Shown here piece after piece: positions 1 to 6,391 of a stretch of DNA of 6,391 bases. Numbering within the stretch: position 1 is the stretch's first letter; each line of letters opens with the position of its first letter. Location of the stretch: IMG/VR virus record IMGVR_UViG_2778261391_000004; one strand, written 5' to 3'. Source of the stretch: a virus (taxonomy: Duplodnaviria; Heunggongvirae; Uroviricota; Caudoviricetes). Under the pieces are notes generated by a model. It saw nothing but the letters and a program-made list of their open reading frames with translations, had not been told where the DNA came from and did no database searches. The position numbers were made by a program, and so were the translations under genes.

Positions 1-1038
1 AGTAAAACCGTTCAGCTTAATCACGGCTGGAACGATGAGGCATTTAATCCAAAGGATGCGCAGCGTTATCTCTGCCGCATCTGGAGCCTGATGCGCACGG
101 CATTCAAGGATAATGATTTACAGGTCTACGGTTTGCGTGTCGTCGAGCCACACCACGACGGAACGCCGCACTGGCATATGATGCTTTTTTGTAATCCACG
201 CCAGCGTAACCAGATTATTGAAATCATGCGTCGTTATGCGCTCAAAGAGGATGGCGACGAAAGAGGAGCCGCGCGAAACCGTTTTCAGGCAAAACACCTT
301 AACCGGGGCGGTGCTGCGGGATATATCGCGAAATACATCTCAAAAAATATCGACGGCTATGCACTGGATGGTCAGCTCGATAACGATACCGGCAGACCGC
401 TGAAAGACACTGCTGCGGCTGTTACCGCATGGGCGTCAACGTGGCGTATCCCGCAATTTAAAACGGTTGGCCTGCCGACAATGGGGGCTTACCGTGAACT
501 ACGCAAACTGCCTCGCGGCGTCAGCATTGCTGATGAGTTTGACGAACGCGTCGAGGCTGCACGCGCCGCCGCAGACAGTGGTGATTTTGCGTTGTATATC
601 AGCGCGCAGGGTGGGGCAAATGTCCCGCGCGATTGTCAGACTGTCAGGGTTGCCCGTAGCCCGTCGGATGACGTTAACGAGTACGAGGAAGAAGTCGAGA
701 GAGTGGTCGGCATTTACGCACCGCATCTCGGCGCGCGTCATATTCATATCACCAGAACCACGGACTGGCGCATTGTGCCGAAAGTGCCGGTCGTTGAGCC
801 TTTGACTTTAAAAAGCGGCATCGCCGCGCCTCGGAGTCCTGTCAATAACTGTGGAAAGCTCACCGGTGGTGATACTTCGTCACCGGCTCCCACGCCTTCT
901 GAACACGCCGCAGCAGTGCTTAATCTGGTTGATGACGGTGTTATCGAATGGAGTGACCCAGAGGTCGTCAGAGTGTTTAGAAACACATTAAAGCATTATT
1001 TGCCAATGTTTACTCGGCAAGAGAAGATAAGTGGCTAG
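1..1038 (+). CDS. A: Replication initiation endonuclease gpA (rolling-circle HUH nickase), C-terminal part; 5' end lies outside the window
   Basis: Frame 1 is open from base 1 (SKTVQLNHGWNDEAF...) to the TAG at 1036..1038. It contains an HUH motif (PHWHMM, 169..177) and a YIAKY double-tyrosine motif (322..336) like the catalytic tyrosines of phiX174/P2 A proteins. Codon usage is GC-rich like the phage backbone. Confidence 0.9.
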   Translation, partial: SKTVQLNHGWNDEAFNPKDAQRYLCRIWSLMRTAFKDNDLQVYGLRVVEPHHDGTPHWHMMLFCNPRQRNQIIEIMRRYALKEDGDERGAARNRFQAKHLNRGGAAGYIAKYISKNIDGYALDGQLDNDTGRPLKDTAAAVTAWASTWRIPQFKTVGLPTMGAYRELRKLPRGVSIADEFDERVEAARAAADSGDFALYISAQGGANVPRDCQTVRVARSPSDDVNEYEEEVERVVGIYAPHLGARHIHITRTTDWRIVPKVPVVEPLTLKSGIAAPRSPVNNCGKLTGGDTSSPAPTPSEHAAAVLNLVDDGVIEWSDPEVVRVFRNTLKHYLPMFTRQEKISG

Positions 1039-1252
1039 CTGATATAATTGCATAGGATTACATTGTTCGTTTGGATGGTCGGAGCTTGGAGAGAGTAACT
1101 GTCGTTCACTTGCTTTGAGTTTTTCAAAATGACCATCAGCAGCAAATTGGGAACTTCAGGGGGCTGGAGCGTGGCTATTAATCATCCGAAAAATCACTTT
1201 CTCACATTAAGGGATTGTTAGTTTGATTCAACTTTTAAAGCAACTATGGCTT

Positions 1253-1280
1253 TAGACAATGACTGATGTCATGATAGAAT
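1253..1280 (+). promoter_or_regulatory. Candidate sigma70 promoter for the methyltransferase gene
   Basis: -35-like TAGACA (1253..1258), 16-bp spacer, extended -10 TGaTAGAAT (1272..1280), about 40 bp upstream of the ATG at 1321. Sequence-only prediction. Confidence 0.3.
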
Positions 1281-1320
1281 ACATGATCGTTAGTTGAATC
1301 TTTAGCATGGTTATTTGAAT

Positions 1321-2472
1321 ATGAATGTAGTTGATTTATTCTCTGGAGTTGGCGGTTTAAGCTTAGGGGCAACTCGAGCCGGTTTCAACTTGGTTGGAGC
1401 TGTTGAACTGGATAAACATGCTATTTTTTCACATGAGTTAAACTTCCCAAAATCAACACATTTGCATCGGGATGTCTGCTCGCTTACAGCAAAAGATATT
1501 TTGTCTGCATGTGCTGTAAAGGACATTGATTGCGTTATTGGTGGTCCACCTTGCCAAGGATTTAGCACCATTGGAAAAAGGAATGCCAATGATACAAGAA
1601 ATGAATTGTATATTCATTTTTTTAGGTTGGTAAGTGAGTTATCTCCAATTTGTTTTTTGGCAGAGAATGTTCCAGGAATTATGGGTGAGAAATATAATCC
1701 AGTAAGAGAAGAAGCATTTTCTTTAGTTAGAGATGGCTATTGTTTATTACATCCAATAAGGGTTAATGCTTCAAATTATGGAGCACCTACGACACGGACA
1801 CGAATATTTTTCATGGGTTTTAAAAGAGGTTTTATTAATCAGTTAAAAGAATCTGATTTTTTTCCTAAAAATATAATAGAGCAGACTCTTGTCAAAGATG
1901 CACTCTACGGATTACCGCGAACTATAAGAAAAGAGTGGCAGACAGAGGAGCAAGGCTGGCGTTCAGTAAAAATGGATAAAGATGGTTACTATTATGAGCG
2001 ACTTTGGGGACATATACCAAATGGTGTAGGTGATGCAGAATCCATTCAAAATTTAAAGAAAGGATTGGTATCTGGCTTTTTAGGTACAGCTCATTCGGAG
2101 GAAGTGCTCAGGAGATATAGACAACTTTCATTCGGTGAAACTGATAAGATTTCGAGATCACAACGACTCAATCCTAACGGTTTTTGTCCAACTTTGAGAG
2201 CAGGTACAGGAAGTGACAAGGGGAGTTATCAGGCCGTTAGGCCAATTCACCCTACTCAAGCTAGGGTGATAACTCCTCGTGAAGCAGCTAGGTTACAAGG
2301 GTTTCCTGATTGGTTCCGTTTTCATCCTACAAAGTGGCACAGTTTTAGACAGATAGGTAATAGCGTTAGTCCGCTTGTGGCTGAGGCTATGCTATTACCT
2401 TTATACGATTACTGTTTAAAAGTTAAAAAAGAATCTTTGAATACCATGGAACGACCTTGTAGTATTCGATAA
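1321..2472 (+). CDS. DNA (cytosine-5)-methyltransferase (Dcm-like C5-MTase)
   Basis: Long ORF with C5-MTase motifs in canonical order: motif I FSGVGG (1339..1356), motif IV GGPPCQGFS with the catalytic Cys codon at 1552..1554, motif VI ENVPG, and motif X QIGNSVSP near the C-terminus. The ORF track starts at TTG 1315; ATG 1321 is the more likely start. AT-rich codon usage. Confidence 0.9.
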   Translation: MNVVDLFSGVGGLSLGATRAGFNLVGAVELDKHAIFSHELNFPKSTHLHRDVCSLTAKDILSACAVKDIDCVIGGPPCQGFSTIGKRNANDTRNELYIHFFRLVSELSPICFLAENVPGIMGEKYNPVREEAFSLVRDGYCLLHPIRVNASNYGAPTTRTRIFFMGFKRGFINQLKESDFFPKNIIEQTLVKDALYGLPRTIRKEWQTEEQGWRSVKMDKDGYYYERLWGHIPNGVGDAESIQNLKKGLVSGFLGTAHSEEVLRRYRQLSFGETDKISRSQRLNPNGFCPTLRAGTGSDKGSYQAVRPIHPTQARVITPREAARLQGFPDWFRFHPTKWHSFRQIGNSVSPLVAEAMLLPLYDYCLKVKKESLNTMERPCSIR

Positions 2473-3415
2473 AATTACTTAGATCGGAGTTGGCTCCAGA
2501 AGGAGTGGAGCCAATGTAAAACCCTAGAGTTTCATGGATGTTTTCTACTGAAGCTTCGGGTAATAAAGATTCAATATGTATCCTTTCTTTTAAAGACATA
2601 GCAGGGACGTTTATATTTTTAGGATTACTCCACTTCCCATCATAAAATGGCCAATTCTTGATTCTGGAATTATCAATAAATTTAGCTTCTTCTGTATCAG
2701 TGTTTTCAAGAACGATAGCTGTTAAAGTAACCATCTGTTGGCCATCTTTATAAACGAAAGAAGTTAATGGATGTATTCTTATGTCATTTCGACCTTTTAA
2801 TCCATGCCCTATTGCGCGTCTCATAGCATTAACTAGGAGCATAGGGTATTTTTTAAATCCGACATCTTCGACTACTGCATTCGGTGGTAAAAAATCTTGA
2901 GTCAAAATATCGTTTATCTTTTGAAATCTATATGCTCTTGGATCTCGTTCGCTCGGGTTTTTTCCCAAGGCTTCAGGGTTTGCATTTAAAGTGATCTTAA
3001 AAATGTCTTTGGGTTTTAGCTTTGTAACCAAATTAACTATTTCATTTAACTGAGCATTTAAGTCTGAAGGCGTTGCATAATCTAACCATATGATCGTTTT
3101 ATCGTCAAAGTTATAGCGATTGATGAAGTCTCCGCTCATTTCTGGGGTATCACCCAAATTTATGCAAGATAATGGTTTGTTAAACTGTTGTCGGCAATGG
3201 ACATTTTTATCTCCTTCGATAGATATCATTTTAGTCACTTTTAACAAATTATGAATTTGTTTGAAATCTTCGAGGAAAGGCCCCCCGAATCCTATATATA
3301 CATATTCGGATATGTTTGTATAATTGTTTAACCTTCTTAGGGATTCTATAAATAGATTCCTTTCAATGGCTTTGTTTTGCCGCAAATGATATGGGATGCT
3401 TCCGCCAGTACTCAT
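2423..3415 (-). CDS. Hypothetical protein (330 aa), second gene of the GHKL-ATPase operon; candidate effector or partner of unknown fold
   Basis: Uninterrupted 330-codon ORF whose ATG (3415..3413) overlaps the TGA of the upstream ATPase gene (ATGA coupling), with an AAGG Shine-Dalgarno-like element upstream. It has the same AT-rich composition as its neighbours. It contains a glycine-rich YVYIGFGGPF segment followed by acidic strand-end residues (ISIEGD, IIWLDY), reminiscent of a Rossmann-like fold, but function cannot be assigned by eye. Confidence 0.6.
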   Translation of the reverse strand: MSTGGSIPYHLRQNKAIERNLFIESLRRLNNYTNISEYVYIGFGGPFLEDFKQIHNLLKVTKMISIEGDKNVHCRQQFNKPLSCINLGDTPEMSGDFINRYNFDDKTIIWLDYATPSDLNAQLNEIVNLVTKLKPKDIFKITLNANPEALGKNPSERDPRAYRFQKINDILTQDFLPPNAVVEDVGFKKYPMLLVNAMRRAIGHGLKGRNDIRIHPLTSFVYKDGQQMVTLTAIVLENTDTEEAKFIDNSRIKNWPFYDGKWSNPKNINVPAMSLKERIHIESLLPEASVENIHETLGFYIGSTPSGANSDLSNFIEYYKVVPWYSKILF

Positions 3416-4836
3416 TGTTTAGCCTTTTTTAGAAATTCATCAAAACAATATTGACCAACCTCTGTTGGTGGTTGAGTTGCATCATCAAAGAGAAACTCTG
3501 ACACCAGTTTTATTTCACTATGTCTACGGCTAAATTTTATCTGACGTAATGGATCCGAATCCCGAGGCATTGGTAGCTTCGGTTTGAAAACTTCTCCTCC
3601 TATTGAACGTCGAACGTTCGACCAGTTTTCTCTAGGAATTGATTTAGTAAAGTCGACCTCAGTTGTTGAAACCATATTGGATGCAGTATTAATAATTTGC
3701 TTTCTTTCCTCTGCGTTACTTTTCCATTTGTTGGTAAAGTCCGTGAAGAATTTTAAACCCTCGCGCATAAAATCTTTAGTAGAAAGATATAGCTCAGAGT
3801 TACCATCAACACCTCGTTTAGTTGTAGTGATAGGTAGTAATTCAGCATTTGATGATGTGAAAATAACAACACCAGAAATTCCGATGAATTGAGTATGATA
3901 TTGTGGAACTCCAGCTTCTCCCCAACCTGTAAGCTTGGTTTTATCCGCATGTAGGACTACACGATCATTGCATATAATTGTCCAACCAGCTTTTTCTGTT
4001 GTGGAACGGCCTGATAATAAATTCTCTTCTTCTTCCTCACTAGGCAAGTTACGATAAAATCCAACTGCAACTTTAATTGAAACTCCATTTGAATTATTTT
4101 TATATACATAAGGAGCAATGCCGTCGGTATTGCCTTTAATGGCTTCTTCATCAAATATTAAATTGGTGCTATTTGGCTTAACAATACATCCATTTACTTT
4201 AACCTCAAACCCTTTTTTAATGATTAAACTATAATGATTTGCTATGATATTAATCAAAACTTCTTCAAAGCCACGATCCTTTGATAGGGATGCTTTAATA
4301 TCTTTCCTTAAATTGTTAATTTGGATGCTGACGCCTGTTTCGTTTAAGTCAACATTATTTCGCTCTAACTCCAAAGACCAGTTTTCATCATCAGCCATCC
4401 ATTCAGGAGAAATGGTAACTGAAAATTGTTCGTTTTCAGTTTTGCTTAAAATCTGAGCAGATGTCCCCATTTTGAAAATCGCTCGTTTCATTCCGATACC
4501 ATATACACCAATTGTCGGGAGATCATCCGCCTCACGTTCTGCAGGTCTACCCAACCTAAACGCATAGCTTTCCGCAAGTTTTGCTGGAATACCTCCGCAA
4601 TTATCAGTTATTCTGAAACTATTCTCATCAAATTCAATATGAGCATAGTAACCCTTGTAAACGTCTGATTTACCGAAGGTTTGCTCTGGAGTGAAATTGT
4701 TTTTTCTTAATACACCATCTAGGCAGTTATCTAGTAAATCTAGAATTGAGTCAGACAACTCAATATCTCGGGTGAGCATCTCAACAAAGAATCTTTTTGC
4801 TGGAAATGCTGCTATTTTGACGTTTGACGAAACCAT
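3412..4836 (-). CDS. GHKL-superfamily ATPase, MORC/HATPase_c_3-like (474 aa)
   Basis: Bergerat-fold motifs in canonical order in the N-terminal 120 residues: N-box DLLDNCLDG (4717..4740), G1 box DNCGG (4591..4605), G2 box GVYGIGMK (4486..4509). AAGGA Shine-Dalgarno 6 nt upstream of the ATG at 4836. Long ORF with AT-rich codon usage. Confidence 0.8.
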   Translation of the reverse strand: MVSSNVKIAAFPAKRFFVEMLTRDIELSDSILDLLDNCLDGVLRKNNFTPEQTFGKSDVYKGYYAHIEFDENSFRITDNCGGIPAKLAESYAFRLGRPAEREADDLPTIGVYGIGMKRAIFKMGTSAQILSKTENEQFSVTISPEWMADDENWSLELERNNVDLNETGVSIQINNLRKDIKASLSKDRGFEEVLINIIANHYSLIIKKGFEVKVNGCIVKPNSTNLIFDEEAIKGNTDGIAPYVYKNNSNGVSIKVAVGFYRNLPSEEEEENLLSGRSTTEKAGWTIICNDRVVLHADKTKLTGWGEAGVPQYHTQFIGISGVVIFTSSNAELLPITTTKRGVDGNSELYLSTKDFMREGLKFFTDFTNKWKSNAEERKQIINTASNMVSTTEVDFTKSIPRENWSNVRRSIGGEVFKPKLPMPRDSDPLRQIKFSRRHSEIKLVSEFLFDDATQPPTEVGQYCFDEFLKKAKQ

Positions 4837-4859
4837 AAATTATCCTTTTTCGAACAGTA

Positions 4860-4889
4860 ATTTTCGCATTCATGCATAATGGCTGTGAA
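4860..4889 (-). promoter_or_regulatory. Candidate sigma70 promoter for the ATPase/330-aa operon
   Basis: On the minus strand: -35-like TTCACA (4889..4884), 18-bp spacer, -10-like GAAAAT (4865..4860), about 25 nt upstream of the ATG at 4836. Weak match, sequence-only. Confidence 0.25.
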
Positions 4890-5034
4890 CGAAGATTCGT
4901 CTTGATTAGGCGTGCATGATTTTGCATACAAAATGTATGAAAAAAAAAGCTGCCTGTCTATGACTGATAGCCGTCTAGTTACTTGGTTTTCAAGACAAAT
5001 GCGACTGCATCAAAACCGTCTCATGAAGCGGGCG

Positions 5035-5053
5035 GGCGAGGCGGGGAAAGCAC
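5035..5053. other. cos site: 19-nt cohesive-end sequence of P2-type phages (terminase cleavage site)
   Basis: Exact occurrence of GGCGAGGCGGGGAAAGCAC, which I recall as the P2/186 cohesive end, in the expected place between the cargo region and gene Q. Confidence 0.75.
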
Positions 5054-5086
5054 TGCGCGCTGGCGGTGGTGCTGATTTTATTTTTT

Positions 5087-5123
5087 CAGCGTCTCAGCGT
5101 CTCAGCGTCTCAGCGTCTCAGCG
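5087..5123. repeat. Tandem direct repeat (CAGCGTCT)x4 plus partial copy CAGCG, 34 bp downstream of cos
   Basis: Read directly from the sequence: cagcgtct cagcgtct cagcgtct cagcgtct cagcg. Confidence 0.85.
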
Positions 5124-5219
5124 CGTCGTGACGGCGTTTGGATTGTGCGCCGGGGCGTTGGTGTGTCTGCGGGGTGTTTTGTGCGGTGGTGAGCGTGTGA
5201 GGGCGTGATGACGGGGTGT

Positions 5220-5241
5220 CAAAAAGCCGCCCGCAGGCGGC
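5220..5241 (-). terminator. Rho-independent terminator downstream of portal gene Q
   Basis: On the minus strand: 6-bp GC stem GCCGCC / GGCGGC with a 4-nt loop (5226..5241) followed by TTTTT (complement of 5221..5225), starting 5 nt after the Q stop codon. Confidence 0.65.
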
Positions 5242-5246
5242 GTTGT

Positions 5247-6281
5247 TCAGTCGTTGTCAGTGTCCAGTGAGTAGTTTTTAAAGCGGATGACCTCCTGACC
5301 GAGCCAGCCGTTTATCTCGCGGATCCTGTCCTGTAACGGGATAAGCTCATTGCGGACAAAGACCTTTGCCACTTTCTCAATATCACCCAGCGACCCGACG
5401 TTCTCCGGCTTGCCGCCCATCAACTGAAAGGGGATGCGGTGCGCGTCCAGCAGGTCTGCGGCGCTGGCTTTTTTGATATTAAAAAAATCGTCCTTCGTCG
5501 CCACTTCACTGAGCGGGATAATTTTAATGCCGTCGGCTTTCCCCTGCGGGGCATAGAGAAACAGATTTTTAAAGTTATTGCGGCCTTTCGACTTAACCAT
5601 GTTTTCGCGAAGCATTTCGATATCGTTGCGATCCTGCACGGCATCGGTGACGTACATGATGTATCCGGCATGTGCGCCATTTTCGTAATACTTGCGGCGG
5701 AACAGCGTGGCCGACTCATTCAGCCAGGCAGAGTTAAGGGCGCTGAGATATTCCGGCAGGCCGTACAGCTCCTGATTAATATCCGGCTCCAGCAGGTGAA
5801 ACACGGAACCGGGCGCGAAGGCTGTCGGCTCGTTGAAGGACGGCACCCACCAGTAAACATCCTCTTCCACACCACGGCGGGTATATTTTGCCGGTGAGGT
5901 TTCCAGTCTGATGACTTTACCGGTAGTGCTGTAACGCTTTTCCAGAAACGCATTACCGAACACCAGAAAATCCAGCACAAAGCGGCTGAAATCCTGCTGG
6001 GAAAGCCACGGATGCGGGATAAATGTCGAGGCCAGAATATTGCGTTTGACGTAAATCGGCGAGCTGTGATGCACGGCAGCACGCAGGCTTTTCGCCAGAC
6101 CGGTAAAGCTGACCGGCGGCTCATACCATCTGCCGTTACTGATGCACTCGACGTAATCCAGAATGTCACGGCGGTCGAGTACCGGCACCGGCTCACCAAA
6201 GGTGAATGCCTCCATTTTCGGGGCGCTGGCGGTCATTTTTTTTGCCGCAGGTTGCGGTGTTTTCCCTTTTTTCTTGCTCAT
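5247..6281 (-). CDS. Q: Portal protein gpQ (capsid portal vertex protein)
   Basis: 344-aa ORF (MSKKKGKTPQPAAKK...DTDND) that I recognise as the P2 Q protein. GC-rich backbone composition, followed by a terminator and positioned next to cos as in P2. Confidence 0.95.
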   Translation of the reverse strand: MSKKKGKTPQPAAKKMTASAPKMEAFTFGEPVPVLDRRDILDYVECISNGRWYEPPVSFTGLAKSLRAAVHHSSPIYVKRNILASTFIPHPWLSQQDFSRFVLDFLVFGNAFLEKRYSTTGKVIRLETSPAKYTRRGVEEDVYWWVPSFNEPTAFAPGSVFHLLEPDINQELYGLPEYLSALNSAWLNESATLFRRKYYENGAHAGYIMYVTDAVQDRNDIEMLRENMVKSKGRNNFKNLFLYAPQGKADGIKIIPLSEVATKDDFFNIKKASAADLLDAHRIPFQLMGGKPENVGSLGDIEKVAKVFVRNELIPLQDRIREINGWLGQEVIRFKNYSLDTDND

Positions 6282-6391
6282 CAGTAAAACTCCAGAATGG
6301 TGGATGTCAGCGGGGTGCTGATACCGGCGGTGAGTGGCTCATTTAACAGGGCGTGCATGGTCGCCCAGGCGAGGTCGGCGTGGCTGGCTTC
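6281..6391 (-). CDS. P: Terminase large (ATPase) subunit gpP, C-terminal 36 codons; 5' end lies outside the window
   Basis: The minus-strand frame is open from the window edge (EASHADLAWATMHALLNEPLTAGISTPLTSTILEFY) to the TGA at 6283..6281, which overlaps the Q start codon by one base (TGATG). The position matches the P2 P-Q arrangement. Identity rests on synteny and an open frame only. Confidence 0.6.
   Translation of the reverse strand, partial: EASHADLAWATMHALLNEPLTAGISTPLTSTILEFY

Follow-up and report, generated by a model that had tools for sequence, protein, structure and literature searches.

The insert between gpA and cos

Positions 996-4998 of the window (the whole stretch of 6,391 nucleotides analysed here) form an AT-rich insert bounded by P2 gpA on one side and by cos and the portal gene Q on the other (Table 1), the RefSeq gene order being int-cox-...-gpA / insert / Q-P-O-N. 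GC content is 0.31-0.45 over about 1050-4950 versus 0.50-0.59 in the flanks, and homology to a second P2-like prophage ends at 995 and restarts at 4999. The ORFs confirm the three AT-rich genes of the initial annotation, as well as the proposed convergent operon, whose two genes share 4 nt (ATGA, seen directly in the sequence) and which overlaps the 3' end of the methyltransferase gene by 50 nt. At the left junction gpA is shortened by ~80 codons; it is 94% identical to residues 373-684 of a 766-aa gpA, similarity stops there, and RefSeq flags it as "missing C-terminus". On the right, the 19-mer that we take to be the P2 cos sequence matches exactly, while 0 of 200 shuffles did. Thus, the insert adjoins cos, as does the anti-phage hotspot of P2-like prophages, and together with the gpA and Q flanks this bears out the proposed hotspot location (PMC9122126).

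Table 1. Features of the window (positions counted from its first nucleotide).
Feature	Position	Strand	Basis
3' part of P2 replication gene A	91..1038	+	PF05840 1.6e-39
Promoter-like site upstream of the C5 methyltransferase gene	1253..1280	+	TAGACA-16-TAGAAT, with TG; consensus scan 10/12, pattern match only
C5 DNA cytosine methyltransferase, 3G7U-like family	1315..2472	+	PF00145, TIGR00675
Convergent 3' overlap of the methyltransferase and PF20553 genes, 50 nt	2423..2472	.	ORF coordinates
PF20553 ("Methyltransf_35") protein, 330 aa, second operon gene	2423..3415	-	Pfam match and fold
GHKL ATPase, 474 aa, first operon gene	3412..4836	-	HATPase_c_3; Foldseek
Two promoter-like sites upstream of the ATPase operon	4889-4860 (with TG); 4960-4932	-	consensus scan 9/12 each, pattern match only
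P2 cos cohesive-end sequence, right landmark of the hotspot	5035..5053	+	exact 19/19 match
P2 portal protein Q	5247..6281	-	PF04860 3.2e-14; RefSeq "phage portal protein"

Two methyltransferase folds and a GHKL ATPase

The product of the forward gene, whose RefSeq start lies at 1321 instead of the ORF start at 1315, is the C5 methyltransferase initially proposed (PF00145, 1.7e-59, 202 bits against a cut-off of 22; TIGR00675, 2.5e-51, 175 bits against 100.65; PDB 3G7U, E 3.8e-155). Among PADLOC models, MTase_II (5e-100) outscores DrmMII (3e-49). Its translation retains all catalytic motifs (GGPPCQGFS, ENV, RxR and GNSV), with P79, C80, Q81, E117, N118, V119, R161 and R163 invariant over 64 partner C5 methyltransferases. 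Judging from these complete motifs and from relatives often accompanied by Vsr, the enzyme implies that the resident DNA would carry real 5mC. The locus does not qualify as a type II restriction-modification system, since profile and fold searches of the two partner proteins revealed no cognate endonuclease. Convergent overlaps similar to that of the window (-39 to -50 nt) recur at several loci (e.g., L010-L012, L015 and L022) and on P2-like viral contigs.

The ATPase consists of a GHKL domain, an S5/transducer-like middle domain and a C-terminal region of ~100 aa. Its MORC-like character, already suspected, is supported by HATPase_c_3 (2.6e-8, 34.4 bits against a cut-off of 25) and by Foldseek matches to Hsp90, SMCHD1 and MORC2 at E 1e-13 to 1e-16, in which more than 410 columns align with the N-terminal and middle domains of those proteins. 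Bergerat-fold motifs I-IV are present and conserved (DLLDNCLDG, DNCGG, GVYGIGMKRA and a GT-type motif), the invariant residues being D33, D36, N37, D40 and G41; D78, G81 and G82; G110, G113, G115 and K117; and K340. The latter, within TTTKRG, may contact ATP, model confidence being moderate in this region. The general-base position of motif I is Asp (D33) and not Glu in 64 of 64 sequences, in a register relative to MutL and MORC that we presume from their motifs, and it is likewise Asp in nine paralogous GHKL2 proteins. These paralogues adjoin the same Dcm family and bear C-terminal helical domains, one of which displays an RNPKAH (HEPN-like Rx4H) motif and weak similarity to PD-Lambda-5_A. 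Judged by its ATGA overlap, the ATPase gene is translationally coupled to that of the 330-aa protein.

This second protein, initially regarded as a possible effector of unknown fold, turns out to belong to PF20553 (286.1 bits, E 4.6e-85, residues 3-328 of 330; gathering score 27 bits), a family matched by all 25 aligned homologues. Its AlphaFold model (pLDDT 90) displays the seven-stranded Rossmann-like fold of class I SAM-methyltransferases, with G44-G45 behind strand 39-43 and E67 behind strand 62-66, as expected for SAM binding. E67 is invariant in 64 PF20553 sequences, where conservation of G44/G45 reaches at least 95%. Over the full set of 80 loci, the GG of motif I, E67 of motif II, W110-x-D112 of motif IV and an N-terminal Y-H-x-R-x-N-K-x3-R motif are invariant or nearly so, the few changes at the SAM motifs being conservative (G to A/S, E to D). 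Thus, going by the model and its retained SAM-binding motifs, the 330-aa protein is a second predicted methyltransferase of the cassette; its label "putative O-methyltransferase" is Pfam and PGAP naming only. The closest solved folds are RNA methyltransferases (Trm1, RsmD-like, RlmI/RlmO, TYW2, RlmJ and METTL16), with Trm1, an exocyclic-amine nucleic-acid methyltransferase, on top. A PDB profile search with the protein returned no solved or characterised sequence relative, and hence no sequence-level relation to the Trm1 and RsmD-type enzymes. Unlike them, PF20553 combines its invariant N-terminal motif with a C-terminal helical extension, and its motif IV also differs from theirs, reading W-L-D-Y/F versus the (D/N/S)PP(Y/F/W) of amino-methyltransferases.

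Co-occurrence, gene order and genomic contexts

The expected co-occurrence across genomes is very strong and far exceeds chance. GHKL lies directly upstream of PF20553 in 80 of 80 genome loci from more than 15 phyla, the stop and start codons nearly always overlapping (by 4 nt in 52 of 78), and a C5 methyltransferase, mostly of the one 3G7U-like family, is adjacent to the pair in 66. The order Dcm>GHKL>PF20553> occurs in 35 loci, with a gap of at most 60 nt in 31 of them, and the convergent order in 20. GHKL distances track those of PF20553 (Spearman 0.58), the corresponding values with Dcm being 0.16-0.20. Identity among the sampled loci spans 26-100%, so they are not one recently spread element. 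The target-recognition region of the partner methyltransferases is about as conserved as the core in most loci, which makes them essentially one family; at least three sequence classes of Dcm partner are nonetheless distinguished, and they are swapped more freely than the pair itself.

The trio is also present in the E. coli O157:H7 prophage Sp10 (ECs_1953-1955), as Tn7-like cargo in V. cholerae, in the Pf phage PfAC20 and on 38 IMG/VR contigs, besides the P2 gpA-Q hotspot. Transcripts of the O157:H7 homologues ECs1954 and ECs1955 are present in the lysogen, where they co-vary with growth phase (PMC2241611). Since this hotspot frequently houses more than one system (PMC9122126), the genes might be conceived as three unrelated pieces of cargo, chance neighbours in a variable prophage region. 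Against this, dozens of unrelated settings and phyla show the same three families side by side, in a conserved order and with codons that overlap, and the co-occurrence data in practice refute such an origin, which we regard as negligible.

Vsr is found in 23 of the 80 loci. MutL stimulates Vsr in E. coli, and the GHKL+S5 architecture of the ATPase would suit a housekeeping accessory of 5mC metabolism, in which a MutL-like GHKL protein assists very-short-patch repair of deaminated 5mC, PF20553 is an auxiliary and immunity plays no role. Nonetheless, vsr is missing from the window cassette and from most loci, the pair also exists without any Dcm, the cassette travels in anti-phage hotspots, Tn7 cargo and DISARM operons, and PF20553 has no place in such a scheme, all of which renders it very improbable.

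About eight loci (six cyanobacterial and two from Parabeggiatoa) hold an intact pair without a methyltransferase within ~8 kb. Protection by a linked Dcm is therefore not obligatory for the pair, and the strict restriction-modification-like coupling envisaged initially is weakened. To our knowledge, no methyltransferase toxin has been described in abortive-infection systems. The Dcm-free cyanobacterial pairs, the RNA methyltransferases among the best PF20553 fold matches, and the helical C-termini of the GHKL2 paralogues, including the one weakly similar to a component of PD-Lambda-5, described as a compacted RM+Abi system, would nevertheless suit an abortive-infection module guarding methylation-based defences. 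The ATPase would then sense a phage protein, an inhibitor of methylation-based immunity or SAM depletion, and the licensed PF20553 enzyme would methylate host tRNA, rRNA or a nucleotide and stop translation, Dcm being a frequent neighbour or the guarded system instead of the self-marker of the pair. Mere neighbourhood, however, explains neither the conserved and often translationally tight Dcm-GHKL-PF20553 operon nor the single Dcm family across phyla, and we consider this improbable.

In complete DISARM operons of class 1, one clade of the pair occupies the position between drmMI and drmA (28 of 33 metagenome loci), the order being DrmMII-DrmD-DrmMI-GHKL-PF20553-DrmA-DrmB-DrmC. Thus, as far as gene content indicates, the pair is modular, and appears either within a three-gene cassette with its own Dcm (in prophages, transposons and chromosomes) or as an insert of a DISARM subtype. 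This embedding strengthens its tie to methylation-based defence and makes the cassette a good candidate for a new immune module, linked to methylation and apparently free of nucleases.

Possible interference without a detected nuclease

No nuclease family was found for either partner of the pair in Pfam, NCBIfam, PADLOC or PHROGs, and fold searches of the ATPase and the PF20553 protein gave no nuclease match. Of the R-M-like or modification-dependent defence initially suggested, the link to methylation-based defence is strengthened by the DISARM operons; a classical ATP-dependent restriction by cleavage is not indicated, and interference, if any, would be closer to that of BREX or DISARM.

Our leading, though still tentative, reading is that Dcm, GHKL and PF20553 function together as a single cassette, belonging to a widespread system without a name that would discriminate self from non-self by DNA methylation, as favoured by nucleotide- and SAM-binding motifs maintained over more than 15 phyla. 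It may operate in an R-M/BREX-like manner, which we hold to be somewhat less likely than not: the Dcm-type enzyme would mark resident DNA, and the ATPase dimer would form with the PF20553 protein a complex acting as the interference arm against unmarked DNA. Such a complex might (i) clamp or compact target DNA in the manner of MORC, through an ATP-driven GHKL dimer, while the subunit with the methyltransferase fold would read or flip target bases, or (ii) covalently modify the invading nucleic acid in a SAM-dependent manner. Against this reading, the cassette contains no canonical effector that we could find, some pairs lack a linked Dcm, the solved folds closest to PF20553 are RNA methyltransferases, the DISARM operons holding the pair already have two methyltransferases and their own effector proteins, and the exchange of Dcm partners fits poorly with a fixed matching specificity, unless recognition is provided by Dcm itself.

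A bolder formulation, possible but doubtful, is that GHKL and PF20553 are a new immune effector module stopping foreign DNA without a nuclease, the ATP-driven clamp delivering a SAM-dependent methyltransferase that would mark or trap nucleic acid lacking the resident methylation pattern. If true, a DISARM subtype would possess in this module a fourth functional unit so far overlooked, and the module would be a prokaryotic counterpart of eukaryotic MORC-type, methylation-linked silencing.

ATPase partners of DNA-modifying enzymes are known, DndD aiding Dnd and DpdB aiding DpdA. Considering in addition (i) the intact SAM site and conserved substrate cleft of PF20553, (ii) the exocyclic-amine activity of its best fold match, (iii) a trio without a detected nuclease and (iv) the methyltransferase genes adjoining the pair in DISARM, the locus could encode only a DNA-modification machine, where GHKL-aided PF20553 installs a second methyl mark beside 5mC (exocyclic-amine methylation or N4,5-dimethylcytosine). 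Any restriction would come from elsewhere (e.g., DISARM DrmABC), and for a mobile element the marks would be a means of anti-restriction or an epigenetic tag. We judge this unlikely, as three modification activities per DISARM operon look redundant, motif IV departs from that of amino-methyltransferases, most loci keep the pair without a linked restriction module, and the hotspots bearing the cassette are filled by interference systems (PMC9122126).

As for existing names, PADLOC-DB v2.0.0 (including Hma, Mza, HEC, PD-*, Shedu and BREX) holds 0 families matching the ATPase or PF20553 at E up to 0.1, and pair homologues from V. cholerae, an archaeon and a DISARM locus gave 0 matches at stricter thresholds. 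A literature search found no named system either, so the initial statement to that effect stands. The novelty claimed is more limited, in that the Rousset 2022 hotspot census already lists the cassette, unnamed; no entry "methylase" was found in its table of cloned systems.

Iyer, Abhiman & Aravind (2008) predicted that MORC/paraMORC ATPases act with R-M-type systems, tied mainly to SF-II helicases and RE-fold, HNH or TIR nucleases (PMC2292703). As described in the passages of that work considered here, which do not mention a methyltransferase-fold partner of the PF20553 kind, prokaryotic MORC/paraMORC proteins share with the cassette GHKL and S5/transducer-like domains and DNA cytosine methylase and Vsr neighbours, while the cassette lacks both helicase and nuclease and replaces the general-base Glu by Asp. 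Hma, a PADLOC 2021 candidate formed by the SNF2 helicase HmaA, the m5C methyltransferase HmaB and the ATPase HmaC, resembles it in its three genes, m5C methyltransferase plus ATPase, many phyla and candidate status (PMC8565338), but has a helicase and no PF20553 protein, and its models do not match the window ATPase (E up to 0.1). In the validated GHKL-nuclease Shedu (VcSduA/paraMORC3), a GHKL ATPase is thought to control the effector (PMC12137116); this effector is a fused DUF4263 PD-(D/E)xK nuclease, whereas the cassette lacks DUF4263 and its candidate effector is a separate SAM-methyltransferase-fold protein. The analogy with BREX is functional, a methyltransferase marking self and ATPase-containing partners blocking phage with no known nuclease; PglX, PglZ, BrxC and BrxL homologues are absent from the window, and size and composition are entirely different. 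Likewise, the window cassette is not itself DISARM, as DrmA, DrmB (DUF1998) and DrmC/D are absent from the window. Class 1 DISARM (DrmD, DrmMI, DrmA, DrmB, DrmC, ± DrmMII) is nonetheless methylation-based and largely nuclease-independent, as the cassette is predicted to be, and some of its operons contain a GHKL/PF20553 clade as an integral, collinear part.

The hotspot insert and its genes

The window forms part of an E. coli P2-like prophage, flanked on the left by the 3' part of replication gene A and on the right by portal gene Q, both assigned with Pfam, and the RefSeq gene order around the insert is int, cox, gpA, insert, Q, P, O, N. Between these flanks the sequence is AT-rich (GC 0.31-0.45, versus 0.50-0.59 outside), the match to a second P2-like prophage stops at 995 and restarts at 4999, and an exact match to the 19-mer of the P2 cohesive ends (cos) follows. 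The homology breaks and the cos 19-mer together identify the insert as an occupant of the cos-adjacent gpA-Q hotspot, which houses old and tin in P2 (PMC9122126). Open reading frames, GC content, homology breaks and cos thus bear out the initial annotation, which had placed three genes in an AT-rich block of this hotspot; the right boundary that it gave, 5034, is the last base before cos. An Rfam scan of the window returned no match.

The 474-aa and 330-aa genes share an ATGA stop/start overlap, confirming that they form a translationally coupled operon, while the methylase and PF20553 genes converge with a 50-nt overlap at 2423-2472. The same convergent overlap is kept in several other convergent loci and in P2-like viral contigs, and through it the two arms could be kept in balance by antisense effects or transcriptional interference. 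RefSeq treats gene A of the window as a pseudogene missing its C-terminus, and replication of the prophage may be impaired by the insertion or recombination that brought the cassette. DNA at least 99% identical is found in 46 of 5,426 complete E. coli genomes, chromosomal in every case.

Features of the window and of homologous loci
Feature	Sequence	Coordinates	Strand	Remarks
Truncated replication gene A	window	91-1038		junction near 995; ~80 codons shorter than the 766-aa gpA of the sister prophage; few unrelated end residues
C5 DNA methyltransferase	window	1315-2472	+	RefSeq start 1321
330-aa gene (PF20553)	window	2423-3415	-	ORF
474-aa gene (GHKL ATPase)	window	3412-4836	-	ORF
cos 19-mer	window	5035-5053		exact match
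Four tandem CAGCGTCT 8-mers	window	5087-5118		downstream of the cos 19-mer
Sp10 trio	L130	4795-8294		between replication genes and antiterminator
PfAC20 trio	L090	280-6082		filamentous phage of Pseudomonas
GHKL2 loci	L006	10256-12088		also L014, L018, L019, L021, L023, L029, L037, L041
DISARM class-1 subtype, pair between drmMI and drmA	L131, 27 metagenome loci, L091, L064			DrmMII and DrmMI methylases

Conservation of the trio and its carriers

With one genome scanned per species, 80 loci were obtained, spread over more than 15 phyla and including one archaeon. The GHKL gene lies directly upstream of the PF20553 gene in all 80, in fragmented form at L038 and L087; the two genes overlap by 4 nt in 52 of 78 loci, and a C5 methyltransferase is adjacent in 66 of the 80. 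Among 62 classifiable loci, the order is methylase, GHKL and PF20553 on one strand in 35 (with a gap of at most 60 nt in 31), while 20 share the convergent layout of the window and 7 are arranged otherwise. Distances of the GHKL and PF20553 proteins correlate with each other (Spearman 0.58), versus only 0.16-0.20 for either with the methylase. The genes of the trio are a conserved unit, and their being mere chance neighbours is effectively excluded.

The pair of ATPase and PF20553 protein is also found within DISARM. On a plasmid of Microvirga terrae it sits between the MmeI-like DrmMI and DrmA of an annotated DISARM operon, and a metagenome scan with this copy recovered 33 loci of 65-86% identity, 28 of which carry DrmA directly after PF20553 and/or DrmMI directly before the ATPase. 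A C5 methylase stands upstream of DrmD in ten metagenome loci with enough flank. The full series DrmMII-DrmD-DrmMI-[GHKL-PF20553]-DrmA-DrmB-DrmC was confirmed with PADLOC in L131, whose two inserted proteins match no model of PADLOC v2. That the link was a single chance event, limited to the Microvirga plasmid and one metagenome-assembled genome, was rejected, as the metagenome scan revealed a conserved clade. Since two members of this clade (L142 and L145) are plain sets of methylase, GHKL and PF20553 genes, the pair appears as a module working either with its own methylase or inside a methylation-based defence.

Other carriers are diverse. A 65%-identical variant occupies the same hotspot in other P2-like prophages, and the cassette travels as cargo beside tnsABCDE-like genes in Vibrio cholerae and lies in a chromosomal island in Pseudomonas syringae. 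In filamentous phage PfAC20 the trio takes up about a quarter of a 13.6-kb genome, which also bears a second, short "DNA cytosine methyltransferase" gene (ORF9). IMG/VR contributed 38 contigs, 21 of them with the P2 hotspot and 17 from other prophages; the ATPase is present in 37 and the C5 methylase in 36. A diverged trio (ECs_1953, ECs_1954 and ECs_1955; 63%, 35% and 43% identity) resides in Sp10, a lambdoid prophage of E. coli O157:H7 Sakai, in a region confined to O157:H7 lineage I (PMC1890555), and ECs1954/ECs1955 are transcribed in the lysogen during exponential phase, with a joint drop at the growth transition (PMC2241611). In several filamentous cyanobacteria (L027, L030 and L032 of the Nostocales, and also L036), the pair is placed beside long membrane proteins of NADH-dehydrogenase/antiporter type, PF00361 being confirmed in the neighbor solely for L036. 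No methyltransferase was found within ~8 kb of these four cyanobacterial pairs, whose location looks like a stable chromosomal one and not a mobile element.

Features of the three proteins

The methyltransferase is a standard C5 enzyme (PF00145, 1.7e-59; TIGR00675, 2.5e-51) with all catalytic motifs intact. It closely matches PDB 3G7U (E 3.8e-155), the structural-genomics structure of the methyltransferase from E. coli O157:H7 prophage CP-933R; 3G7U is apparently the EDL933 counterpart of the Sp10 methylase. The partner methylase nearly always belongs to one family, its target-recognition region is conserved about as well as the catalytic core, and it is still 50-56% identical to the window enzyme where PF20553 falls to 26-30%. 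The family occurs in 225 of 5,426 complete E. coli genomes. In 23 loci of the 80-locus scan the set comes with a Vsr endonuclease and, Vsr being the usual companion of enzymes that truly place 5mC in resident DNA, this company fits such a role for the methylase family. That the set is an accessory of 5mC repair seems very improbable.

The 474-aa protein is a GHKL ATPase (HATPase_c_3), whose model (pLDDT 77) can be aligned to the N-terminal and middle domains of Hsp90, SMCHD1 and MORC2 across more than 410 columns. Motifs I-IV and K340, the lysine in TTTKRG, are invariant among 64 diverse GHKL homologues. When aligned by the known motifs of these families, MutL, MORC and Hsp90 carry their catalytic Glu, the general base, at the position that is an invariant Asp (D33, motif I) in the GHKL homologues and likewise in the paralogues called GHKL2. 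The substitution suggests slow hydrolysis or a clamp- or timer-like cycle and, as a signature of the clade, can be used to detect it. GHKL2 proteins are longer (570-610 aa) and lie beside the same methylase family in 8 genome loci and the V. cholerae Tn7-like cargo; their C-terminal domains vary, an RNPKAH (HEPN-like) motif occurs in one of them, and weak matches to PD-Lambda-5_A were obtained for three of the proteins scanned. These loci look like a sister system with the effector fused to the ATPase.

Contrary to the initial annotation, the fold of the 330-aa protein can be recognised: Pfam assigns the protein to PF20553 ("Methyltransf_35, putative O-methyltransferase"; 4.6e-85), and its confident model (pLDDT 90.4) has a class I SAM-methyltransferase fold. 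No experimental basis was found for the "O-" in the family name, and PDB sequence searches with the GHKL and PF20553 proteins, single-sequence and profile, gave chance matches only. Some 22 positions checked across the 80 homologues taken from genomes vary little or not at all; they include the glycine pair after beta-1, the acidic E67 after beta-2, W110-x-D112 after beta-4, an N-terminal Y-H-x-R-x-N-K-x3-R motif and Y222-x-D224. Such a pattern would be expected of an active enzyme that acts on a single defined substrate, probably a phosphate-bearing one. Run against 1.84 billion representatives, a profile search sized the family at ~1,970 clusters at 50% identity; the best 150 of these are all stand-alone proteins free of domain fusions, mostly of 300-380 aa, with a few shorter and apparently partial ones. 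A relaxed scan of 25 members found no second Pfam family. The methyltransferase fold, being RNA-methyltransferase-like, is consistent with RNA methylation by PF20553 as part of an abortive-infection module, although we regard this as rather unlikely. Somewhat less unlikely, yet still doubtful, is a machine dedicated to modification only, with PF20553 and the ATPase installing a second mark.

Proposed action and comparison with known systems

ATP-binding residues of the ATPase and SAM-binding residues of PF20553 are kept everywhere, and the cassette is found in defence hotspots and in DISARM. The reading that we tentatively prefer is that the methylase marks self and the pair acts on unmarked DNA. 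The coupled translation suggests that ATPase and PF20553 form a complex, which would interfere with DNA lacking the mark that the methylase may place on resident DNA. Since no nuclease domain is detectable in either protein with Pfam, NCBIfam, PADLOC or PHROGs, this interference would resemble that of BREX or DISARM: a GHKL dimer might clamp DNA in an ATP-driven manner while the methyltransferase-fold subunit engages target bases, or the invader might be covalently methylated. Against this reading stand eight loci with an intact pair and no nearby methylase, together with the freer swapping of the methylase partner than of the pair.

The proposal of an unnamed, methyltransferase-linked defence system with a GHKL ATPase is partly supported. 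The DISARM embedding strengthens it. The suggested R-M-like mechanism is hypothetical and cannot involve a recognisable nuclease, and there is a real chance that the effector mechanism is categorically new. If the trio defends, it would be a compact (~3.6 kb) methylation-linked system whose interference arm is nuclease-free and whose likely effector is a methyltransferase, an arrangement for which we know of no precedent among characterised anti-phage systems. A function would then be assigned to the PF20553 family, to PDB 3G7U (solved, with no functional annotation) and to three "hypothetical" Sp10 genes, and a DISARM subtype with two extra core genes would bear on the still unclear DISARM mechanism. 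Likewise, a tractable cassette of an E. coli prophage would allow tests of the ancestry proposed for the methylation-linked chromatin silencing of eukaryotic MORC.

As in the initial annotation, no named system was recognised: neither the ATPase and PF20553 proteins of the window nor their distant homologues have a match in PADLOC-DB v2.0.0, and PHROGs lists both proteins as "unknown function". Literature searches on PF20553/Methyltransf_35, HATPase_c_3 in defence and GHKL with methyltransferase found nothing relevant. The table of cloned systems in Rousset 2022 holds no "methylase" entry, and the cassette is thus taken as catalogued in that hotspot census but absent from the tested systems. 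Several named systems were rejected as identities: WonAB (ABC ATPase and nuclease), VcSduA (GHKL fused to DUF4263), CapK/CapS (HTH-STAS-GHKL kinase and STAS-wHTH) and PD-Lambda-5, whose weak C-terminal similarity is confined to the GHKL2 paralogue. Hma, the nearest named candidate, was likewise set aside because it has a helicase and lacks PF20553. Prokaryotic GHKL ATPases have been predicted to act in R-M systems beside Dcm and Vsr, with helicases and nucleases as partners, unlike those of the window cassette (Iyer, Abhiman and Aravind 2008; PMC2292703).

Follow-up and report, generated by a model that had tools for sequence, protein, structure and literature searches.

We found that the 330-aa protein encoded at positions 2423–3415 (minus strand) of a 6,391-nt window, the whole stretch analyzed from the Caudoviricetes record IMGVR_UViG_2778261391_000004, belongs to the Pfam family PF20553 (Methyltransf_35) and is modeled with a methyltransferase fold. 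Its gene is translationally coupled to that of a prokaryotic MORC-type ATPase and lies in a prophage defence hotspot. We use the label MT35 for this protein. In our main reading, which we hold with about even confidence, MT35 is a methyltransferase bound to MORC in a restriction–modification (RM)-like cassette that lacks a recognizable nuclease, also contains Dcm and defends against invaders.

A three-gene cassette between P2-type genes

The cassette consists of three genes spanning ~3.5 kb: a Dcm-type C5-cytosine DNA methyltransferase gene (1321–2472, plus strand), the convergent MT35 gene and, directly upstream of the latter, the gene for a 474-aa prokaryotic MORC-type GHKL + S5 ATPase (3412–4836, minus strand). 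It is bordered on the left by the 3′ part of a P2-type replication endonuclease gene, gpA (91–1038, plus strand; PF05840 Phage_GPA, E = 1.6e-39, RefSeq), and on the right by a P2-type portal gene, gpQ (5247–6281, minus strand; TIGR01540 portal_PBSX, E = 1.2e-74, RefSeq). Past about position 1000, GC content changes from ~0.55 to ~0.36. The insertion site between gpA and gpQ is a P2 prophage hotspot known for defence genes, and the cassette is carried there as a moron. It occurs in 46 of 5,426 complete E. coli genomes, and its carriers include prophage and ICE; among sequenced phage genomes it was found in none, the cos-proximal P2 backbone being the sole match.

Regulatory sites were assigned as candidates. 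Two sigma-70-like promoter matches for the MORC–MT35 operon (9/12 each) lie on the minus strand within 4860–4960, at 4960–4932 and 4889–4860, and a strong terminator-like hairpin occupies 5241–5226. A candidate Dcm promoter on the plus strand (1253–1280; TAGACA-16-TAGAAT with an extended −10, TG) matches the consensus at 10/12 positions. The promoter calls are consensus matches only, and their total of 16 in the region is little above the 11.6 expected when shuffled. The mechanically predicted Dcm open reading frame (ORF) begins at TTG 1315, while RefSeq coordinates place its start at ATG 1321.

The MT35 ORF is far above chance expectation, with a 286-bit Pfam match, 422 homologues, 1,975 cluster representatives and presence in 80 species genomes. 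The original prediction of a genuine 330-aa ORF was borne out by its ATG start, the full-length Pfam match and homologues across many phyla, as was the proposed translational coupling to the GHKL ATPase: an ATGA junction at 3412–3415 (minus strand), where the MT35 ATG (3415–3413) overlaps the MORC TGA (3414–3412), was read directly from the sequence, and the same 4-nt overlap is shared by 63 of 79 related loci. A Shine–Dalgarno-like AAGG element is located ~9 nt 5′ of the MT35 ATG. At the opposite end, ORF coordinates reveal a 50-nt overlap between the 3′ ends of MT35 and Dcm (2423–2472, both strands), a point absent from the original prediction. Such 3′ overlaps, ranging from 6 to 50 nt, are present in 8 of 15 convergently arranged loci; no terminator-like site was found within the overlap at 2423–2472.

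Family, fold and conserved residues of MT35

Although no family had been recognized for the protein before, MT35 is a full-length member of PF20553, scoring 286.1 bits against a curated gathering threshold of 27 bits, with residues 3–328 aligned to profile positions 2–307 of 309. All 37 diverse MT35 homologues also matched this profile. One search returned 422 homologues, and an exhaustive profile search yielded 1,975 representatives after clustering at 50% identity. The 80 species genomes in which MT35 occurs are spread over many phyla. The best 150 of the 1,975 representatives are all stand-alone, single-domain proteins of ~330 aa (211–381 aa), with no Rosetta-stone fusions among them. Secondary Pfam domains in the 37 members were not significant; two winged-helix matches to the C-terminal region were insignificant (E = 0.06 and 0.18). 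Neither MT35 nor the ATPase had an NCBIfam match, including to a TcmP-type partner-protein model, or a match in PADLOC-DB v2.0.0 at E ≤ 1. Searches of the PDB with phmmer and a family-profile hmmsearch gave no meaningful solved relative of MT35.

A confident structure model of MT35 contains a seven-stranded Rossmann-like sheet, with the methyltransferase fold extending over the whole core. On this model, the protein is built on the class I Rossmann fold of SAM-methyltransferases, to which an N-terminal helix and a C-terminal domain (residues 240–328), helical in the modeled secondary structure, are added. The previously proposed role as a divergent nuclease effector was not upheld. In its favor, RM logic predicts a nuclease and the system offers no other candidate; the fold of the core and the helical C-terminal domain argue against it, as do the lack of any nuclease family match in Pfam, NCBIfam, PADLOC or the PDB and the absence of PD-(D/E)xK, HNH and GIY-YIG motifs among the invariant residues. 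The earlier impression by eye that MT35 has no convincing PD-(D/E)xK motif extends to these residues, and we regard MT35 as a cleavage effector as highly improbable.

Nucleic-acid methyltransferases are the top structural neighbors of the model, and the predicted fold most resembles RNA/DNA base methyltransferases; small-molecule enzymes (geranyl-diphosphate and COMT-like methyltransferases) scored slightly lower. The likeness is to the tRNA (m2,2G26) methyltransferase Trm1 (PDB 3axs/3axt, 2dul) and RsmD/RlmI-type RNA base methyltransferases, with sequence identity of only ~10% and no sequence-level match. Unlike these housekeeping RNA-modification enzymes, MT35 is encoded with a MORC ATPase, carries a ~65-residue helical insertion between β5 and β6 and has its own invariant N-terminal motif. 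No sequence or profile homology connects MT35, including this motif, to the RlmJ/DUF519 rRNA m6A methyltransferases.

Conservation was assessed across 37 sequences representing more than 10 phyla. Within the family it is highest in the N-terminal motif Y9-H-L-R-x-N14-K15-A-x-x-R19 (codons at 3359–3391, minus strand), where four residues (Y9, N14, K15 and R19) never vary and four others (H10, L11, R12 and A16) are at least 90% conserved. If class I nucleic-acid methyltransferases are a guide, this motif would form part of the lining of the pocket for the active site or the cofactor. Motif I, G42-F-G44-G45-P-F-L-E49-D50 (3266–3292, minus strand), forms a glycine-rich loop after β1 (39–43), with G42, G44, G45, E49 and D50 conserved at 90% or more; two Bacillota members carry the altered loops GFGSWAFDD and GFGSYEFDE. 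Class I methyltransferases canonically bind the ribose hydroxyls of SAM through the acidic residue ending β2. The corresponding E67 of motif II (codon 3215–3217, minus strand), at the end of the modeled β2 strand (62–66), is invariant in both MT35 alignments examined and is predicted to play this role.

At the motif IV position, W110-L-D112-Y113 (3077–3088, minus strand) lies at the end of the modeled β4 strand (107–113), with W110 and D112 invariant and position 113 occupied by Y or F throughout the 37 sequences. Amino-methyltransferases have (D/N/S)PP(Y/F/W) at this position, and Trm1 has the reduced form D-P-F. In MT35, the motif is WLD[YF], with both prolines of (D/N/S)-P-P-(Y/F/W) missing, in contrast to the DPF/DPPF of Trm1/RsmD/RlmI-type enzymes. 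Fourteen MT35 residues, mostly polar, are invariant, and Y9, N14, K15, R19, R75, Q76, Y222, D224 and E277 go beyond what is needed to hold SAM. Conserved acidic residues, which had been suggested as a target for homologue alignment, were found in E67, D112, D224 and E277 (invariant) and E49 and D50 (at least 90%).

We infer that MT35 is probably a SAM-binding, catalytically active methyltransferase. The sequence strings behind the earlier suggestion of a degenerate methyltransferase-like protein are all present (YVYIGFGGPF, residues 38–47; ISIEGD, 64–69; IIWLDYATP, 108–116). The earlier interpretation is supported in part: its Rossmann-fold component stands, backed by the model, the glycine loop and the conserved E67. 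Alternatively, MT35 could lack catalytic activity and serve as a SAM-binding sensor or a specificity subunit, its methyltransferase fold being used to sense SAM or to flip out a base for inspection. It would then license MORC, the true effector, to exclude foreign DNA by clamping or compacting it without cleavage, much as BREX or eukaryotic MORC silencing does; we assign this possibility a low probability. The variable glycine loop of the Bacillota members fits such a sensor; the invariant polar residues past SAM-holding needs point to a genuine site for catalysis or for a substrate, and the motif IV Asp and aromatic residue are kept in every MT35 sequence.

The residue data also bear on the reading of MT35 as an ordinary small-molecule or protein O-methyltransferase whose adjacency to an ATPase has no DNA-related meaning. 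The Pfam name of PF20553 (‘Putative O-methyltransferase’) and the RefSeq name (‘O-methyltransferase’, WP_029401228) favor it, as do the geranyl-diphosphate/COMT-like fold matches and a near-neutral pI. These labels, together with PHROG phrog_19983, denote MT35’s own family, with no differences; no literature naming PF20553 or Methyltransf_35 was found behind them, and the ‘O-’ is unsupported. MT35 and the 37 homologues match no Pfam O-methyltransferase family apart from PF20553. Of the Asp/Asp/Asn metal triad of catechol-type enzymes, D112 alone is invariant in MT35, with no second invariant Asp at the expected position and R, K or V standing in for N144 among the distant members, leaving the second and third ligand positions unconserved. 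For the K-D-K-E residues of RrmJ/FtsJ 2′-O-ribose methyltransferases, K15, D112, a basic residue at 140 (K or R) and E277 are candidates by sequence only; MT35 and its homologues had no Pfam match to the FtsJ family, and FtsJ-type enzymes were outside the top fold matches. The pI of MT35 is 7.7 (family median 6.6; Dcm 9.2), and strong DNA binding by MT35 alone is therefore not favored.

The MORC partner and neighboring genes

All four ATP-binding motifs of GHKL proteins are present in the partner ATPase, together with the motif GhXhhpXXRhl, which is specific to MORC, and an S5-fold domain that bears a basic finger. It resembles MORC2, MORC3 and SMCHD1, which clamp DNA, and no nuclease domain was detected in its model or sequence. 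A MORC ATPase gene is found right upstream of MT35 in 80 of 80 loci. MORC and MT35 co-evolve with each other and not with Dcm, and the pair, which spans Proteobacteria to Chloroflexota plus one archaeon, is an ancient two-gene module. Most likely, both proteins are made in fixed proportion and physically bound. This constant synteny, together with the translational coupling, co-evolution and frequent Dcm/Vsr linkage, argues against the O-methyltransferase reading, as do the nucleic-acid methyltransferases among the best structural neighbors and the absence of conserved biosynthetic genes near MT35 in the 80 loci; we consider that reading very unlikely. MT35 is the fastest evolving of the three cassette proteins (median pairwise identity 0.32 versus 0.44 and 0.46), which fits a subunit devoted to recognition or one targeted by phage inhibitors, and thus the sensor alternative. 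The same alternative is favored by the MORC2/MORC3/SMCHD1-like character of the ATPase and by the lack of a nuclease in MORC or its neighborhoods.

All ORFs within 5 kb were clustered for 80 loci. Dcm, assigned by PF00145 (E = 1.7e-59), TIGR00675, PADLOC MTase_II (5e-100) and PDB 3g7u (E = 2.1e-154), adjoins MORC–MT35 in most genomes; its PADLOC matches are to generic methyltransferase models only. In eight loci whose flanks are complete, Dcm is not linked, and MORC–MT35 can therefore exist without an adjacent protective methylase. Neighbors of Dcm-less loci are unrelated or come from other defence systems. Defence genes encoding an MmeI TRD, HEPN, SNF2, DrmB-like MZB and CHAT/Trypco1 were identified beside two loci (L056 and L081). 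Genes for T:G mismatch repair accompany the cassette in 27 loci, with Vsr in 22 of 80 and an HhH-GPD glycosylase in five. Other recurring neighbors are a 256-aa protein (six loci) and a second, longer GHKL paralogue (~10 loci); one further neighbor cluster was rejected as a cassette component, representing housekeeping ndhF/ndhD. No nuclease gene was conserved beside the cassette across the 80 loci.

The repair genes raise the alternative of a modification-only or repair module, which would either add a second epigenetic mark shielding the element or provide MutL-like help to very-short-patch repair. E. coli MutL, itself a GHKL ATPase, stimulates Vsr. Two methyltransferase-fold proteins without a nuclease, carriage on prophage and ICE and the presence of Vsr or the glycosylase in 27 loci are consistent with this alternative. 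Set against it are the restriction of Vsr to 22 of 80 loci, the co-evolution of MORC–MT35 without Dcm, the eight complete loci that lack Dcm, the defence hotspot location and the defence-gene neighbors of two loci, and we judge it rather improbable.

Proposed function and relation to known systems

For a methyltransferase bound to MORC in a defence cassette, our main reading, we propose the following sequence of events. Dcm would mark resident DNA, and a MORC dimer, using ATP, would clamp DNA lacking the Dcm mark. MT35 would then use SAM to act on the nucleic acid held by the clamp. It would either block this nucleic acid by adding a methyl group or read a base that has been flipped, and the invader’s replication or expression would be stopped. 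It is also conceivable, if doubtful, that MORC–MT35 represents a nuclease-free restriction module in which the clamp loads onto DNA without the Dcm mark and a non-canonical methyltransferase chemically marks or lesions this DNA, or in which reading by MT35 triggers compaction by MORC; in both versions, invading DNA would be silenced instead of cut. Classical Type II RM does not match the data, with neither a nuclease gene conserved beside the cassette in the 80 loci nor a nuclease domain detected in MORC or MT35.

Several observations run counter to the main reading: the D-[YF] form of motif IV instead of canonical DPPY/DPPF, the altered Bacillota glycine loops and the eight Dcm-less loci. The same applies to the missing neighborhood nuclease, its absence from the MORC model, the near-neutral pI of MT35, the consensus-only promoters and the lack of a PADLOC model for either MT35 or MORC.

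Prokaryotic MORC/paraMORC RM systems were computationally predicted by Iyer, Abhiman and Aravind in 2008 (PMC2292703), with ~70% of the MORC operons encoding an SFII helicase combined with a nuclease of the restriction-fold, HNH or HKD type. Our cassette shares with these systems the MORC signature motif, the GHKL + S5 architecture and the Dcm and Vsr linkage, and the longer GHKL paralogue parallels their ‘MORC + paraMORC1 + methylase’ neighborhoods. Unlike those operons, it has MT35, which goes undescribed in the PMC2292703 text, as a constant partner and neither helicase nor nuclease.

BREX is a methylation-based self/non-self system that uses the PglX methyltransferase and ATPases to exclude phages without cleavage. 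The likeness of a methyltransferase-fold protein and an ATPase without a recognizable nuclease is a mechanistic analogy only: the BREX proteins are unrelated and encoded by six genes, and PglX, a large N6-adenine methyltransferase, modifies the host as well, whereas our cassette has a separate Dcm as source of the host mark and a GHKL/MORC ATPase. VcSduA (paraMORC3) from Vibrio cholerae is a validated anti-phage defence in which a GHKL ATPase clamp controls the effector (PMC12137116). This effector is a fused PD-(D/E)xK nuclease (DUF4263) in a single gene with no methylase, in contrast to the separate methyltransferase-fold partner in our cassette. V. cholerae WonAB was rejected as a related system, WonA being an ABC ATPase. 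GHKL is not mentioned in a domain-centric E. coli defence screen, and we found no experimental work on a bacterial MORC in the searchable literature.

The cassette poses the problem of how an RM-like system can operate without a recognizable nuclease. Being small, present in E. coli, located in a validated defence hotspot and built on a widely conserved pair, it offers a practical entry to bacterial MORC function. It could also give a function to a family of ~2,000 clusters labeled ‘O-methyltransferase’ without evidence; even if the cassette is a modification module only, a misleading annotation is corrected. Eukaryotic MORC ATPases silence transposons together with DNA methylation, and bacterial MORCs are their proposed ancestors. 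Nuclease-free silencing by MORC–MT35, if true, would be a prokaryotic counterpart, and possible ancestor, of this eukaryotic system, and neither PF20553 nor any bacterial MORC would have been assigned a function before.

Prophage setting and fold of MT35

The window represents a segment of a P2-type prophage, in which the 3′ part of the gene for replication endonuclease gpA (91-1038, plus strand; PF05840) and the portal gene (5247-6281, minus strand; TIGR01540) flank an AT-rich insert (GC ~0.36 versus ~0.53 in the flanks). Three genes lie inside, encoding a C5-cytosine methyltransferase (Dcm; 1315/1321-2472, plus strand), a 474-aa MORC-type GHKL ATPase (MORC; 3412-4836, minus strand) and the 330-aa protein under study, MT35 (2423-3415, minus strand). 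Direct reading of the sequence confirmed the previously noted coupling of the 330-aa ORF to the ATPase, the MT35 ATG (3415-3413) overlapping the ATPase TGA stop (3414-3412). RefSeq lists the cassette in 46 complete E. coli genomes at 99% identity, naming MT35 ‘O-methyltransferase’; no test of it was found in the literature (Rousset et al. supplementary table). The gpA ORF (91-1038) extends ~225 aa past the end of the Phage_GPA profile into the insert. In strain ECJXMCRH7 (L001, 3876-5927), RefSeq marks gpA as partial/pseudogenised, ‘missing C-terminus’; with a frameshift in the large terminase as well, the prophage there may be defective.

The original prediction recognized no family for MT35, incorrectly: the protein is a full-length match to PF20553 (Methyltransf_35, ‘Putative O-methyltransferase’; E = 4.6e-85) and to PHROG phrog_19983 (E = 6.6e-164; function unknown there). 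Searches of NCBIfam, PADLOC and PDB sequences gave zero matches, and no mention of PF20553 was found in any paper; the family is catalogued yet uncharacterized. AlphaFold2 modelling from 23 homologues was confident (pLDDT 90.1, pTM 0.88) and predicted a helix at the N terminus, a Rossmann core of seven strands with helices inserted between β5 and β6, and a helical C-terminal domain. The fold of MT35 is that of a SAM methyltransferase and its cofactor motifs are conserved; the divergent nuclease first envisaged was dismissed, and a cryptic nuclease is the least likely of all alternatives considered and highly improbable. The ‘O-’ of the database name is unsupported. As the COMT-type metal triad is not conserved in the family, a generic O-methyltransferase, the reading that this name offers, also seems very unlikely. 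Candidate residues for a K-D-K-E tetrad of the RrmJ/FtsJ type are present (K15, D112, a conserved K or R at position 140, and E277). An exhaustive profile search returned 1,975 clusters at 50% identity; the best 150 were all stand-alone proteins of ~330 aa, providing no informative fusions. A likeness of the N-terminal motif to that of RlmJ, seen by eye, gained no support from a single-sequence hhalign comparison (0.35% probability).

We aligned 37 MT35 members from >10 phyla (25-49% identity). Invariant residues comprised Y9, N14, K15 and R19 in an N-terminal YHLRxNKAxxR motif, Y40, E67 where β2 ends (motif II position), R75, Q76, W110 and D112 where β4 ends (motif IV position; the next residue is Y or F), Y222, D224, P271 and E277; β1 is followed by a glycine loop (G42, G44, G45) that, like E49/D50, was at least 90% conserved. 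The three ‘strand-loop’ strings quoted in the original prediction occur in the ORF and, judged by conservation of those positions, correspond to motifs I, II and IV. Its notion of a second, degenerate methyltransferase-like protein held for the fold but not for the degeneracy, as the conservation pattern favors a cofactor-binding, probably catalytic protein. An alternative in which MORC is the effector, and MT35 senses or provides specificity without catalysis, appears unlikely, although it is the strongest of the alternatives. Overall, the earlier interpretation was partly supported.

Pairing with the MORC ATPase

We surveyed the neighborhoods of MT35 homologues in 80 species genomes. A MORC gene lay directly upstream on the same strand in every one (80/80), and the MORC stop and MT35 start overlapped by 4 nt in 63 of 79 loci. 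A search started from the ATPase recovered this pair in ICEs of enterobacteria. MT35 and MORC correlated in their pairwise identities (r = 0.77), as compared to 0.29 and 0.36 for MT35 and MORC, respectively, with Dcm. MT35 is the fastest evolving (median pairwise identity 0.32 versus 0.44 and 0.46 for the other two proteins), and is co-translated and co-evolving with MORC. At the general-base position of GHKL motif I (Asn minus 4), where MutL has Glu, MORC carries an invariant Asp (D33-L-L-D-N37; D33 codon at 4738-4740 within 3412-4836, minus strand), which may indicate that ATP is hydrolysed slowly or under regulation. The literature search found no experimental study of a bacterial MORC.

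Dcm linkage and accessory genes

Dcm adjoined MORC-MT35 in 65 of 80 loci, lying either downstream and convergent, as in the window, or upstream and co-directional, as the first gene of a Dcm-MORC-MT35 operon. Fifteen loci lacked a Dcm match, ~7 on truncated contigs and eight with complete flanks, most of the latter from cyanobacteria or Beggiatoa. In Nostoc/Scytonema (L019, L022, L024; ~3100-10400), sequence inspection placed MORC-MT35 between ndhF-like and ndhD-like genes with Dcm absent within 5 kb, showing that the pair can persist without a linked methylase. The 3′ ends of MT35 and Dcm overlap by 50 nt in the window (2423-2472) and by 6 to 50 nt in eight of 15 convergent loci (L002, L003, L004, L007, L008, L014, L033, L035); together with the absence of an intervening terminator, the overlap suggests that Dcm and the MORC-MT35 operon are subject to mutual transcriptional interference or antisense control. 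Dcm (1321-2472) is a close full-length relative of PDB 3g7u (‘cytosine-specific methyltransferase’; E = 2.1e-154), and this Dcm lineage (~50-57% identity) accompanies MORC-MT35 across very distant phyla, where MT35 is just 25-30% identical.

Recurrent accessories were Vsr (22/80 loci), an HhH-GPD glycosylase (five loci), a second, longer GHKL paralogue (~10 loci) and a 256-aa protein without an assigned family (six loci); no nuclease gene was conserved beside MORC-MT35 across the 80 loci. A modification-only or very-short-patch-repair accessory module is a rather improbable reading of the cassette. The longer paralogue (~540-610 aa, HATPase_c_3 only) adjoins Dcm or MORC and may be the ‘paraMORC1’ of Iyer et al. 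2008 (PMC2292703). A five-gene form in Salmonella/Enterobacteriaceae ICEs (L082-L085, 6001-13170), MORC(468)-MT35(330)-Dcm(371)-second GHKL paralogue(588)-Vsr, adjoins a ScoMcrA-like SBD+HNH Type IV enzyme and the transfer genes TraU/TraG; the observation also covered L006, L010, L011, L013, L015, L021, L025, L029 and L033. The ~256-aa protein (cluster c4; L072:8814-9584, minus strand, and five other loci) had no Pfam hit but by eye showed HNH-nuclease-like CxxC and D-H-x-x-P ... C-x-x-C-N features, and could be an optional nuclease partner. In Myxococcota (L056, 239-11504), a Dcm-less MORC-MT35 lies inside a co-directional defence island with an MmeI-TRD fragment, a CBS protein that matches HEPN_Swt1 weakly (E = 0.001, under the Pfam cutoff), an SNF2 helicase and then 1198-aa Helicase_C and 626-aa MZB (MrfA Zn-binding domain) proteins, which we take to resemble DISARM DrmA/DrmB.

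Proposed mechanism and relation to predicted MORC systems

We propose that MORC and MT35 would form a complex, with self DNA marked by Dcm and unmarked DNA clamped by MORC using ATP. MT35 with SAM would then act on the clamped DNA, as effector methylase or base-reading subunit, and the invader would be blocked without cleavage. Counting against this mechanism are the near-neutral pI of MT35 (7.7 versus 9.2 for Dcm), its non-canonical motif IV and the pairs without linked Dcm.

In 2008, Iyer, Abhiman and Aravind (PMC2292703) placed prokaryotic MORCs and paraMORCs in predicted RM systems alongside helicases, nucleases, Dcm and Vsr. The methyltransferase-fold partner, a constant MORC neighbor here, is absent from that text. 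Located in defence contexts and in most cases linked to genes for Dcm and T:G repair, MORC-MT35 is a system of this predicted kind, set apart by that partner and by the lack of a recognizable nuclease. Since other P2-hotspot cassettes pair Dcm with HATPase_c_3 proteins and different partners (PMC9122126 supplementary file 6), GHKL-plus-Dcm modules may form a broader class in E. coli prophages. The cassette is of moderate to high interest as a compact E. coli model in which to study bacterial MORC function.

Follow-up and report, generated by a model that had tools for sequence, protein, structure and literature searches.

A prophage-type C5 cytosine methyltransferase as the proposed modification component of a mobile, conserved cassette of three genes, with a MORC-like ATPase and a Methyltransf_35 protein

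Introduction

The C5 cytosine methyltransferase (MTase) gene carried by a 6,391-nt stretch of Caudoviricetes DNA (IMG/VR record IMGVR_UViG_2778261391_000004, analysed over its whole length and hereafter called the window) can with high confidence be regarded as the modification component of a mobile, nuclease-free and conserved cassette of three genes, the other members of which are a MORC-like GHKL ATPase and a protein of the Methyltransf_35 family (PF20553). It is very likely that the three genes constitute a functional unit. Our preferred reading, to which we give a probability of roughly 0.6, is that the MTase represents the modification arm of a lysogenic-conversion cassette that provides methylation-gated, nuclease-free, restriction-like defence, and the broader proposition that the cassette has a defence or restriction-like role of some kind is, given linkage, context and analogy, fairly probable.

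As early as 2008, genomic neighbourhoods that combine a C5 MTase with a paraMORC-type ATPase were predicted to be restriction systems, and almost none of them has been tested since. The variant described here is common, as it includes about 2,000 clusters of Methyltransf_35 proteins from many phyla, and it is located in proven defence hotspots with no nuclease found. If the cassette is defensive, it would be a compact three-gene addition to the few immunity mechanisms that rely on methylation without cleavage, among them BREX and DISARM, and would offer a tractable bacterial model for the reading of DNA methylation by MORC-type ATPases, which is an open question for eukaryotic MORCs. It would also provide a role for the structural-genomics protein 3g7u and for the PF20553 family.

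The C5 methyltransferase and its target-recognition region

The MTase gene occupies positions 1321–2472 on the plus strand, running from an ATG at 1321 to a stop codon at 2470–2472, and encodes 383 amino acids, with an in-frame TTG at 1315; in RefSeq, a 'DNA cytosine methyltransferase' (WP_029401229) is annotated at the same coordinates. Its identity as a C5 cytosine MTase, proposed in an earlier sequence-only reading, is borne out by profile and structure matches, including Pfam PF00145 (E 1.7e-59; 202.3 bits with a cut-off of 22; profile positions 1–318 of 324), TIGR00675 dcm (175.3 bits, above the cut-off of 100.65) and a full-length match to PDB 3g7u. All of the diagnostic motifs named in that reading were recovered in place on the plus strand, namely FSGVGG (nt 1339–1356, aa 7–12), PCQ as part of PPCQ with the catalytic cysteine C78 (nt 1546–1557, aa 76–79), ENV (nt 1663–1671, aa 115–117) and QIGNSV (nt 2350–2367, aa 344–349), and their residues are invariant among 13 cassette MTases. 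The target-recognition region indeed lies between these motifs, at roughly aa 185–300, but the description of it as variable does not hold: among cassette MTases it is gap-free, shows ~45–55% identity across phyla, and is as conserved as the catalytic core. Such conservation, which is unlike the situation in ordinary Type II MTases, suggests that the cassette MTases recognize one shared target or very similar targets.

In a PDB sequence search, the closest solved structure was 3g7u, a member of the same MTase clade that aligns over the full length of the protein, including the target-recognition region (E 2e-154), with roughly 70% identity as read off the alignment. We take this structure to be that of the MTase from the E. 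coli O157:H7 prophage CP-933R. With regard to specificity, the PDB search yielded only the uncharacterised 3g7u, along with HaeIII and HhaI, which match in the catalytic half, and a search of 5.8 billion proteins returned generic names only, with no relative of known specificity among those named. A single 'HaeIII' label in the latter search looks like automatic annotation and is not regarded as evidence. In the O111 methylome paper, 5mC was not detectable.

The MORC-like ATPase and the Methyltransf_35 protein

The other two genes of the cassette are encoded on the minus strand. The first of them (3412–4836, minus strand; 474 aa) encodes a MORC-like GHKL ATPase consisting of a GHKL domain, an S5-type transducer domain and a basic C-terminal domain. 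The protein matches HATPase_c_3 (34.4 bits, cut-off 25) and contains the Bergerat-fold motifs, with N37, D40, D78, G81, G82, G110, G113 and G115 being invariant; an S5-fold transducer follows the GHKL domain, and the predicted fold is that of a MORC-like GHKL+S5 protein, the nearest structures being MORC3, SMCHD1 and MORC2. Motif I of the GHKL domain has Asp33 where a catalytic Glu is usual (presumably the position equivalent to MutL E29), and therefore ATP turnover may be atypical. There are no conserved acidic or His residues in the C-terminal domain. The signatures of the paraMORC subfamilies were not found in the ATPase, which has no ExxxH in S5 (paraMORC2), no C-terminal nuclease (paraMORC3) and no TIR (paraMORC4); the pattern nearest to ExxxH is E307-x6-H314, situated in a low-confidence loop.

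The nature of the ATPase bears on the idea that the cassette is an accessory of DNA repair, in which a MutL-like ATPase and its partner would process T:G mismatches produced by 5mC deamination in a Vsr/MutL-like pathway. This idea is very improbable: structurally, the ATPase resembles MORC more than MutL, both partners lack a nuclease and a glycosylase, Vsr is encoded neither in the window nor at most of the loci, and the cassette is found in mobile defence-hotspot contexts.

The ATPase gene and the gene that follows it share an ATGA stop/start overlap (3412–3415, minus strand; ...AAA CAA TGA / ATG AGT...), an arrangement consistent with translational coupling. The downstream gene (2423–3415, minus strand; 330 aa) encodes the Methyltransf_35 protein, which matches PF20553 over profile positions 2–307 of 309 (286.1 bits, cut-off 27) and is predicted to adopt a class I SAM-dependent methyltransferase fold with SAM-binding residues. 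Across 144 representatives of the family with 29–50% identity, the residues that are kept comprise the glycine loop (G44 and G45), the acidic E67 with which strand beta-2 ends, a W-L-D-Y motif (D112 and Y113) following strand beta-4 and a basic N-terminal helix (R12, K15 and R19). Judging from these residues, the protein looks catalytically competent. In fold searches it comes closest to nucleic-acid base methyltransferases, namely N- and C-methylating RNA methyltransferases, with COMT-type O-methyltransferases scoring only slightly below them; the Pfam name 'O-methyltransferase' for PF20553 is unsupported, a guess.

The family is large, with about 1,970 clusters at 50% identity among 1.84 billion representatives, and it extends across many phyla. 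The best 150 of these ~1,970 clusters all consist of stand-alone proteins, and lenient Pfam scans of 37 members revealed no second family. A PDB profile search with Methyltransf_35 returned only noise, and no mention of Methyltransf_35 or PF20553 was found in the papers searched.

A cargo island in the P2-type hotspot

The three genes lie in a low-GC cargo island of ~4 kb (969–4999), with 37.1% GC vs 55.1% in the flanks, which fills the P2-type hotspot that separates gpA from cos/portal. The window is homologous to the P2-like phage PhiR44_1 up to 968 and again from 5000, and no nucleotide match to the island was found in the phage database. On one side, the island is bordered by the 3' part of the P2-type replication gene A (gpA; 91–1038, plus strand; PF05840 E 1.6e-39), the last ~23 codons of which fall inside the variable region beyond the junction at 968, and RefSeq flags the C-terminus of this gene as missing. 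On the other side are an exact match to the cohesive-end sequence GGCGAGGCGGGGAAAGCAC (5035–5053, plus strand), which we take to be P2 cos, and the gene for the P2-type portal protein (gpQ; 5247–6281, minus strand; TIGR01540 E 1.2e-74; 'phage portal protein' in RefSeq). A variable gene set between gpA and cos/portal is characteristic of the P2-like hotspot and is what was found here; in other P2-like phages, the same slot contains Fic/VbhT, DUF3850, DUF4209, a cytolethal distending toxin or Dcm+paraMORC3. This hotspot is a reservoir of anti-phage systems, and the P2 table of the study that described it (Rousset 2022, PMC9122126; Table S, file 6) includes the exact trio of protein accessions as hotspot content, with no function given.

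Within the island, the MTase gene (plus strand) is convergent with the ATPase-Methyltransf_35 operon (minus strand), and according to the ORF coordinates the 3' ends of the MTase and Methyltransf_35 genes overlap by 50 bp (2423–2472). Among the 22 convergent loci, most likewise show overlapping or abutting ends, with gaps of about -49 to +34 nt, and two have wider gaps of 87 and 579 nt. The 3'-end overlap could conceivably serve regulation via transcriptional interference. Consensus scans suggested a candidate sigma-70-like promoter with an extended -10 upstream of the MTase (TAGACA-16-TG-TAGAAT; 1253–1280, plus strand; 10/12) and two candidate sigma-70-like promoters upstream of the ATPase operon (4860–4960, minus strand; 9/12 each), all of which are pattern matches; no RNA family was found in the window with Rfam.

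The sequence-only reading had also remarked that no classical Type II endonuclease is recognisable nearby, and a wider search agrees with it. No nuclease family was detected in the island ORFs by Pfam, NCBIfam and PADLOC, by inspection of conserved residues or by fold searches, the folds of the two partners being MORC-like GHKL and class I methyltransferase. No toxic domain of another known kind is present either, which counts against the preferred reading. The adjacent restriction endonuclease that defines a Type II restriction-modification (R-M) system is missing from the window, as is the core of DISARM or BREX (DrmA+DrmB, or PglZ+BrxC+PglX). PADLOC matches in the island were limited to the MTase, which was hit by generic MTase, DruM and DrmMII models; no model of PADLOC-DB v2 or NCBIfam matched the ATPase or Methyltransf_35, and the cassette is absent from PADLOC-DB v2.

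Linkage and co-evolution of the three genes

The association of the three genes was examined in both directions. The forward sample included 80 loci found via the ATPase, one per species, which span Proteobacteria, Cyanobacteria, Acidobacteria, Firmicutes, Chloroflexi, Latescibacterota and other groups. Methyltransf_35 directly follows the ATPase in 74 of the 80 loci, with a gap of -42 to +31 nt in every one of the 74. A C5 MTase homolog of the same clade is adjacent (<700 nt) in 59 loci and located within 2.4 kb in 64, and of the 16 loci that lack a nearby C5 MTase, three are truncated at a contig end. The MTase takes three orders with respect to the ATPase operon: upstream and co-directional (~28 loci), convergent (22) and downstream and co-directional (~9).

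In the reverse direction, viral contigs of IMG/VR were found via the MTase and binned by identity. An adjacent GHKL ATPase was present for all MTases with at least 50% identity (37/37) and for 17 of 19 with 41–50% identity, the other two being at contig ends, and the proportion fell to 3/10 at 35–41% identity and 0/12 below 35%, although many of these loci are near-duplicates and the counts overstate the number of independent cases.

Two options had been offered by the sequence-only reading: an orphan enzyme serving as anti-restriction or epigenetic cargo, or the self-protection arm of the adjacent ATPase operon. A solitary Dcm-type MTase that stands beside an unrelated operon by chance would agree with the lack of a restriction endonuclease and with the frequent carriage of orphan MTases by prophages. 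However, the linkage runs both ways, spans many phyla and persists through three gene orders, which leads us to reject the orphan option, to which only a very small probability can be attached: MTases of this clade hardly ever lack a neighbouring GHKL ATPase, in most cases accompanied by Methyltransf_35, and the cassette is co-transferred among P2-like, lambdoid and filamentous prophages as well as integrative and conjugative elements (ICEs). The second option has gained support from linkage, context and analogy, but it needs amendment in that the operon is not a plain ATPase operon and also encodes a protein with a SAM-methyltransferase fold.

Co-variation among the three proteins is uneven. 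The ATPase and Methyltransf_35 co-evolve tightly (Mantel r 0.80), whereas the MTase and the ATPase co-vary weakly (Mantel r 0.34), which suggests occasional module exchange; as these Mantel tests were performed on related sequences, their significance is overstated. In 11 cyanobacterial loci, the ATPase and Methyltransf_35 form a pair with room for a nearby MTase and none is present, and two loci contain the ATPase alone. Some of the cyanobacterial loci without a nearby MTase occupy conserved chromosomal positions between ndh genes. The MTase-less cyanobacterial loci are the main counter-evidence to the reading of the MTase as a modification arm, as they imply that the absence of a linked MTase does not always make the pair lethal, unless an unlinked one takes its place.

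Mobile contexts and alleles

The cassette was identified in 219 of 5,426 complete E. coli genomes, including those of O157:H7 and O111. The P2-type allele is present in 46 of the 5,426 genomes, with essentially no sequence difference among them. A second allele, detected in 173 enterohaemorrhagic E. coli (EHEC) genomes, belongs to the lambdoid prophage CP-933R of O157:H7 EDL933, where an MTase of the same clade heads an identically arranged trio, but in a lambdoid rather than a P2-like prophage. The CP-933R cassette has the same convergent layout as that of the window and ~67% nucleotide identity to it, and the two MTases are 62% identical, compared with the roughly 70% read for the 3g7u chain; no report on the specificity or function of the CP-933R cassette was found.

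Beyond E. coli, the cassette occurs in a range of mobile and chromosomal contexts. The trio corresponds to ORF1-3 of the Pseudomonas inovirus PfAC20, and in Pseudomonas syringae the cassette forms a simple island downstream of rpoD. Salmonella and Enterobacter ICEs carry a five-gene block composed of ATPase, Methyltransf_35, MTase, a long GHKL ATPase and Vsr, which is flanked by ScoMcrA-like HNH genes and ArdC. On the Microvirga plasmid pR24_2, a class 1 DISARM operon (drmD, drmMI, [pair], drmA, DUF1998, drmC) harbours the ATPase-Methyltransf_35 pair in its middle, and the start of this operon encodes a C5 MTase of another clade and Vsr. The Vsr genes near these cassette and pair loci speak indirectly for 5mC formation by the MTases. 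Among 50,697 phage genome records, the cassette was found in a single one, a temperate inovirus.

Relation to known systems

The linkage of C5 MTases with paraMORC proteins is a known theme, and the present combination of partners is catalogued but undescribed. Iyer, Abhiman & Aravind (2008) predicted that MORC/paraMORC proteins and cytosine methylases form R-M systems (PMC2292703). The cassette resembles the neighbourhoods in that study, which likewise link a C5 DNA methylase with a GHKL+S5 ATPase on mobile elements. The systems of Iyer 2008, however, include SF-II helicases together with REase, HNH, Vsr or TIR partners, whereas the window cassette has the PF20553 protein as its only further partner, and such a partner is not described there (PMC2292703). 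No experimental account of the cassette was found in the literature, and a 2026 paper on P2/P4 elements contained no relevant text.

A second comparison is provided by PhiR44_1, in which Dcm and paraMORC3 (GHKL-DUF4263, Shedu type I-D) fill the same P2 slot with the same convergent MTase/ATPase layout. The MTase and ATPase clades are nonetheless unrelated to those of the window, with 25% identity, and 29% over a partial alignment, and the effector of paraMORC3 is a fused PD-(D/E)xK nuclease, whereas none was found in the window, where a separate gene of methyltransferase fold follows the ATPase. VcSduA, a paraMORC3 protein that joins a GHKL ATPase to a DUF4263 nuclease, has been validated as an anti-phage system (PMC12137116). 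Both VcSduA and WonAB were considered as possible identities of the cassette and rejected, the former being paraMORC3-DUF4263 and WonA being an ABC ATPase (PMC12137116).

The HEF_HK/Response_reg_2 'kinase-methylase' systems (Bellieny-Rabelo 2021, PMC8011034), which appear among the 'Unknown systems' in supplementary file 7 of Rousset 2022, are similar in combining a C5 MTase with a protein bearing an N-terminal HATPase_c_3 domain in prophage and defence contexts. They differ in having a second HATPase_c, an HK-like domain, a receiver-like partner and a GIY-YIG nuclease, all of which are absent from the window. A likeness to BREX and DISARM may also be proposed, in that a dedicated MTase marks self, an ATPase is required and no classical cleavage is involved, although none of PglZ, BrxC, BrxL, DrmA, DrmB and DrmC is encoded in the window.

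The same MTase clade (42–57% identity) is also found beside GHKL ATPases of 546–631 aa with a C-terminal helical domain, which in the one case identified (locus L006) is Hypoth_Ymh PF09509, a HEPN family. Both the short and the long version of the ATPase are present in five loci (L004, L006, L023, L035 and L165). Fusions of paraMORC and Ymh were reported in R-M neighbourhoods by Anantharaman 2013 and likened to PrrC/RloC (PMC3710099); they have a fused predicted-RNase effector, whereas the window has the short 474-aa ATPase and Methyltransf_35.

The analogy with PrrC/RloC, which guard R-M systems, leads to an abortive-infection alternative. The ATPase would sense infection or interference with methylation, and Methyltransf_35 would methylate essential tRNA or rRNA so that translation stops, the MTase being a linked and mechanistically separate R-M remnant. 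We consider this improbable. The window contains no restriction enzyme to guard, the conserved target-recognition region and the tight two-way linkage argue for direct functional dependence on the methyl mark, and fold similarity does not identify the substrate of Methyltransf_35.

Proposed function and natural variants

According to the preferred reading of a methylation-gated defence, the MTase, the class of which is clear from its sequence, would mark a single fixed short motif with 5mC in the DNA of host and prophage. The ATPase and Methyltransf_35 would form a complex, and the GHKL+S5 module may dimerise on ATP and clamp DNA in the manner of MORC/MutL-type proteins, as the fold and the gene coupling suggest. 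This complex would probably act on unmarked incoming phage or plasmid DNA and block it without a classical nuclease, in line with the contexts in which the cassette is found. In sister systems, a HEPN or DUF4263 nuclease domain stands at the position of Methyltransf_35, which is thus most likely an effector or a site-reading subunit. As an effector, it might transfer a methyl group from SAM onto nucleic acid (DNA or RNA); as a reader, it might be the site-reading subunit of a BREX-like exclusion complex. Any particular effector chemistry for the ATPase/Methyltransf_35 arm is doubtful at best. One unlikely though specific version is that the restriction arm is itself a methyltransferase: the clamp, loading onto DNA free of the C5 mark, would direct harmful methylation by Methyltransf_35. 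The outcome would be replication-blocking base lesions on the invader DNA, or inactivating marks on essential RNA, and the cassette would then amount to a nuclease-free R-M system with two opposed methyltransferases that writes instead of cutting.

Alternatively, the cassette may be a two-MTase modification module without restriction, in which the ATPase acts as a loader or clamp and methylation shields the phage or host genome against other restriction systems or has an epigenetic role. Several observations are in agreement with such a module: no nuclease was found in the island, the Methyltransf_35 family keeps the glycine loop, the beta-2 acidic residue and a D-Y motif IV-like pair, its best folds are nucleic-acid base methyltransferases, pairs without a linked C5 MTase exist, and a frameshift variant of the MTase appears to be tolerated. 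However, this alternative leaves unexplained the invariable need for an ATP-driven MORC-like clamp, the presence of HEPN/DUF4263 nuclease domains at the Methyltransf_35 position in sister systems, and the embedding of the pair in a DISARM defence operon. In addition, the cassette resides in prophage slots expressed in lysogens and is essentially absent from the genomes of virulent phages, which argues against a modification-only role. Such a role therefore appears rather unlikely to us.

Natural variation in E. coli bears on whether MTase loss requires partner loss, as the preferred reading would predict. In strain NMBU-W10C18, the MTase gene is frameshifted by a shortening of T7 to T6 at 1857–1863 with both partners intact, which points against this prediction, although the change may be a homopolymer sequencing error. 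Among EHEC genomes, 172 of the 173 cassettes are full length. The remaining case appears in O157:H7 F6294, in which one deletion has removed the MTase together with the C-terminal two thirds of Methyltransf_35 and left the ATPase; it is compatible with the idea that loss of the MTase is tolerated only alongside loss of the partner, but it is a single event affecting adjacent genes.

Gene combinations of the cassette

The cassette consists of the C5 methyltransferase (MTase) gene and a partner operon with the genes for the MORC-like GHKL ATPase and the Methyltransf_35 protein (the pair). In three viral contigs that contrast with L084-L089, namely L090, L092 and L093, the MTase is 81-82% identical to that of the window, whereas the ATPase and Methyltransf_35 proteins are just 61-64% identical to their window counterparts, and this disparity in sequence identity indicates that recombination has occurred between the MTase gene and the operon of the pair.

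Other gene sets are found in cyanobacteria. In Nostocales-type loci (L024, L031 at about 5600-12700, and L021), the pair is present without a nearby MTase and is flanked by apparent ndhF-like and ndhD-like genes, as judged from N-terminal sequences only; this placement, together with the missing MTase, suggests vertical inheritance or domestication. Two further loci, L067 and L074, carry the ATPase only. In the cyanobacterial loci L034 and L056, where Methyltransf_35 is absent, the ATPase is followed directly by a C5 MTase and then by a conserved protein of ~270 aa (L034 10917-11735; L056 6922-7728), which has no known family assigned and may represent a further effector variant.

Some loci (L004, L006, L007, L023, L035 and L165-L168) contain two GHKL ATPases adjoining the same MTase: a short ATPase accompanied by Methyltransf_35, and a long ATPase with a C-terminal helical (Ymh/HEPN-like) domain. 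Low-complexity linkers, either Q/D-rich or P-rich, are frequent in the long ATPases (e.g., L114 and L111). On the Microvirga terrae plasmid pR24_2 (L171, 8745-26738), the pair lies within one co-directional operon, in the order HTH, C5 MTase, Vsr, drmD, drmMI, the pair, drmA, DUF1998 and drmC, and may be an accessory to the DISARM system; a gene of the Abi family is located nearby. ORF9 (5438-6082) of the Pseudomonas inovirus PfAC20 (L163) is another "DNA cytosine methyltransferase", shorter than the cassette MTase that this virus also carries.

Altered copies and ATPase motif I

The window MTase gene contains a T7 homopolymer (1857-1863). In one genome, E. coli NMBU-W10C18 (NZ_CP044403.1), this tract is T6 and the MTase is broken into two CDSs, beside which the ATPase and Methyltransf_35 genes are intact; the T6 could be a sequencing error or reflect a slippage-prone on/off tract. 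In O157:H7 F6294 (L162, 4228-5987), the sole degraded cassette copy among 173 in EHEC, the MTase has been lost in one deletion together with two thirds of Methyltransf_35, from its C-terminal side, and the ATPase is untouched.

GHKL motif I of the window ATPase reads D33-x3-N37-x2-D40 (aa 33 at nt about 4738-4740). At position 33, where MutL and MORC have their general-base Glu, all 21 aligned family members carry Asp.

Borders of the cargo island

The cargo junction falls within the gpA 3' end (window 969-1038; L001 4975-7026), so that the final ~23 gpA codons are island-specific; in E. coli 7/2, RefSeq labels gpA a pseudogene "missing C-terminus". At the other border, window 5035-5053 exactly matches the P2 cos cohesive-end sequence, and 3' of it lies a perfect tandem repeat of the 8-bp unit TCAGCGTC (4.8 copies, 5086-5123). 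A 98-aa ORF at 4912-5208 covers both the cos sequence and the repeat, and is probably not a real gene.

Follow-up and report, generated by a model that had tools for sequence, protein, structure and literature searches.

Bidirectional terminators between convergent Escherichia coli genes encode a hairpin, are unlike intrinsic terminators and act independently of Rho (Wang et al., bioRxiv 10.1101/2022.10.23.513370). Polymerases are reported to be paused there by the hairpin, after which termination is brought about by their colliding head-on (bioRxiv 10.1101/2022.10.23.513370). Overlapping bidirectional terminators of convergent E. coli genes are credited to Ju et al. 2019 in passages of the same preprint. 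Antisense control of a different kind has been documented in restriction-modification (R-M) systems; in EcoRI and Eco29kI, antisense RNA is made from reverse promoters inside the R gene and acts on promoters and on the 5′ end/Shine-Dalgarno region (PMC12707154, PMC3141266). In searched passages of Iyer, Abhiman & Aravind 2008 (PMC2292703), predicted R-M operons combine GHKL ATPases of the MORC/paraMORC type with DNA cytosine methylases, and cargo hotspots of P2-like phages are known from the searched text of Rousset et al. 2022 (PMC9122126). The locus described here touches on each of these systems.

The window, that is, the whole 6,391-nucleotide stretch of DNA that was analysed (IMG/VR record IMGVR_UViG_2778261391_000004, Caudoviricetes), is the cos-proximal cargo hotspot of a P2-like prophage, with the cargo lying between gpA and cos/portal gene Q. 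The left border of the hotspot is the C-terminal part of gpA, the P2-type replication protein (91–1038, + strand; Pfam Phage_GPA, E 1.6e-39). The right border is the portal protein Q (5247–6281, − strand; Pfam Phage_portal; PGAP "phage portal protein"), and just after Q a canonical terminator-like hairpin, GCCGCCTGCGGGCGGC followed by TTTTT, was found on the same strand (5226–5241). A P2-type cos sequence on the + strand (5035–5053) was recognized by an exact match, with 0 chance matches expected, to the 19-mer GGCGAGGCGGGGAAAGCAC, which we take to be the P2 cos sequence. Searching the whole window against Rfam gave zero matches at E ≤ 1. For comparison, 123 related loci were recovered, and in all loci of clade A (OM, see below, 61–100% identical) the cassette sits between gpA and Q. 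Both the position, from gpA to cos/Q, and the variable nature of the cargo cassette agree with the hotspots in the searched text of PMC9122126; the present cassette is unnamed in that text, and only its methyltransferase has a PADLOC model. The searched text of the P2 hotspot papers likewise holds no mention of the cassette.

Three genes make up the cassette. The first (MT; 1315–2472, + strand) encodes a C5 DNA cytosine methyltransferase of 385 aa from a TTG start, or 383 aa from the ATG at 1321 chosen by PGAP, and was matched by Pfam DNA_methylase (E 1.7e-59, residues 3–359), PADLOC MTase_II (E 5e-100) and TIGR00675 (dcm). The other two lie on the − strand, where the stop of a 474-aa GHKL ATPase gene (GH; 3412–4836; HATPase_c_3, E 2.6e-8) and the start of the gene for a 330-aa protein (OM; 2423–3415) overlap by 4 bp (ATGA). 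PF20553 (Methyltransf_35, E 4.6e-85) covers residues 3–328 of OM, which is annotated 'O-methyltransferase'. The AlphaFold2 model of OM (pLDDT 90.9) has a class I Rossmann methyltransferase fold, and in the PDB it was matched best by the tRNA methyltransferases Trm1 and TYW2. GH carries an Hsp90/SMCHD1/MORC-like ATPase plus transducer module, for which Foldseek returned Hsp90/TRAP1/SMCHD1 (E ~1e-15); its sequence match to MORC3 was weak (E 0.16). Sequence searches of the PDB with OM and GH gave marginal matches only, PADLOC and NCBIfam gave no match for either, and in PHROGs both OM (phrog_19983) and GH are classed as "function unknown". A search of the literature found nothing specific on PF20553/Methyltransf_35 or on the MT-GH-OM trio.

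Each of the two transcription units is preceded by a putative promoter-like site identified by consensus scan. Upstream of MT lies TAGACA-16-TG-TAGAAT (1253–1280, + strand), and an extended −10, TGGTAGAAT, is conserved ~40 nt 5′ of the MT start in all clade A loci. Upstream of the GH-OM operon lies TAGACA-17-TACATT (4932–4960, − strand) within a conserved motif, the motif GAACAGACAACTTTTTTTTGCATGCATTTTGATGCA being conserved 5′ of GH in clade A. The number of promoter-like matches on both strands, 16 against 11.6 ± 3.2 in shuffled sequence, was not above expectation.

Of the themes already described, the one nearest to the cassette is that of MORC/paraMORC ATPases linked to Dcm methylases, as given in the searched passages of PMC2292703. 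In common with those R-M-type operons, a GHKL plus transducer ATPase is linked to a Dcm-type methyltransferase in a mobile or defence locus; the linkage of a GHKL+S5 ATPase to a DNA methylase was evident here from the fold matches and from the linkage of GH, OM and MT in most of the 123 loci. The partners differ. The SF2 helicase/endonuclease partner of the operons in those passages is absent from the present cassette, which consists of three genes between gpA and cos, and the constant partner of the cassette, the Trm1-like PF20553 protein, was not found in the searched passages of PMC2292703. Of the components of a type II R-M system, the methyltransferase is present and a cognate restriction endonuclease was not found. 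An earlier note on this DNA had spoken of a potentially toxic partner operon; that property is an assumption, and neither OM (Rossmann methyltransferase fold) nor GH (GHKL plus transducer) showed any sign of a nuclease domain. As a whole, the three-gene cassette is a reasonable candidate for a defence system.

MT and OM are convergent. MT ends at 2472 and OM at 2423, and 2423–2472 is coding on both strands (MT codons 370–385 plus stop against OM codons 315–330 plus stop), confirming the 50-bp 3′ overlap that had been described in the earlier note. Both ORF ends are genuine. All 22 OM homologues, down to 44% identity, end in one column after the conserved NFIEYYKVVPWYSKVLF, and MT stops at an identical position in each of the 21 close relatives. 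The cassette is found at ≥99% identity in 46 complete E. coli genomes, and its RefSeq/PGAP annotation in E. coli 7/2, accession NZ_CP023820, is identical, with the 50-bp overlap included. An artefactual end of one ORF, whether from a frameshift, a sequencing error, an earlier true stop or decay of the gene, has a negligible probability given the agreement of these genomes and of PGAP, the conservation of the stops in diverged loci and the identity of the OM C-terminus with a family motif. No sign of such an artefact was found for the window, and frameshifted copies of OM or GH were seen in a few distant loci (L091, L038, L061, L064).

Wherever MT was convergent with and adjacent to OM, packing was tight. 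All 21 clade A loci, which occupy P2-like hotspots flanked by gpA and Q, had an overlap of 50 bp; it was 40 bp in clade B and 33 bp in clade C, and the other convergent loci had overlaps of 47, 11, 6 or 0 bp, or gaps of 1–86 nt. The length of the overlap was found to depend on the OM peptide. When the OM frame was entered in the same antisense phase, 31% of entry points stayed open for at least 16 codons, and synonymous resampling of the actual OM tail gave exactly 50 bp in 70–76% of trials, MT ending after 5 codons in the remainder. The same resampling showed the observed length to be a high-probability outcome in the other clades too. A special overlap length was rejected by these results, the overlap being no longer than chance predicts; 50 bp is what is expected once the two genes abut.

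The composition of the MT tail was examined along with its length. The conserved core of MT ends at about residue 360, as judged by the Pfam match (3–359) and by tblastn end points, ~10 codons before the overlap. After motif X (GNSVSP) the MT of the window has 32 residues and minimal relatives have 14–16. The last 16 MT codons, KVKKESLNTMERPCSIR, are the antisense reading of the C-terminus of OM, and they constitute a non-conserved MT tail, since the core ends at ~360 and the shortest relatives stop 14–16 residues after GNSVSP. Even the MT stop is the antisense of conserved OM codons, those of Phe-Ile (TTY-ATH read as TAA/TGA). Among clade A loci there is hardly any variation in the OM tail, while the MT tail differs at many positions, a pattern that fits selection acting mainly on the OM frame within the overlap. 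Two weak signals hint at an additional constraint beyond pure compaction. Synonymous divergence was 0.32 over the 16 overlap codons, compared with 0.48 for the remainder of OM, which ranks fifth from the bottom among 315 windows. TCT, which would stop MT early, is never used for Ser326 of OM, though it is the commonest Ser codon; put in place of the TCA of the window, it would read as TAG in MT and remove 11 residues from the MT C-terminus. The overlap is thus real, conserved and correctly located, and it is ordinary in kind and length.

Across the 123 loci, GH and OM were always adjacent and co-directional. MT was almost always near GH-OM, and its position varied between lineages. It was found upstream and co-directional (MT-GH-OM, in many phyla), upstream and divergent (in alphaproteobacteria), downstream and co-directional, and downstream and convergent, with the non-convergent layouts accounting for dozens of lineages. 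Because co-directional and divergent layouts occur in so many lineages, convergence is not required for the triad, and the variable gene order argues that control by mutual antisense is not intrinsic to it.

This result weighs against the mechanism offered in the earlier note, in which convergent interference balances modification against a potentially toxic partner as in convergent R-M gene pairs. Taken further, that reading would have the overlap exist for interference, through collision of RNA polymerases or through an antisense duplex degraded by RNase III, and so set the ratio of a protective MT to a potentially toxic GH-OM. Several features of the locus would be compatible with it. The two units point toward each other, each with a conserved promoter-like motif, and complementary 3′ RNA of at least 50 bp, probably ~160 nt, would be expected. 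The convergent overlap has persisted in three phage-borne clades in different phases (50, 40 and 33 bp), and the reduced synonymous divergence and the avoided early-stop codon at Ser326 described above would also fit. As in EcoRI and Eco29kI, a methyltransferase is paired with a partner module, and RNA made from the other strand could adjust how much of each is expressed relative to the other. The likeness to those systems goes no further. Their antisense RNA comes from internal reverse promoters and acts at the 5′ end of the message, not through a 3′ overlap (PMC12707154, PMC3141266), and they possess a restriction gene, whereas here antisense RNA would be a by-product of convergent 3′ ends and no restriction endonuclease is identifiable. 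Furthermore, the same triad is found in co-directional and divergent layouts in many phyla, the overlap ranges from 50 bp to none among convergent relatives with a length predicted by the OM peptide, and the toxicity of GH-OM on which the balance would hinge is only assumed, with no nuclease domain found. The hairpins described below also suggest polymerases that are stopped at the junction rather than running on. An overlap that exists for interference is therefore unlikely, although regulation by mutual antisense as such is possible from the arrangement of the genes.

The earlier note had also stated that the two genes have no terminator between them. Indeed, there is no intergenic space, no canonical intrinsic terminator was found in 2300–2700, and a scan of 1000–5300 gave nothing at the junction. 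The statement requires amendment in that two selected stem-loops, designated hairpins a and b (neither assigned to a strand), flank the overlap inside the coding sequences of the partner genes. The canonical terminator scan missed both because they have no U-tract and because the loop of hairpin b is 26 nt. In the MT sense hairpin a is followed by UGUAAAAC, and the sequence downstream of hairpin b in the OM sense is AUCUGUCU; with no U-tract after either, neither hairpin qualifies as an intrinsic terminator. What the junction does contain is selected hairpin-forming elements between convergent genes.

Hairpin b (2355–2400) is located in the MT coding sequence, 22 nt beyond the OM stop. Its 12-bp stem (2355–2366 with 2389–2400) includes a perfect 10-nt inverted repeat and pairs the MT codons of I-G-N-S-V against those of M-L-L-P. 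No 51-nt window elsewhere in the MT gene is as stable, and hairpin b exceeded a codon-preserving null with P = 0.001 in the MT sense and P = 0.015 in the OM sense. In an alignment of 23 distinct sequences from clades A and B and locus L103, 97% of cells were paired. Four pairs had compensatory changes on both sides, all at synonymous third positions (GGT/TTA to GGC/TTG; AAT/CTA to AAC/CTG; ATA/CCT to ATT/CCA or ATC/CCG), and pairs 9-48 (UA 20, CG 3) and 12-45 (UA 15, CG 8) were never unpaired. The covariation score was reached by 0 of 500 shuffles. Hairpin b was present in all clade A and clade B loci and in L103, always 22–24 nt from the OM stop whether the overlap was 50, 40 or 0 bp, and it was absent from every MT that was not convergent with and adjacent to OM. 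Inspection of hairpin b revealed no slippery heptamer for programmed frameshifting.

Hairpin a (2490–2514), with a 9-bp perfect stem and a 7-nt loop, lies 17 nt past the MT stop, in the part of the OM coding sequence that specifies the variable loop GSTPSGAN. Its stability corresponds to z = −2.7, and no other 39-nt window of the OM gene is as stable (P = 0.004 under a codon-preserving null). In 12 of 12 loci of ≥79% identity the hairpin was significant at P ≤ 0.02, with some stems of 16 bp. Covariation was thin, with one compensatory pair only (GGCTCC/GGAGCC to GGCACC/GGTGCC). In one predicted fold, hairpin a is enclosed by a putative long-range pairing of CCAUGGAAC with GUUUCAUGG.

Hairpins of unrelated sequence were found at the same positions in other loci, past the MT stop in L084, L089, clade B and L102, and past the OM stop in clade C and L102. 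The clade C hairpins were more stable in the OM sense, and those of clade B, L084 and L089 in the MT sense; they therefore favour the strand on which they are 3′-untranslated. No hairpin was detectable in the convergent relatives L008, L014, L040, L027, L029, L031 and L104, and a proper U-tract was present in none of the hairpins of any clade. The lack of hairpins in some relatives, along with the lack of a canonical terminator and an overlap length that chance predicts, would be accommodated by a neutral packing accident that left no functional signals at the junction, with transcripts running until Rho or chance ends them. Such an accident is nevertheless very improbable, because no local fold of either gene is more stable than its hairpin and both hairpins exceed codon-preserving nulls, because hairpin b has acquired several independent compensatory synonymous changes, and because hairpins of unrelated sequence have appeared at these positions again and again.

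It is less plain on which strand the two hairpins of the window would act. Counts of G-U vs A-C slightly favoured the MT sense for both (16 vs 7 in hairpin a, 8 vs 3 in hairpin b), and an MT-sense preference for hairpin b would put the favoured strand inside translated sequence. This preference would be in keeping with real hairpins that have some other role, such as processing by RNase III/E, ribosome pausing in the MT or OM mRNAs, or a DNA-level function as a cruciform, a protein-binding palindrome or a joint for recombination between MT and GH-OM. Either strand gives Watson-Crick pairing for most positions of the stems, which a DNA-level or two-strand element would be expected to show, and the identities in L084-L089, 81% in MT vs 61–64% in GH and OM, would fit exchange of modules near the junction. 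We consider these other roles quite unlikely. The arm sequences are wholly different between clades while the position relative to the stops is kept, which argues against a sequence-specific protein site; the hairpins of clade C are clearly OM-sense and those of clade B MT-sense stable, which is the 3′-UTR strand each time; and hairpin b occurs only where OM ends 22–24 nt away.

The preferred model, to which we assign a probability of roughly 0.55, holds that compaction produced the overlap as a by-product and that the hairpins embedded in the opposing coding sequence would serve as 3′-end signals. The overlap would be the compacted junction of two convergent units, MT facing the GH-OM operon, with the selected stem-loop of each unit predicted to act 17–22 nt past its own stop, inside the coding sequence of the other gene. 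Judged from position and conservation, the hairpins most likely set or stabilise 3′ ends, and they may do so by pausing or terminating RNA polymerase or by protecting the 3′ end. Each hairpin would be effectively unidirectional, because mRNA of the opposite sense is translated through it and ribosomes would be expected to melt it there. MT and GH-OM mRNAs that ended just past the hairpins would have ~160 nt of mutual complementarity (2355–2514), and such complementary 3′ ends are plausible because both units have conserved promoter-like motifs. In clade A, MT is preceded on its own strand by gpA, and GH-OM on its strand by Q and cos; for this reason the junction would be the meeting point of rightward and leftward phage transcription, which could be an added reason for barriers at this site.

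The predicted arrangement resembles the E. coli bidirectional terminators in having a convergent gene pair, a hairpin without a U-tract, and transcripts expected, here from sequence alone, to overlap at their 3′ ends. It differs in that the E. coli terminators are one shared element, whereas here there are two separate hairpins, each embedded in what the gene opposite encodes, and a 50-bp overlap exists between the ORFs. The pair would accordingly belong to a known kind, convergent genes with hairpin-type 3′-end elements, and the more interesting by-products of the analysis may be the embedded covarying hairpins and the cassette itself. A bolder proposal joins the two. In it, a split, translation-gated bidirectional terminator would deliberately make ~160-nt complementary tails, and the duplex would, by way of RNase III or of colliding polymerases, tie the expression of a self-marking C5 methyltransferase to that of a GHKL ATPase and Trm1-like effector pair, forming a new nuclease-less, methylation-dependent phage defence in P2-like prophages. 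We hold this proposal to be doubtful and put it forward as speculation.

In the form in which it was first described, the overlap is what tight packing of a phage cargo cassette ordinarily produces. The hairpins suggest that the synonymous sites of one gene can hold 3′-end signals for the gene that faces it, and that such signals have arisen repeatedly at the same positions in unrelated sequence. For translation-gated termination by hairpins alone at a convergent junction, this locus provides a clean natural test, and the cassette of a Dcm-type methyltransferase, a GHKL ATPase and a PF20553 protein is a widespread, uncharacterised one that travels in the hotspots of P2-like prophages.

The trio comprising the C5 DNA cytosine methyltransferase gene (MT), the GHKL ATPase gene (GH) and the PF20553 gene (OM), which occupies 1315–4836 in the window, was kept across Enterobacteria, Cyanobacteria, Verrucomicrobia, Latescibacterota and one archaeal MAG (loci L002–L124). 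Throughout these loci GH and OM always formed a tight pair, and the position of MT was variable. Compared with window 1315–4836, the related loci L084–L089 retained 81–82% identity in MT and 61–64% in GH and OM; for the relatives of clade C, which have a 33-bp overlap, MT was 63% identical to that of the window and its two partners 31–45%. The far better conservation of MT indicates either that GH-OM is the faster-evolving part or that modules have been swapped at the junction.

A second, distant GHKL paralogue (24–27% identity to GH) adjoined MT in L006, L010, L011, L013, L015, L021 and L068. Its presence beside MT in several loci suggests that a four-gene variant of the MT-GH-OM system exists. 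Analyses by tblastn also found copies broken into two segments in different frames, affecting OM in L091 and GH or OM in L038, L061 and L064; these split copies are likely to be frameshifted or decaying cassettes.

Folding of the MT-sense transcript predicted a 9-bp long-range pairing in the window sequence between 2444–2452 (CCAUGGAAC) and 2529–2537 (GUUUCAUGG), enclosing both the MT stop codon and hairpin a, the stem-loop at 2490–2514.

To the right of the cassette, a 19-nt exact match to GGCGAGGCGGGGAAAGCAC (chance expectation 0) was located at 5035–5053, which we take to be the P2 cohesive-end (cos) sequence. Given this presumed identity, the cassette would directly adjoin cos. Just right of the cos sequence lies a perfect 8-nt tandem repeat (TCAGCGTC × 4.8, 5086–5123). 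Match offsets placed the start of GH and the end of the portal protein gene Q 24 nt closer together in 46 cassette-matching E. coli genomes than in the window, and the simplest reading of this difference is that those genomes carry three fewer units of TCAGCGTC.

At the left border, RefSeq calls the cassette-flanking replication protein gene gpA (window 91–1038; 936–2987 in locus L001) a pseudogene "missing C-terminus", and the C-terminal part of gpA fell into two types among the clade A loci (close relatives with the 50-bp overlap), 66–100% or 41–43% identical to the window. Together these observations indicate that the cassette border may lie inside gpA or right at its end.

A conserved motif consisting of a T-run and a palindrome was found on the minus strand upstream of GH (4920–4965), reading CTTTTTTTTGCATGCATTTTGATGCA in relatives and CATACAAAATGTATG at 4925–4939 in the window. 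In clade A loci it was situated about 100 nt upstream of GH, and it may represent a promoter or operator.

The top structural matches of OM (2423–3415) were the tRNA methyltransferases Trm1 and TYW2, not O-methyltransferases specifically, and on these modelled similarities its "O-methyltransferase" annotation looks generic. Neither GH nor OM is covered by a PADLOC model, and both are labelled "function unknown" in PHROGs. The MT-GH-OM trio plausibly constitutes an uncharacterised system, without a recognisable nuclease, for defence or modification.

Follow-up and report, generated by a model that had tools for sequence, protein, structure and literature searches.

The question raised by this locus is whether a short GC-rich sequence that lies next to a block of candidate defence genes is the cohesive-end site (cos) of a P2-like prophage and, if so, whether the adjacent genes could travel in virions. 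The window, i.e., the entire 6,391-nt stretch of DNA analysed here (IMG/VR virus record IMGVR_UViG_2778261391_000004, Caudoviricetes), contains the 19-mer GGCGAGGCGGGGAAAGCAC at positions 5035-5053 on the plus strand. This sequence is identical, at 19 of 19 positions, to the 19-nt cohesive end (cosN) of phages P2 and P4: bases 1-19 of the P2 genome (AF063097 / NC_001895), which carry the annotation "cosL; left cohesive end", have this sequence, and P4 also begins with these 19 bases. It is the single match in the window when both strands are searched with up to three mismatches allowed. The alternative explanation, that the 19-mer is a chance or otherwise unrelated GC-rich match and there is no cos site here, can be discarded: 200 dinucleotide-preserving shuffles of the sequence yield no match at all, and P2 homology flanks the 19-mer on both sides, with a 36-bp stretch homologous to the P2 right end on one side and about 1.4 kb that is 96-97% identical to the P2 left end on the other. 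The earlier note on this DNA had described the cohesive-end sequence as intact and proposed an alignment to the P2 and 186 genome termini; such an alignment bears the description out, the 19-mer being identical to the P2 end, whereas 2 of the 19 cohesive-end bases differ in coliphage 186 (NC_001317).

The ends of deposited phage genomes provide an indication of the position of the cut. A megablast search with window positions 4880-5400 against 50,697 phage records, in which window position 5035 corresponds to query position 156, identifies at least 15 linear records (P2, Wphi, fiAA91-ss, P24A7b, HQ103, and others) that align with their terminal base at this position; in each of these it is base 1 of the record, except for one reversed record of which the last base, rather than the first, falls on 5035. 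At the level of sequence, the 19-mer is confirmed as a genuine, intact P2-type cos of a P2-like prophage of Escherichia coli, a real but ordinary feature.

The sequences around the cohesive end are also relevant to its function. According to passages in three papers that cite Ziermann & Calendar 1990 (PMC5694545, PMC9594776, PMC2231350), P2 and P4 share a 55-bp core around the cohesive end. Our own alignment of the P2 and P4 ends delineates the same 55-bp core, in which the 19-mer is preceded by 29 nt and followed by 7 nt. The corresponding segment of the window, 5006-5060 (plus strand), is identical to the P2 core at 51 of the 55 positions. All four substitutions (5011 T>C, 5019 C>T, 5021 C>T, and 5023 G>A) map to the distal part of the left arm. 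The 19-mer, the 11 nt that adjoin the cut on the left (TGAAGCGGGCG) and the 7 nt on the other side are unchanged with respect to P2. Among 22 comparator sequences (P2, P4, 186, eight other phage records, and eleven prophages or UViGs), A at 5023 is common and 5019 is occupied by C or A, whereas C at 5011 and T at 5021 are absent, position 5011 being T in all 22, including 186 and P4. In IMG/VR, two pattern scans reveal at least 25 UViGs with C at 5011, which represent no fewer than seven distinct left-arm backgrounds, and 146 sampled sites include at least 5 with T at 5019, at least 10 with T at 5021, and at least 131 with A at 5023, counts that represent occurrences, not frequencies. The A at 5023 is found in many isolated phages as well. 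The exact 67-bp cos variant of the window is present in 62 of 5,426 complete E. coli genomes. Prophage left arms vary widely beyond about 11 nt from the cut, and no record in the phage collection contains the exact left arm of the window, the best match being 95.8% identical over 71 nt. Because each of the variant bases recurs in other P2-like elements, we judge all four core differences to lie within the natural polymorphism of P2-like cos sites and the site to be intact as far as can be told from its sequence.

The cos of phage 186 resembles that of the window in its architecture and proximal core motif; it also has A at the equivalent of 5023 and a base other than C at the equivalent of 5019, as does the window (5023 A, 5019 T), but differs at several flank positions. 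The window cos clearly belongs to the P2/P4 type rather than to the 186 type. Covariation within a putative hairpin in the left arm (CCCG..CGGG in P2, CCCA..TGGG in 186) was considered and rejected given that most isolated phages have CCCA..CGGG, which implies an A-C mismatch. A search of Rfam returned no matches.

Further evidence comes from gene order. In the window, the cargo island follows the replication gene A and is itself followed by cos, a tQ-type terminator, and genes Q and P, the same order as in P2, where cos spans bases 1-19, tQ 160-181, Q 187-1221, and P 1221-2993. The intrinsic terminator of the P-Q operon (5226-5241, minus strand) is a GC-rich hairpin followed by a T-run and is assigned to the tQ type by comparison with the P2 annotation. 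Gene Q (5247-6281, minus strand) encodes a portal protein of 344 aa (Pfam Phage_portal; TIGR01540, E-value 1.2e-74) and shows 97% DNA identity to its P2 counterpart. Gene P, which encodes the large terminase subunit, is represented by its last 36 codons and the stop codon (6281-6391, minus strand; stop at 6281-6283), recognised from the P2 layout. This fragment is the entire terminase gene content of the window, with gpM and most of gpP encoded outside it; two near-identical prophages, that of E. coli AR_0067 and a second one, L022, have the complete P and M genes. The assertion that cos is correctly placed relative to Q and P agrees with this arrangement, in which the tQ-type terminator, Q and the 3' end of P are ordered as in P2. 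As in P2 and P4, the site lies between a right-end accessory operon and tQ-Q-P, and the distance from the cut to the first accessory gene is about 195-200 bp in both P2 and the window.

To the left of cos lies the cargo island (969-4998), which is delimited by the loss of homology to other P2-like phages and by a drop in GC content (approximately 0.33-0.45 compared to 0.50-0.59 in the backbone). Homology to other P2-like phages is lost at about 968-995; its point of return is 4999-5006 in most copies and 5024 in one. The cargo-specific DNA is separated from the cut by 36 bp and from the cos core by 7 bp, so the characterisation of cos as directly abutting the cargo island is accurate.

The island encodes three proteins. 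The first is a C-5 cytosine DNA methyltransferase of 385 aa (1315-2472, plus strand; Pfam DNA_methylase, 1.7e-59; TIGR00675 dcm, 2.5e-51; PADLOC MTase_II, 5e-100). The second is a 330-aa protein of the PF20553 family (Methyltransf_35, "putative O-methyltransferase"; 2423-3415, minus strand; Pfam, 4.6e-85), for which searches of PADLOC, NCBIfam and PDB gave no match and a literature search gave nothing usable. The methylase and PF20553 genes are convergent and overlap by 50 nt at their 3' ends. The third protein is a GHKL-type ATPase (HATPase_c_3) of 474 aa (3412-4836, minus strand; Pfam, 2.6e-08), the product of the first gene of the leftward cargo operon; it has no match in PADLOC, NCBIfam or PDB and is 25% identical (E-value 2e-5) to a protein of phage PhiR44_1 annotated as "ParaMORC3". 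The leader and promoter region of this operon (4837-5005, minus strand) contains promoter-like sites at 4960-4932 and 4889-4860, detected by a consensus scan, and is the equivalent of the old-tin promoter region of P2, where the transcript starts about 150 bp from cos. The start codon of the ATPase gene (4836) is 198 bp from the cut, compared to 194 bp between old and cos in P2. The window carries a different cargo where P2 carries old and tin.

With respect to the function of these genes, a restriction-modification module of the paraMORC type would combine a GHKL+S5 ATPase with a DNA methylase and a nuclease, and operons that combine GHKL and Dcm genes have been predicted to encode restriction-modification systems (Iyer, Abhiman & Aravind 2008, PMC2292703). 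The cargo shares with the MORC/paraMORC operons a GHKL (HATPase_c_3) ATPase next to a C5 cytosine methylase but differs from them in the presence of the PF20553 partner, in the lack of a recognisable nuclease domain, and in the low identity (the 25% mentioned above) to a single annotated ParaMORC3. The methylase is the only cargo protein with a PADLOC match. A role of the methylase, the PF20553 protein and the GHKL ATPase in defence, which the earlier note took for granted, is a plausible, domain-based guess, and the three genes can be regarded as a candidate restriction-modification-like or other defence system.

The layout of cos and cargo is already known. Rousset et al. 2022 (PMC9122126) described a cos-adjacent hotspot of variable cargo between gpA and gpQ in P2-like phages, and their Table S5 lists the exact three-gene cargo of the window, outside the set of systems that were assayed for anti-phage activity. 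For 186-type cos, replacement of the adjacent cargo, involving retrons, is attributed to Dodd & Egan 1996 in a passage of PMC5694545. In the window, a non-homologous variable block lies between gpA and cos/gpQ, as is characteristic of the hotspot, and ten prophages with the same Q have ten different sets of cargo genes. A difference from the published hotspot is that the variable block here extends into the gpA reading frame of the P2 type, by about 290 nt.

Taken together, these observations are best compatible with the interpretation, to which we assign a probability of roughly 0.85, that the window contains the cos of a P2-like (Peduovirus) temperate phage, in the joined form found in a prophage or a circular genome, at the known gpA-gpQ cargo hotspot, and that the element would be packaged in the fashion of P2. 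Identity of the 19-mer, the near-identical core, the gene order and the cargo boundaries are the evidence from which we infer cleavage, packaging and spread; in addition, complete head, terminase and tail genes are present in the near-identical prophages. Homology to P2 suggests that the core of about 55 bp would be bound, on the closed circular phage genome, by the terminase (gpP with gpM), which would introduce the nicks expected for cosN, in the top strand 5' of position 5035 and in the bottom strand after position 5053. The product would be a linear genome with 19-nt 5' overhangs. Its left end would start at 5035 and continue into tQ, Q, P and the rest of the backbone, whereas the right end would consist of the cargo operon, with the ATPase gene starting about 200 bp from the terminus, similarly to old in P2. 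The phage map is fixed in this way, with the virion genome predicted to begin, on the left, at 5035 and to end, on the right, with the cargo, and the placement of the cargo at the extreme right end of the virion DNA, as proposed earlier, fits the region where P2 carries old and tin. A literature search on the direction of P2 packaging gave nothing usable.

The further claim that this prophage keeps a packaging site holds in part. The unchanged 19-mer and the recognisable 55-bp core speak for it; however, an intact 19-mer is no proof of a working packaging site because the flanks matter: longer cos flanks raised cosmid transduction about 10^4-fold (PMC9594776). The right flank of the window is unusual. 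At 5086-5123, an 8-bp unit is perfectly repeated in tandem (TCAGCGTC x 4.8), with four full copies and a partial one; this rare 24-bp expansion lies 33 bp to the right of the cut. In P2, as in all the other copies of the cargo, there is a single full unit and a partial one. The gap between cos and Q is 193 nt compared to 167 nt in P2, and 24 nt of the excess is due to the repeat expansion, which also accounts for a 24-nt alignment gap between the window and 46 near-identical E. coli prophages. Among the 146 UViGs sampled, 118 contain a single repeat unit, the remaining 28 giving no match to the pattern applied; three units were found in two IMG/VR contigs in a separate scan (L019 and L020). 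A four-copy repeat was seen neither in the other cargo copies nor in the sampled UViGs that matched the pattern or the IMG/VR sequences covered by the separate scan; likewise, none of the ten loci that encode the exact Q protein of the window has it.

This restriction of the four-copy repeat to the window, the T at position 5011 shared by all 22 sequences first compared, 186 and P4 among them, and the magnitude of the flank-length effect on cosmid transduction would be compatible with a cos of reduced function, owing to the substitutions in the left arm (5011, 5019, 5021), to the 24-bp expansion that alters the spacing of the right flank, or to both. We consider such weakening improbable: each of the three bases (5011 C, 5019 T and 5021 T) is found again in other P2-like elements, against several left-arm backgrounds, and prophages differ greatly from one another in the part of the left arm that lies more than 11 nt away from the cut. 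Furthermore, P2 and P4 show no similarity beyond 7 bp to the right of the cohesive end, and P4 is nevertheless packaged by the P2 terminase (PMC9122126), so that the region farther to the right appears to be under no strict sequence requirement. The repeat expansion may have a quantitative effect on packaging.

P2/P4-type packaging starts from covalently closed circles that are cleaved at cos (PMC2231350), and spread of the cargo would therefore require excision and replication in addition to cos. In this regard, the replication gene A deserves attention. Its 3' part occupies positions 1-1038 (plus strand; Pfam Phage_GPA, 1.6e-39). As indicated by blastn and blastp comparisons, homology of gpA to P2 ends at about 968, i.e., at a point 77 aa short of the end of P2 gpA, and is followed by a divergent tail of 23 aa and an early stop codon; in identical copies, the whole protein is 687 aa long, compared to 761 aa in P2. 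The context of the P2 ori nick site (808-857, plus strand) is preserved, with 50 bp identical to P2, and the P2 nick at 29892 corresponds to window position 833.

The shortened gpA raises the possibility that cos is intact while the prophage is replication-defective or cryptic, so that the site would be a silent relic, used at most with the assistance of a co-resident P2-like helper, and the cargo would be passed on chiefly by vertical inheritance. The loss of the last 77 aa that are present in gpA of P2 and PhiR44_1 is compatible with this possibility, as is the annotation of the gene by NCBI (PGAP) as a pseudogene in near-identical prophages ("incomplete; missing C-terminus" in AR_0067). Among the cargo variants examined, the shortening is unique to this cargo: in all nine prophages that have the same Q and another cargo, gpA consists of 755-763 aa. 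On the other hand, gpA of phage 186 is 694 aa long and has a C-terminal tail unrelated to that of P2, which implies that a tail of the P2 type is not found in all such proteins; the sequence around the ori nick is preserved; and, gpA aside, the genes of AR_0067 and L022 all appear to be complete. These two prophages adjoin yegR/yegS and carry int, the repressor gene, cox, A, Q, P, O, N, M, and the lysis and tail genes. The function of the shortened gpA, as it can be judged from its sequence, is uncertain.

Comparison of the copies of this locus bears on the same problem. The full locus is near-identical in 46 E. coli genomes, many of which come from human clinical isolates, and vertical inheritance in related lineages is possible; no record in the phage collection represents an isolated phage with this cargo, which also is compatible with a cryptic element. 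However, the identical cargo block is found on at least 3-4 different backbones. Specifically, window positions 904-5127 show no mismatches, repeat copy number aside, to AR_0067 (L007), L022 and two further copies (L032 and L033), whereas the flanking gpA and cos-Q-P regions contain 40-63 sites that differ, in a mosaic pattern, from the same four copies. Thus, positions 904-5127 appear to represent one young haplotype of cargo and cos on several P2-like backbones, a pattern that fits recent recombination among P2-like phages; alternatively, it could have originated by replacement of the flanks in a resident prophage. With these facts on both sides, we regard a cryptic prophage as possible though rather unlikely, and favour the interpretation of the locus as a P2-like prophage that would be packaged at its own cos. 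Encapsidation and spread of the cargo can then be reasonably inferred, with the caveat of the shortened gpA. A more far-reaching scenario, which we find doubtful, is that the cargo, the shortened end of gpA and the cos core (904-5127) move as one young cassette across at least 3-4 backbones, with the packaging site included in the exchanged unit, and that the private left arm and the rare four-copy repeat could tune the efficiency or specificity of packaging.

Given that the cargo resides in the cos-proximal hotspot, any mobility of the methylase/PF20553/GHKL module can be expected to follow P2-type packaging. Beyond annotation, the significance of this cos is small; the shortened gpA and the function of the three-gene cargo are of greater interest.

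Two minor observations concern cos itself. In the deposited sequences of phage D8 (L013), 12474III (L015) and pro483 (L017), the G-run of the 19-mer is lengthened or shortened by one base, or the 19-mer reads GGGGATAGCAC; these deviations could be either real variants or homopolymer sequencing errors. An ORF of 98 aa with a GTG start that extends across cos (4912-5208, plus strand) has no family match and is treated as probably spurious; shorter versions of it are annotated as "hypothetical protein" in several phage records.

Follow-up and report, generated by a model that had tools for sequence, protein, structure and literature searches.

Is an array of octamer repeats next to the cos site of a P2-like prophage a packaging element or an ordinary repeat polymorphism? 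The R-sites of lambda cosB and the hexamer repeats of P1 pac, which are conserved, protein-bound and required, are likewise short direct repeats within about 100 bp of a terminase cut, and the array described here resembles them in this respect. It lies in a DNA stretch of 6,391 nucleotides (hereafter the window), a segment of a P2-like E. coli prophage that carries, in this order, part of gpA, a cargo cassette, cos, a T-tract, the array, a G/T-rich spacer, tQ and Q (Table 1). An initial reading made from the sequence alone (the sequence-only reading) had proposed that the array varies in copy number by replication slippage and that it could modulate packaging efficiency or the recognition of cos by P4-like satellites. 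We therefore asked how the array is distributed, how fast it changes, and where it stands relative to the parts of cos that matter for packaging.

A perfect octamer array downstream of cos

In the array, the octamer CAGCGTCT is repeated in tandem four times without a mismatch, and a partial fifth copy, CAGCG, follows at 5119-5123. Tandem Repeats Finder places it at 5086-5123 in the register TCAGCGTC, with a period of 8, 4.8 copies, 100% matches and a score of 76. The 32-mer (CAGCGTCT)x4 has an exact match in the window and no match in any of 200 dinucleotide-preserving shuffles. The sequence-only reading was thus right about the four perfect copies and the partial one, and also about their distance of 34 bp from cos: the P2 cohesive-end 19-mer GGCGAGGCGGGGAAAGCAC, annotated as cosL in NC_001895, matches exactly and ends at 5053, 33 nt separate it from the array, and the first repeat base at 5087 is 34 positions past the last cos base. 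Numbered from the first base of cos, the array spans +53 to +89.

A weak hairpin at 5057-5072 precedes the T-tract, the two forming a terminator-like site on the + strand. An RNA or DNA structure formed by the array itself was rejected, as neither strand, folded as RNA or as DNA, did better than shuffled sequences (z from -0.9 to +0.4). A search of Rfam with 4850-5300, up to E=1, gave no match.

The window is the entire contig NMFF01000063.1 of a draft assembly (GCA_002538255.1). Collapsed repeats typically leave short contigs such as this one (6391 bp), with conserved P2 genes at both ends, and the array might on this ground be taken for a sequencing or assembly artefact. At 37 nt, however, it is shorter than a sequencing read, and complete genomes, many independent assemblies and metagenomes contain the same array. 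These independent occurrences refute an artefact, to which we assign next to no probability.

Table 1 Features of the window, with positions counted from its first nucleotide
Feature	Position	Strand	Basis or remark
Replication gene A, C-terminal part	91-1038	+	
C5 DNA methylase	1315-2472	+	cargo between gpA and cos
Methyltransf_35, "putative O-methyltransferase"	2423-3415	-	cargo
HATPase_c_3 ATPase	3412-4836	-	cargo
55-bp cos core (-29 to +26)	5006-5060		P2/P4 identity, IMG/VR cos loci, citing papers
61-codon ORF across cos and array	5023-5208	+	judged non-coding
P2-type 19-nt cohesive-end sequence (cos cleavage region)	5035-5053	+	exact match
T-tract TTTTATTTTTT, directly 5' of the array	5076-5086	+	
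Octamer array, 4x CAGCGTCT	5087-5118		repeat finder and exact match
Partial fifth copy CAGCG running into the conserved phage-side motif CAGCGCGTCG	5119-5128		alignment with P2, 186 and P4
tQ, intrinsic terminator-like hairpin of the portal/terminase (P-Q) operon	5226-5241	-	
Portal protein gene Q, 344 aa	5247-6281	-	

The slot between gpA and cos, where the cargo cassette resides, has been described as a defence hotspot (Rousset et al., PMC9122126). PADLOC returned no match for the two minus-strand cargo genes (Methyltransf_35 and HATPase_c_3). In the related phage record PhiR44_1, a protein in the same slot is labelled "ParaMORC3" and stands beside a "Dcm protein"; the cargo of the window may be a methylase-linked MORC-like defence system.

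One unit is the norm in P2 and its relatives

P2 itself (NC_001895) reads TTTTTTCAGCGTCTCAGCGCGTCG, that is one unit followed by CAGCG, and the sequence-only reading was correct in giving P2 fewer copies. The same arrangement is found in almost all P2-like phages and prophages. None of the 120 IMG/VR contigs retrieved with the cos 19-mer has more than one unit, and all P2-type loci among them (about two-thirds) have a single one. One unit is also present at 10 of 10 places encoding an identical Q protein. At least 80% of the window is covered by 46 complete E. coli genomes; the 30 that were listed all span 6367 bp as opposed to 6391, i.e. 24 bp less, and in the one of them that was aligned the sole indel is three units at 5086-5109. 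Among isolated phages, no expanded array was seen in the best 15 of 73 closely matching records, where expanded alleles would rank at the top, nor in the listed best of 100 more distant matching records; this calls for some caution about the near-neutrality of expanded alleles, but with so few records it carries little weight. The one full-length plasmid match has one unit, the other plasmid matches covering the core only.

One-unit alleles occur in two forms, CAGCGTCT-C-AGCGCG, which is P2-like, and CAGCGTCT-G-AGCGCG. Phage 186 has no CAGCGTCT unit, only the neighbouring motif CGTCTGAGCGCC, and in P4 the unit is absent. Aligning the cos regions of P2, 186 and P2-like prophages, the check that the sequence-only reading had proposed, shows that the four-copy array is not invariant, and gives no support to the functional role that it suggested. 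The array differs here from lambda cosB and P1 pac: its repeats are not conserved across phages of the same terminase family, nearly all relatives have a single unit, and satellites sharing the terminase have none.

Expanded alleles share a single flanking haplotype

Among 5426 complete E. coli genomes, a 161-nt query had 2929 matching places, spread over 2144 genomes. Among the top-listed rows, E. coli KE50 has four units, three genomes have three, and the others have one. Pattern scans for at least 2 units added two IMG/VR contigs (three units each) and four cos-linked metagenome contigs, three with two units and one with three. The exact product of the 61-codon ORF that crosses the array was found on 57 contigs; nine of ten dissimilar places checked among these had four units at the DNA level. 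A homology search yielded P0003, an allele of seven units that was confirmed in L176, and P0104, a frameshifted version with three units. Altogether, two units are known from the three metagenome contigs; three units from three complete E. coli genomes, two IMG/VR contigs and one metagenome contig; four units from the window, the complete genome of KE50, at least nine further NCBI assemblies (at the DNA level) and two ENA metagenome scaffolds; and seven units from L176 (GCA_021564655.1).

All expanded arrays are perfect, lie next to cos, have the C junction and are followed by the flank GACGGCGTTTGGATTGTGCGCC, and so belong to one flanking haplotype. In IMG/VR, this haplotype is represented by 11 contigs with one unit and two with three. 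The cargo of the four-unit prophages is diverse (Dcm/MTase/ATPase, AAA_22, OLD-like, SIR2, DUF7380 or RT) and most of them retain the full Q-P-O-N-M-L gene set. This combination of varied cargo and mostly full gene sets suggests that the four-unit allele has persisted and spread.

The gene content of two individual prophages gives some reason for caution about the near-neutrality of expanded alleles. In L176 (7283-10946), the place of the terminase gene P behind the portal gene is taken by IS21-family genes (rve, IstB), and the seven-unit prophage is therefore defective. In L171, a four-unit allele sits beside a truncated prophage in which cox and int come directly after cos.

Octamer repeats of similar sequence occur elsewhere. 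All 13 matches to at least two units in species-representative genomes were unrelated octamer repeats in MAGs, none of them linked to cos, and 10 of the 14 metagenome matches were likewise unrelated repeats. MAG and metagenome contigs assigned to Anaerolineae, Verrucomicrobiota and Cloacimonadota (L130-L138, L142, L147, L149) carry long arrays of TCAGCGTC/TTCAGCGT variants that are not cos-linked. The likeness of these arrays to the one at cos is probably coincidental. The exact repeat sequence was not found in the literature searched.

Copy number changes faster than the surrounding sequence

Three pairs of loci (L170/L128, L172/L125 and L173/L124) differ in having four units and three units, respectively, yet the next 1200 nt are identical within each pair (0 mismatches). 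Unit number thus evolves more quickly than single nucleotides are replaced, a hallmark of slipped-strand mispairing. In agreement with this, a neighbour-joining tree built from 1250 nt downstream of the array places alleles of two, three and four units interleaved within one tight clade. The perfect arrays of 1, 2, 3, 4 and 7 units, together with the four- and three-unit pairs identical over 1200 nt, uphold the proposal of the sequence-only reading that copy number varies through slippage. Two further features are those of VNTR loci: length is polymorphic in unit steps among close relatives (1, 2, 3, 4 and 7 units), and the perfect units have a proto-repeat, since P2 and the one-unit "C" alleles read CAGCGTCTCAGCG.

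Compared with its closest E. coli relative, CP023820, the window has 0 differences over 904-5085 (4.2 kb comprising cargo and cos), 25 SNPs in 1-903, 9 SNPs in the 125 bp of 5119-5243, and few beyond. Because 904-5085 is identical while 1-903 and 5119-5243 differ, the window looks like a mosaic, the right-hand patch of which carries the array-bearing spacer; from this pattern, that spacer seems to move by recombination.

The array lies outside the cos core shared with satellites

With the ends of the two genomes joined, P2 and P4 share a single block of identity around cos, from -29 to +26, of exactly 55 bp (5006-5060 in the window). This length, re-derived here from the sequences, agrees with the 55-bp core of the literature, which passages in three later papers (PMC9594776, PMC3931495, PMC5694545) credit to Ziermann & Calendar 1990. 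Of 118 IMG/VR cos loci, the 91 phages with an adjacent portal gene and the 27 other loci, mostly P4-like, alike conserve a region from about -35 to +26; in the latter, the DNA is unrelated from +27 on. The 55-bp core is thus the only block common to P2 and P4, and to phage and satellite-type cos loci generally. The window retains it with a few substitutions in its left half.

The array starts at +53, 27 bp past the edge of the core at +26. It had been supposed to lie inside the region bound by terminase, and this is not borne out; judged by these comparisons, the array falls beyond the stretch of cos known to be needed by terminase. Nor did the suggested effect on cos recognition by P4-like satellites hold up: P4 and P4-like elements are unrelated from +27, so the array can have no influence on how a satellite's own cos is recognised. 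Cos derived from P4 is packaged at high titre by the P2 machinery (PMC9942202). The literature searched contained no statement on packaging direction or on a gpM/gpP binding site.

The left half of the core shows a peculiarity. At 5006-5034 the window reads TGCATCAAAACCGTCTCATGAAGCGGGCG, as does its closest aligned relative with the same cargo (L001), where P2 reads TGCATTAAAACCGCCCCGTGAAGCGGGCG. The substitutions (CCGTCTCATG in the window versus CCGCCCCATG in the majority and CCGCCCCGTG in P2) weaken a CCGCCC/GGGCGG inverted repeat beside the cut site.

The phage-side flank and its spacing

Beyond the core, the flank has conserved features of its own. The tQ motif was found in 82 IMG/VR loci, at 152-166 nt from cos and in 78 of them at 161-164 nt, and this holds across several sequence-divergent P2-like groups (L002-L121 and L181 examined). 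In phage 186, the tW terminator is at 164-187. The corresponding distance in the window, from the start of cos to tQ, is 188 nt. The phage-side spacer may, from these distances, be constrained in length. Overlapping the repeat unit is a motif, CGTCT[C/G]AGCGC[G/C]TCG (CGTCT plus the CAGCGCGTCG region), that is common to P2 and 186 and absent from P4. It lies just right of a T/A-rich tract, at 5114-5128 in the window, at 56-70 in L122 and at about 56-70 in L181. Its position is +60/61 in the two largest groups, and another group has it at +70/71, farther away by about one helical turn; the array shifts it from +61 to +85.

These features raise the possibility that the stretch from +27 to about +160, with its T-tract, CGTCTSAGCGCSTCG motif and G/T-rich block, is an accessory site for terminase or a host factor that requires a fixed spacing to the nick sites. 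Steps of 8 bp would then shift both distance and helical phase, so that the phage would be packaged better or worse in comparison with a satellite in the same host. The length of 161-164 nt between cos and terminator, kept in divergent P2-like groups and in 186, argues for this, as do the motif shared by P2 and 186 and its displacement by about one helical turn between groups. Cosmids with longer cos flanks were also reported to be transduced better (PMC9594776), which we count in its favour. But the whole region is missing from P4 and from other satellite-type loci, and the P4 cos is packaged by the same machinery all the same (PMC9942202). Alleles of two, three and four units, which represent three helical phases, occur together in one clade of apparently intact prophages, and deletions of about 10-12 bp are present in the same spacer in L074 and L030. 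Taken together, we regard a tuning of packaging through this flank as unlikely, although the array may have a small or modest effect on packaging of the phage's own genome.

A more specific form of the idea is that the repeat would act as a heritable and reversible dial of spacer length, affecting the phage only and moving the CGTCTSAGCGCSTCG motif and the G/T-rich block in steps of 8 bp. From the sequences at hand we consider such a dial quite improbable. If it were true, packaging of the helper's own genome would be altered while P4-like satellites, having no such flank, would be unaffected, and competition between helper and satellite would shift.

In three IMG/VR loci (L016, L021 and L047), runs of 9-12 G replace part of the G/T-rich spacer at +100 to +125. 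This homopolymer stretch is a further slippage-prone spot in the cos-proximal region.

The ORF across the array is not coding

A repeat of this kind could also be a phase-variation switch, acting on the frame of the 61-codon ORF, which is in frame with one, four or seven units, or on a promoter of the nearby (defence) cargo. The frame of the ORF is open in 44 of 56 one-unit haplotypes, whereas the other two + frames are never open; gene callers often annotate it, and protein look-ups returned mostly in-frame alleles. Such look-ups favour in-frame alleles, though, and the DNA-based searches gave two units three times, three units six times and four units once. Variable sites fall evenly over codon positions 1, 2 and 3 (29/30/27), indicating no coding constraint, and the product has no Pfam family; a coding ORF across the array was rejected on these two grounds. 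The ORF moreover spans the cos cut, and is hence split in virion DNA.

As for the cargo, the closest promoter predicted on the minus strand (4960-4932) lies some 125 bp or more away from the array, and cargo genes are wholly different among array-bearing prophages. Contingency loci have their repeats within a real CDS or in the spacing between -35 and -10; the array is in neither, and no predicted promoter overlaps it. Phase variation is largely refuted by these observations and is in our view very improbable.

A probably near-neutral VNTR in a cos-proximal spacer

The array is a real, rare and lineage-specific VNTR, and as such a fresh instance of a well-known kind of polymorphism. Most likely, it is an ordinary slippage polymorphism. 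In full, the reading that we favour, and hold to be probable from the comparisons above, is that of a near-neutral microsatellite arising by slipped-strand mispairing in the non-coding spacer between the 55-bp core and the portal-gene terminator.

The ancestral sequence would have been as in P2, TTTTTT-CAGCGTCT-CAGCG-CGTCG. As the 13-nt CAGCGTCTCAGCG within it already amounts to 1.6 octamer copies, misalignment during replication or repair could add a unit. Once at least two perfect units were present, frequent gain and loss of units would generate the allelic series on a single flanking haplotype, and homologous recombination among P2-like prophages would carry the spacer into other genomic backgrounds. 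Since the array is outside the core recognised by terminase, the extra length would be tolerated, being neutral or nearly so.

Among known systems, the array is most readily compared with simple-sequence repeats and VNTRs that arise by slipped-strand mispairing, with which it shares perfect head-to-tail units, alleles in unit steps (1, 2, 3, 4, 7), an ancestral proto-repeat as seed, and changes of copy number on otherwise identical backgrounds. It differs from them in its location, which is a cos-proximal spacer of a phage and not a host gene or promoter, and in showing no sign of contingency-locus function. The cos region of the window is in turn like those of P2, P4 and 186 in its exact 19-nt sequence and its core from -29 to +26, which tQ and the portal gene follow as in P2; it departs from P2 in having 24 additional bp at +53, outside the core and within the phage-specific flank.

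As an ordinary microsatellite, the array matters little in itself, and its main practical use would be in fine-scale typing within one lineage of P2-like prophages. For annotation, it serves as a warning: the "hypothetical protein" predicted over cos is an annotation artefact, longer or shorter according to the number of repeats. For the biology of P2-like phages, it means that an allele with at least 24 additional bp in the cos flank can persist and spread among prophages that otherwise look intact, and that nature provides an allelic series of 1, 2, 3, 4 and 7 units (+0 to +48 bp) that could be used to ask whether the length-conserved P2 cos flank plays any part in packaging.
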